64,000 nucleotides of DNA from Eukaryota sp. TZLM1-RC (taxonomy: Eukaryota > Protista > Metamonada: BaSk clade): positions 1,176,881 to 1,240,880 of the forward strand of contig JAUPSS010000010.1 of the NCBI GenBank assembly GCA_040285825.1, written 5' to 3'. Shown here piece after piece: positions 1 to 64,000 of this stretch (position 1 is its first letter; every line of letters begins with the position of its first letter). The notes below the pieces were generated by a model, which was not told the DNA's origin, searched no databases, and saw only the letters and a program-made list of their open reading frames with translations. Made by a program: the position numbers and the translations under genes.

Positions 1-445
1 TAATGCTCTTAACAGTTTTTTATTCAAATTGTTGTTACTTATATGTCTATGTTTGCGAAGTGACAGTCCGACTCAATAATAAGTCGGTCGAACAAACCAT
101 TGAACATCTCACATAATCTGAACGATAGGTTGAACTAACAGCGTAAATCTCACATTGTTTTCAAGAATTTCCAAATTTTTCATTAATATGAATCTATTCA
201 ATAAATTCAATTATCACACTGAAAAATAGATATTCCCATAAGTTGGTGACATCAAGGCCATACTTTCAAAACATTCTGCATGTGCTTTTGCCTATGGTAT
301 GCACTTTTGACGTGCAATATGATGGTTAGAATACTGTACATTACCTTCAACTAAAAAAAATAAGATTTGACTCAATGTTAAGGCGAGGTGCGAATTATTC
401 ATTACAACACAGCTTTGTTTCCAAAACATTGGGACATTTGGACTA

Positions 446-640
446 CAGTGTTTGTTATAACTTTGGGCCCGTAAACATTGGATATTTGACGATTCCGTCC
501 CAATGTTTTTCGGCACCTGTAAGAAAAACTGAATCAAAATGAAAAACAGAGGAAGTTTTCAAAAAAAACTTTGAAAACTTTTTCATGTCCCAAAGTTTTA
601 AATTTCCAGAATTTTCGGGCCCAAAGTATTACAAACACGG
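446..640. mobile_element. Tc1/mariner-pogo-like MITE (~195 bp)
   Basis: Imperfect ~40-bp terminal inverted repeats (CAGTGTTTGTTATAACTTTGGGCCCG... / ...CGGGCCCAAAGTATTACAAACACGG), flanked by TA at 444-445 and 641-642; no ORF. Confidence 0.65.
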
Positions 641-1572
641 TATTCAAATATAGTTTAGAACAACTTTTGCTTCATAATTTAATTTGTTTATGGATATCAA
701 GTTTCCTATTCAGTCAATTGTTTCAGAAATAGTATTCAATTTTTAAACAATTGTTAATCAATGTCATTTCATTGATTTTCAATGTAGATTCAACTTTATT
801 TATTGGTTGTCACTGTTGGAGAGTCAATCTTCTCCAAATATTGAAGCACATGTCCACATGTCCAGTTCGATCTTCAGTAATGTCCAATGCATTAATCACC
901 TTTTGAATCCATATCTATCTGTATGACTTCACATAAAACACTGTGTGCTTCACCTTTTCAGGAATTGATTTCAGAAATTGTTGTGTATTGTTTGCCAATG
1001 AATACTGTTGTTAATTATAATTTTTCGCATTCAATTTATTTAAATAATTCAAAAGAATCAAAAAGCACATCTCTATAGCAATTGCTGATTATTTGATGAA
1101 CTGATCATAATTACAATGACAATTTGATCTAATCAACAGTGAGTGCTTTTTACATTAGACTCAAACTGTGAATCAGATCACACCAAGCTCAACAGTTTAA
1201 GAGTAGATTTGTGCATTTTTTGGTAGAGACTTGTCCTATCAAGTGATAGAGTCCATTTTTGTTGATGAACAACCATAATTGAACCAAAACTACTTTCTTT
1301 GTTTCATACATCTAAAGAAATTAAACCATAATTTCAGTGGAAGCAATGAGATCAAGGAGTGTAGAGGTGAGACAAAAATAGTTGAGAAAACAATGTTTAT
1401 CAAATTCAAGCAAGAAAAAACTAGAGTTCTAAAAAACTAAAAAATCACAGAAAATAAGATTAAAAACTAAATAAAAAACATTAAAAACTAAATTAAAACA
1501 TTAGAAACGATTGAAACCGAATATAGATAAACCCCAACCAATACCTAAACATCCTGAACAATCGAGAATTTC

Positions 1573-2496
1573 TCATCTGAAATACGAAACAAACACCTCT
1601 TCCACACACTCAGCACAAGAATCTGCACATTCAAAAACTTGAACTGAACCAAAATCAACGCCTCCCATCATAGGATCGTGACCATTAGCGTCTACATTAA
1701 GCATGGAGAGAACCGTGGGGGACACTTGGAAAGCAAACCTTCTATCTGCTCCACAACAACACTTGGAGGGGGAATAGTCACTGGTTGATATACTAAAAGG
1801 AGAAAACTGGATAGCGTGGTTGTTATTAGATTTCAGTATGTACGCATAGTCTTGGACCAAAATATCAGAAGAATCAGATTCATAATCTTCATCACCAAAC
1901 TCTTCATTGTTTTCCTTGTCTGATTCGTACTCATCAGCAAGATCTTGAAACTCCTGGTCTTCATCGATTTCAGAGAGCGAGAGACCATCAGAAAAGGTAA
2001 GAGCCTTGTAAGGGAAACAATTGCCGCATTGACAAGCCTTGACCTTGGAAATGTGTGAGGTACTAGGCTTGTTTTGGGCAATGTTTGGGGTGAAACTGGT
2101 GTCGTTGATCAAGGAAGCAATCCCTGAACAATCGAATCCATCATTGAACGAAACATCATCCCATCCAGTAGCAAAGTCAAGACTGTTGTCCTCTGCTTCT
2201 GGTGATAGCGCTTGGGTAGTAGAAACAGTGGAAAGTGATTTAGTTGATTGAGTTCGTATAGCTTGCCAAGATGAAGAATGTTGTGAACAGGAAAAGCTAT
2301 TACAGCAAAATACGCTTATTTGACGAGCATGGTTGTTGTTGGACTCAACATCGTCTAGAATGGGAAAAGTAACTGAACACAAATGAAAAAGGGGTCTATG
2401 GCATATGTGACAAGAAGGTGGTTTGATGCTAGGATGGTGGTGTCCAAAAAAGGATTGTGACTCAAGACGATTCTTGGTCAAGTGGCCAATAAGCAT
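1573..2496 (-). CDS. PDCD2/PDCD2L (Tsr4)-like protein
   Basis: N-terminal CxxC..PL..L and R.ISVFCC..SC....SW..IR; C-terminal C.CG..R.F.FQV.P and DFGSV.VF.C..SC, typical of PDCD2_C. First ATG taken at 2496. Confidence 0.75.
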   Translation of the reverse strand: MLIGHLTKNRLESQSFFGHHHPSIKPPSCHICHRPLFHLCSVTFPILDDVESNNNHARQISVFCCNSFSCSQHSSSWQAIRTQSTKSLSTVSTTQALSPEAEDNSLDFATGWDDVSFNDGFDCSGIASLINDTSFTPNIAQNKPSTSHISKVKACQCGNCFPYKALTFSDGLSLSEIDEDQEFQDLADEYESDKENNEEFGDEDYESDSSDILVQDYAYILKSNNNHAIQFSPFSISTSDYSPSKCCCGADRRFAFQVSPTVLSMLNVDANGHDPMMGGVDFGSVQVFECADSCAECVEEVFVSYFR

Positions 2497-4249
2497 TGAA
2501 TATTGAGAATGTGCTAAGAAGGTTTTGTGAATTGACCACAACTTTACATCAACTCAACCGTTCTCAAAAATTCACGATTTTGTAGTTCCTTCGTTGATCA
2601 ACAAAGAAAAGCGTCTCAGAATTTTTTAGGTAAACAATAACCAAAAGATGCTTGCAATGCCCTTGGTATTTCCAATTATACTTTATCAAAGATTGAATGA
2701 ATGATAAAACATCTCCAAAATCAAGCAGAATCAAGCAGAATCAAGCATTATTGCCCACTATGAAAGCAAAAGGATTAAATTATGTCTTCAACAATTTTTA
2801 TGTTGTTATTTACAAGTACATAAATTACCTTTCACAGATATTGAAACTACTTACATCTCTATTGCGAAGAACGTTGAAATCGTGGCTAGGTGTCACTAGA
2901 ACTACTAAAGTGAAATAATCTGTAATTACCCAAATGTAAAGGTGGTCGTGGTTTTCCCGATCTTGCCTTATTGTATAAAAAATTTCACATTCTGAAATAC
3001 CACATTTTGCAAAAGACTTTTGATCCTGACTTGAGAAATTTATTTGAACTAATAAGCCAAAAAAGTTCTATTCGAAAACATAAATTTAATCCAATTGAAA
3101 AGTTTGAGAAACATTTTTTTTTCAATTGAAGGAAGAATTAGATTGAAAAATACCCAAATTCGTAAGGTATTTTTTTCCAAATTAAAAACTGATGGAAGTT
3201 CAGGAAGAATCAACACGTCCATGGAGTGTAAAGTACAGTCTTCAATGAATAATGTCATATTAAACTCAGAAAATATGAATGCTGATCATTCCTTATCGTT
3301 GTTCAATTCAAAATCCTGATAACAAAAATGATGGAAATTTGATGTCCATGTTGATTGATCTACCTCCTATAATCATTGAGTATGGAAGAAGTTTTTCCTG
3401 TAATGTATAACCTCCAGCTGGTAACCTTGATCGATGTATAATTTGTCAGAAATTGCCTGATAGATCTAAACTATTGCCTCCTGTGTGCTCATTATCTCAT
3501 TCTGGACCTGCTACCTTGTGTCACTTTTTATGCAGTTGTCCAAGTTATCAAATCCATTGAAATTCACAACAGACCAAAATGAAAACATGATTCAATTTGA
3601 AATAATTTTGTTAACCTCTTACTTCCTTTTCTAGATAATTAAGATGTTCAATGCGATTTACCTTATCACACAAATCATTATATTAATTTTTCTTTGGTTG
3701 TGACTGAGTTAAGACCTGATTTAATCCTTTCTCAAAAAACTGATTAATCAAGAAGGAAGACAGTCGTGATTTGTAAGTTTACATCTGCGATGGAACCATA
3801 TTTAGATAAAAAACATACAGTAAAAGTCTTGAATCCAGAGTCTTGAATTTTTATTGTCAAATTTAGATTTTTTTGTTGAATCATTTCCTTTTGATGTTTC
3901 AGTAAGAGGAATAGTTGCTGGAACCTGCATCTCTTTGATGAAAAGATTACTTATTCCAAAGTCCCAAATGAAAACCATTTGTAAACAATTAGCATTTCAA
4001 GTTCTCAATTGGTCGTACCACTTCTTTTCCGCTGGAGAATCTCGTATATGGTTTTCTGATGGAGTAGAATGATAAAAGCACACCATGGGCAGTGAGTTAA
4101 AGTGTTGCAAGCTCAGTATTGCAGGCTTATTGTTAATGGGAAAAATTGCTTTTTGTTAATAAAACGTATTTCATATATTAGACTACTTCTATTAAAAGAA
4201 ACATATATTTGTTCTAATTCACCACAGCTCACCTTACGTTATGCTTTAA

Positions 4250-4870
4250 ATTGACCCAATTTGATAACTTATCGTTCTTCATTACATGGTTCTGTCAAGA
4301 ACACTGTTTTTAATCTGGCAAGAAATGCAAGAATCTCATGTATTAAAGAGCCTTTGCTGAGAGAAATACTGTCATTAAACAAGTTTGGTTCTGATGGCAG
4401 AGGCGATTGGATTGATAACACAAAGCTTTTTGTTGATTTTTTTTGAATGTTGCAAATGACACTTTAGTTTAAGGAAGGAAACTGAGTTCTGTAAAAGCTT
4501 TTGCATACAATGGAAAGAAGAACATAGAAAATAAGATGACGATATCAAAGAAGATAATACTGATAGAGACAGACCATTTGTTCTTATTTCTTTTCCATTT
4601 TCAATTATGGAAGACTATTAATAGAAGCAAGAAATATTATGAATGATTTTTAAAATTAGTTCAAGAAAATAACAATGAAGAGATTTGTATCTTTTTGTGA
4701 TGGTAACGAATCAAATTCGCAATAATTAATAGATTACCTCGCATTTTTCATCAAATAAGAGTAGCAATGCCGAGAAAACAAGCAGATGAGGATTTTGTGG
4801 AGGAAATCTTGGTTCCCTGTATTTGATCCCATTAGTTCTGAGTTCATTTTAATAAGTGCTGTTCAATAAA
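4250..4870 (+). mobile_element. Degenerate 3' fragment of RLE non-LTR retrotransposon, family B
   Basis: LITYRSSLH..V...VFN.A..ARISCIKEPLL; ends like ...QADEDFVEEILV; homologous to 47160-47810, 40964-41268 and 62663-63100; many stops. Confidence 0.75.
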
Positions 4871-5357
4871 ACTAAAACTATTGTAACTTGAGATTTTCAA
4901 TTAAAACCAATATATAAAACTTTGGAGAATTTACGAACGTTTCTCCCTTTCAGTTAGGAAATATCCAGGATTACCCAGAAATTTTTATTAGGAATTTCTT
5001 AGACTGAAATCTCAAGCAACTAGATTTATTATATTAAAAATGAAATAAAATGTAATATTGTATATATTATTATAATATACTATGGTAATTATTATATTAT
5101 ATTATGTGTATTTAACAGGTCTTCAGGTTTTTGCCTGCAACTTATTGTACTTTATAACCACATCTGTAACAGACCTGTTACATTGCAATTCATAATGTAT
5201 TTAGAAGTGTCCCCAATTATTGGAAGTCATTATATGATATACTTTGCCAAATTTTGGTCCACTTTATGTAGATGTATTGGTATACTCAGAGTATGTTACA
5301 GAATCACATCGATAACACATGGTATTCAAATCCTATTTATTGGAAGAAATAGAGAGA

Positions 5358-5789
5358 CTATGCGTTTTTGCGGCCAATTGAGCTGCCCCGTTGATAGCCA
5401 GGAGGGCAAGGCTCACAGACGTCCTTTCGTTGAGGTTGACATTCGTGTTGTTCAAGCTCAACGACTTCTCTGGATTTGGCGGCTTCTTCAGAGCTAATGG
5501 CCTCCCGACTATGTGTGACTCGCATAAATGGTTCTCGAGTGACCTTTTCCTTATAGATGGGTTCAATAACTACTCTGGACTCTTCCTCACAAGGTCCAAC
5601 AGCATGTTCTTCACATTGACGTCCAATATCTACAGGTCTGCAGACTTTGGACTTTTGGTAATGCTGCTGTTCCTTCTTGGATTTCGATTCTTGAACTGGA
5701 CGACAGACAGTTTCTTCCTTTCTTTCAGTTTTTTGAATCTCTCCACAAACTTCTCTTTCGTATTTGCCTTCGCGAATGTTTCTAGACAT
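5358..5789 (-). CDS. Small charged Glu/Cys-rich hypothetical protein (143 aa)
   Basis: ATG-started ORF in a GC-richer island; hydrophilic, with repeated VCRPV / VCEPC. The opposite-strand ORFs look like shadows. Confidence 0.55.
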   Translation of the reverse strand: MSRNIREGKYEREVCGEIQKTERKEETVCRPVQESKSKKEQQHYQKSKVCRPVDIGRQCEEHAVGPCEEESRVVIEPIYKEKVTREPFMRVTHSREAISSEEAAKSREVVELEQHECQPQRKDVCEPCPPGYQRGSSIGRKNA

Positions 5790-6023
5790 GGTAGTTGAAA
5801 AGTACCTGGCGTGTTTGGTTTCCCCCTTTTAAGTTACCTTAGTAGATATATATTCAAATGATTAGTAGATATCAAGTGCATAAATTCATTGAGAAAGTTG
5901 AAAACAGGAGTGAATTTCACAAGGGAATGCATGATAAGTTAAATTCACTTCTCAAAAACTCAGTTCCTCTTCATCAGTGTAAAAAGGACACATTTTTCAT
6001 TGTTATAGACATCATCTGTAATA

Positions 6024-7301
6024 ATGAGCACTCCTCCTGTAAGCAGCAGTCATATGTCAGCTTTTGAACCATATGCTGCTTATGAAGCTTCTCCTGACAG
6101 ATTACTCCGCAATCCTAATCTCTTCAATGCTGATCCTTCTCAATTTTATGCATTCCTAGCAACAGTCAGCTCAGACGACGACGAGGACTTCATGGTACAC
6201 GAAGAACCCTCTCAAAACAATGAAGATGAAGTTATTGTTATTTCAAAACGAGAGTTGGATGCTCTCAAAAGCGACACGGGGAATAACCCTGATTCTCAAG
6301 GACCAGTGACCATTGACCAACTCGAAACTCTCAGATGGCAGCTATCCTCTCATGTACAACTACTAATACAAACCATTGTGTACTCGGCATGTGACGAGAG
6401 CACTTGCTTTGCTTTCAATCCTTGTGTAGCTCATCTTCAACACTTCTTTCAACTGTACACTGCTGCCACTGGTTTTTTATCGGTAGCCGGCTTAATAAAT
6501 CCTCGTGAATCTCACTTTTATACTCATCATATCAAACATTTTCAGATGTTCTTTTCAGTTTTATCAAACACATCACTGCCCCTGGAAGAACATCATGCTG
6601 CACGACTGTTAGCTGTTTTTGAAGATTCTATGGATCCACTTCTGTACCCATCAGCCACTTATGCTGATCACAGGTCCCAGAGCTCAGGAAAGGTTCAGGA
6701 CAGTCTTGAATTCACCTCTGAAGAAGATTCTTTGCTTATCTGTGGAGTTCGCAAGTTTGGAAAGCGTTATTCAAAGATTCATGAACTGTTCCTTCCACAG
6801 AGAGGAGAATCTATTATTAAAAGTAGAATAAAATCTATTAAGGAACGGGATGGGAATGATGAACTGAGGCAAAAGCTTGAGCAAGCCTTTACAGAGTTCC
6901 AGTCATCGTCCGTTGATCCGGATTGGAGTGAGGAAGATGATATAAAGTTGATAAAGCTGGTTTCTACCTTTGGACATGATTTTTCAAAGATTGCAACCCA
7001 TTTTCCTGCCAAGTATACACGTTCTTTCCTTCGTAATTACTGGTGTAGGAAACTAGCGGGCACTTCTCTAGCGTTTAAGACTCTAGGCGTTGACGAAGGG
7101 TCTTTGCCTTCAATACAGCGATCTGATGACCGAAATGTGTATAATCGTTGGATTTGTGGGTATGCGAACTGTAATGTTGGTTTTGGAGTTAAGAATGAAG
7201 TCTATGTGCATTATTTTAGAGACCACTTAAAACTTTATGGTGGATCTAGTAAAGGGTCTGGAGGTAGTAATGTGAGAGTTTCTGGTTCAATGTCTAGTTA
7301 A
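6024..7301 (+). CDS. Myb/SANT-domain protein
   Basis: Two Myb repeats (FTSEEDSLLICGVRKFG..Y..I; WSEEDDIKLIKLVSTFG.DF..IA) and a C-terminal C2H2-like motif (CGYANC...H...H). Confidence 0.8.
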   Translation: MSTPPVSSSHMSAFEPYAAYEASPDRLLRNPNLFNADPSQFYAFLATVSSDDDEDFMVHEEPSQNNEDEVIVISKRELDALKSDTGNNPDSQGPVTIDQLETLRWQLSSHVQLLIQTIVYSACDESTCFAFNPCVAHLQHFFQLYTAATGFLSVAGLINPRESHFYTHHIKHFQMFFSVLSNTSLPLEEHHAARLLAVFEDSMDPLLYPSATYADHRSQSSGKVQDSLEFTSEEDSLLICGVRKFGKRYSKIHELFLPQRGESIIKSRIKSIKERDGNDELRQKLEQAFTEFQSSSVDPDWSEEDDIKLIKLVSTFGHDFSKIATHFPAKYTRSFLRNYWCRKLAGTSLAFKTLGVDEGSLPSIQRSDDRNVYNRWICGYANCNVGFGVKNEVYVHYFRDHLKLYGGSSKGSGGSNVRVSGSMSS

Positions 7302-7659
7302 TTTGCTATTGTTTTTTTGAATTTATTAAGAAATGGCCTTTTCAAGTCTGTTTTTCAATTCACTCAAAGTATATGGAAAACATTAAATTTATAAATTTGC
7401 TACAATAGCTGTATTTACCAGGCTCCTTTCTTTGTTGGTTATTCTTTATCCGAATCCCTAGAACTGTATTTTTTCTTATCTTTTATCTTTTAAGATAATT
7501 TTGTAAAACTCAAATTGTTGTGCAGACCTTTTGACATTTCTCTTTCTCATAACTTTAGGTTGATGATTAAGTAATATTATTTATTCAACTTTAACACTTA
7601 CAAAATATACTCACACCTAATAGGACAATTCAATTAAAATCTTGATTAAATTCATTAAA

Positions 7660-8160
7660 CCAAGATTTGTACTTAAATGGTAGTTTTATTGTTTTAAACG
7701 CCATGTCCATTGACCCTTGTAATTCTTCTAACGAACATTTCTTTACCTCAGATGTAAATAATACTCTTCTTGCTGGCGAAAAATATAAAATTGCTAAATA
7801 TGCGAAACCCATTTCCTCAGTTAATGAAAATTCTCATGCCCAATATAATTTATGTCCCTTTGTTTTTTCTTTGCTTGGATCTCTAGGAAAGGCTGTTATG
7901 GCTTCCTTGACGATTTTGTTGAAATTGTAAAGGAAAGAACTGGAAGAATTTTCAATCCTGTTTACTGGCAAAACAGCATTGTATTTTCCTTTTTTAAGGG
8001 AATGGTGAGATTAATTTCTGATTCACTTTCTTCTTTTGGGAAATTTTCTGAATCTTTAGCAATTAATTGTTTTGATGTAGGGGAGGCAGGTTTTGAGGAT
8101 GTGGAGTTGTAGTTGTTTATTTTATGTTTTCATATTCCTTATTAAAAGAATAAAAAAATC
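7660..8160 (+). mobile_element. 3' fragment of RLE non-LTR retrotransposon, family A
   Basis: D..SIDP..., E..K..KY, PFVFSL.G.LG, WQN.IVF endonuclease-end motifs; frameshifted; ends in AATAAA plus A-run; homologous to 17740-18330 and 20225-20560. Confidence 0.75.
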
Positions 8161-9102
8161 CTGTAAGTTGTTTAAGATGAATGTTGCTTTTCCTGCAAAA
8201 ATAAAATAAAAAATAAACACATGAGGACGTGATACAGTCCTAAAACGGAAGGTCACGTTTAGCTACGGCTAACATGATAATACGATCACCACACTAATTC
8301 TTCCTGTCTTGGTATTGAAGATATATGGATCTGAAAAAGAAAGCTACTGTTCTCAGTACAAAGCTAAACCAATTTGAGACTCAATGGACAGCACTACAAA
8401 CCCTGTGATTAGAAGAAGAGAAATTCGATTCAAGTGAGTATGATGACAGTTTTTGATTAACAGATATTATCACCATCTTTAATTCAGGTAGATACAGAAC
8501 AACGGAAGTTTTAGTTGTGTATTTCATGATTTCTTTTCCCTATTAGATAAATTAAAAATTGAATCAAAATAATGGATTTGTTTGACAAAACCATCATAAA
8601 GTTGATCCTTTGAATTCATCAATGAAATCAAATTGAATTCGACAACACCATGTCCATCTCTCGATAGTATTTTCTTCAACATTTTGGTGCAAATTGTTCA
8701 AACAGTTTCATGCTCCCAATAATTCTACTATGGAATTTCATTGATAGCAACAGAAACAGTAATAAACACAAGTGCTCTACTTCTATTAGCAATAGTGTTT
8801 TCAATATCTTTATCGTATATTCAAAGGGTTATTGAATTGCAATTCATTAATAGTTTGTTTGCCCCTTTGGAAAACAGAAATAGCCTCGAAATGAAATCTT
8901 CCGAAAGTTACTGTATTAACAATTTAATTAAAACAATTGAGGAAAAACTTGAGGCTTTCTTTAACTATCGACTCACAAGTTTAATTCAATATATGACAAA
9001 AGAGAAATCAAATTCTTTAATGAAGAAAATAGTCACCACCCACTTTTACATTGATGCTCACAAATTTCACAACCAAACAACACAATTATACTATAAAACT
9101 AT

Positions 9103-10075
9103 TTAATAACCATAGACACGTACGCTGCCATCAGTGGTACCAACATACAAGCTTGATCCATCATTGCTCCATGCAAGAGAAAGACATTTGGGAATTTCAG
9201 TGTTTTCGAATAGAGGTTGGGGAACAATGGTTTCGACAAGAGTGGCGTTTTCAATATCGAACACCTTGACACCTGAGTTGGTGGCGGCATAGAGTGCGTA
9301 CTTGGTGGGGTGGAAGACCATGTGGTTAATTTCATCCTCGGCATCCAAAACCCAGAGCTTATTGGCACCTGGGATAGCCCAGAGAACAATTTTTCCGTCC
9401 TTTCCACCAGAAGCACAAAGAGTGGATTCAGGGGAGATAGCGACAGAGTTAATATAACCATTGTGGCCAAGGAGATCGGCATATAATTCTGTTTTGCCAA
9501 GGTTGAAGATCTTAACGAGCTTGTCCCATCCACCACTAACAATGATGAAATCATCAGTTCCGGCAAGTTGAGTAACCTTGACAGTGGATACCCAATCGTC
9601 ATGACAAGATCTGTCAATAACACCTTTGCATTCACCTAAAGTGTTCCAAATACGGATGGACTTATCACGCGATCCAGTAACAATTTGACGGTTATCAGGA
9701 GAAAAGGCAACACTAAGAACATCTCCTTTGTGACCTTGGAAGCGGGCGCTGGTCTTTCCAGTACCGAGTTCCCAGAGACGGCAGGTTTGATCCCATGAGG
9801 CAGTAAGGGCATATTGTCCATCTTCGGAGACAACGACTTCGGAAATAAAATGTGCGTGACTAAAGATAAGATATTAAATGAATAACAAACCCAACTAAAC
9901 TGCGGAGGGGGACGGCGAATTCAGTAACATCACCAGTGACTCTCCAAACAAGAGCAGTCTTGTCTCTGGATCCAGTGACAATTGCGTGATCATCTCCAGG
10001 AATGGTGGCGATGGAGGTAACCCAACCGTTGTGGCCTTGGAAAAAACCCTTTTCGAGAAGTTGAGCAGGATTCAT
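9103..10075 (-). CDS. RACK1: Receptor for activated C kinase 1 (WD40, 313 aa)
   Basis: GHNGWVTSIAT, TGSRDKT..VW, GH.HFISEVV, GSRDKSIRIWNTLGECK, GHNGYINSVAISP motifs. A 31-nt intron (9860-9890) restores one continuous frame. Confidence 0.95.
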
Positions 10076-10149
10076 GGGAAAAAAAGGAAAGGAAAAGAGA
10101 ATTGTTCACCCCGCTATTTGCTAAAACACAATAAAATTACATTTTATCA

Positions 10150-10950
10150 GAACTGCACTGGTTTAATATCTCAGCAACCAAGGCCATTTGGTCTTCACTT
10201 AACAAATAAAGCATGGAAACAAAACATGCGGTTGAGATTGGGCTGTACCCAAGTGGTCTTTTGAATAATTCTGTTTGTATCTGTAACGAAAAACCTACTG
10301 CCAATTTCCATCATATTGTTAGTTGTAAGAGATTCCTTCAATATCGGTCAGTTCTTCATAATGCCGTTCGTGATGTGACATATGAGATGTTCAAGTGTTA
10401 CAATTTTAGTTGCAAAGTAGAACCGTTGTTGAAGCATTATAGCGATGATAATCTGTTTAATTCTTGTCGAGATGATTTAATTGCTCTTTTTGTGGATTCC
10501 TCTCAAGTTGTTGTTGATTTTACTACAGTTGATCCCTTTGCTTTTATTTATCGTGATGATGTTTTACTTAAGTGCTAATGGTCATTTAAAAAAGGCTGAA
10601 GATCGTAAAAGAGATAAATATACTGAGATATTAAATGATTTAAATAAGAATCTTTACTCGAAGTTTTCGTTTGTTCCTTCTGCCTTTCCGATTTTTGGCA
10701 ACATTGGACAGTCCGCCTTGAATTTTATCAATGATTTTGGTAATTTATGTCGTTCAAGTGGAAAGAATTTTGCAGGGAATTTATGGAAGAATCGTATCAT
10801 TTTCGCTTTGTACAGAAGTGTTCCCACGTACTTGAGTTTAATGTTGTCCAAGCTGTATAAGGATTCATCAAGAGTTGACGTGGAGAATTTTGTTTCTTAT
10901 GTGTTTTAGTATGTTTTGTTATGTTTTGTTACTTATTTTAATAAAATTAC
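10150..10950 (+). mobile_element. 3' fragment of RLE non-LTR retrotransposon, family C
   Basis: Zn-knuckle CIC...HHIVSC, R...H.AVRD, VEP, D.TTVDP, AE.RK..KY, WKNRI.F; one frameshift at about 10575. Confidence 0.8.
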
Positions 10951-11216
10951 ATTTATATTCAGTGGAATTTTATTGATAAAGAAGAAATCGATTAGGTACT
11001 TAGCAAAAACCATTTAAACAAATTTAGCCCACTGCACAACTAGTCCGAGTGAGACTAATTGCTACCACCAGTGTATCATCCTTATAGCACGATATGTATC
11101 CCAAATAACTTTCAATTTGTTTAATAGACTTGAACTTAATGTTATGTGTTCAAGATTTACAATTTCAACAACACCATGCAATGTACATCATCTAACATTT
11201 ATACACTGAAGATCAC

Positions 11217-11690
11217 CTATTTAGAATTTTTGGTTTTCCGACCTTTATAATCTGTTATTGTTTCAACAAGCGAGGGAAACTTTGGAACTGGTGGAACTAC
11301 TGCCAGAAACCCATCACTATAGAGTGGACGTGGTAGAGCAATACTGTGGGCAAATAAGGAAGGTAGTAGAAGAGGACCAGAAAGCACTATGTCCATCAAA
11401 ACCCTCACAACTGCCGTATGCTCAGCCAGTGGGTCAACTAACTCTTTCACATGAAGTGCAACTTCACGATGACTTACAAGTCCTGAATAAATTATTTGAA
11501 CTACAATTGATATACATGTAGAAGCAAGATGTCCTGTTATGCCATTGCTTCTAATCTCAGATGCTACATAAAACAAGTAATCTATAACACAATTTGGAAC
11601 ATCTGGAGCAGTAAATGATCTGTCCAGTAGACGGTCACATATCGCTGGATCATTCAGAAGACTTCTAGGAGGTGACAATGGAGTCGTCAT
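11217..11690 (-). CDS. Hypothetical helical protein (157 aa; weak resemblance to the CNOT11 C-terminal domain)
   Basis: True start is probably ATG 11690 (MTTPLSPP); the ORF-track extension to 11750 lies inside the Fanzor end. The CNOT11 resemblance is by eye only. Confidence 0.55.
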   Translation of the reverse strand: MTTPLSPPRSLLNDPAICDRLLDRSFTAPDVPNCVIDYLFYVASEIRSNGITGHLASTCISIVVQIIYSGLVSHREVALHVKELVDPLAEHTAVVRVLMDIVLSGPLLLPSLFAHSIALPRPLYSDGFLAVVPPVPKFPSLVETITDYKGRKTKNSK

Positions 11691-11700
11691 GATAGCTGGA

Positions 11701-14060
11701 TGGGTAATTCCCTTAAGTACACAATCAATTTTGGTGTGGAATAATGGCAAAAACTAGCCTTTCATTACCACGCATTCTGGCTTCTGCAATTGCAAACATA
11801 TTGAGGCAAGCCAGCTTATATCTATTGAAAAACTTTGTTGAGCCTTTGTTACTGGTTTTGCAACTCTCACTGTTACAAGCTAATAAACCATGACATGCAG
11901 TAACTGGAGTCTTTTCTCATCTATAGCATCTGGGATTTGTTACTCTTCAAAACGTTGCAACCTTTTCAAAACAAACAGGACATTTTGCTGAAGTGAAAGC
12001 TTCATTAATCATTAATATTTCAACTCCATTTCTTTTCAGAAATTGAATCCATCCAATACCTCGAGTGGGTCTCTGATGTTTCAAATTCTTGGAACCTTCT
12101 TTACCGTAATCACTCCTTAGAATTAAAGTGTCTTTTGGGTTGCCAAACTCCTGAACAACGTGTTTTAACAACCAACTGTCAGATTTTTGCTTGTGAATAA
12201 AAACTTGCATTTAATGAATGCTCTACAAGTCAGAACTGTAAAAGTCAATTGTCAAAAAAAATTGCCGAAGTTTGGCAACCACAAAGTTTGTTTTTTCTTC
12301 CTCTTTGCATCAAAGTGCCTTTCTCTCCATCATGATTGTTGAAAACCTCCCTTTTCACGGTCCAGGCCCTCATATTGCTTTCTTACCCATTATATCATAC
12401 TGCTCTACGTTGTTTCCCTCTTCTTTGTTGACTCTATTGAATATCTTTCCACTGATAACATCATCCTTTGAAACACCCATTTGGAGAAAAATTAGTTCAC
12501 TTCTCACAAGCATTTTGTTTCTTGTTCAATATTGACCAGACTATCAGCAGATGTTCACTTTTCTCTTCTCATGAAAAGTTTGCTGTCGCCTTTAAAACGC
12601 TCTTGGAGCCTCTCAGACGGCCGCTTAGTAATGAATGTAGAAAGTTTGTGATCTCTTTTCTGAAGGTTTCATCAGTTGTTCTTGACATATAATCTTTACT
12701 CTTCTTATTGGATGTTGTTGCTGGGTCAAACAATCGTATCGTTGGAGAAAAGCTTGCTGTCGAATTTTAAACGCTCTTGGAGCATCTCAGACGGCCGCTT
12801 AGTAATGTCAATCATGTACTTGTTTGCTTTGTGCTGATTGTTCAGTGTCTTTTTCAAGTATTGACTACTAATGGTGGAGTAGTTGGATAAGGAATTGTTG
12901 AATTGTGGTATTATTTAGCTCATTTAATAATAAAACAGTTTTTCTACAAACTTGGAATAATCTATAGAAGTTGCTGAATTGGCAGCAAATGCGGATAGTT
13001 CCGTGTTTGCACCTTCGATAATCATTTTGTTAGACTCCATCATTTGTTTCTTGTCGTAATCTACCTCAGTTTACTTTGTCGCCCATCGTTTTTGTTTTTC
13101 ATTTATCCTACTTTTCAAAGAATAAGACATCTGAGTCATGCTCAACCTTTTGATTTTCTTGTCCTGATTCATCATCCGACTATTTCTTTGCTGTTCGGTT
13201 TCATGTTCAGGCACCATGGCTAATTTTTGACCCGTCTTTTTTACAGCCATTATACAATAAATCACGTTTTCCAAGATCACAAACAACATTTCGTTTGTGT
13301 TGAAAAGTGTCAACATCAACATCATCAATTAATAAATCACAAATACTAGCCTTGTTCTCTGGCTTACAGTTCTGACCTTGTCAATTTCGACGAACCAATT
13401 CTGATGCAATATTTAATTCATTTGTGTGGATAATGTTGATGAATTTATAAATCTTTTGTTTGAACATTAATTGGTTTAAATCGATAATAGTCCAAAAGTC
13501 AAATTGCTCAGGTAATTTAAATCTATGGACTTGATCCTGTTTATGACCATTTTTAACATTTGTAAGAGTGGGAACATTTTGATTTGTAATAATTCATTTG
13601 AATTGAATCAAAGAATCAGGCTTGAAGCCATCAAGACTTGGCTCATTTTCTTGACCATACTCGGTTTCGATGGTTTCTGTGTCAAAATCTTCCTGTTTTC
13701 GATATTTGTATTTTCAATATACATTTCTCGGTTCAGTAATTTTTTTGTTATTTTCGCTGGCGCTTCGGTGTTTGTTAATCAAAAATCGCTTTTCTAATTG
13801 TTTTTGATGAAAGATTTAATTAACAATTTGATCTTCTCTTTTTTGGACCAGGATTTGCTTCAACATTTCCATCCATTGTTAAATCAACAGAAAATGATTT
13901 TGTTGATAGGAGATGTTGAAAGCTACTGGATTGAAAACATAACTTATAAACATAATTATCAAACCTAACATTATCAAAATAACAATTTGATATTCAGGTT
14001 GAAGGAGGAGGTGAGAAGTGAGCCGGTTATGTCGTTATCCTTTTCATCGTTTTGCTGCAT
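11701..14060 (-). mobile_element. Fanzor1 element, family A, copy 1 (pseudogenised)
   Basis: Colinear with 54179-57270: VVCDLGKRDLL, INEAFTSAKCPVC, HGLLAC, FNRYKLACLNM. Contains stops, frameshifts, a ~650-bp insertion and internal deletions; 2A-like motif at 13844-13885. Confidence 0.9.
12291..12945. mobile_element. Unclassified insertion inside Fanzor copy 1
   Basis: Absent from copy 2; flanked by ACAAAGTT/ACAAACTT (possible TSD); contains 61-bp direct repeats at 12573-12633 and 12747-12807. Confidence 0.6.
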
Positions 14061-15614
14061 GATGTTAGAAGAATGGGAAGAGTCAAGATAATCTCGCTGG
14101 CTGGCACGATGTCTGACATGATGATTGCTAATTTCCAAAATAGTAGCAAATGCCTATCCAATGTATTTCTATTACTAGTTTTCAGCATCAGCTCGACTCA
14201 TCCTCTTCTGATGTATAGCAATGTGTTACTCCTATTGAGTCCTCTCGGCTTTTCTGTCGTACTTCCTGCCAGTGAGAACCAAGTACGTCGTGCTTTTTTG
14301 CTTTCAAACAACAACAACAGCGATAATTGATGTTTTCAAGGATGGAAGACATGTTTAATCCAAAAAGAAATTTAAGATTTCATAGTGGGTCAACAATTCG
14401 TTTGATCGAGATGCATGTGTTCAGATGTGGTAGTTTCTGAACTTAACACAGGCCTGCTTCGACCTTGTTCTAAGAGTCTTTTACTTATCATTGTTGTTAT
14501 TGTTGATAGTTCGCATTATCAAAATCAATGAACCACATTGAGGCTTTTGTGGAACCACTTGTAAGTATGTTGTGACCTGAAAATGAAGATGATAATAGTT
14601 TTGGGAAATGTTGTATTGAGCAGCTGATCGCTTTTGCAGTTTTTCTTCTTAAATACCAAAACACGGTAATATCTTGTACAAAATTTTCTCAATGATTTCC
14701 GACGTTTAATAAAAGAAAGAGCAAGAAAAGAATTGAGCTTTTTTTCTGGCACAGCAGAATTGGTTTTTGTATTTTCAAAACCATTCCGGAAATGATGACC
14801 AAAGCACTGCTACATTTGGGAATGAGCATGAAAATCACTCAAATAAATCGACGTTGTTCATGCATGTATTGAGGATATTGAGTTAACACTTTTAGGTTAG
14901 TTGTTTTGTTTGATTATCAAAAATCAACGATGTGTACGAAAACTTTCTGTAGTTTCTTCGTATTGAAAAACTTTCCAAATTCCGTCCTACACATGATGAT
15001 GTGATTGTGAAAATCTGAAATGACATAGACAATTTTAGGATTGACAAGCAGTACATGGCTTTCGAATCATGTAGATGTCGGTCATAAGTGGAAATTCAGG
15101 AGGTTTACCTATAGGGCGAATTTGTAACAATATTTTTTGCTTATCTCAAAGGACCAAAGAAAATGGGGACAATAGCAACCCAGGGTGTGAAGTGAAAATT
15201 TGCAAAATAAGTGTACAAGCAATGTTCTCATTAAAACTTATTATTATTTATTAATTATTGAATGTGAAAGCTAGCAGTTGGAAACTTTGCAAATAAAAAT
15301 CTACACCACCTGGACAATTGTTGACAACTCTAGCAACCCCTGTTGGCGATAATGCTTGAAGCTGAAATTGGTGACGATAATAATAGCTGGAACCACGGTT
15401 ATCTCTCTTGCAAATGAAGAAAATCTAAAATCAAAGTAAACATGCCTTCACATATTTTATTTAGTTTTATTAAAAAAAACAATAGCCAGCAAAAAAGTAT
15501 AGTTAATGATAAATAGTTAATGTACAGAGGGAAAAGTAAAAACCCAACAGAAAAAGAAAATGTCAAAAGAAGAAAAACATTGGCAAAGAGAGAAATTACA
15601 AAACTCAGACCCAA

Positions 15615-16304
15615 TCACTCCCCAATCATGCCCTTTAACACGTCATCAGTAACACCCAATTTAGAAATTATTTGAAGAGAAGGATGCTCATAATGTCGTT
15701 CCAGTGGACTAGATTCTAAAAATGAATTTAAATTGTTAATCATATGTTGAGCATCATTGAGTAATGAATTATCTTCCAAATCAACTAATTGAGAATCCTC
15801 CACTTCAGGAACTTTTACATTGAGTGACTCAGGTAGCTGCAAAGCTCCGACAGATCGGGAAATCTGTTCCTGTAGTAAGTTACGACGCTCCTCTATCAAG
15901 GAAGCAATGCAGGAGAGTTCATGTGCAATCTCTTGGTCAACTTCGGCGCATTTAGAAGAGACTAATGAGGAAGTAGTCGGCGATGCTGTGCACATGGACT
16001 TGATAAAGAGAATTTCTGCCTTGTCCAGGGCATTGAGAAGATGATCTTCCATTAAATGCCACAGACTATCGAAAAAGGACTTAAAAAGAGATGAATTGTG
16101 CCCACAAGACTCCAAATGCTGGTTGATACTGCTTTCGGCATCTTTGAAAAGGTGTGCAAATTTAGCACATGCAAAGTCATAAATGTCAGAGGAAACTGCA
16201 AGTACATCATTGGTAAAGTCGTTGGCAGGGAGATCATCTAGAGTATTGGATAGTTCTGTAGAAGAGCGAAACTGAGAGTCTACTCGTTCAGGAGATAGGG
16301 CCAT
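15615..16304 (-). CDS. Mis12-like kinetochore protein (putative)
   Basis: P..F.NDVL....DIYD...and LMEDHL.NALDKAE.....M follow the Mis12 pattern, then a coiled coil. ATG at 16304. Confidence 0.5.
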   Translation of the reverse strand: MALSPERVDSQFRSSTELSNTLDDLPANDFTNDVLAVSSDIYDFACAKFAHLFKDAESSINQHLESCGHNSSLFKSFFDSLWHLMEDHLLNALDKAEILFIKSMCTASPTTSSLVSSKCAEVDQEIAHELSCIASLIEERRNLLQEQISRSVGALQLPESLNVKVPEVEDSQLVDLEDNSLLNDAQHMINNLNSFLESSPLERHYEHPSLQIISKLGVTDDVLKGMIGE

Positions 16305-16624
16305 TCGAAAGAAATAGATTGATGGATAGAGGGGTGATTTTTTCGATATATAATAAATCATGTGATGACCTAAATAAGCAACTAGATATGCAATACTCTC
16401 TAGTTGTATATTTTAAGTCATCTCTAAATCATTTACATCATTTATTTAGTCTTTCATATTCCTCTTATATTCTTTCTTTGTTGAACCTTCATCTACCTAA
16501 AGAACTTTGTTTGGAATAATTGATATTTTTGACTGAAATAACAATCTATCAACTCTATTCACATGAGCATCCATCACTTTCTCTACATACAAAATAGCAT
16601 ATCGTTTTCAAAGTTTCTGAGTCA

Positions 16625-16790
16625 CTCTGAATATTTATTGAATTTGCACACTTAATTAAATTAACTCATAACTAATGGGACGAATATCATTGAGCCAAGA
16701 TTTCCTCTACAAAATTTTGATCTGCCTGCTGTCTAGCTAAAGCTTCTCTGATTCGATTGAAAAACCGAGGTAATCTATTAATAATGGCTC
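16625..16790 (-). mobile_element. Short 3' end of RLE retrotransposon, family B
   Basis: Reverse complement matches the 3' end of 40964-41268. Confidence 0.8.
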
Positions 16791-17739
16791 ACTCACAAAT
16801 CACCACTGTCGTTAATCATTAATTAAATTCTTCAGCAAACGCAGTTCCTTAATAGACCACAGGTCTTGACAAACCGTTTTTTTGACCCATGTTATTAAAA
16901 ATTTAGATCCATGCTTTATTTCTGTGCTTCAGATAATTAATAGTTGAATGAATAAATCGGCACGTCCCTAGACTTACTTTTTGTGTCAACAGTTTTCACT
17001 GAATACTCTTCCAACCCTATGTAAAAGAATTTTATTTTTTCAAATAATATATTGATGAGTGTTACAGTATGAATTTATTATTCTCTTTTGAATTGTTTAA
17101 ATAACAAAAACAATATATAAATCATCAAAATGGGTCCATTGAAAATAACTTTAAAATTGAATATTAATGCGTCATCCCTGTTTCACTCATCTGATCACAT
17201 ATATTGTCAATAACTTTAACCTTTCCTTATGACCGTCATGAGGTTTATTTACATGAATTCATCATTGTTACATTATTTTTTGTCACATTATAAGTAGCAC
17301 ATCCTCACTCAAAGAAATAGTGGCAAATACGACATGCCAGACAAGTATTTTATGACATGGCTTCCTCATGTGGGGTAAATACATTATTAAAACAACAGTT
17401 GGTGTAGAGAATAGTAAAAGTTCTATCCGTTTTGTTATTGTTGAACATGTGTTGTTTCAAATTCGTTATGGAATCAGTAGGCTGTTCATGATTTATTTAA
17501 CTGTTCTTATTACTTCAACCTTGGAGGTCCTAAACTATTTCCATTTACAGATCAGGAAATAAACAAATATTCATAACTTCGATTTTCTCAAACTCTGACC
17601 AGGAATACTGGTTATTAACTCTCTACTGACAATTTGCAGAGATGCTTGAATAATTTCATTCTGAGTTCAGAGTGTTGCTTCAAGAAGAGATAAGGAATAT
17701 CCCAAAAATTCGACTTATTTATCTACAGTTCTAATAAGG

Positions 17740-18330
17740 AATAAGACATCATGAAATACACCTCTAGAGCTTCAAATCCTCAAAACCCGCTTTTTATACA
17801 TCGGAACAATTAATTACTAAAGATTCAGAAAATTTCTCAACTGAAGAAAATGAATCTAAAAAAATTTCACCATTCCGTAATAGATGAAAATTAAAATCCT
17901 GTTTTGCCAGTAAAAACGTTTGAAAATTCTTCCAGTTCTTTCTTTTGCAACTACGTCAAAATCCTCAAGGAAAGCCATAACAGCCTTACCCAACGATCCA
18001 AGCAAGGAAAAACAAAGATACATAAATTATACTGGGCATCAGAATTCTTCTTGCAGAGGAAATGAATTTCGCGTATTCATCAATTTTGCATTTTTCGCCA
18101 ACAAGAAGAGGATTATTTACATCTGAGTTAATGAAATGCTCGTTTGAAGAATTATAAGGGTCTATGGACATGGCGTCTAAAATAGTAAAACTACTATTTA
18201 AGCCAGGAACAACCAATTCACCTCTTGTCAGACCCATAGAAGCTCTGTTTGAAGAAGAGATGAGGAATAACTTACCTATAATAAAGATCGTATTATATGC
18301 TGTCCTTTTCATAACACATCGAATCTTCAT
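17740..18330 (-). mobile_element. 3' fragment of RLE retrotransposon, family A
   Basis: RGELVVPGLNSSFTILDAMSIDP; homologous to 7660-8160. Confidence 0.75.
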
Positions 18331-18729
18331 AATTACTCTCCTTCATGATCACTATTTACTAAACAGGCCATGTAAATGGTTGCCCTCAGCATTTTTGGCA
18401 GGATCTCGAAGAGTAGTTAAAAAATCATCCACAGAAACAGTGTTAGTGGACATGATGTTTCAGAAACGGAAAAGTTTTCCCTTAAACTAGTTTCGCAGAT
18501 AATTGTTCATTAAACATAAGGTTAAAAATATGCCATGCTCATCAAGGTCAGAGTGCGTGACAGAGTGTGGGTGCGCTGCACTGAGTGCATGCACTCTGGG
18601 GTGCACTTTAAAATCTCATGCACGGCCGAACACTGTTATTTAGAAATTTGAGGGACACATGATGTCATTCATCAGAAAAGATTATTATCGATAATTCCGA
18701 CCCCCTCAATCTCGATCGTTCAACAAACC

Positions 18730-19459
18730 ATGGCTGAGAACTATCTACCCTTGTCTAACCCCACGGACCTTCCTCACTATCCAAAGTTTGTCTCTCATAA
18801 TTGCTCATCGTAGGAAAAAAAATTGGGTGCTTGTCGCAGCTGCTGGGGCCAGTGTTATCGTTGTTGCCCTCATCGTCGTTTTATCCTTCGTTCTTAGAGG
18901 TGGGCTCTATCCGCAGTTTGTAGTCGATGACTTCAATAAGAATGATGAAGACATTGGTTATGCTGCCTTTGATACCAAAGACGTGAAAATGTATATTGAA
19001 GAAACCTCTGCAGAAGGAATTATTAAACGTTCCTGGGTGATAGGAGGCGTGCTTTATGAACATGACGATAATATGGGAACCGAATGTCTCCGTAATCAAG
19101 ACGACTTATTACTTGCCATTCTCCAATTCTTCGTCCAAATTGTGCTCCCTCCCGAAGATGCTGAAAAAGGTGGAACCATGAAAGTAGGCGATGTTGAATG
19201 TACAATTTATCATGGCAAGAAAATTGCTGTTGTTGAAGGTCACCAAATGTATGCTGAAGCCAAATGGTGCGTTAAGGACAAGTTTGTTCATGCAATCACA
19301 GAACTTGATGGCGTTGATGACATATTCTTTAAAAACCATAAGAAGGTGTCCCATAAATACAAGAAGTTCTATCCCAACACAGTCTGTAAGACATATAAGG
19401 ATGATGAAACTCTTCTTGAAAGATCTCCTTTTGGTATGAAGCTAGCTGGTTTAATGTAA
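18730..19459 (+). CDS. Type II single-pass membrane protein, unknown function
   Basis: ATG 18730 plus a 28-nt intron (18786-18813) gives MAENYLPL...PKKKNW, then a TM helix and a Cys-containing luminal domain. Confidence 0.75.
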
Positions 19460-20224
19460 TGCTTCCTATTGTTTATATTTTTTGTTTGTAAACAGTTCAT
19501 ATTAATTGATAGTTTTTGTTTTTAGTATTTCAGCACAATCAGAATCATTGAACATAAGACATAAAACACGATATTGTTAACTTTTTTCGGGCAATGAAAA
19601 GACTGTAAAGTTTGAACCTTTTGATAAACTTTTTGAAACCATTTCATTGTTTCATTTACAATAAGTAAAACAGGGCAGTGCAATTGACTGTAGTTGCATA
19701 AAAGTTGTTCGTCTCAGTTTTGGTTCATCTCGCAGCATAGCCATCTAGACATTTGTAGCTTGTATAGGATCGGTTAAATGCTCTTTGATTCCATTATTTC
19801 ATTCTTTGTTATTTGTTTTGTTGTCAGGTTCATTAAATTTTCAGTCGAAATCATTGAATTAATCAACTCCTTGGAGAAAAAAACTACATTTTTCTTGCAA
19901 ATTTTATATTTGCCCTCAAATGAACTAATTATTCAGTTCCAGTTTCTAGATTTGATGGGTACTCTGTGTTTTCAAAAATTGATTATTACTATTGTGTTCC
20001 TATTTGATGATTTTGACATACCCTCACCATTTATCAAAGTAAATAAATGCTGTAGATTTTTGACAATATTGGCTTGAAACTCCTTTTCACGCTCAAGAAG
20101 CTTTAAATGATATTGCTAAATCCCTGAAAGGAAAAGCTGCGGGTCTTTCATGAACTTCTTTTAATTTGTTAAAAACTGCTTGTAACAATGCTCCTGAAGT
20201 TTCTGAGGATCTTGCTGAGGATTT

Positions 20225-20560
20225 TGAAAATTCTCATGCCTATGATAAACTATGTCCCTTTGTTTTGTCTTTGCTTGGATCTCTAGGTAAGGCTGCTATG
20301 GCTTACCTTCAGCATTTTGTTTTAGTTGTAAAGGAAAGAACTGGAAGAATTTTCAATCGTGTTTACGGGCAAAACAGGATTGTATTTTTTATTTTTAAGG
20401 GAATGGTGGAGTTAATTTCTGATTCACTCTCTTCCTTTGGGAAAATTTCTAAATCTTTAGTAATTAATTGTTTTGATGTAGGAGAGGCAGATTTTGAGGA
20501 TTTGGAGTTTTAGATGTGTATTTCATGATTTCATGTTTTTTTATCAAATGAATAAACCAA
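20225..20560 (+). mobile_element. 3' fragment of RLE retrotransposon, family A
   Basis: ENSHA..KLCPFV.SLLGSLGKA...GEADFEDLEF; close to 7825-8112. Confidence 0.8.
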
Positions 20561-21719
20561 AAATAAATAATCAAAGAAAATGGTTTCACAACCAATATCC
20601 AACAGTTGCTTGTAATGTCTTCCAATTATGTTATGAAAAAGTTTGAAGATATGATAACACACCTTCAGAATCAATCAATACCAATTGATATAAAGACCAC
20701 AATAATGGATAGTGCTTTCCAGTATTTTTACGTTGGTATTTACAAATTCATAAATTAGTAATTTCTTCTATTGAAATCATAGCTTTAGATTAGTAATAGC
20801 TTTAGTAATTACTAAAATCACGATTACCATCAGTAATTACTGATTTTCAACAATTGCTGTTATTTCAGTGTTTACACAAATTACAAAAGTCAGAATTACT
20901 ACTGTTTAATAAGCAAGTAATGAACACAAGAAACGATGCACACAATTGCTGATGAAGTCGCATTGATGAAACATCAGAAAGATTCTTTATTGGTGCTTGA
21001 CACCATACATGCAATTTGGTAATTTCATTGTCACCGGAGGTGGTCTCAGTAATAACTGGATTTTTAATATTACGTAATCTAAATCTATAATTAAAACTAC
21101 CAACAATCTCTATTGAGTAGAACGTTGATATCATGACTAGTCACTAGACCTCCTTCGAAATTCTTTTTTGACTTGGATTATCTGTAATTACCCAAATGGT
21201 AAGGTGGTCTTGGTTTGTCGGTCTTACCTCATTGTAAAAAGAATGCGCAATTAAGAAATAGTACATTTGGCAAAATTCTTTTGATCCTGATTTCAAAAAT
21301 TTTTTAAAATAATAAAAATTGCAAATCAAATATAATCCAATCAAAAAGTTTGAAGAAGTACATACATTGTTCAGAGATCATCAGTCCAACTCACTGTATG
21401 TTAGAAGATTAATTCACGGTGTAGAAGAATGTCTCGAACAACCTGTTATTGTGAAAAGACCATATATGTCCCTGACAATACAACTGCATTCAATTACATA
21501 TTTCAATAGTTGTGTTTTCTTAAGCTAAATAGAATTATGCTTGGCATTTTCGGTGATGCTATGGATCCATATTAATCACTGACTTATCTCCATGTGCAAA
21601 AAAATATTACCTTGGCGTAATCAAAAGTAGCTATTTTTGAGCTATATTCTAGACAAACATTTTACAAAAGTCAATTTATTAAACAAACATCAAATACAAA
21701 GATATACTAATTTAATAAG

Positions 21720-23741
21720 TCAAAAAGCTTTCAATTCATTAGGATTCAAATTCTTGGCCAACCCTGCGAAGACATTATGCACCAAACAAGTAATACAAGA
21801 TTCATAAATGTCAGGTGCCCCAGACCAAATAAACTCTTTTTCGTGGTCTGCAGCCTCTCCTATAGGCATATTGAACCTAGCTGACCTCAACACCATCCAA
21901 TCTAGTCGTTTTTTCACCATGGCATCAGAGGGATTCAAAGTGAGTTCAGCGAGGGCAGTGAACATGGTGGTTACAGTCCATGGAGGCATTTCATTGCTAG
22001 CTTCTTGTCCATTAGGATTGAAAACAGATTTGTAAAAGAAAATATCGCCTTCATACCTACTGATACCTACACCAGACCGAGTCAGACGCCTTTTAACTGC
22101 ATCAAGATGGGACTTGGCCTTTGTACCCTTGACTAACCCAGTGTAAATAAGAGCAGTGGTACTTGAATCAACCCTAGTGTCGAGTTTGGAGTGCTGGGAT
22201 AATGAGCGACCAAAATAATGATCATCGCTTGACCAGAGTTGACTAATGATTGAGTTTTCTAGTTTTTCCGCTGCTTCTAAATACTTTTCAGAACGTTCCT
22301 TCATTCCATCTCTTTCGGCAATCTTGGAAGCAGATACCAACCCTGCATGACCCATCGCTTGGGAAAAGGTGAAATGCTCTGTTGGGAGAGATGAACCATC
22401 ATGAGGAGAACTGGATTCTTCCCAAATTGAGTAATCAGCTTTGCCAAATCCTTGAAGCTTGACATTCTCTACCCATTTATCCATGAGCTCAAAAATTCTC
22501 TTATTGACTTTACCTGACAAATCATTAGTTTTACGATGTTCGAGATAATAAAGCACCGCTAGGGGAAAAGCACCAGCACTATCAACCTGGGGCTCCACAA
22601 ACCAAACAATAGAACCATCAAACAAAGAATAGGTCGTGTGGAAATGCGAATCAGTGAGCTCTACCTCCGCCATGAATTCCAGAAACTTCCTTGCTTCGGT
22701 AAAGTGTCCAGTCGAGGTTAGAATAATAGATGCCATTATAGCGTCTCTTGACCACACCTTCAAGTCATAAGAAGGGTGGAATGAGGCAGTAATTGCTCCT
22801 AATAAGGGGTTTTGACCGTATTTGAATGAATAGAGGCAGTTTCTAAAGAATTGTTGGTGGTTTGGGGGAAGGTCTTTGGGTTTGACTGTTTTTGAGTACC
22901 AATTATTCCAATAAGATTTAGTCAAGTCAAGCCAATTCTGATATGATTTTGATCTTGCCACGTCACTTGCCTTGACCGCTGGAGACCAATCATTTCTGAG
23001 CGCTCTAAAAGAAGTCACAGCACCAGAGCTGGTGACATTATATTGCAGCCCAAGCATTATAGCTTCATCCTCCCACACATCCTCTCCACTCAGTTCTTTC
23101 TTGTTCATGAACCTATTTAAGGGAGAGTTGGGACCTGAGGAAGGACCAAGTTGGTAGGAATGGATGTCTTCATGTGACAAGGTATCAAAAGAGAGGTAAC
23201 CAGCGGAGAGTTTACGTAGATCTACCATGAACTGCCCTCCATGTTGAGTATCACGCCATCCAAAAGCTTTTGATTGGTCATTTGATTGGGTAATGATAAA
23301 CTCTAAAACCAACAGAGAGACAGAGGGTGGAGCATCTAAGGAGAAACGTGAGAGATAGAACGGTTCATTGGGGGGAAAGAAGAGGGTTCTACACAAGGTG
23401 AAGGGAAATGGCTGTGATGTGGTAGAAAGGACACATGTTTGGAGGGATCCATCGGAGAGTTGTTCAACAGAGAGGTCGTAATCAGTGGGGCCAAAAGTGT
23501 GTCCATTGAAATTGAAGGCAAATGAGTCTGCATGAAGGGAATTCTGGTGAAAAGATGGACCAAGTCGGAGAGAGGAAACACCGGCTGGAAAATCAGGTTC
23601 TCTGGTAAACGATAGACGTTTTTGACGCCATGTTAAAATGAGATCATTCTGATTATGAAGGACCCATCCTGGAACAGAACTACGATCATCACAGAAAGAT
23701 AAGCTGCATAGCAAAGCTACCAGCAGAAATAAGACCTTCAT
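21720..23741 (-). CDS. Secreted GH15 glucoamylase-like glycoside hydrolase
   Basis: Signal peptide MKVLFLLVALL (ATG 23741); Y..VWSRDA, PQVDSAG, DYSIWEE, RYEGDIF, PPWTVTT motifs. Confidence 0.85.
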   Translation of the reverse strand: MKVLFLLVALLCSLSFCDDRSSVPGWVLHNQNDLILTWRQKRLSFTREPDFPAGVSSLRLGPSFHQNSLHADSFAFNFNGHTFGPTDYDLSVEQLSDGSLQTCVLSTTSQPFPFTLCRTLFFPPNEPFYLSRFSLDAPPSVSLLVLEFIITQSNDQSKAFGWRDTQHGGQFMVDLRKLSAGYLSFDTLSHEDIHSYQLGPSSGPNSPLNRFMNKKELSGEDVWEDEAIMLGLQYNVTSSGAVTSFRALRNDWSPAVKASDVARSKSYQNWLDLTKSYWNNWYSKTVKPKDLPPNHQQFFRNCLYSFKYGQNPLLGAITASFHPSYDLKVWSRDAIMASIILTSTGHFTEARKFLEFMAEVELTDSHFHTTYSLFDGSIVWFVEPQVDSAGAFPLAVLYYLEHRKTNDLSGKVNKRIFELMDKWVENVKLQGFGKADYSIWEESSSPHDGSSLPTEHFTFSQAMGHAGLVSASKIAERDGMKERSEKYLEAAEKLENSIISQLWSSDDHYFGRSLSQHSKLDTRVDSSTTALIYTGLVKGTKAKSHLDAVKRRLTRSGVGISRYEGDIFFYKSVFNPNGQEASNEMPPWTVTTMFTALAELTLNPSDAMVKKRLDWMVLRSARFNMPIGEAADHEKEFIWSGAPDIYESCITCLVHNVFAGLAKNLNPNELKAF

Positions 23742-23997
23742 TAAATCGTTTGACGTTAACCAAACAATGATTTTCAATGGCAAATCAAAATTTGATTTCA
23801 TTTTGATTTGTGTAGATTCACAAAACGCATCATAGTCCTAATGGAGCCTGTCCTCTGTTGATGTACCGCTAGTGGATTGGTCCAGTAGCACTTCTTTCTT
23901 GACAAAACAAGAAATACGGTTTTCTATCCAGATATCTTCAATGGTTACCCACGACCTTGCTCACTCCACTTCACCATAGTCTTTCTCTTTCCTATAC

Positions 23998-25483
23998 ATG
24001 AAAATTGCATTCTTAGGAGCTGGATATGTAGGTTCTCCTACTGCTGCTGTTATTGCCGACAAGTGTCCTGATGTCACAGTCACTGTTCTCGATGTCAATG
24101 CCTCTAGGATCGCCCAGTGGCAATCTGACGCTTTACCGGTTTATGAACCTGGTTTAGAACCTCTTGTATTTCGCAACATCAACAAATCTTTGTTCTTTTC
24201 CACTGATATTGACAAACATTTATATGAAGCTGATTTGATTTTTATTTGTGTAAATACTCCTACCAAATCAGAAGGTTTTGGGGCGGGCTTTGCATGTGAT
24301 TTAACCTACGTGGAGCTGGCTGCCCGATCGATCGGAAGATCTTGCGCTCATTGCTCACATAAAATCATCATTGAGAAGAGCACAGTCCCAGTGCGCACTA
24401 GTGAAATGATTTCTAGTATTCTACAAAGTCTTTCGCCAAAGTGTAGATTTAGTATACTCTCAAATCCAGAATTTCTAGCTGAAGGAACTGCCATTAATGA
24501 TCTTGTTAACCCAGACAGAGTACTGATAGGAGGATCGGATGTGGACCCAAAGGCAGTGGAGGTGCTGGTTGATGTATATTCTCATTGGGTACCTCAAGAT
24601 AGAATTATTACAATGAAACTGTGGTCGTCAGAGCTTTCAAAGCTGGTTGCCAATGCCTTTCTTGCCCAGAGAGTCTCCTCCATTAATGCTGTTAGTGCCA
24701 TCTGTGAGCTAACAGGAGGGGATGTGGAGGACATCGAGAAAGCGATTGGGACTGACCATAGGATTGGTAGCCATTTTCTACGGAGTGGGATTGGTTTTGG
24801 AGGTAGTTGCTGTATGTTTTAACTTTGTCCTTCTCATTCTAGTTCGTAAGGATGTGCTCAACCTCGTCTACATTGCCAGATCTCTTGGTTTGGATGAGGT
24901 TGCAGAGTACTGGATGCAGGTTATTAGAATGAATGATTCTCAAATGGATCGCTTCAGCAAAACCATTATTGAACACCTTTTCAATACAGTCGTGGGAAAG
25001 AATCTCTGCATTTTAGGGTTTTCCTTTAAGGCTAACACTGGAGATACGCGAGACAGTCCTAGTATCAAGGTATGCAGAAATCTACTAGCCAATGGGGCCA
25101 GTTTGAATATCTACGATCCAAAAGTTCAGAAATCGCAGATTTTGGAAGACCTGACCCCCACAAGTCAAGACAGTTGGAAACTTGATGCCAATGTTTCTGT
25201 TTTTTCCTCAGCACTTTCAGCTGTTCACAATTGTGATGCTCTTGTCGTTTTAACAGCTTGGGGGGAGTTTAGTACAATTGATTGGGTCGCCATTTACCAA
25301 AAGATGAGGAAACCCGCTTTTGTGTTTGATGGACGTTTGTGCCTTGATCATTCCAAGCTAAGTGCAATCGGATATACCGTCTTTGCACTGGGTAAGGGAA
25401 GGTTTGTGCGTAGGTCGTTGACTGTTTCCGAAAGTTTAGTGCCAAGAAGTGATGTAAATATTGAATTGAAGAATTATTCTTAA
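23998..25483 (+). CDS. UGDH: UDP-glucose 6-dehydrogenase
   Basis: GAGYVG, IEKSTVP, SNPEFLAEG, SELSKLVANAFLAQR. Removing the 31-nt intron 24812-24842 gives GFGGSCFRKD. Confidence 0.95.
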
Positions 25484-26529
25484 TAAATAAAGATTAATTA
25501 TGTGTTTTTTGTCACTTGTAGAATCTTAAATCAAGATTCAACAATATTGATGGTTTAGTATCAATTAAAATGAGACTTTGTAATTACAAGGTAGAATTGT
25601 GGAGTTTGGTTTAATTTACTACTCTAGTGATGTTTCTGGTGATGGCTGGCAAAGCTTAACTGATGGTCACAGGTTGATTGCCAATTCTATTGTATGAGCT
25701 AGTAAAGGGATTTAGTTTGTAAATAAATTGGGTTTTGTGGTTAATAATTAGTTTTTTTTGAATTGTTTACAACACTTGTTAAAATATTATTAATATTTTG
25801 TTTATTTTATTTACCATACTTCAAACTGGTTCAATTTTTCAAAAGTGATCTCTATTTAATCTTTCAAAAATAAAAGTGTTTTGTGATTTCCAGATTTTGT
25901 TTCATCAAGTACATCACAAATGTTCTAAAACATTGTTGAGTATTTGCTGGTATCCACCACATAAATACAACAATAAGCAATACTGTTAAGAAATGGAAAA
26001 ATCGGAAAAATTTGACCTGCTAAATACATATCAGACATCATCGTTTAAATTCAAATCAAAATCGAAATATATCACTATGATATACAAAATAAACAATTAA
26101 GTAAATAAAATTCTTTTAATAACATTCACCTTGCTTTAATTTTTAATCCCTCAACGTAACTAATTGACCATCAATTAATTTGGTATCATTGAGAACGTTC
26201 TTTGTTTGATTTAACCATTGACCATGTCTTATGCTCTTCCACAATTAAATTCGACTTACAATACTTACTGACTTTTGAGATAGTAGAGTTGTGAACTTCT
26301 TTTGTTATTTACTTGTACATGAAATAGTCATCATGTTTTAGGAGTTGTGAAGTTCATGAAAGTACGAATTATTCAACTATTGAAACAATTGAACGATTCA
26401 TTGGACAAACGTTCAAATTTAGTGTCATCAGATGCGATGGACAGCAAAAACAGAATAAAAAAACCAACGTTGAACCACATCAGCCTAAGTCATTGCTTCC
26501 GATAAATTCGCACAAGAGAAATAAAATAA

Positions 26530-26940
26530 ATGCACTTGAATTTTGCTAAATAATTTATTAGGGAAAGAACTTAAACACGTTCAACATCCACTAATGACTT
26601 CACCAAAGGAAAGGAATCTCCACCTAAAGTGTGAAACACTCTTTCAGCAAGAGCAAGTTCCACAGCCTCAACCACTTCACCAAGACCTTTGTACAAGCTA
26701 AAGTCGATTCGATTGATCCAGAAATTTAACCTAAATGAAGGGCGTTTCTTAATGATGACAACAATTTATTCATCCAACAACAAGGTTGCCTTAGTTCCTC
26801 ATCATTTTTTTAAGAAACATAGCCCTTATTCTCACTAATTCTTCATTTTACCATAAACAACGGCTTTGACAATTATGCTTGCTTTTTAACGGATTTAAAA
26901 ACCAACTCCGCCACATTTTGCACTTAAAATGCGATTTCAT
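26530..26940 (-). mobile_element. Degenerate 3' end of another RLE retrotransposon family
   Basis: Minus-strand translation LNFWINRIDFSLYKG... parallels WKNRIIFALYR of family C and ends at a stop followed by AATAAA. Confidence 0.45.
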
Positions 26941-27306
26941 CTATCTACGACGGCTCAACTTCAACAAGTGAAGACAGAAAACTGACACGGATTATATTAA
27001 ATTTTTGAGCAATTGGTAGAGTAAATTAAGGACGCAAGCAGTGAGAAAGTGATTCCAACTGGAATTGAAACAAATGTTCCAGTCTAAAACTTGAGGTGAA
27101 AAGGAACCTGATCTAAAGCAAGATTTCTCTCTAGGCCATTTTCTAATTTAGTTAAATTGTTTTCTATTGTCAAGGCAGTTTTTCTCCATTTCCAAACCAT
27201 ACACCCGTACCCCTCATCATCTTAACGTTTTAGTGTTGTTATCTGTGGTTTTATAAGAATGGTTGATTTTGGTAAATAATAAAAAAATGATTTTTGTTAA
27301 GACAAA

Positions 27307-28713
27307 ATGGTTGATGAGAATTGGATTCTAAAACGTTTCACTTTTACACCACTCAATGAAATTGAGAAATTATTATCAAATAAAATTGAGGAAAACATCA
27401 AATCTAAAATTCGAATACCAATCAAAGAATTACCACCAATTCACATCAATAATCACTATTTAAATTTTTCTTTAACTAATCACGAGGGCTCATTGGAAAA
27501 CAACTATTCGACATTTTCAAAGGATACTGCAGAAATTCCATTTTCAACAAATGGTAAAAGTTTATATGAATATTGTATACCTGGGATAAAAATGTTGGAA
27601 AGAGTTTTTGATAAAGTGTATGGGGATGATATTAAAAAATCAGCTTATAGATACTATGAGGTATTACACGGTAGTGAAAAGTTGAGATTGGATGAATCAA
27701 CATCCGGAATTAAGTTAACAAAACAAGAATATTTATTATTAAAATATAGTAAAATATTACACCATAATCAATGGAAAAGTGGTAAGAAAAGTAAAAAGGG
27801 AAAAAGACCAACAAATGAAGTTGTTGTGCCAATTTGGTGTTCAAAATATTACCACTTTATATCAATCAAATCACCAGATGTTGTTAAAAAATCAAAGAAA
27901 AAAAGACAAAAGAAAAAGAAAAAAGTTGTAACAAACCACGATCCATCTATTAGTCTTAATATTCCAATAATTTGTGAATCTGAGGGCGTTTATGATAATA
28001 TTTTGAAAATTACATTATCATCATCAAAACAACCAAATCAACACACATTAATAACAACTAGAAAAAGTAATGATGTTATGGATTTAATAAAAATTTTTAA
28101 ATTTGTGTGTGATGAACCAAAAGTATCAACAGCATTATTTGTTGGTACTGCTAAATATGATTACAGAGATGGTTGTGGTGATATATTATATGGAAATATG
28201 TCATTTTATCGTGAAATTTCACCATTTGTTGCAACAAAGGTTATCATCCCAAATTTATCAATTATTAAAGAAATACAGGGAAAAATCTATGATAAATACA
28301 TTAGTCATTACAATTTAATACCAAAGGATGAATTTATTGATATATCTTGGAGATTTCCAGTTCATCACGATTTTTCACCAGCAATATTATCATTTTCACT
28401 CATAGCAAAGGGAATGCCTAGAATTAAGGATAATGAGAAAAAGGGTTCATCAAAATTAGTTTGGGAATATGGGGGTGATGAAATCAAATTAGAAAAGACA
28501 ACAGCAAATATTAAATTCACAATTCCAAATAATTTTATGAATTATTATTCAACGAAAAAGAATTTACTACCATCCCAAGCAATGGTTATTGATATGATGA
28601 TAAAAGATGCAAAGTGGCAAGAATTACATTTAGAGAATGAATTCTTTGCATTCGAACCACCTGAAGTAAAGATTGAACAATTGATTTATAAATTATATCA
28701 CGATGTGATTTAA
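27307..28713 (+). CDS. Hypothetical protein (468 aa), virus-like island ORF1
   Basis: Intronless, very AT-rich codons (K/I/N-rich), AAAATG start context, internal Lys-rich NLS-like tracts. Confidence 0.75.
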   Translation: MVDENWILKRFTFTPLNEIEKLLSNKIEENIKSKIRIPIKELPPIHINNHYLNFSLTNHEGSLENNYSTFSKDTAEIPFSTNGKSLYEYCIPGIKMLERVFDKVYGDDIKKSAYRYYEVLHGSEKLRLDESTSGIKLTKQEYLLLKYSKILHHNQWKSGKKSKKGKRPTNEVVVPIWCSKYYHFISIKSPDVVKKSKKKRQKKKKKVVTNHDPSISLNIPIICESEGVYDNILKITLSSSKQPNQHTLITTRKSNDVMDLIKIFKFVCDEPKVSTALFVGTAKYDYRDGCGDILYGNMSFYREISPFVATKVIIPNLSIIKEIQGKIYDKYISHYNLIPKDEFIDISWRFPVHHDFSPAILSFSLIAKGMPRIKDNEKKGSSKLVWEYGGDEIKLEKTTANIKFTIPNNFMNYYSTKKNLLPSQAMVIDMMIKDAKWQELHLENEFFAFEPPEVKIEQLIYKLYHDVI

Positions 28714-28737
28714 TAAAGAATATTTTTTTTTCAATAA

Positions 28738-29079
28738 ATGAGATTATGGATATTTGCTTTTGCGATTTTTTTAATATCAATGATTGGTTTATTGAATGAT
28801 CCAGAATATTATTATTTATTTTGGTGGTTGGGTCATTTTGCAATGTGGTTGGTTATTGGTTTTGTTAATGATGGTTTACTTTGTAATATTGGAATAAAGA
28901 TTATCTGGGAAATTTTTGAATGGAGGATGTCTTTAATAACCCCATATTATCACGAGACAATGAAAAAGAAAGTTGGTGATATGATTGTAAATGTTTTGGG
29001 ATTATTATCTGGACAATATCTCAGAAAAATGATTGTTGAAACGAAATTGAAAAAATTTTTAGTTAACAAAAATGTTTAA
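28738..29079 (+). CDS. Small membrane protein with VanZ/DUF2238-like H...WE..E...D...N..G pattern, island ORF2
   Basis: Hydrophobic helices; GHFAMW, IIWEIFEW, GDMIVNVLG. Confidence 0.65.
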   Translation: MRLWIFAFAIFLISMIGLLNDPEYYYLFWWLGHFAMWLVIGFVNDGLLCNIGIKIIWEIFEWRMSLITPYYHETMKKKVGDMIVNVLGLLSGQYLRKMIVETKLKKFLVNKNV

Positions 29080-29614
29080 CTCTTCTGTTATTCCTGGACA
29101 CACACGTGCCTTTGTTGTTCGCCGCATTGCCAAACCTAGTGCTTCTAGACTTGGTATTAAAAAACCATCTCTACCAATCACAAAACCTGGCACTTTTAAA
29201 CAAGTCAATATTCGTCGCCGTGCACCACATTCCCGTTCCACTGGCCAACACCATTCAAAATTTTATAATGGTCCTCGCATCACAACTGGTTGTGCCCACA
29301 ATCTACCAAAAAATCAGCTATTTATATTCAATTCCCGAAGAACTGATTTCTTAATCAAAGAATGGATATCTACACAGAAGAAAAAAGGACACAGGGGATC
29401 ACCTTGTTTAAACCCAGAAGACGATTTATTGACGGAATATTTGAAAATAAAATCAGAATGTGATTTAAACAACGCTTTAAAAACAGAAATTCATGTGGTT
29501 AAATCATATTCAGTAAGACCATCCATTATTGAGCTTCTAAATACTGAGTTGAAAGCATTTGAAAAATTCAATTGTCAAACAAAAATCGTCACGATAGATG
29601 CTACAAGGGTTTGA
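29072..29614 (+). CDS. Basic hypothetical protein (180 aa), island ORF3
   Basis: Overlaps ORF2 by 8 nt; AAAATG context; Arg/Lys-rich N-terminus. The 3' end abuts a retroelement fragment. Confidence 0.6.
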   Translation: MFNSSVIPGHTRAFVVRRIAKPSASRLGIKKPSLPITKPGTFKQVNIRRRAPHSRSTGQHHSKFYNGPRITTGCAHNLPKNQLFIFNSRRTDFLIKEWISTQKKKGHRGSPCLNPEDDLLTEYLKIKSECDLNNALKTEIHVVKSYSVRPSIIELLNTELKAFEKFNCQTKIVTIDATRV

Positions 29615-30050
29615 ACAGTACGAATACAAACTAAAGCACCTTCTCAAACACCAATTCCCTATTGAAAAGGATTTACAGTCTTGACACAAATTTCTTCTTT
29701 TATTTTCATAAAAATGACACTAAAAAATAATCGAAAGAAAACTTCATTTGATGCAGTAGGGCTTATTTTACCACTTGGTTTCAAAAAGGCTATCAATCGA
29801 CACAAAGGTGTGTGTCCGGGAAGATTCAATTTTCCCGGTGACACCCTATTACAAATTTCAACCAAGGTTTCTGTTATGATGCATTCGAACTCAGCGCAGA
29901 TTTGAGATGATTGAAAATTAATCGACTTCAAAATCTTGAAATTTGTCATCAAAGCAATCATATAAATCAACAAATTAATCAGATTCCCTAACCAAAAGAT
30001 TTTTGTGGTTAGACAATGGTAGTGAATGCATTCCAAAGTTCCTTAATATC
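29615..30050 (-). mobile_element. Reverse-transcriptase N-terminal fragment of a CRE/R2-like non-LTR retrotransposon
   Basis: CRLIAFLKPSGKISPTASNEVFFRL...NPFQ*GIGV*EGA matches the RLIxLxKxxGxxRPIAVxExFxRL...Q.G.G...G pattern; contains stops. Confidence 0.75.
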
Positions 30051-31119
30051 CCATTCACTTTTGAGTAGACTTTGTAGAAATTTGTTAATTGTTGAAAGTA
30101 TATGTGTATAAATGATACAAATGAAAAAAATGGTTTTGAACCAAAATTTTGCCTAAGACCTGTCGTCTAAAATTTCAAATTAAAAAACAATCAAATTTCG
30201 TGCAATGGACAAACCTGAAAAATGTGATAATAATTTTGAAGAAGTCTCGCTCTTCCTATAAATGTGGAAGGCTTTTACAAAGTCGTCCGGGGAAAATAAT
30301 GAAGAACTTTGATGTCTTTATAACGTTCTCGAATCCAAATCGCAATAATCAATAGATTAACATCATTTAAAAATCGCAGAGAAAAGCTGTTTTCATGAAG
30401 CAAACAGATCAAGATGAGTTTATTGACTTTGGTCCCATTCGGAATGGCTCAAGACTATTCAGTTTGAAAATTCAACAATAATTTGTAGGATGTAAATTAT
30501 TTTTCCATTTATTGTCTAGCCTTCAATAACAAATTACTCACCTGATTAACGACGATATCATTTAAAGTACTAGTATTAGTGATTAACTAATTAGTTATGG
30601 ATTAATCAGAAGTAACGGTGCTAAGACACCAAAATTTTGCATGAAGTTGACTACTCATAAAAAGTGGACAATAACAATCAGAAAGCTTAAAATTGCGTGC
30701 CACGTTTCGACTGATTATGCAGAAATTGCCCTATCACAACACCAATTGATTACCACATCCTTTTGCACATGAACAAACTGTTAGAATGGGTCTCAACTCT
30801 CCATATAATCTATATTAGTATTAATTTAATGATCGTCAACCATTGATATTACAGAGAGATAAGTCGGCAAAATTGTTTCTAAATTTCTAAAATAGAAATT
30901 ATAAATCGTGTAAATGCATTGTTCTTCGCAGTTGATGCTCTCTTAAGAACGTAAGGGAGTGGTCGTTTTTGTGAGACGAAATCTGATAGCCAACAGATTT
31001 GGTTGTGTCAACAGTGATTCAAATTCAGATAGAGAGAACACGAACTAGTTCATGAGCAACAGTAGTAGAGTAGTAGTAATGACCTGGAACAGTGTGCAGA
31101 TTGATTTTTTTGTTGATTT

Positions 31120-31575
31120 ATGCCACTATTCAATTGTTGCTTTCCGTCCCATCAACGCTCCTCTCAAGATCCTGTTCAAGTAGTTGAGCTCCGTAAAGTT
31201 CTCTCTCGGCTTGGAGAACAGTTCCCACACTCACTACTATCTATCTTCCATCATGATACCTTTCTTTGTCAGTTTGATCCTGGAGAATGCCCTTCTATCG
31301 ACGAAGATTCTGTTGCTCTTATGACTTCTTCTGCAAACCAGCTGGTTACTGCCTTTTGTCAGTCTGGACAGCCCCATTTGCACGTGTCCTCTGATTCAAT
31401 CACCCTTTCTCTTCTTCCCCTGTGTCTGGACTATTATCTTGTATTATACCAGAAAGGTTCATTTTTAGAGTCATTCACTATTGATGGTCCAGAGATTGAA
31501 GCTAGGTCGCTCCCATTTATAAAGGAACTGATAACTATACTGGAGAATAAGGACAATGATCATAATTCGAGTTGA
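31120..31575 (+). CDS. Hypothetical protein (151 aa), possible roadblock/longin-like fold with N-terminal CC
   Basis: Clean ORF with host-like composition; the fold is a guess from the pattern. Confidence 0.6.
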   Translation: MPLFNCCFPSHQRSSQDPVQVVELRKVLSRLGEQFPHSLLSIFHHDTFLCQFDPGECPSIDEDSVALMTSSANQLVTAFCQSGQPHLHVSSDSITLSLLPLCLDYYLVLYQKGSFLESFTIDGPEIEARSLPFIKELITILENKDNDHNSS

Positions 31576-31748
31576 TAATTTTTTAATTAAATTGTCATTT
31601 ATTTATTTGAATTATTTATTTATTTATTATATATTCACTAGTAATGCTGGTTTTGTTTTCTAAGATTAAATATTACATTATTTCCAAAACTAAAACTAAT
31701 TCTCAGTTATTGTGTACAACTGATCTAATTTGTATCATATAGTATAAA

Positions 31749-32429
31749 TCATGTAAATTGAGATTTCTTTGGCGACAACTGCTTCATCCACAGACACAAA
31801 TCCAATGGGCTCGCCTGTCCTCCCATGTCAAACTCTGGTAAAAGCATCTTAATATTACCTTCATTTGGGTCCACCAAGGGTTGTTTGGATGATATATTGG
31901 GAGAGGGAAGACACTGTCGGTAAAGCTCTCTGAATTGTTGTTCATAACGCGATATAGGTTTAATGTTCTTCCATGCAGCAACCCTTTCTTGGATAAAGGA
32001 TTCACTAAACTTGGGATCGTTCTTTATAGCTTCAAGGACAAGTTCGTTGTGTTTACGTTTGAAGGATTTTGCTATTATGAACAGAAACAGTAGCTTTTCC
32101 ACAATTAAGGAGGTAGAGCAAGGGTATGTGAGGATTTGGTTGACAGAAACGATTTCCCTGTAATTAAAGTCAGCAACAAGAAGCGTTATAGATGTATCAA
32201 CAACTTCTCTCTCTGAATTTGATGCTGTTACTGAGTAGCCATTGTCGCGTAGAAATCGGCTGACTAAACCGGAAAAACTACAAAACATGTGTTGAAGAGC
32301 TTTGTGGAAGACGGATGGACATCCTTTAGCTAAAGAGAGTTTATCTTCGTCTGAAAGGTGAAGTGATACTATGGACAACTCATCGTATAGCATGTCAAGT
32401 ATCCCTTGTAAAGCAGGATCGTATGACAT
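31749..32429 (-). CDS. Hypothetical protein
   Basis: Clean ORF, first ATG 32429 (MSYDPALQ); no recognisable family. Confidence 0.6.
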   Translation of the reverse strand: MSYDPALQGILDMLYDELSIVSLHLSDEDKLSLAKGCPSVFHKALQHMFCSFSGLVSRFLRDNGYSVTASNSEREVVDTSITLLVADFNYREIVSVNQILTYPCSTSLIVEKLLFLFIIAKSFKRKHNELVLEAIKNDPKFSESFIQERVAAWKNIKPISRYEQQFRELYRQCLPSPNISSKQPLVDPNEGNIKMLLPEFDMGGQASPLDLCLWMKQLSPKKSQFT

Positions 32430-33692
32430 CTTGAATGAGGGACTGTTTCTAATTTGGAGCAAGATTTAAATTATAGATTTTATGAACAATTTGAAATGAC
32501 GTTATGACGCCTTACAATCATTCTTTGGATATACAAATACAGTACATTTTGGATTTTTTTAACATTTATTTGAATCTCAATTTGTATTCAACTACTGAAT
32601 TCTTAATTTGTTTGTCAATGATTAAAATTTAAACAGTTTTGTTTCTAACGACGCTGTTATGATGTGGAAGCTACAAAAACATTGTGAAAAACGATCTGTT
32701 GTTGGTACAAAATTGTTGGAAGGCAACAGTTTAATTGATTCTGATTGAGTTATTGTGGATTTGGACTTAAAATCAGATGTAGAAGACACAACAGAAGAAT
32801 CTACTCATGCCATGTGTTTCACCAGGAAAAAAGCTGGAAAAAACGAAGAACCAGTAGTAAAAAATGGTCAGAAGAGAACACACTTGTTGGAACAATCTTT
32901 GCAAGTGAAATAGCAAGGGATTAGAAAGATTACATCATAGAAGTGGTGATTAATACCCTCAATTAAACCAAGTTCGAATAAACATCCTCCATAAACAACA
33001 TTTTCTTCTAATGTTGCTCTCAGATTACCAAAAGGAAGGCCAAGAATAGGAGACTAATAACAATCAGGATAAAGTGGAGTTCATTGTGACAATTACTTTG
33101 AAATCTCAGTATTGAATTCACTTCTTTTTGTTTTATAAATAGTAACTATTACATGTTTAAACTCAAGAAATCAGCGAGTGAACATTATTTCAACAGGTTT
33201 TATGTTCACCATTTAAATGAATATTGCTTGAAAAATGTGAACATGTTGGAAAATCCTTGACACGTGTTAACAGCGATGGATGAATGGAAACAAATCAGTT
33301 CTGCACATCAAAAACTTACAGAAAATGGTGGTTATCGAAAGATGTTTAAAAAACATAACTTCTGTCAATGACTACTAGACAAATATTAAACAATATTGTC
33401 TCAACAAAATTTCAAGTAGGAGACAATGAAAGTTACTGAAAGTCAACATTGTTTCAAAACATCTGAGACTATCTTCTAGACCCTTTTGATTCATTTATTG
33501 AAACAGATTTTTTATTTTATTACCAGAAAAGAAGAAGTGAACATCCAACAGATTGACAGGTCGGACGATCCAGTTGGGTGAATCTAACAAAGGAAAAATG
33601 GACAGTGTTTTGAAAGATCAATTTGATTCATTTCACCTCTATATTCCACTACAACGGGTTACTACTATTTGACATTAGTCTGCTATCAGCCG

Positions 33693-35198
33693 ATGCAAGA
33701 ACCGTTTTTCTACTTTCATAATTACACCCCTGTTGTGAGAGATAAACCCAAATCTCCATCACATACAAAAACTACTGACAGTTCTTCTCTTGATGAAATA
33801 CCGTCATTTAAATCAGACCGCTCACCTCCTCGATCACCCCCCAAATCACCTACTCGATTTTCAACATCCAGTGCAGCAGTAGGAACACCATGTCAAACTC
33901 AACGTCCCTCTCTCAAATCTCGCAACATGGTATTTGATATAACAAAGAAGCCCATCTCTCGTCCCCCATCTGCTAAAAGTAACACCCAACTCTTTTCTAT
34001 TCCTCGTCCTTCCTCTGCTGCTCACAAAGGTCTCCTCTCGACCCCTGTTTGTCGCCGTACATCACCTCCATCCAACCAAGTAAATATCCCCAGTCCTTCA
34101 CGTCCTGTCTCCCGTCCAGAATCCTCCTTCAACCTCAACATCTCTCTTCCTTCTAACGATTTTTTTTCCGGGCCCACTCTTTGTCCTTCTCCTCGTCCTG
34201 AAAGTACTTCCTCTGTGGGCCTCTATGCAAAGTTCACTTCACCAAAGCTTCCTCAACCACACCCTGAACCTCAACCCAGACCTCCAAAACCCACTTCACT
34301 AACCAAACCAACTGCCACGTGTCATGATGTGATCAATGATGTGGCGTCTGACGATTCTGATGATGATGAATTTGAAGAGAGGTTGGCCGCAACTAGAATG
34401 AAAATGTTGAAGGAACAGGAGTTAATGATGTCCAAATCTGCTGATCAGGGAAAGCAAGAAAGGGAAGTTGAACAAGAACAAGAATGTGGTGGTGTCCAGG
34501 AGGAATATGAAGAGAAGGAAGAAGAGGCTAAAGTAGAAGAAGTAAAGGAGCAAAGTGAGGTGGTAACAGAAGAAACAAAAGCAGTTGTTATACATCAAGA
34601 CAGCGAAATAGAAGACTCACAAGAAAAAGAAGAGAAGCAACCTCAAGTAATCAAGCAACTATTCGTTTCTAATGAGGAAAAGGACCTTATTACAGCTGAT
34701 TCGGGTAAATTAGACAATGTTGATCCTACCATTAATGATTGTGAAACCGATTCACCTTTTAAAGACAATAAATCAGAAGAATTTAATATTAATAACGACT
34801 CCACTAATGAAAAACCCCACCCTCCATCAAGAACCCAATCCCCCGTTCTTTCTGATAATGAAGTGCCTTCAGTCTGTACCACCCCAACCCTAGAGAGCAG
34901 TTGTTTACTCTCTTATGTTTTATCACCAGGAAGAGGTTCTCGATGTCCGCCACCAGTGTTCAATAAGCAAAGTAAGAGTAAGTCTGCTGAACCTGAAGAG
35001 CAAAGTGATTGGGTAAAGTCGGTTTTGTCTAGAGTGGATTTATCACAAAGTAGACCCCAATCTCGTGAGGAAAGGGTAAAGTTGAATAACAAACCAAGTC
35101 TTTCTCCTCCCTCAAGTCCTGTCAGTAAGTTACTTCAAAGTAGGCATTTGGTTCGAAACTTACCAAGACAAGATGATCAGCCATCAGTTTATTATTGA
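33693..35198 (+). CDS. Ser/Pro- and Glu-rich disordered protein
   Basis: Long ORF with RP.S repeats and an acidic middle region; first ATG 33693. Confidence 0.7.
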   Translation: MQEPFFYFHNYTPVVRDKPKSPSHTKTTDSSSLDEIPSFKSDRSPPRSPPKSPTRFSTSSAAVGTPCQTQRPSLKSRNMVFDITKKPISRPPSAKSNTQLFSIPRPSSAAHKGLLSTPVCRRTSPPSNQVNIPSPSRPVSRPESSFNLNISLPSNDFFSGPTLCPSPRPESTSSVGLYAKFTSPKLPQPHPEPQPRPPKPTSLTKPTATCHDVINDVASDDSDDDEFEERLAATRMKMLKEQELMMSKSADQGKQEREVEQEQECGGVQEEYEEKEEEAKVEEVKEQSEVVTEETKAVVIHQDSEIEDSQEKEEKQPQVIKQLFVSNEEKDLITADSGKLDNVDPTINDCETDSPFKDNKSEEFNINNDSTNEKPHPPSRTQSPVLSDNEVPSVCTTPTLESSCLLSYVLSPGRGSRCPPPVFNKQSKSKSAEPEEQSDWVKSVLSRVDLSQSRPQSREERVKLNNKPSLSPPSSPVSKLLQSRHLVRNLPRQDDQPSVYY

Positions 35199-35605
35199 TG
35201 AATGATATTGGTATTTAATTAGTTTTTTCGAGTATTTTGTATTTTTAATTCTTACACGATTCCAAATTTAATTTTATAAAATCTTTGTATTTTCTTCTTT
35301 TTTGTTGGTTCACTGCTTACAGATTTATTCTTTTATTCAATCCAGCAGGCAAATCGTAAGATAATCTACAATAATTAAGTTACCAAAAGTGGCAAAAGAT
35401 GATGTAATTCAATCAAGCATAATATGGTTGAGAAAATAAGCAAGAAGAACATAGGTTCAAAATTGTGCGTCTACTTCCAATGAAACACAGAGACACAATG
35501 CAACAACAGCGCACACAAATGAATCAGATTGCCATGGGGTATCACATTCGAAAAGAGAGGACATTCCATTTTGCCTTCACCGGATTCATCCTTTCATTCT
35601 CAACT

Positions 35606-38600
35606 ATGCAAAGTGGCAGCGAGCACTCCGAGTCTTCTGATTCTAGTGAAGATGACGCACTGTCTGGATCTGATGAAGAGTTTCAACCTTCTCAAAATCC
35701 TTCACATGCACCAAAGTCTTCGAAGAAGCAAAAACCCCAACCAAACAAAGTCGTTTCGGAGGACATGTCTTCTATATTCTCCCCCACTTGCTGCTCATTC
35801 CGACAAACAATCACCAAGAAGAAGCTACCCAACTCATACATTCGGTCCCTGATCGATCTCACCTCTTCCAATCAAGAACAAGCCGCCCTTGAAATCCTCT
35901 CAAATATCCTGCAGTGCTGCTTTCTTCCCACCAACATTTCCCTCAATGCTGAACTTCTTGCAACTTTATTCACCTCAGATGACCCTACTGTGTTTTGGGA
36001 AGGTAAACTCAGTAGCTTTGACCCTGATGATTATCCTGAACTCAAGCTGCCAAACTCAAAAGCAACAGAACGTTTAAAATTGCGATTCTTAGACCATTTA
36101 AGAAGTTTAATCCTCAAATCCCCCGCTGAATTATTTAATTCCTTTTACCCTAGAATTATTCAATCGTTTATACCTTTAACAGGGTGCAAGAACCAATGTT
36201 TTCATATAAGGTTGTTTTCAACTGCGGCAAGTTTATTTATTTATGAAGGAATTTGCGAATATAGAGCACGTTTCAAACCCTCATCGACAGAAACTGAGAC
36301 AATCAATCATCTTGATTCACTAATCACTTTAATCTTCGAATCCGTATTCTCTCATCGCTACAAAGATTCCAAACCAGAAATTAGATCAATCTGCCAAGAA
36401 TCTCTGGGAAGATCGATATTGGTCCATCCCCAAGAACTATTACGACCTCAATTCACCAAATTTTTTGGATGGATGTTGAACGACAATGCAGCTATGGTCC
36501 GTAGTAGTGCCTTGTCAAGCTTAATCAACATTTATATATCTCCTCACTATGAATTAATGGAAATGTTTACTGGGAGGTTTTCAGAAAGAATAGTTGAAAT
36601 GGCGCAAATGGATATAGAACCTGATGTCCGTCTTCGTGCTCTGGAACTGGTAAGGGCAGCTGTAACGAAATCACGTGATATTTTTGACCCTAATCACGTC
36701 ATCAAAATTTGTGAAATGGTTAATGATGAAGATGTTAACATCAGATCAACTGCCGGTGATGTTTTTTCAATTTTTTATGAAATTTCTGAAGAATTTCATT
36801 CACAATTTGATCTCAAATTACTACCAATCCTAACCAAGTTTACTAAGTTAAATATTGAATCCGAATCAGTTGCCGTTTCTACCTCTTTCCTTGTCGATAG
36901 TCTTTGGGATTCTTGCGAAATGGTCAAAGATGTAGAGACTATGATTGACCAGCTGTTGACTAATCAAGACCTATCAGAAGCTGATCAACTGCTAATCTCA
37001 TCACTTCTTCTCTCCTCGTTTCGTCGTCATTTCAGGTACTGTTGCTCTTTTGATCCCCATGCCCCACTTTTGGATAACGGCAAGCTATTCTTTAAACCAG
37101 CCAAGGTCCCAAACTATGGAGGAAGAGGTGTGGGAAGGGAGGAGGAGAAGGAAAAGGAAACTGTAAGAGATGTTTTGATTGGAGATTTGATTGATTTATT
37201 AACCAAATTCAGAGGAAGAAGTCCTTTTATTTATTTAATTTATTTAGTTTTATTTGTCGAAAAGGCTGATTTTGTTACTCCAGACGCTTGGAATTCAGCA
37301 ATTGACTGCATATTAAGAAGTTTTTCTGACACAAATCTTTATTCATTGGTGAAGGCAAGTGTTTTTGTTCTTTACCAAAGTAATGAATTAAATGGAAGTA
37401 CATTATCGCTAATTTTTGATTCTATTTTTAGTTACAGCTCCAATAATTCACTTGCCTATAAAAAGTTGAAAGAGGTTTTTATCTGCCTTGACCCAGAAAC
37501 TTTTAATCACGATTACATTGCCACAATTGTCGACAAGCTACCCCTTTGTGAGTCTATTGATGAGTTTGCTGATCTTTTTTCGTCTATTGTCTTTGGCTTT
37601 ATGCTGTTGGTTAACAAGAAGAATGCAAATGAAGCTCTTAAACCTGAAACTATGGAGCTCATTATTAATCATTTGCTTGAAAAATTAGATTCTTGTCACG
37701 AAGATGTTTTTGACTCTGCCAAATTATTTAAAATTCTTATAGGAACAGTATTGGCTTTTTTTGATTTAGAAATCATAAGTCAAGATTTAATCTTAAAAGT
37801 TTGCAATTTGTTCATCAAAACTCTTGGTGATTGGCTAATCAATTCGTCGTTGCCACATCAGTCAGATTTTGATTGGTTGTTAAAACATTTTGGAAATTTA
37901 ATTTTCAAGTCAAGCTTGGGCAGTTTAAATAATAATACTGATTTTCAACAAATTATTTTCAGGTTTCTTTCATTCTGGATGTTCAAAAATGAGACCAATT
38001 CACTCATTAAATCTTTCTACTCCACCTATCTTCAAAACTGTAACGTCACAGAACGTGCTAATGGTGAACTATTTGCCTTGGTGTCAGGTCAAGAATTCAT
38101 TAATACTAACCACCAATCCCCTTACTTACTGTCTCAATTAGGGCTCTGTTTTGTCAGAACCCACTCGATTGCTAAAGAAGATAAAATCGCTTTTAATGTT
38201 GTTCAAGGATTTGCAGGCAGATTTGCTGAAGGCATTTCTTCAATTGGGAACTATGAAGAGTTTTTAGAATATTTAAGGCAACAAATAGGCATATTTATTG
38301 CCCTATCAAAGCATTATTTAAGAAAACTTTCAAAAAAAGATGGTGGTATTCTGTTGACAAAGTTTAATGAATTTCTTTTATTTGCAGAAAATAATTTTCC
38401 TAATGAACCCATACCATTATTATCAGCCGAATTAGAAGAATCAAATCCTTGGTTTTATTTAATCAACTTTATAAATGAAATCAGTTCAATAAGCAGCGGA
38501 AATAAGAGAAATTCTAGCCTATCAAAGTTAGTTCCTCCAAAAACTAAAAAACCAAGAAAACAAAAAGAAAAGAAAAACAAAAGAAAAAGAAGAACAGGAG

Positions 38601-38764
38601 GTGATTCGGTAGAAGAAGCTCATGAAGCATCAGAGACAGAACCAAATGCACAACCTCAATCATCAGTCACTTTAGTTAATGAACCAGTAAACAAACATCC
38701 AAGAATGGAAGAAGAAAGTGAAGAAGAAGAAGAAGATTTTATTGGGTTTGCTGGTCGAGTTTAG
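35606..38764 (+). CDS. SCC3: Cohesin subunit SCC3/STAG (SA)
   Basis: STAG/SCD motifs F.HRYKD..PEIR..C...LG, KFFGWMLND....VR, FT.RF..RIVEMA..D; probable start 35606. Confidence 0.88.
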   Translation: MQSGSEHSESSDSSEDDALSGSDEEFQPSQNPSHAPKSSKKQKPQPNKVVSEDMSSIFSPTCCSFRQTITKKKLPNSYIRSLIDLTSSNQEQAALEILSNILQCCFLPTNISLNAELLATLFTSDDPTVFWEGKLSSFDPDDYPELKLPNSKATERLKLRFLDHLRSLILKSPAELFNSFYPRIIQSFIPLTGCKNQCFHIRLFSTAASLFIYEGICEYRARFKPSSTETETINHLDSLITLIFESVFSHRYKDSKPEIRSICQESLGRSILVHPQELLRPQFTKFFGWMLNDNAAMVRSSALSSLINIYISPHYELMEMFTGRFSERIVEMAQMDIEPDVRLRALELVRAAVTKSRDIFDPNHVIKICEMVNDEDVNIRSTAGDVFSIFYEISEEFHSQFDLKLLPILTKFTKLNIESESVAVSTSFLVDSLWDSCEMVKDVETMIDQLLTNQDLSEADQLLISSLLLSSFRRHFRYCCSFDPHAPLLDNGKLFFKPAKVPNYGGRGVGREEEKEKETVRDVLIGDLIDLLTKFRGRSPFIYLIYLVLFVEKADFVTPDAWNSAIDCILRSFSDTNLYSLVKASVFVLYQSNELNGSTLSLIFDSIFSYSSNNSLAYKKLKEVFICLDPETFNHDYIATIVDKLPLCESIDEFADLFSSIVFGFMLLVNKKNANEALKPETMELIINHLLEKLDSCHEDVFDSAKLFKILIGTVLAFFDLEIISQDLILKVCNLFIKTLGDWLINSSLPHQSDFDWLLKHFGNLIFKSSLGSLNNNTDFQQIIFRFLSFWMFKNETNSLIKSFYSTYLQNCNVTERANGELFALVSGQEFINTNHQSPYLLSQLGLCFVRTHSIAKEDKIAFNVVQGFAGRFAEGISSIGNYEEFLEYLRQQIGIFIALSKHYLRKLSKKDGGILLTKFNEFLLFAENNFPNEPIPLLSAELEESNPWFYLINFINEISSISSGNKRNSSLSKLVPPKTKKPRKQKEKKNKRKRRTGGDSVEEAHEASETEPNAQPQSSVTLVNEPVNKHPRMEEESEEEEEDFIGFAGRV

Positions 38765-38823
38765 GTGTATTTAATAATAAACTAATAAAGAAATCAATTT
38801 TACTACAAATTTACAAAATAAAA

Positions 38824-40065
38824 CTAATAGCCAAGCTTTTGCTTAGTTGTCCTTATTCTATCCAATAGAACAGACCTATCCCGAATTAATAAAAACGGAT
38901 GATTAAGTAATTCTTCAGCAGAAGGTCTTTCTTTTGGATCTAAACAGAGGCACCGTGAAATGAAATCCCTGAAGCAATTAGAAATATTCAAGTTTCCAGG
39001 CAAATTAATTCCTTCGGTTGCAATCACGAATATCGCCCTTAATGGTGGCAGATCGAAATAAGGCGGCTTTGAAGTAATACACTCAAAACACAAGACTCCC
39101 AAACTCCAAATATCTGTAGCTGTATCATAATTCTTGGAAGTAATCACCTCGGGACTCATCCAATAGTAGGTGCCGACAGTAGAAGATCTACTAGACTCTT
39201 CAGCAGTTAGTTGGATACAAAAACCAAAATCCCCAAGCTTGGCTGTGCCATTACTGGACATCATCACATTGTCAGACTTTAAATCACGATGTAACCTGTG
39301 CTGTGAATGGAGAAAAGATAAAGCAGACAGAACATCATAACAAATGGCCGCAATACTTTCTTCTATAAGAGACCCTGTCACAGATAGCACATTCGAAAGA
39401 GCTCCAGCATCCAAGTATTCCATAACAATCCACAGTTGCCTAGACTCCTTGACTAAATAAGATTGGTAATATTTGACAATATTGTCATGAATGGAAGTTC
39501 TGACCATAGCAATTTCATTTTTGAGGGCTTCCACATCCAATTGTGGGGTAATAATCAAGGTTTTAATGGCCACGGTCCTTCCTGTTGCCTTCTCCACGGC
39601 AGAGAAAACAGAGCCACTACCTCCCTGGCCTATTTGTGAAGAGAGAGTGTACAATGGTCTAGGATCTTTTGGGGATATCTTGGCCGCATTCTTAAGTATA
39701 TCCTGGGTATGTGCGGCAGAGGGAAGTGGTGGTGCAGGCAGAGGATGTGGGCTGGTTTGGAAGGAAAGACATTTGATGAGAGCCTCAGGGTATTTGTGCT
39801 GACGTTCTTCGTCAATTCCAGAGGCCAAAAGCATTGATTTCCATTCGTCAGGAAGACCATGGAATTGCTTGTGTTCATTGTCATATGTTACATGAATTTT
39901 ACGTTGAAACCCCCGGGGTTCAGAAATTTGAAGAGAGCCAGGGGAGGCTCCAGTGGTGAGATCCAGCTGGCGACGCAATTCCACCGGTAGACCTTGAATT
40001 TCTCCATTGGCATCAACGGAAACATGCATCCTTCTCTGAAAGTTTGAAGGATTGGATATGGACAT
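38824..40065 (-). CDS. PAK/STE20 kinase with two CRIB motifs
   Basis: ISNPSNFQRRMHV and ISEPRGFQRKIHV..GLPDEW; GQGGSG, VAIK, HRDLKSDN, DFG, VGTYYWMSPE. Confidence 0.9.
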   Translation of the reverse strand: MSISNPSNFQRRMHVSVDANGEIQGLPVELRRQLDLTTGASPGSLQISEPRGFQRKIHVTYDNEHKQFHGLPDEWKSMLLASGIDEERQHKYPEALIKCLSFQTSPHPLPAPPLPSAAHTQDILKNAAKISPKDPRPLYTLSSQIGQGGSGSVFSAVEKATGRTVAIKTLIITPQLDVEALKNEIAMVRTSIHDNIVKYYQSYLVKESRQLWIVMEYLDAGALSNVLSVTGSLIEESIAAICYDVLSALSFLHSQHRLHRDLKSDNVMMSSNGTAKLGDFGFCIQLTAEESSRSSTVGTYYWMSPEVITSKNYDTATDIWSLGVLCFECITSKPPYFDLPPLRAIFVIATEGINLPGNLNISNCFRDFISRCLCLDPKERPSAEELLNHPFLLIRDRSVLLDRIRTTKQKLGY

Positions 40066-40963
40066 TACTTGTTATCCGTTATATTTCAAAGACAAAAATG
40101 AAGTTAGAGCAGTAAATTGAGCAAAGACCAAAAATGCTGCAGATTCACCAATTTTGTGAGCAAAAATGCATCTTTCTCATCAGAGCTTCGTTGGTTGGAG
40201 TAATGTTTGTCCATTTTGATGTAAATTTAAGTCAGATATCTTCTTTGAGTAAAGATATTGTATCTTTAAGAATATTTTGCAAGACTAAACAACAACAGTA
40301 GATTAGTAAAAAACTGGTGATGTCTGAGCAACGAGAGAGCATTTTCGCAATCTTAGTCAAAAACTTTCACAAAACAATTGTGTGTTATTGAAAAAAGCAC
40401 ATGTTTGTCGTTCTTGACCACACAGAAGTACCACCTTGTAAACCAATCCAGTTAAAGTACATCACTTACGCATTAATTTTTATGGAATTGTGTAAAATCA
40501 CTCTCAAAAGGGAGGGGGATGTTCCTCGATTATTGGTTTAAAAAGTCATAAATCGCTAAACAACAAACTTTTTGGTTGTTATTCATGATTTATTCTTTTT
40601 CATTTCTAATAAATGACTCAATTCACTTCAATGATATTCTTCAAATGCTATGCTTTCAGTTTTTGATCTGCAGAAACTTTTATTTGTACTTTCACCTGTA
40701 TTTTTACACCATAGTAAGAGATAGGGTTACTGCAGACGGATTATCATCTTTACAGGTGGCTTTCATGACATTGGTACTATAAGTTGAAATTGATTCTGAT
40801 TCAAACATAATGATTTGACCTGATGTAATTTGAATTTTCTATTCCTTATTTTTGAGATTTCCACTGCAAACAACAACAATAGGAAAAGGAATTTAAGATT
40901 TGTTAAACGTTCATAAATCAATCAAATATTGAGTAAAAGATGTACATCAACCACTCAAACTAA

Positions 40964-41268
40964 TTGCTGGTTTTTATTGCTTTCCCATTTTCGATAAATG
41001 GAAGATTATCAGTTGAAGCAGAAACTTTTTTGGATGACTTCCAAAAAATGGTGAAAGAAAAAACAATGAAAAGATTTGATATTTTTTTATGGCGTTCACG
41101 GATTCAATTTGCCATTATTAATAGATTACCGCGGTTTTTCAATCGAATTAGAGAAGCTTTAGCTAGACAGCAAGCAAATCAAGATTTTGTAGAGGAAATC
41201 TTGGTTTAATGATAGTCGTCCCATTAGTTATGATTTAATTTAATCAAGTGTGCAAATTCAATAAATAT
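40964..41268 (+). mobile_element. 3' end of RLE retrotransposon, family B (young copy)
   Basis: LVFIAFPFSINGRLS...ARQQANQDFVEEILV; near-identical inverted copy at 47161-47462. Confidence 0.85.
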
Positions 41269-41499
41269 AAGAATTAATTGCATCAATGATTAGATTTTAA
41301 CATCACAAATTTTTCTTTACAAAAACAATAATTCTGATTACAAGGTTGACTTTACTTACATATATACTACTGTGAATTTGACTTATCATGCATTCCCCTG
41401 TGAAATTCACTCCTGTTTTCAACTCCCTCAGTGTCTACTCACAGGCTGTAAGAGACATGCAGCATCATTTGACAAAGACAATCATGATCTTCATCAATG

Positions 41500-41642
41500 G
41501 GCTACCTCACTTAAATACACCTACTGCTTTCACAGAACAAAGCCTCGCGACTTGATGTATCTAAGTGGATCTACCAAATGCTACTAGGGCATTTGTAGAT
41601 CGGTCTCAAAAGTTTTAGTTTCTGTATGCTCACGTTCCCTAT
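41500..41642 (-). ncRNA. Candidate omegaRNA scaffold of Fanzor family B
   Basis: Directly 3' of the Fanzor stop: a 13-bp bulged hairpin (41568-41601), then a 14-bp stem (41554-41567 with 41508-41521) with 2 G-U pairs valid only on the minus strand, enclosing two GNRA-capped hairpins (AAGUC-GCGA-GGCUU; CUGU-GAAA-GCAG). Confidence 0.75.
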
Positions 41643-43598
41643 TCATCTTCTCAACAGAGCATCTGGGCAAATGTATCCTTCCGGCCACAATTCTGCTTTC
41701 TTCTTTATTTGAATATTTTTTGCAGCGGAAATATCTCTGTCATATACTATTTGACACTCAGTACAAATACGCATCTGCCATGAACCTGCTTGAATATTCT
41801 CGGCCATGCAACAACTTGACATTTTGCTTGTATTAAATTCACTGGTTGACAAGTGCTTCACGTCCTTTTGATAACACAACCATTTTCTGAAAGCCCTAGC
41901 TGATCCATATCGATTGACTTTTCGGCAATGAGAAGGGAAATTAGCAGAACCCACAGCACGATAAAGTTTATCAGGATGTCCAGTCAGCCTTTGAAATTTG
42001 TTGAGACTCTCTCTGAACCGTCTCTTTTTTCGTCTGCGGTTATCAAATTTAATTATTTTCCATTTCTGGCGATTACTTTCCAAATACACTTTCCTCCTAA
42101 CCAAATTCCAATGGTTCAAATATTGGTTGAAATTTTGAACGGAATATTGGTTGGGAGAGTGTTTACTGGGTGAAGGTTTTGTCATGTATCTTCTGCCAGT
42201 TGGACAAGGGATAACTCCACATTGATTATCATTTAAGAAGTAACCACATAATCTCGATTGGCCAAGATCAACGCCGATAAGGGGGCTTTCAGGTAAAATT
42301 TCGACTGGAGGTGTACGTCTTCGACGGGGCATTTTTTTAGTACCCTTCAACTGTGTTTCTCTGGTTTTGTTGGCATTAGGGTCACTTTTCATTTCATTTT
42401 TTGATCTTCTTTTCTTTTTCGGTGGTTCATCCAGCTCATCTGTGTTTTCTGAGTCATTATTTTTACCCTCAAAGGTCAAAAGCAGTTCATTACCATTAGT
42501 TTTCAATAAAATTTTGTTAAATCTATTTTTCAAACTTTTTCTGTTGATATTGAATTTTTGGTAAGGACATTGTTTGAATATTCGTTTCAGACATGTATTT
42601 TTGATAAACTTTGTTTTGGAAGATGATCCTTCAATAATTGGAAATTTTTTCACAGAGTGGAAAACATGTGAAGGTACCTCATGAAATTTAGAACCTTTAT
42701 CAGAAGTTAGAGGTATTATTCTAAATTTCTTCCAGCAATGCATATGAGAAAAGAAAGTGAGTAAGTATTGTGAAATTTTAAGATTGAAGAGAAAAAGCTC
42801 ACCAATTTCCTTTAATGAAAAGGTGATTTTATCATGTGAAGACAGTAGGGAGGCAGTGCTAGGAAATCTTTGAAGGAGATTCAAGATAAACTTGCATGCA
42901 TTTAATAAAAAGAATCTTTCTCTTGAATTATTCAAATTGAAATTGATGAGGTATTCAAGAACAGAATCAACTACTACTTCCTCGGGTTGGGCTAGTGGTT
43001 CATCTGGCAAAAGTGAAAGAATATTATTTGCAAAGACATTTGTTTTATCCAGGGCTCTTCAATGAGCACGAATAAAGTTTTTTGTCCAGGATTGACAAAT
43101 TTTAGGTAAACTTGTCTTCACCTTAGACACCAATTGACGAGCCCGACAAGCAAGGTAAGAAGAAAGTCCTTTTCTATTGATAAAATTACAATTCTGAGAT
43201 TGCAGCCAAGCATTGAGAAAAAGATTTAATGAATTTCTGTAAGGCACTAAAGAATTTTCCCACACAGAAACAAGAGACCTGTCTTGTGGGCATTCAGGAA
43301 GAAATCCATTGTAAAAGATATGGAGTAATTGGCGTTGGCCTTTAGATGTGGAAGGCTTAGGAAAAGAACCAGTGGTGATGACGGTCATAAACAGATACCA
43401 TACATCCTGTTACACTAAAGCTCTAGATGCCAACGGAAAATTTAGAAGAAAAGATTGAAGTAATAAAGAAGCTCCATGACAAATCTCGGTGACCACAGGA
43501 AGGTCAGTCCGAATTTGTTACACCGCTGCAGGGGTCAGCAGCGAGTTAAGTGCACAAGACCGAGTGAATACACGTGACACAGAGTGGGTGTCTGTCAT
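41643..43598 (-). pseudogene. Fanzor/TnpB-family RNA-guided nuclease, family B (651 codons, 3 in-frame stops)
   Basis: One frame from ATG 43598; RuvC-I IGVDLG, AVGSANF, RuvC-II SEFNTSK, Zn finger SCC...CTEC, RuvC-III DRDISAAKNI. Stops at 43518-43520, 43410-43412 and 43059-43061. Confidence 0.88.
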
Positions 43599-43805
43599 GT
43601 AGTGAGAATAAAGAGCTCATCTATCAAATTTTACACTTGTCACCCCATTTTCGACTTCTGGTTGCCTGTTCTGGGAGGTTTTTAACCCTCAACTTGGTTT
43701 TGGGAGGTTTTCACTATTCCCACACTTTCCCCTCAGTTCATAAACTAGGTTCATAAACTAGGTATCCTTTGTAAAAGTTTCTGGAATTTCAACTCTATGT
43801 AACTC

Positions 43806-44260
43806 ATGAAAGACGCTCTCAGCATCATCAACAGATTAGTCCACGATACTTCTTTGTCTAAAGAACGTTTCTGTGTTGGTTTTGAGGATAGATTTGGCGG
43901 TGTATTCTTCCTCCCTCTTCACGATTTTCTTGCCTTATCTGTACCATCTCACAGAATTCGCTACATATCTAAAGGAAACTCAATTCTCTGGTCTCGCACA
44001 AAACGAATCAACCTTATTGGCTCTGTTGCACCTTCTGTTTCTTTATTCTCATCTCCAACACCTGGTGTTCTCTCCCGATATTTTCCTCCTCATGCTACTG
44101 GTAGAAAGAATTTCCAGTTACCCTTCTTCTCTAACATTGTTTCTTGTGGTGTAGGTGTTCATCATACATTGGCACTCACTGCTTGTGGTAATTGCTATGG
44201 ATTTGGTCTGAACAAATCTACCAATTAGGCAACAACTACCCCCCAAAGCAGCACTTTCAA
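43806..44260 (+). pseudogene. Truncated gene: MJ1316/DUF504 domain plus start of RCC1 repeats
   Basis: IINRL.HD, VGFEDRF.G, VPSHRIRYI, LWSR..RI.LI (DUF504); then CG..HTLALT..G..YGFGLN, frameshift, YQLG, and loss of coding signal. Confidence 0.7.
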
Positions 44261-44755
44261 ACCGTTTTCCTAAGATTTTTTAGAAATTCAATCAATTTAT
44301 CTATCCTAACCCTAACCCTGGAGAAAACCAAAAGTCGAAATGCTATACGACACGTGTGGATAAGGTTTGTCAAGTGGCATAAAGGTAGTTAGTGTTCATC
44401 ATCTACTGAGATTTCATGTTAATATTGATTAGCTACTTGCTTCAATTGTGATGTATCCGGGACAATTCCACAGAAATGATACTATCAATAATGATTGAAG
44501 TTTGTTAACAATAATTGAGTTCTGCGAAACAGTGAAAAGATTTCTGTATGTATGTTATCATGACGCTTCAGTTGTTTTGATGAACACACAACCATCCTTT
44601 TATGAACAGCAATTATAAATCCTCTATTAATGAGAAAAACATTAAAACAGCCAACAAAAGATTCACATATTTACACTGTTGTGACAGCTTGTCAATGCTA
44701 AAACATTAAAATCAAATAATTAAGCCATATTTATTTCTATGCAATACAAATCCAA

Positions 44756-45258
44756 CTATCCTTGTTGTTGAGCTTTCATTGACAAGCTTCTTCCTAAAGT
44801 TAACAGAATGATCATAAGGTAACAAACCAGCAGCTATAATTTCATCACACAACAATAATTGAGAAGAAATAACAGCAGATGAACGAATCATATTTCTTAA
44901 AACACAATAGTTGTCCCAAATTCCAAGTTCCTTTGGATCACAAGCTTCTCCAGAAAAGACATCTAAACCAACAATGCCACCCTCTTCGGCTTCTTCTTGC
45001 AAGTTGATAATAGTCTCTTCAGCATCAAGACCAGAGTTTTGAGCAAGTGTTTTGGGGATAATGAGTAGAGATTCAGCAAAAACTGCTACTCCTCTCTTTA
45101 CTCTACCTTTAAGGGTTTTCTTGAAGTCATGTAACATGGCATTAGCAGCGATATGGAAAGAACCAGCTCCAGGGATTAAACAACCATCATCCAATGCATT
45201 CTTGACAGCTCGTAGACCATCTCTGAGTGCTTCCTTAGTTTGAGCAATGGTGTGTTTT
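44756..45258 (-). pseudogene. CCT6: C-terminal fragment of chaperonin CCT6 (TCP-1 zeta)
   Basis: HTIAQ.K.ALRDGLRAVKNA.DDGC.IPGAG, IIPKTLAQNSG.D, GIWDNY; retains a 34-nt intron (44794-44827); no in-frame ATG and no N-terminal two-thirds. Confidence 0.85.
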
Positions 45259-45436
45259 ACGACGCGTGAAGTTTTATAGACAACAGCTGACGGAGAGAAT
45301 TGATGTTTGAAAGAATTTCAAAGGTCAAAGGCATCTCAATAGGTCAGAAACACAAAAAAGGGATTAGGGAGGGAAGGGAAAAAAAGGGATTTGTATTCAA
45401 CCTAAAATTCAACCACACTAAAATAATTTCAACAAA

Positions 45437-46817
45437 CTAAACACGAAGTTCATCCCATCGAGTACCCTTATCCCAACTTTCCACAGGTTGTGAAATAAGA
45501 GTACCAAGATAGGGTCTACACTTATTCAAAATGTACTCGGTATCAATATCACCAGGGTAACAGAGACCCTTGGAAGGGTTTTCTAACATCCATGCAGCAG
45601 AAGCCAAAAGGCCACTGGACACCTGGACAACTGTTGCATTTGAATATTCATCCACAGCAGATGCTTCAGCTGTTGAAATAACAGATCCAAACCAATAAGC
45701 ATCATCATCAGTAACCACAAAGGCGCCTACACTTTCTTGACCATCAGGAGTGAGATCTTTGGGTTTGAATACATAAATGTTTTCGTTGGAGAGTTCAGGC
45801 TTATTCTTGTTGTAATACCGTTCAGCTGATCGCCACGCTTCCTTCATCGGACAATAGACAAATGAGATTGTAGGACAATAATCCCCTGACGAGCATAGCT
45901 TACTGAATTCTAAAACCTATGGTTAGCAAAGGACAAATGAATACCTCAGGATGCCGAACACTTCTACCCGTAAACACACCAGTTACGGGATTGAACGACC
46001 TTACAGCGGTGGGAAAAGGAAGGGTAGCGAGACGAGGGAACTGACTGGGGATCCAACACGGATACTTCTCCTTCGTTGTGCCTTCAATTTCCTGGACGAG
46101 TTTTTCCTCATGTGTTCCAACTACTACCTCTGACTCCACTAAAAATTCATCCAGGAATGACGCAACCGACCATGAGTTTACTAAAAGATCTTGCTGAATT
46201 GGTGTTGCTGTTTTCTGATCATCCAGCTCTGAAATATGGATGACACGAACTTTCAACAAGGAACACAAAACTTTGACGTCTTTCTTTTGTATCGCATCTT
46301 TCAGTTGGGCATGGGATTGTTGGTTGGGTACATGACAAAGTTTTCTTTTACCTAATTCTACAAGGGCAGCTTTCAAAAAATGTGTTATTAGACCTGGGTT
46401 ACAACCACAATCAATAGTGGCCGTCGTTCCTTCAAATGGCTTGACAGTGTCATATAAATCAGCTTGGGTGTTATACGGGGATTTAAAGTATTCCTCCATT
46501 GAAGTATTGCAATAAAAGGCACCTTTTGCGTGAGCGTACTCCATGATCATTCTTGATTCAAACGCAAACATAGCATCAATAACCAAATCTCCTTTACCTA
46601 CTACATGTAGAACTTTTGAGATGTTATCAGGAGAAAAGTCGTGCTGTATTACAGAAATTCTGTATGGTTTCCTATGATCAGGAACAACAACTTCTTCTCT
46701 GCAAATGATTGTAACAGATGAAACATTTGGAATGAAGTCATCTAGCAGACAGAGTACAGATTGTGCTATGGGACCAAATCCACATAGAAAAACATTTGTA
46801 GAGAACACGCCAGGCAT
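45437..46817 (-). CDS. hss: Homospermidine synthase (bacterial/viral type)
   Basis: GFGPIAQ Rossmann motif, GCNPGLITHF, IHISE.D.Q, NSWSV..F..E, H.E, P...FVYCP, YWFGS, NAT..QV. A 28-nt intron (45917-45944) joins the two ORFs in frame. Confidence 0.85.
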
Positions 46818-46940
46818 GAGGGAGATGTAGGTATCATTTCAAGTTGTGAGAAGTCTCCCAATTTGTGACCTTTGACAAGTCACACTTACAATTCAATGAT
46901 GTTGAATAATTATAAACTTACAATGTCCAAGTTACAGTAT

Positions 46941-47985
46941 AATTTATTGAACTTGCACTCTTAACAAAATAAACTCAGAACTAATGGGACGAAATTCATT
47001 GAACCAAGATTTCCTCTACAAAATCTTGATCTGCTTGCTGTCTAGCTAAAGCTTCTCTCATTCGATTGAAAAACCGAGGCAATCTATTAGTATTGGTCAA
47101 GTAAATCCGAGAACGGCATAAAAAAATACCAATTTGTTTCATTGTTTTTTCTTAAAATTAATTTATTGAACTTGCACACTTGATTAAATTAAATCATAAC
47201 TAATGGGACGACTATCATTAAACCAAGATTTCCTCTACAAAATCTTGATTTGCTTGCTGTCTAGCTAAAGCTTCTCTAATTCGATTGAAAAACCGCGGTA
47301 ATCTATTAATAATGGCAAATTGAATCCGTGAACGCCATAAAAAAATATCAAATCTTTTCATTGTTTTTTCTTTCACCATTTTTTGGAAGTCATCCAAAAA
47401 AGTTTCTGCTTCAACTGATAATCTTCCATTTATCGAAAATGGAAAAGCAATAAAAACCAGCTATGTATTTCTATCGATATTTGCATCTTCAATTTCTTTA
47501 TCATATTTTCTATGTTTTTCTTTTGCTTTAAAATCCAGAGCAGCCACAGGATTAAGTTTTCTTCTGTGAACCAAAGTATCGTTTGCAACATTACATGAGA
47601 CAAAGTCAACAATAGCTTCAGAATTATCAATCCAATCACAGTATACATCACCTCTATCATCAGAACCAAAATTATTCAGAGAAAGTGTTTCTTTCAGCAG
47701 GGGCTCTTTGATACACGATATCCTTACAGTTTGTGCCATATTGAAAACAGTGTCTCTAACAGCATCATGTAATGAAGAACGATAAGTTATCAATTTAGAG
47801 CAATTTAGAGCATGGCGCTTTGTTTTTTCTTGAACCATTTTTTGGAAGTCATTCAAAAAAATTTCTGCTTCTACTGATAATCTTCGGTTTATCGAAAATG
47901 GGAAAGCAATAAAAGCTAGTTGCGTATTTTTACCAGCATTAGCATATTAGATATCTTTGTCATATTGTCTATGTTTTTCTTTTTT
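46941..47985 (-). mobile_element. Cluster of three partial family-B RLE retrotransposon copies
   Basis: Co-oriented pieces at about 46941-47150, 47160-47810 (HALNC..LITYRSSLHDAVRD, KEP, RGDVYCDW, VDFVSC, K..EKHRKY) and 47820-47985. Confidence 0.85.
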
Positions 47986-48449
47986 TGAGTGAAAGTCTTG
48001 ATTTAAAACAACCGAGCTGCATAAATCATAATGAAGATCATTTTAATAAAAGATATTAACTCTTATCATTGTTTTTCTTAAACCAGTATTTGGAAATCTT
48101 TCAAACAGGTTCCCACAGCTACTGTGCAAGTTCAAGTTTAATTCAGATAAATTGGAACCTAAGACAAGGTTGAGTACAAATATTTTGCAACATATTGCAG
48201 TAACTATTAGATACCGGCATCAATTGCATTTTATTCGAAACAATTTGTGCCATTGAAACTTCAAACATTTAAATAAAAACACAAATTGTTACAGGCATGA
48301 TGATCATAAATTATTGGACAGTATTGCTTCCAAAATAATCAAACAATAATGAAAGCAATTGCAACCAATTATGGAAATGTAGAATAAGCATCAAAAATTG
48401 ATTTTTAAAATGAAAACCAAGGCAGATAAGTTGATTATTTTGCTTGTTT

Positions 48450-48970
48450 GTAACCTCTGCTTGCAGATCTGTTTGATGCTGAAGATGTTATCCATATGAA
48501 TAGTAAAGGTGACGTCAATCTACCTGGATTCGATAGAACCTTTAATTTAGTGGATGTGAAGACTGTTGTCCGTTGTAATGTCTCGAATATAAGTCTTGTT
48601 AATTCTTGTCCTCATAATCCTTTTTCAAAAGAAAATTTTCAAATCAAAAAATATAGTAAAGTTTTGTTCAAAATGTCTACCCAACAGCATGCAAGTTGTA
48701 TACATTTGGGTATTTTCTATTTAATCCACAGGCTTTCACTGCTTTACGCTTTCTAACAGATTATGAACTGTATATTCAAAGAAGGATTAATGGAAACTAA
48801 ACAGATTTTCTTTCCAGAATGGGATTGTTCTTTCCATTTTTGGGGATTTTCAAAATAGTTTCTGATGCACTGCCCTCATTTGGATTTCACTATGAGATTT
48901 TTTCTAGATGAATGGTTTTGGAAGAGATGGATTATTTTGATGTTGATATATAAGTTGTTTAATTAATAAG
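48450..48970 (+). mobile_element. Old diverged RLE retrotransposon 3' fragment (family A-like)
   Basis: KGDVNLPGFD.TFNLVDVKTV, K.KKY, downstream FQNGIVLSIF; heavily decayed. Confidence 0.5.
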
Positions 48971-49263
48971 TATTTACAAAACAGGTAGATGAGCAATTTG
49001 TGCAACAATGAAACTATAATGAACAATAAGAAGACTGTGAGTTTTGGTATTAGCTATAATTGTCTTATCATCTGCTGTCTGGGTCTGAACACTGAGCAAC
49101 TCTTCTTCAATGAACATATTCTCATACTTGATTGAAATAATAAGATGTGCATGGTTCATTAAAAGAACAAAGTTTTTATGGATTACTATGAATCTACATA
49201 CGAACGTACAAATGATTAATATAAATAGAAAAAAAAGGTAAGTACTTTACAAAATAAAATATA

Positions 49264-52200
49264 CTACAAAAGACCACCAACATCCACTGATAAATCATCA
49301 CTATCGTCATCTTGATTATGACTATTTCTAATACCATGTTCATTCTCAGTATCATCCTCAGAAGGAACATCACTGTGTTCAGTTGAATTGACCTCATCAT
49401 TTTCGCTTTTACCATCATTAGCCACTTGTTCTGATTGTTGCTCTTGTTTCGATTCTTTTGACTCTTTAGGTTCTTCCACAGGAGAAGGATTGTCAAGGGG
49501 AACATTGTATTTGCCTCTAACTTGTTTGACTGCTCTTCTTTTATAAAGTGCCAAAATGGCTTGTTTTGTTGGAGATAAAACCTGTTCTGTCCTATATTTG
49601 AAACAAGCATTAACCACAGCTTCTCCAAGTTCTACAACATCTGGGTGCGCAAGCTCAGACTTTGCCTTTGTAACAAATTTAGAAATAACATCAAAAGACT
49701 TGGCAGTTGCAACAATTTGCGCAAACTTCTCGTTACAAGTTAGTAGAAAAATAGATCTAATGCAGTTCAACAGTATGTGGTAATCAGTAGACAGAATCAG
49801 CAATCTCAACAAATACGGAAGAACAAAGAAAGTTCCTTCCAAAGTGTTTGGGAAGATTACAATTTGGGAAACTAACCTGGTTAGTGAATTAATCGAATGA
49901 ATACTAGTCGGGTTGAAATCAACTACTTCAGTATTTTCTGGAACAAATCTTTTAATCATATTCCTAAGGGCATTATGAATATCATTTACTAATAAATGAG
50001 CCACTTGTCCTTCTAATTTACTCAACAAATAACCCAAATCTGCAGTCCATGCTATAAGGAAGGGACGATGCCTAAAGGAGCGTAACATGAAGGTCAAATT
50101 ACTACAAACCAAGCTTGGAGGTAATACCGCTAGTATTCTTGAACTTCTAGCAAACGATTCCAAACTTCCCAAAACAGAAATCATTGTTATTCTTCTCCTT
50201 CTCCAATGTCGGAGATTCTTGAGCATGTTAGTTAAAGGAGTATCTACAAGGGATTCGGCAAGTCCCAGATTCTTCCTAGCAAGAGCTTGCAAAACATGTA
50301 GTGGAGGGAACTTTCCTTTTTCTTCAAGGGAAGTTCGGAGTCTGGTGACTTCTGAAGAAATTTGATCGTAATGTTCAAATTCCTTAATTAAAACCAGACC
50401 TGCAAAATCTTTTCTGATTGAGATAGTGAAAAGGCAATTTGCCAAGGCATCCACGACATTAAAGAAAATTCCAGGATATTGAACATCATCTTTAGTTTCA
50501 AACAAATCATCAGAATCAATCTCCGAATCCTGTCCTTGGCCATAGAAATCCATGAAGAGTGACAAAAGCTCCGCAACTAGCTCAACTACCCCAGTATTTT
50601 CAAGAGAATTCCTGTGACTTTTTGATAAACACTTTAATGTTGTGGATAATACTGATTGGTGCACTTCATTAAAGAATTCCTCAGAAAAGTTAGAGATCGA
50701 ACTATTTGATTTGAAAAGATTAATGGCTTCAGAAAGAGTGACCTTAACCTTTGAAGGGTCGATTTGTTCCACAACAGTCTTTAGGTTTTGTGAAGAAAAT
50801 TCTTTAGGATACGGCACTAATAATCCAGCAAGAGTTTCACGTGAAACGATGGCAAATTCTTCTTTCAGCTCCTGTATCTCTGACTGGGAAGCTTCATCAA
50901 GGTCACCATCACGTTCTTGATCACGTGATATTTGATTGGCAATGGTTTGCAGAACCTGATCATCTTGAGCTGCCTTGGCAGCAAGCTCTTCTCTAAATTT
51001 TTGACGTTGTAAAGCTCTATACCTGGCTGTTTTTGAAGCAGTTGAAAGTTTGACTAATTTTTCCTTTTCTTTTGTTTTTCTTAATTTCTCAATTAATTTA
51101 GCTTTCTTGGCAGATTTTTCTCTAATCTTGTTAGTTTGAAATTCCTCCAATGAAAGAATCCACTGAGAAGGTACACTGTCCACAGAATGGAATGAAATAA
51201 TTGCCCGAAGAGAACCAAGAATATTTGATTTTAGCAACTTTTTGGTAATAATTGGATTCCAGCTCATATGGAAAATCGTTAAAAACAAAGGCAAACAGAC
51301 TTTCAAGGGGGGAACGGCGCCTGATTCTGACCTGTAATCAAGCACATGATTGATTGCAATCACGACATCATCAAGTTTGACCAGTAAAGACTCTGGGAAA
51401 GTGTCAGATGCACTAGTGAGGTAGGAAATAAAAGAAAACACTGAACAAGCGAATGAATAATGTCCAGGCCATCGTTTTAAACCATTTCCCAAGTTGGAAA
51501 CGCAATCAATCATATTTGATTGGATTGGATTGAGTGATGATGAAGGTAAAGTTGCAGTAATTAGGTACAAGCAACTAGCAGAAAGCTCAAACAGTTGAAC
51601 ATTTTCAGAACGGCAACCTATAATGGAATTGATTGAATCAATCACTTTGGGGGTTATTAACTGATCAGCAACGGAAGCTTCTGGCTTGACCAACATAGAC
51701 TCTAAAGTGGCCAGAAAGGACCTACACACCACCAAAGTGTCGATTCTTTTAATCACCAAGTCACAAAATAAAGATAAATCAAAACTATTAATAAAAAAAG
51801 TACAAATGTCAGGCAAAAGATTCAAACTTAGTGTACACGAAGCTATTTGCTCCTCAACTACATTAGAACTAGGTTCTGTGCTACTGAACAAAGATTGGAT
51901 TAAACTCAATAACAATTCTTTTTGGGTTACTAAATGTCTTGTTTTTTTATCAATTGAGATTTTTGTTAATAAAATTAAACTTGAATGTATAATGGGTAAA
52001 CTCCAATAACTTTGTGAAAAAACAACATTAAAATGAAAAGATTGTAAAAAGCAATTAAATGTTTCAGCTGTTGGGGAAAGTAAACCGAGAATGAAATTGG
52101 AAAATTCTAAAACAGAGCTGGAGTTGGAGACTAGGGTGAAAGAATTTGAAAAGTTTGGTTGCATGAATCTTGAAATAATTGGAATTGAACGTGAAGCTAA

Positions 52201-54165
52201 ATTCCTAAATGTAGTGTTTTCTCCTATACTGTTTTGATAGAAAGACTTGGCTGCCAATAGAGATTTAACTAAACCAACCAATAGCTGGGGTGTAAAAGCC
52301 TTGATATCGATTCCTAAAATATTTGAAACAACATCAAAAAAAGATTCGTTAAACGTGGAATTGAAATAGTCTATTACAACGACATCACCCTCAAAATCAC
52401 TCTTTAACAGTTCAATCCCCCCAAAAAGACCCCAAACCAAACTTCCTATAGAGTTTGAGAGTAGGTGTAGTTTGGTTTGGGGAGTGGACTTGGGGTCCAT
52501 TGCTTGAGCAAAAGAAATTCTCCTTTTTAAAACTTTTCTGAGTAATTTGGTTCCACCATTGAAATAAAAATTGATAAATGTTTGGTAATAATTACTTTTG
52601 ATGATTTGAGTTAACAAATTACCAACTTCAATTAAAACAATTGAAGAAGAAGGGAAATTTTCAAGACAACTGGTCAAAAAAGGGATCAAAAGTCCAGAAT
52701 TAACTTGACTTCCAATGACTGATAACGTGAGAACACGTGCTACTCCAGCACAAACATTACTAGACCCAAATACTAAAGAATTCCGATCAATTAAGGCATA
52801 AAATCGAAGGCAAATACTACCAAAAAGTTCCCTCAAAGCTTCCTGTGAATAGTCATTTGATGATAAATTGTTGTTACAATTATGAATGGAGAGGTCCACA
52901 TCCATCATTGACAGAATAGACACAAAGACCTTTGCAAGAGTGGTCAAGGCGGAGATGATGACGTCATTGTCTGAAGGGAAAACGGCAATCAGGTCAAAAA
53001 TAACGTGATTGATTGAATCTAATTGACTGATTTCTATATGATTAATCAAGCCCAGCAACTCGTCAATCACGACAAGAAAGGAAACACATAACCCTGCAAC
53101 ATTCTTAATGACACTAAAAGAGCTCATGACAGCCATCAACCCCACCTTGACCAAATATTCAGAAGGTTGACCAGAGAGTTCATTGAATCTAGTCAAGAGT
53201 CGCGATAGTGCAACCAAAGAGGGCGCACAGATGGCAAAAGTGTTGTCAAATTGATTTAAAAACTTAATTAACAAATTACAACAAACTTCACAATGGCTAC
53301 TTGTTAAATAATCCAAAGACTGTGTAGAAATAGAGGTCAAAACTTGAGAAAAACCTCTGGCTGACCTAATGTTAATAGAATCACAATCAATCACGTCAGC
53401 AATCAATTCCAAATGATTGAACAATAAGGTTCTACAGGGAGACTTCGCAAGAATAACCAAACAATCTAGGGTAACGGGAACAAGGGTAGATAATTGAGAA
53501 TTGCTTATGATCCGCACTAAGTAAGCCAAATTATCCCTGACAAACGTCAACTCTTCGCAAGAGACAATAAACTCTAGGACGAGAGAGATGCATGAGATTG
53601 AACTAGAGGTGATATGGGAACGTAAAAGGTGCTTGAGGATGGAAGAGAGGAGAAAAGGCAGTTTTGAAGAGAGGATAGCCTTGGGGAGGTTAGGAGAGGA
53701 GCTGTAAAACAAAACTTCAAGCGCATATGGAAGAGTGCTGGAGGAAGGGTCCAAGGAAGAGAGTAGAGGGTTGATAGTAGAGTCTTGCGAGAAAAACGAA
53801 ATGTTATCAGGGTTTTGGAAAAAGACTTGGAAAAAGGAGCTGATGGAGTGAGCTACGTCGGCAGGAGAACTAGGAAGGAGTGATATAAGTGAAGGAGCAA
53901 AAGAGGAACTCGTTTCAGCGGAAATGACATTGTATTGACGTGTTACACTGATCAGAAAAGAAATTGTTTTAACCAAGGTGGAGGGAGAAAGCGATGGCAA
54001 ACATAGAGAGAGGTGAGGAAGGATATCCTGGCAGAATTGTGTGCATATTTTAGAATTAAAAGCAGTTGCTGAGAGAGAGGAGATAAGATCTCCAATAAAG
54101 TGATCTGGATCCTTGAGTTCCCCAGAATCGCGTAGCTGTTCTGCAAAGAAGCCGAGAGAAGGCAT
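49264..54165 (-). CDS. Large ARM/HEAT-like helical protein (~1633 aa)
   Basis: 4.9-kb open frame, Leu/Ser-rich helical repeats, coiled coil, acidic tail. Probable start ATG 54165; ATG 54192 lies in the Fanzor end. Confidence 0.85.
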   Translation of the reverse strand: MPSLGFFAEQLRDSGELKDPDHFIGDLISSLSATAFNSKICTQFCQDILPHLSLCLPSLSPSTLVKTISFLISVTRQYNVISAETSSSFAPSLISLLPSSPADVAHSISSFFQVFFQNPDNISFFSQDSTINPLLSSLDPSSSTLPYALEVLFYSSSPNLPKAILSSKLPFLLSSILKHLLRSHITSSSISCISLVLEFIVSCEELTFVRDNLAYLVRIISNSQLSTLVPVTLDCLVILAKSPCRTLLFNHLELIADVIDCDSINIRSARGFSQVLTSISTQSLDYLTSSHCEVCCNLLIKFLNQFDNTFAICAPSLVALSRLLTRFNELSGQPSEYLVKVGLMAVMSSFSVIKNVAGLCVSFLVVIDELLGLINHIEISQLDSINHVIFDLIAVFPSDNDVIISALTTLAKVFVSILSMMDVDLSIHNCNNNLSSNDYSQEALRELFGSICLRFYALIDRNSLVFGSSNVCAGVARVLTLSVIGSQVNSGLLIPFLTSCLENFPSSSIVLIEVGNLLTQIIKSNYYQTFINFYFNGGTKLLRKVLKRRISFAQAMDPKSTPQTKLHLLSNSIGSLVWGLFGGIELLKSDFEGDVVVIDYFNSTFNESFFDVVSNILGIDIKAFTPQLLVGLVKSLLAAKSFYQNSIGENTTFRNLASRSIPIISRFMQPNFSNSFTLVSNSSSVLEFSNFILGLLSPTAETFNCFLQSFHFNVVFSQSYWSLPIIHSSLILLTKISIDKKTRHLVTQKELLLSLIQSLFSSTEPSSNVVEEQIASCTLSLNLLPDICTFFINSFDLSLFCDLVIKRIDTLVVCRSFLATLESMLVKPEASVADQLITPKVIDSINSIIGCRSENVQLFELSASCLYLITATLPSSSLNPIQSNMIDCVSNLGNGLKRWPGHYSFACSVFSFISYLTSASDTFPESLLVKLDDVVIAINHVLDYRSESGAVPPLKVCLPLFLTIFHMSWNPIITKKLLKSNILGSLRAIISFHSVDSVPSQWILSLEEFQTNKIREKSAKKAKLIEKLRKTKEKEKLVKLSTASKTARYRALQRQKFREELAAKAAQDDQVLQTIANQISRDQERDGDLDEASQSEIQELKEEFAIVSRETLAGLLVPYPKEFSSQNLKTVVEQIDPSKVKVTLSEAINLFKSNSSISNFSEEFFNEVHQSVLSTTLKCLSKSHRNSLENTGVVELVAELLSLFMDFYGQGQDSEIDSDDLFETKDDVQYPGIFFNVVDALANCLFTISIRKDFAGLVLIKEFEHYDQISSEVTRLRTSLEEKGKFPPLHVLQALARKNLGLAESLVDTPLTNMLKNLRHWRRRRITMISVLGSLESFARSSRILAVLPPSLVCSNLTFMLRSFRHRPFLIAWTADLGYLLSKLEGQVAHLLVNDIHNALRNMIKRFVPENTEVVDFNPTSIHSINSLTRLVSQIVIFPNTLEGTFFVLPYLLRLLILSTDYHILLNCIRSIFLLTCNEKFAQIVATAKSFDVISKFVTKAKSELAHPDVVELGEAVVNACFKYRTEQVLSPTKQAILALYKRRAVKQVRGKYNVPLDNPSPVEEPKESKESKQEQQSEQVANDGKSENDEVNSTEHSDVPSEDDTENEHGIRNSHNQDDDSDDLSVDVGGLL

Positions 54166-54178
54166 TCTTGTGGAGGTG

Positions 54179-54260
54179 TGGGAAATTCCCATAAATACAC
54201 GATCAATTTTCGTGTGGAATAATTACAAAAACTATCTACTACACAGATACTGAGGCCTTT
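54179..54260 (-). ncRNA. Candidate omegaRNA scaffold at the right end of Fanzor family A
   Basis: About 50 nt after the stop are conserved between both copies; hairpin ACACGA-AAAUUGA-UCGUGU with possible outer AUUCC/GGAAU pairing; expected position for a Fanzor omegaRNA. Confidence 0.55.
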
Positions 54261-55568
54261 CATTGCCACTCATTCTGGCTTCAGCAATTGCAAACATATT
54301 CAGACAAGCCAGCTTATTTCTATTGAAAAGCTTTGTTGAGCCTTTGTTACTGAGTTTGCAACTTTGACTGTTACAAGCTAATAAACCATGACATGTAGTA
54401 ACTGGAGTCTTTTCTCTTCTATACACTCTGGGATTTGTTACTCTCAAAAACGTAGCAACCTTTTCAAAACAAACAGGACATTTTGCTGAAGTGAAAGCTT
54501 CATTAATCATCAATACTTCAAATCCATTTCTCTTCAGAAATTGAATCCATCCAATGCCTCGAGTAGGTCTCTGATGTTTCAAATTTTTAAAACCTTTTTT
54601 ACCATAATCACCCATTAGTATTAAAGTGTCTTTCGGGTTGCCAAACTGCTGAACAAGGCTTTTTAACAACCAACTTTCAGTCTTTTGCTTGTGAATAAAA
54701 ACTTGCATTTTATGAATGCTCCACAAGTCAAGACTGTAAAATTCAATTGTCAAAAAAACTTGCCGAAGTTTGGCAACCACAAAGTTGGAAAAATCTATAA
54801 AAGTTGCTGAATTTGCAGCAAACGCGGATAATTCGGTGTTTGCATCTTCATTTGTCATTTCGTTAGACTCTATCATTTGGTTTCTGTTGTAATCTACCTC
54901 AGTATACTTTATCGCCCATCGTTTTTGCTTTTCATTCATCCTACTTTTCAAAGACCAGGAAATCTGAGTCATTCTCAACCATTTGTACTTCTTGTCTTGA
55001 TTCATCACCCCACTATTTTTTTGCTGTTCCGTTTCATGTTCAGGCACCATTGCTAGTTCTTCATCAGTCTTTTTGCTGCCGCAATACAATAAATCACGTT
55101 TTCCAGGATCACAAACAACAATTCGTTTGTCTTGAAAAGTATCAACATCAACATCATCAATATATAAATCCGAAATTCTGGCCTTGTTGTCTGGCTTACA
55201 TTTCTGACCTTGTAAATCCTGACGAACAAATTCTAATGCAATATTAAATCCATCTGTGTGGATAATGTTGTGGAATTTATAGCTCTTCTGTTTGAACATT
55301 GGTTAGACCAAAAGTCAAATTGCTCAGGTGGATTGAATTTCGCAATTTGGGCTAATGTATTGGACATCTTCAGCGTCTGTGTAGATGATAAATCATCCAT
55401 CAATGTTTGTTTAACAATTCTCCATAGTGTTCTTGTATCAATAGGAAAATATCCAGGGCCTACAGTGGTTGAAACAGGAGAAATATGACAAGGTTTTATC
55501 TCTCTACAGGAGCTATATTGGGCAATTGTAATTGCTGGTGTTAGGAATATTTGAGGATCTGTTTCCAC
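54232..55568 (-). pseudogene. Fanzor1 nuclease C-terminal portion (one frameshift at about 55300)
   Basis: ISPVST...YFPIDT.TL, F...I.TDG, RuvC-I VVCDPGKRDLL, MGDYG, RuvC-II INEAFTSAKCPVC, HGLLAC...C, RuvC-III FNRNKLACLNM, RPQYLCSR. Confidence 0.9.
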
Positions 55569-55574
55569 AGATCC

Positions 55575-56175
55575 TCATTATAAGGGCCAGTGAAATTGAA
55601 TAAATATCTTTATCTTTTATCTCTATTCTGTACAATGTCTAACCATACAGCATCAATATTTACTAGTTTTCGTCGATTCATTTACAAGGTCTACATCACT
55701 TGTACCTTTAAAAGAACTTAATGCCTTAGAAGTTGCAGATGCTTTGATATGGAACGTCTGCGCTATTTTTGGCATATCTATGTCTATACATAGTGACAAT
55801 GGCCCTGAGTTCGCCAACGAATTATTTAATTTGCTTTGCCAAAGAATGTCAATTGAAGTGTCTAAATCAATTCCTTACCATTCTGAGAGCAATGGATTGG
55901 TTGAAAGAAAACATCGAGATGTGATACAATGTATAAGGAAATTATTAATAGATTACAACGACTATCATTCATGGTCCACATATGTACCTATAACTCAACT
56001 ATTAATTAATTCAACCAAAAGTAGAATAACAAATCACACTCCATACGAACTGATGTTTGGGTCATCTATCAGCCCAAGATCAGATCCTGCTAACATCCTA
56101 GGAGGCATTTTCGATTTTGAATCCAATGTACCATTTTTGCAAGACCTCAAATTTAAGAATCAACGCCTTAAATGG
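55575..56175 (+). mobile_element. Retroviral-type (Ty3/gypsy or Ginger) integrase core fragment nested in Fanzor copy 2
   Basis: VDSFTR, IHSDNGPEF, YHSESNGLVER, NHTPYELMFG (DDE motifs). Confidence 0.85.
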
Positions 56176-56271
56176 GAAGATGTTGATTTGAGGTCATTGA
56201 TTTGAATTGAATCAATGGATCAGGCTTGAAACCACTACGACTTGGCTCAATTTTTTTGACCTTATTCGGTT

Positions 56272-57270
56272 TCAATGGTTTTTTGTCAAAATCTGCCTGT
56301 TCTCAATATTCAACATTGTATTCTCAATACAAATTTCTCGGTTCAGTGCATTTTGTTGTTTTTTCAGCTTACGCTTTGATGTTTGTTGGTCAAAAATCGC
56401 ATTTCTAATAATTTTTGATAGAGGAGTTGATTCAAAATTAGATCTTCTCTTTCTGGGACCAGGATTTGCTTCAACATCTCCATCAATTGTTAAATCAACA
56501 GTAAATGGGTTTGTTGATAGAAGATGTTGGCAGCTTCTGGATTGAAAAGATAAATTATAAACATAATAATCAAACTCAACATTATCAAAATAACAATTTA
56601 AGACACAACATCCCATATCTAAAGTGCAAGAATCTAAACCACAAAAATGAACAAACTCATAAGCATCAAAACAACAATGTAAAACAAAACATATACAAAA
56701 GAAACATCCCACATCCACAGTACAAGTACGTAAACCACGAAAAACAACAAACCCAAAAACATCAAGACAACCTTTCAAAACAAAACACAAACAAGAAAAA
56801 CATCCCATATTCAAAGTACAAGTACCTAAACCAAAAACATCAAAGTAACAACAATGTAAAACAAAACACAAACCAGAACAACATCCCATATCTACAGTAC
56901 AAATAGCTAAACCATGAAAAACAACAAACTCAATAACATCAAAGTAACAATTCAAAACAAAACACGAAGAAGAAGAGCATCCCATATCCAAGGTGATTAG
57001 CACCATTGCTGATTCAACAGCACCCATATCATGACTCACATGATGACTCAGAAAAGTGCAATACTCTACCCCCACGGAAGAATCAGAACGACGATTTCGA
57101 TAAGAAATCGAGACTCTGACCTTCCGTTTATTCCTGTAAAACAGAATGACTGTTCCCGACTGAGGAGTTCGGGAAGAAGTACTCGGCTGTTCTTTGAACA
57201 ACAGGTTGAAGGAGGAGGTGGGAACTGAGTCCGTAACCTCGTTATCCTTGTTCTCCTTTTGTGGATGCAT
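56272..57270 (-). CDS. Fanzor-A leader ORF: Cys-rich hydrophobic repeats, 2A/StopGo motif, basic NLS-like stretch
   Basis: From ATG 57270 (MHPQKENKDNE...) to DLTIDGDVEANPGP-RKRRS (motif at 56455-56496); the frame ends at 56272. Confidence 0.65.
   Translation of the reverse strand: MHPQKENKDNEVTDSVPTSSFNLLFKEQPSTSSRTPQSGTVILFYRNKRKVRVSISYRNRRSDSSVGVEYCTFLSHHVSHDMGAVESAMVLITLDMGCSSSSCFVLNCYFDVIEFVVFHGLAICTVDMGCCSGLCFVLHCCYFDVFGLGTCTLNMGCFSCLCFVLKGCLDVFGFVVFRGLRTCTVDVGCFFCICFVLHCCFDAYEFVHFCGLDSCTLDMGCCVLNCYFDNVEFDYYVYNLSFQSRSCQHLLSTNPFTVDLTIDGDVEANPGPRKRRSNFESTPLSKIIRNAIFDQQTSKRKLKKQQNALNREICIENTMLNIENRQILTKNH
56570..57030. repeat. Degenerate tandem repeats (~5 units, ~80-100 bp)
   Basis: Recurrent AAACAAAACAC...ACATCCCATAT...AGTAC on the + strand, encoding CT.DMGC...CFVL.C.FD on the - strand; absent from copy 1. 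Confidence 0.75.
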
Positions 57271-57309
57271 ATTTTGACCAACGAAATTATTTGTGGAGTT
57301 TTTCAAGAC

Positions 57310-57625
57310 GTTTAACCTACGAACCTTTATATGCACCTTTACGAACACATGGGGCTGTTGCCACTGGTCCACTGGCACTTCATACCCAAGGCAACTCATC
57401 TATGATTGCTGCGGCAGTTGAACATTCCTTCATTGTTTACTCCACAGATCGATTACACATACTCTACACTGGTCCTCCTCTTCCTGGACCTATCAGTCAC
57501 ATGATATGGGTGAAGCGAGTTTTAGTCTTCTCTATATCCAATTCTGTCTACTCGTGGACACCTGGATCTCAAACAACTTCTGTCGTCCTCTCTTCCCATG
57601 CCCACATAGCCTCTCTACTCATTTT
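57310..57625 (+). pseudogene. N-terminal fragment of UTP21/WDR36
   Basis: LYAPLRT.G.V...P......G....I..AVE.SF.VY....L.ILY..P..P..I matches the Utp21 N-terminus; no ATG; ends after ~105 codons. Confidence 0.7.
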
Positions 57626-58466
57626 GATATAGAAACGGATATTTCAATTGGAAGCAAGCTGTATGTAAGAATAATTGAAAAGGTGTGGAAAACCTTTGTT
57701 TTCCTTCAAGTTGAATGATCCAAATGATCTTCAAATTTTGATTGACTATTGACTTGACTTTTGATTGAGGCTATCATCTGTTGAATTGATTGGGTGTGGA
57801 AACTTTAAATTTAATATTCACAATTGGCAGTGGTCTATTTGTTCTGTATGAAAAGAAAGCAGTAAATTGGTAAAGTCCATTTATATTGTGTGGGAGTTAT
57901 AGGTGGTACAGACTGTGCTGCTTTGACCACAGATTTCTTATATCTACAAACCTTAGTTACTACTAAAATGTTATATCAGGAACGTGTCCAACTTCAAAGC
58001 CCAATTAAATGTTCAATTACGTTCCCTTTCAGATCAATTAATGCAAATACTGAAACTAGAATGTATTACAGTCCAATTGATTGAAAGCCAGTTTTGCAAA
58101 ACAGATCTGGTAAAAAATGCTGTGAGTAGGTTTAGTGATTGTTATGCTTGTTTGGAGTATACTGAATACAAAATAGTATTTTAAATTAACAAAAATAGAG
58201 TTTTTCCAAATAAAATTGATCGAATTGAGTTACACGACTTGAATCATCTTGAAAAATCCTGAAAACTATTTGTATAAAGCTAAAAACATAAGGTTCAAAA
58301 AGTCGTGGAGAAATGTTGAACAAAAGATGGAAGATGACAAACAAGAATCAAATAAATAATAATGTGAGCATAAGGTCAAAGTTTATTAGCATGGATAGAA
58401 ACGTGCTTTGATTGAGTTGATAACTGAAATACTTGTTTGATAAATAAGATAAAACACTAAACCAAA

Positions 58467-59321
58467 TCAATCCACTATAGACATCCTCCTAAACCCTGCA
58501 ACTGACCTAGAAGTCTCAAAAGTTTTCTCCAGCTCCTCAGAACTCATTGAATTGTAATTTTCCACTGAATTCCTAGTCCCAGAAAGAGTAGACACTTCCC
58601 GAGGTGCACTGACGCCAACCATAACTGAAGGTGAAGAGGGACAAGGGGAAAGGTCTCCTAATATTCTGTTAACTGTTTCATAAGAACTATCGCTTTCAGA
58701 TAAATGTCCAACCTTGCTGGTTCCGTAGCTATCTGAGGATCCAAACTGACGGGGTTTGATGGGGGTTTCAGCTCGTTGATGTACTGATACAATGTCAGTG
58801 AATGCCTTGACAGAGGCATCATCAAGAGAATAACTGCTAGTCATTGATGATAAGTTTTTCGCAGCCCGTTGTAGCTGAGTGCTGAGGTTATTGTATTCTT
58901 CCTCTTGCTCTTTAATAAATTGTTGGATTCTCGACCGCATTTCTACATATTCTTTATCCAAAAAGCTGCTAAATGTGTGTAATAGACTTTCATGAATAGA
59001 GCAGTAATCATTGGGAACCTGATTCACCATATGAGAGGGCACCTCTATCCCAAAAACCTTTGACACTGGTTCTACAGGGGTAAGTGGGTCTGTTAGGCAC
59101 TTGTAAGCGAGTAAAGACTGTGTGTACTCTACTAAAGCAAAAACTGGACCACATATTCTGCAGATATAAATAGAAAGTCTGTTATGGGGTATAAGTTGAC
59201 TTAATTCTGGGAATTTGATGACTGGATCTTTGAGATACTTGGCTGAAACGTACCCATTAAGAGCGAGACTAGTTATATTTTCAACATCAATGGAAATGTT
59301 GGAACAAGGGCACCGAAGCAT
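58467..59321 (-). CDS. Hypothetical protein with N-terminal Cys pairs and coiled coil (weakly Lobe/AKT1S1-like)
   Basis: MLRCPCSNI, CRIC, FL..E..EM..RI..F..EQ; the family guess is by eye only. Confidence 0.6.
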   Translation of the reverse strand: MLRCPCSNISIDVENITSLALNGYVSAKYLKDPVIKFPELSQLIPHNRLSIYICRICGPVFALVEYTQSLLAYKCLTDPLTPVEPVSKVFGIEVPSHMVNQVPNDYCSIHESLLHTFSSFLDKEYVEMRSRIQQFIKEQEEEYNNLSTQLQRAAKNLSSMTSSYSLDDASVKAFTDIVSVHQRAETPIKPRQFGSSDSYGTSKVGHLSESDSSYETVNRILGDLSPCPSSPSVMVGVSAPREVSTLSGTRNSVENYNSMSSEELEKTFETSRSVAGFRRMSIVD

Positions 59322-59419
59322 CAATATATGGAGTGAATATGATCTAAAACTGTGTTTTTTGAATCTAAAATAGAAGTCTTCCCAAATTTGTCTCTGTCCG
59401 TTGAATAACATTGTTTCCA

Positions 59420-60131
59420 ATGGGATTATTGTATCGCTGTTGCTGTTCCTGTAAATCTGAAGCCACTACAAATATAACCCTTGCGCTCTTTGGAATTGAT
59501 AATGCTGGCAAGACGACTGCTTTTAACACCTTAAGAGGCGATACGCACTCAATCATCGCACCCACTGTTGGCTTTGATACTGGCTCTTTTTTACATAAAC
59601 GAACTACCTCAATTACATTATTTGATGTGGGGGGAGGTCCTAAAATTCGTGATATATGGCAACATTATTACCCAGAAATACATGGTGTTTTATTTTTCAT
59701 AGATGGTTCCGATCCAGACAGACTGAATGAGGCCAAGCAGGTCCTGATGAACAGTTTAGGTGACAAACACCTAGCACACAAGCCTTTGCTCATGTATGAT
59801 CATACTGTTCAACCTTTTTAACCCTAGATTAGTCAATAAGCAGGACGTTGACTCTGCTCTTAGTGCTGAGGAAGTGGCTTCAAAATTGGAATTGAACTTA
59901 TTCAATTCAGATTTCTCGATTCTACCATCCATTGCCTTACCCACCACTCAAGGATATCCTCATCAAGAGTTATTGTTTGCTGTTGATTGGATAGTGGAGA
60001 GGGTGCTGAACAATTTTGATGAACTTGAGCTACGTATAGAGAACGAAAAGGAAGAATATTTAGCAGAGCAAAGACTAAAAAGAGCGGAAAAAAGGAAAAA
60101 GATTGAGCAAGAATTAAATAATGATAATTGA
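59420..60131 (+). CDS. ARL13: ARL13 ciliary small GTPase
   Basis: N-terminal CCC, GIDNAGKT, APTVGF, FDVGGG..IR.IW..YY, NKQD after a 34-nt intron (59794-59827), C-terminal coiled coil. Confidence 0.88.
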
Positions 60132-60752
60132 TTTCTTTGTTTTATTTTTTTTAGAATTCTTGTTTGATCAGTTTATGCAGCTTTTCTCTTAATGAAGCTT
60201 GAGAGTTTTGTTTTATTACTCTTTTTATTAAGTTTTTTGAATTAGATTTTATTATTAGCACCCTCTTATTTCATTAACTCTGTTATTTTTTTGACGTTTA
60301 AATTGTCAGTATGTCTTATGCTAAAGCTGAGTTGCTTTGAATTTATATATTATTCCATATAGACAGAAGTAATTGGATATACAAATACTATTGGATAAAT
60401 TTTAATTTGATATTCTTTCTATTTAACTAAATTATCAACATTTTGCATACGCATGATACACGTTTGGCTTTTGGAAACCTGTTTTCTTTGGTCAAACAGA
60501 CAATATTTCGAAGCAAATAGTTGATTGTAGATATTGTGTGCAGTTTTCATCAGTTAAAGAATACTAAATTGATTCAAAATAAGATATTCCAATCGAATAG
60601 TTTAAGTTTGGTCAATTTGAAAATTCAATTTTATTAATTTCTTGACTTTAGCAAACTGGGAATAGTTGAGTTGAATAAAAAAGCAAAAATTTGTATTTGC
60701 AATTTTCTTGTTTAATCTTCAAAAATAAAAAATAAAAAATAAGAAAGTAAAA

Positions 60753-61700
60753 TTATTGATCCTTCTTTTTCTTCAAATCTTCCTTCAAAATACCAAACAC
60801 GGTATTCATTTCTTGAGCATAATCTACACGCTCACCATACGGGAAAAACACTTTAGCCACTTTTGTTACAATATTTGAACCTTCAGAAACCCCCCAAAAA
60901 ATATTCCAATTGACTTTCCGTGGAACATTTTTGTTAAATGGATCGTAAACATTAGGGTGTTCCTTCCGTATGTTTTTCATAATCATGTCATCATACGTCG
61001 TACTGTTCGTCAGCGCATACTTGAGATGAGAGAACAAAAGAGGAGCCAGAGCAATCAAGCTCGCAAGACAAAGAGCTCCTGAAAGAACAATCATTTTGGG
61101 CAACAAACCACCATAAACGAAATACTTTGTTTTAATTAACGAAAGAACGACAGGATAGTGGGAGATACAGGCAACGATGGCTCCTAAATATATACAAAGA
61201 AGAAAAGACAGGAAGCAATGTCGGTTCCTCCACCCTACACAAGTAGCTATAACCACACAGTGATGATCATAACTGGGTTGGCAAATGTTGCAGTACCTGC
61301 AATGATGACAACGAAACAATCTCTGCTGAGAACACTTGTCACATTTGTGGAAGAACTTTTTACTTAATGGGTCGTTCAACAGTTTCTTCAACTCTTTCCT
61401 GTGAGTTTTCAGAAGCTGGCTGATTTTACCAGGACCTTTCCAGACAGTTAGGGTTAGGTTTATGAAAGCAAGTATTCCAAAAAGTAAAGAGACAAGCGCA
61501 CACATGGCAAAAAAAGCCTGCTGCCGGATATAGTGAATTCTACTCAAATAAAAACATATAATGATGATAAAGCCTAAGAGGAAAAACAAAGTAGCAAGAA
61601 TAACCTTCTCAAGTGCTAGTCGAACCTTGAACAAAAGGCTTTTGAGAGAAGTGAATAACATGATGAGTGCAAGACTGAAGAAAGCAATTGTAATGTTCAA
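60753..61700 (-). CDS. DHHC palmitoyltransferase
   Basis: C..C...R..RCHHC..C..C...YDHHC..IATCVG..N, NSTTYD, four TM helices; exact start uncertain. Confidence 0.9.
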   Translation of the reverse strand: MNITIAFFSLALIMLFTSLKSLLFKVRLALEKVILATLFFLLGFIIIICFYLSRIHYIRQQAFFAMCALVSLLFGILAFINLTLTVWKGPGKISQLLKTHRKELKKLLNDPLSKKFFHKCDKCSQQRLFRCHHCRYCNICQPSYDHHCVVIATCVGWRNRHCFLSFLLCIYLGAIVACISHYPVVLSLIKTKYFVYGGLLPKMIVLSGALCLASLIALAPLLFSHLKYALTNSTTYDDMIMKNIRKEHPNVYDPFNKNVPRKVNWNIFWGVSEGSNIVTKVAKVFFPYGERVDYAQEMNTVFGILKEDLKKKKDQ

Positions 61701-62662
61701 ATTCGTTGCAATAAGTTTCTACCTCTTCTTTCCTCCTCTTTTTTCTGAATGCCCTTTACATTTGACATGCTTTTAAATACACCATGTGACTTCCGTACAC
61801 TCAATGTACGTGCTTCCGAGGACACCAAGGTCAGAGCTGCTTGGACCTGCTTGCAAGTATATGATTGAAGTTTAAATTAAACCCAAATCTGATCATGGTA
61901 AATTGATTCTGTTTCCTTACATCGAATTCCATCATTCGGTCCATTTTTTGAGAAATAATATTCAATTTATAAAACAATTGTTTCGAGATTTCATCATCAT
62001 TGCCTAAAAACCAACCAATTTTTCAATAGCATCAGTTGTTTTATATAAAACAAAGTAACCCAAATTGTTTAATCAAAAATATTATTTCCAGTTCTAAAAT
62101 GAAATTTAATACAAGTTATTTAAACGTCAATTCATTTTACATCAAAGAAAGATCGGCTTGTGAACATATTAAGTCGCAATTAATTACCAATCGTTGTTTC
62201 CTAGTAATATTCAGATAAGTTTGTTTCAATTGCTGGAATACAGAGTTTACAACCAAGTTCGTTATCCACCAGAATGACAGTATTCAACTGGTGACCAGGC
62301 ATATCAGCAAAGTTATTGTTCAAATATCTTTTTGTATTCCAGGGTGTATGCCCTTGTTGAAAATCCCTAACGTTGTAACGACGTAAATCATAGACTCTTG
62401 GAATGTCTTGATTTAAGTTTATTGCTGTGAAGGGAAGTTCAATGGTTCAGCGAGACTGGATTGGGACCTTTTATGACTGTGGATTTATGAAAGGCATTTC
62501 AGTCTTTGTTTGTTGTTAAAGGAGGAATCCATAGCCTTGAATCAGTTTATTCTACACTGTTTCAAATTGAAATTCACAATTATATTTCAACAGTAGAACT
62601 CGAATTTTTTTCAGAAAATTGTAACCATCATAGAATTTCATTCAAATTTAGAATATTCATTC

Positions 62663-63100
62663 ATGTAATGTTGCAAATGATACTTTGGTTCACAGAAGAA
62701 AACTTTATCCTGTGGCTGCTCTGGATTTTAAAGCAAACGATAAACATAGAAAATATGATAAAGAAATTGAAGAGGCAAATGTCGATGAAAATACATAGCT
62801 GGTTTTTATTGCTTTCCCATTTTCGATAAATGGAAGATTATCAGTTGAAGCAGAAACTTTTTTAGACGACTTCCAAAAAATGGTGCAAGAAAAAACAATG
62901 AACAGATTTGATATTTTTTTATGGCGTTCACGGATTCAATTTGCCATTATTAATAGATTACCGCGGTTTTTCAATCGAATAAGAGAAGCTTTAGCTAGAC
63001 AGCAAGCAGATCAAGATTTTGTAGAGGAAATCTTGATTCAATGATAGTCGTCCCATTAGTATTGAGTTAATTTAATTAAGTGTGCAAATTCAATAAATAT
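62663..63100 (+). mobile_element. 3' fragment of RLE retrotransposon, family B
   Basis: Highly similar to the reverse complement of 47160-47600 and to 40964-41268. Confidence 0.85.
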
Positions 63101-63240
63101 AGTAATATTCATTCCAAAAAAAACTCATCTTTCAGGAAAAAGATGCACTTGGAAAACACGCATTTTGTCAGGGTTGCAACTCTGACAAATTCGACTCACC
63201 GACATCACCCTACCTTCAACCCCCAACCCTGGTCTACCTC

Positions 63241-64000
63241 ATGACCGAAGAAGACAAAGAGATTTATACTTATGAATCTGAACGTCCAGTCTATGGATGT
63301 TCGTGGAGCACTTCCAAAAACACCCCTCTTCGCTTAGCAGTTACTTCTTTTGTGGAAGAGTACAGTAATGATATACAGGTAATTCAGCTTGATTCTAAAG
63401 TCCAAGAGTATGCTCTTTCTACCCTCTCACCTTTTAGGTTCGTCAAAGCTGCAAGTATCACTCACCCCTACCCAGCCACTAAAGTAATGTGGGGCCCAGA
63501 AGCAACGTCTCAATCTCAGGGAAATTCTCGTACAGAATTTCTGGCTTCTTCTGGAGACTACCTACGGGTGCATCAAGTTATTACAGATGAAAACAACTGT
63601 GTTCGTACTGAGCAATTATGTCTTTTAAACAGTGTTTGTGGCTTTACTAGTAGTTAATTCTAGAACAAATCGTCTACTTTTTGTGCTCCACTTACTTCTT
63701 TTGATTGGAACGAATCTGCTCCACATCTTCTGGGAACCTCCTCTATAGACACAACTTGCTCCATATGGGATCTCAACACACGACAGTTAAAGACACAACT
63801 CATAGCGCATGACAAGGAAGTGTTTGATTTGGCCTTTGCAAAGAGTCCAGATCTTTTTGCTTCTGTTGGCGCTGACGGTTCTGTGCGTATGTTTGACCTC
63901 AGATCACTAGGACATTCAACAATCATTTATGAAACTCCCAATACTACCCCTTTGCTTCGGCTATCATGGAATAAGCAAGACCCAAACTATCTGGCCACCA
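63241..64000 (+). CDS. DCAF7: DCAF7/WDR68 (AN11/TTG1 family) WD40 protein, runs off the window
   Basis: [65 protein letters not shown]; 30-nt introns at 63408-63437 and 63634-63663. Confidence 0.92.

Follow-up and report, generated by a model that had tools for sequence, protein, structure and literature searches.

The locus raises the question of whether an element of the Fanzor type is headed by a StopGo/2A ribosome-skipping peptide and, if so, which protein would be released by skipping. The two element copies concerned lie in a 64-kb stretch of DNA, analysed at its full length and referred to here as the window, from the assembly GCA_040285825.1 of isolate TZLM1-RC. Two ORFs of the window are identical in sequence to contig JAUPSS010000010.1 of this assembly. 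The isolate belongs to Skoliomonas litria, an anaerobic metamonad that lives freely in soda lakes (PMC11603281). Its assembly was obtained from Nanopore R9.4 reads corrected with Illumina data (PMC11316075), a point of relevance to single-base frameshifts in repeated elements.

StopGo/2A Motif in the Window

The motif of copy 2 is located on the minus strand at 56496..56455 and reads DLTIDGDVEANPGP, followed by RKRRS. The whole 14-residue element (56455..56496) consists of the hexapeptide DLTIDG and the core DVEANPGP, with the predicted skip point between the Gly at 56458 and the Pro at 56457. At the homologous place in copy 1, the minus strand of 13885..13844 reads DLTMDGNVEANPGP, followed by KKRRS; here the element (13844..13885) is composed of DLTMDG and NVEANPGP, with Asn at core position 1. 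The homologous motif pair, each member followed by (R/K)KRRS, had been reported in the preliminary description of this DNA, and direct reading of the sequences bears it out, adding only the strand, which had been left unstated.

Across the six frames of the 64-kb window, NPGP is confined to these two homologous sites. With residue frequencies taken from the six frames, the chance expectation is 3.5e-5 per window for D[VI]ExNPGP and 5e-12 for the 14-mer, and the motif does not occur in any of 300 shuffles of the sequence. On the expected frequency and the shuffles, a chance origin of the motif is rejected.

The StopGo core is D(V/I)ExNPGP, with Gly favoured before the Asp and Ala among the preferred residues at the variable position; Asn at position 1 and His at position 3 are probable functional variants in viruses, the tested examples being ~90% or more active (PMC12846837). 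The core by itself is insufficient, since activity is decided by the upstream context (Odon et al., PMC3708506). Four main upstream classes have been distinguished, of which motif 4, DLTxDG with the signature WV(R/K)DLTx[acidic]G, is ~100% active in reticulocyte lysate (PMC12846837). Both cores of the window, DVEANPGP in copy 2 and NVEANPGP in copy 1, agree with (D/G/C/N)(V/I)ExNPGP, and DLTIDG belongs by its sequence to the DLTxDG class. Furthermore, in copy 2 the element is embedded in a single frame, with 257 codons before it and 61 after its last Pro. Judged by these residues, the window peptide fits the experimentally active motif 4 class over all 14 positions.

Anatomy of the Two Copies

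Copy 2 extends over 57261..54178 on the minus strand and matches L004, one of the fuller copies, in two blocks: L004 8007-9111, which comprises leader, 2A and linker, and L004 10581-11992, which begins in the Fanzor upstream of RuvC-I and extends as far as the 3' end. The intervening 1,469 bp (L004 9112-10580) are absent. The leader-2A ORF of 332 aa (56272..57270, minus strand), annotated by NCBI on JAUPSS010000010.1 as a hypothetical protein, runs from the ATG of the element to a premature stop, and its frame continues without a stop for another 43 codons upstream, into the flanking DNA, up to an ATG at 57399. The leader begins with about 95 hydrophilic residues, which are followed by tandem repeats, all upstream of the motif. 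The array (TRF; 56607..56991, minus strand) contains 4.2 copies of a 96-bp repeat and encodes Cys-rich hydrophobic units of 32 aa, with 15% Cys and 12.5% Phe. The number of repeat units differs among P0001-P0010, yet all of them remain in frame. No Pfam family is matched by the leader ORF, no neighbour of the leader was found in the Atlas, and its AlphaFold2 single-sequence model has a mean pLDDT of 46, with no confident fold.

The downstream product starts with the Pro at 56457 and continues for 61 codons (56275..56457, minus strand) through the basic, NLS-like stretches PRKRRS and KRKLKK. The premature stop at 56272 results from a 1-nt difference in a homopolymer (56279..56284), which has six A on the coding strand where L001, another fuller copy, and L004 have seven in the alignment. 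One DNA contig of run X1 contains an extra T at 56279..56284; this contig may represent a paralogue, or the window may contain an assembly error. Four sequencing runs were found, none recorded as RNA, and the read alignments show fragmented DNA contigs from the repeat family. In the shifted frame, the linker can be followed through 56173..56271 (minus strand) to a deletion breakpoint just before the ExoI motif, where the homology to L004 ends at L004 9111. The place of the exonuclease and the Fanzor front is then taken by a 602-bp filler on the plus strand (55571..56172), a fragment of the integrase of an LTR retrotransposon (Pfam rve, 7e-5). It shares 64% nucleotide and 55% amino acid identity with the integrase encoded by the LTR element of L002, where this element is inserted in another Fanzor copy. 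The Fanzor1 remnant (54232..55570, minus strand) is composed of a segment upstream of RuvC-I in another frame (55570-55300) and an ORF of 355 aa (55299..54232). Past the Fanzor stop, a 3' tail of the element is present at 54178..54231 (minus strand), and homology to the other copies ends at about 54178.

The decayed copy 1 (11693..14206, minus strand) was delimited by self-BLAST and by BLAST against L004 and L001. It retains the 5' end, the 2A, the linker and the C-terminal half of the Fanzor, with neither the repeat array nor the exonuclease and Fanzor front; L004 9118-10779 is the part missing from it. It also carries a 657-bp insertion at 12289-12945, three in-frame stops in the linker soon past the motif and further stops in the Fanzor half. 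The colinear run from motif into Fanzor that had been noticed in this copy does exist, but only by way of an internal deletion. Similarly, the statement that both copies are frameshifted between the motif and RuvC is true but understated, as about 1.5-1.7 kb, corresponding to the exonuclease and the Fanzor front of the fuller copies, is also gone from each. Both window copies are dead deletion derivatives.

One Frame in Fuller Paralogues

Eleven annotated paralogues of the leader ORF are present in TZLM1-RC. In P0002-P0006, the frame continues past the motif and the basic linker and reaches VMCFDLETY, which represents ExoI of a PolB-type exonuclease. The single frame can be followed in two loci. 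At L001:8455-10815, 787 codons with one stop present, in one frame and in this order, the leader repeats, an intact DLTIDGDVEANPGP, the linker, ExoI, ExoII, ExoIII and the front of the Fanzor. At L004:8001-9761, 587 codons from the leader ATG likewise include one stop, at a position other than that in L001; L004 reads through the site of the L001 stop. The frame is carried on by L004 9947-10891 into the Fanzor, to just upstream of RuvC-I, and the window ORF 55299..54232 supplies the part from RuvC-I to the C-terminus.

The exonuclease assignment is made by DNA_pol_B_exo1 scores of 31.8 bits for L001:9331-10815 and 50.1 bits for P0162, against a Pfam cutoff of 23. The DEDDy motifs ExoI (DxE), ExoII (NxxxFD) and ExoIII (YxxxD) are readable in L001. 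The domain is found in the paralogues and is absent from both window copies.

Collectively, the overlapping open frames of the different copies appear to cover a single ancestral frame of some 1,400 codons. Among the copies examined, none contains the whole leader-2A-exonuclease-Fanzor frame without interruption. The earlier proposal that the 2A heads one long frame ending in Fanzor1 is supported by this tiling, with L001:8455-10815, L004:8001-9761, L004 9947-10891 and window 55299..54232 as its pieces.

The Fanzor1 Part

The 355-aa ORF of copy 2 contains RuvC-I, RuvC-II, a zinc finger and RuvC-III, the last with NRN, not NRD. It matches solved Fanzor1 structures, namely 9cf0 of Parasitella (8e-24), 8gkh of Spizellomyces (6e-22) and 9cer (5e-5), and residues 560-1281 of P0015, a relative from a sister isolate, match 8gkh with 6e-33. 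In the alignment with Parasitella Fanzor1, VVCDPGKRD provides the RuvC-I Asp, INEAFTS the RuvC-II Glu, and CPVC with the next Cys pair the zinc finger. The canonical NRD of RuvC-III is not found: NRN is read in the window, in P0015 and P0163, two intact proteins of Skoliomonas, and in the P0162 gene model. A motif scan of relatives gave NRN in 7 (P0019, P0020, P0023, P0024, P0040, P0107 and P0114) and NRD in 63 others. The protein of the Skoliomonas clade can thus be regarded, from its sequence, as a Fanzor1 homologue, for which the term nuclease is applied by homology, with the RuvC-III Asp replaced by Asn.

The Fanzor ORF has 1,144 relatives in a representative library. Among the best 150 Fanzor relatives from a library of 1.84 billion proteins, none carries the 2A motif, although gene models may miss N-terminal parts.

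Other Families and Sister Species

The sole raw, uninterrupted exonuclease-Fanzor ORF found is that of P0015 (1,281 aa; L003 6040-9873) from Skoliomonas sp. TZLM3-RCL. This protein has no 2A, and its front is replaced relative to P0162. The latter, of 1,846 aa, starts with a leader of 72 aa and NLVLDGDVEANPGP; two Ulp1 (Peptidase_C48) domains come next, followed by a Lys-rich linker, then by the exonuclease and the Fanzor. Its gene model spans three frames at the DNA level, which are connected by two "introns" of ~30 nt, one at a T-run and one in a Lys-rich stretch; leader, 2A and the first Ulp1 part form one raw frame (L005 4758-5729). As the model bridges two frame changes, P0162 was rejected as an intact 2A copy: it is nearly intact, not intact.

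In P0165, a leader of 30 aa and SWKKDLTVDGDVEANPGP are followed by a Ulp1 domain, and then by the exonuclease-Fanzor gene in L006, which has four frame changes, located in A-rich stretches. A second, degenerate copy lies upstream in L006 and reads DLTVDGDIHPNPGP. A Ulp1 protease is therefore what stands behind the 2A in both the P0162 and the P0165 families, which belong to the sister species.

JGI metagenome contigs and IMG/VR yielded no relatives of the exonuclease-Fanzor. A pattern scan of metagenomes for DGDVEANPG returned 12 unrelated contigs, none of which carries a Fanzor, an exonuclease or a Ulp1; in one of them, L017, DGDVEANPG stands directly before an APE endonuclease domain of the non-LTR type.

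Conservation of the Peptide

The ten-residue stretch DGDVEANPGP is shared without change by three families from two Skoliomonas species, namely the window family, L005 (P0162) and L006 (P0165). Over these ten codons, each family pair shows 5-6 synonymous and 0 non-synonymous differences, whereas the flanks, over 36-40 residues on each side, are 8-28% identical between families. The confinement of the differences to synonymous sites, against flanks that cannot be aligned, points to lasting selection, and the peptide is maintained at the amino acid level. Decay of the motif is observed in copies recognised as dead on other grounds, with NAGP in P0002 and VDANHGP in P0005.

Proposed Function and Alternative Explanations

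Both copies in the window are dead and carry internal deletions; the functional form of the element was probably one frame of ~1,400 codons, consisting of leader, StopGo/2A, a Pro with an NLS-like linker, a DEDDy exonuclease and Fanzor1, with the leader split off by skipping. In such an element, the ribosome would translate the leader first; at ...DVEANPG/P the Gly-Pro bond would not be formed and the leader would be released. Translation would then continue from the Pro, giving a separate exonuclease-Fanzor fusion with the clean N-terminus Pro-Arg-Lys-Arg-Arg, which might be able to take the fusion into the nucleus. Skipping on Skoliomonas ribosomes is what we infer, and PRKRRS and KRKLKK are putative NLSs by their pattern. 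The preliminary description had expected the skipped product to be an NLS-bearing Fanzor1. Its start, a Pro followed by the basic NLS-like stretches, agrees with that expectation, but the predicted product also contains the exonuclease, fused to Fanzor1.

Regarding the purpose of the 2A, we favour a role in separating the nuclease from any preceding translation product. The leader sequence seems to be of little weight, and the 2A seems mainly to define the start of the nuclease. This is suggested because the leaders are unrelated and between about 30 and about 330 aa long, because the leader repeat number varies freely and the leader has no family, no Atlas neighbour and no confident fold, and because the frame of copy 2 stays open for 43 codons into the flanking DNA. 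It is possible, and we put it forward tentatively, that StopGo acts as an "insulator" in a DNA-level element with an RNA-guided nuclease: upstream translation, whether of a variable leader or of a host frame, would be cut off, and the same Pro-NLS start would always be obtained.

The same skipping could instead serve the co-expression of a functional leader, Cys-rich and of the membrane type or palmitoylated, or dual targeting, in which the unskipped protein would go to the membrane and the skipped protein to the nucleus. We hold this to be rather unlikely, though it deserves serious attention. Hydrophobic leaders are present in all three families, N-terminal 2A-like signals that direct proteins to two destinations are known from sea urchin (PMC4981915), and 2A has been proposed as a means of making an upstream product separately and in excess (Odon et al., PMC3708506). 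Against it stand the lack of alignment between families, the range of lengths and the free number of repeats, and the failure of the leader to match any family or Atlas entry or to give a confident fold.

It is improbable that the peptide is translated and conserved for a role other than StopGo, either as a recognition or cleavage site, for example of a Ulp1-type protease, or as a structural element. In P0162 and P0165, Ulp1 immediately follows the motif, which would suit such a role, and no demonstration of StopGo in any metamonad was found among searchable papers. The window family, however, has the motif without Ulp1, and the 14-residue match to an active StopGo class would otherwise be an odd coincidence. 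In addition, Ulp1/SENP enzymes cleave after Gly-Gly, not after NPG, which counts against a protease site.

Only a small probability is likewise assigned to the motif being a passenger, acquired from an RNA virus or non-LTR retrotransposon and now irrelevant to the element. Modules for capture are evidently available, as DGDVEANPG occurs in the 12 unrelated metagenome contigs, once before an APE endonuclease. A passenger, however, would hardly be expected to show, in ten codons between unalignable flanks, 5-6 synonymous changes per family pair and none that is non-synonymous, to head the polyprotein at a constant place in three families, and to decay only in copies that are otherwise dead.

Finally, the leader-2A ORF is very improbable as a separate nested element or gene that adjoins the Fanzor by accident: although an integrase fragment lies between the two parts in the window and both copies are broken there, L001 and L004 carry leader, 2A, exonuclease and Fanzor front in one frame and without foreign DNA, and the integrase lies on the other strand, replaces the exonuclease and is separate from a leader that has no retroelement domains, so that a leader derived from a nested retroelement, the scenario named beforehand as a possible refutation, is rejected.

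Comparison with Known Systems

StopGo sequences are regarded as typical of RNA viruses and are rare in cellular genomes, where they occur in reverse-transcribing elements, among them non-LTR retrotransposons, and in a few host genes (PMC12846837; bioRxiv 10.64898/2026.09.24.754024; PMC3708506). The closest precedent for the skipping-separated frame proposed here is the 2A at the head of ORF2 in APE-type non-LTR retrotransposons. In elements such as L1Tc, Ingi, CR1 and Crack, StopGo likewise lies near the N-terminus of a single long frame, just ahead of an endonuclease (Heras 2006; Odon 2013, PMC3708506), and variable activity and decay of the motif among copies are also shared. In contrast, the non-LTR elements move via RNA with a reverse transcriptase, whereas the Skoliomonas frame encodes a PolB-type exonuclease and Fanzor1, with no reverse transcriptase.

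The resemblance to viral motif 4 StopGo (PMC12846837) extends over DLTIDG and DVEANPGP, and P0165 even shows the W-x-K-DLT signature. The viral sequences are found in the polyproteins of RNA viruses, while the Skoliomonas peptide is encoded in the nuclear genome of a free-living metamonad, in a repeated element.

Like the Fanzor1 proteins of Spizellomyces punctatus (8gkh), Parasitella parasitica (9cf0) and Guillardia theta (9cer), the Skoliomonas protein has a half composed of RuvC and zinc finger. Unlike them, it is fused N-terminally to a DEDDy exonuclease and placed behind a 2A, with Ulp1 in some families, and the RuvC-III Asn of the Skoliomonas clade sets it apart from the 63 other relatives with NRD.

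A short hydrophobic N-terminal leader ending in a 2A, with two fates for the downstream protein, is also a feature of the NLR-type genes of sea urchin (PMC4981915). Those 2A-like signals belong to host genes of the immune type, and a link to mobile elements or nucleases is not described for them. In the literature, no paper was found that links a Fanzor or RNA-guided nuclease gene with 2A/StopGo, no report of a 2A in a DNA-level element, and no description of a Fanzor fused with an exonuclease or Ulp1 or produced as a polyprotein.

Implications

With the proposed architecture, the range of StopGo would widen to include a DNA-level mobile element and the TnpB/Cas12 lineage. Such an arrangement would give a eukaryotic element a route to several proteins from one mRNA, namely the leader, in some families the Ulp1 protease, and the nuclease. 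In addition, a short 2A peptide of a deep-branching eukaryote becomes available for testing. The frame further indicates that a proofreading-type exonuclease is joined in nature to an RNA-guided nuclease, which is directly relevant to editing tools. If StopGo does insulate the nuclease from upstream translation, the Skoliomonas element would represent the first natural 2A-processed RNA-guided nuclease and, at the same time, a natural exonuclease-nuclease fusion of the type built by genome engineers.

Catalytic Site of the Fanzor Region

In copy 2 of the element, the RuvC-III motif (window 54310-54325, minus strand) reads NRN instead of NRD. The same Asn is common to the window copies, to two intact Skoliomonas proteins (P0015, P0163) and to the gene model P0162; within one list of matches, NRN is found in seven further relatives (some of them among the proteins P0019-P0024), vs NRD in 63 other Fanzor relatives. 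Because the Asn is kept across the clade, the substitution looks more like a change of the catalytic site than a product of decay.

The NCBI gene model P0162 (RCL1_003749) spans two frame changes by means of "introns" of about 30 nt, at L005 5709-5740 and 7667-7695, one placed at a T-run and the other inside a Lys-rich stretch. They look like frameshifts, either real or arising from Nanopore homopolymer errors, rather than introns; therefore, the long "intact" database proteins of this family need comparison with the DNA.

Leader and 2A Module

The leader frame of copy 2 remains open for 43 more codons beyond the 5' end of the element, in flanking DNA (window 57271-57399), reaching an ATG at 57399. 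In copy 1, window 14196-13995 matches positions 7848-8066 of L004, a fuller S. litria paralogue, and includes approximately 150 bp upstream of the leader ATG. This segment is absent from copy 2, which is therefore missing part of its 5' end.

In the TZLM3-RCL element, a degenerate extra 2A, SWEKDLTVDGDIHPNPGP, lies at L006 6880-6939, upstream of the well-preserved 2A by about 200 bp, an arrangement resembling a tandem duplication of the leader-2A module. The third core position holds His, a rare 2A variant for which activity has been reported in viruses (PMC12846837).

An identical DGDVEANPGP peptide is also present in a metagenome contig (OMLO01007533.1, L017 4562-4590), where it precedes an Exo_endo_phos (APE) domain by about 30 residues and falls in the last part of a frame of 1,578 aa. 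The contig probably represents a non-LTR retrotransposon in which the region ahead of the 2A is unusually long.

Insertions and Internal Deletions

Another Fanzor copy, L002, is interrupted at 9578-16995 by an LTR retrotransposon that looks complete, with protease, RT, RNase H and integrase; the Fanzor C-terminus picks up again at 16995. The integrase fragment of copy 2 would be accounted for by an insertion of this kind and a later deletion.

The homology of copies 1 and 2 to full-length copies stops at points no more than 6 bp apart, just 5' of the ExoI motif: window 13563 in copy 1 corresponds to L004 9117, and window 56173 in copy 2 to L004 9111. The right-hand breakpoints, in contrast, are unlike (L004 10780 in copy 1 vs 10581 in copy 2). 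The two copies may share an origin from one deletion derivative, or the left breakpoint may be a preferred one. In another S. litria deletion derivative, P0011 (P9112_013004), a leader repeat unit runs straight into the part of Fanzor that immediately precedes RuvC-I. Loss of internal sequence with both ends retained seems to be common in this family.
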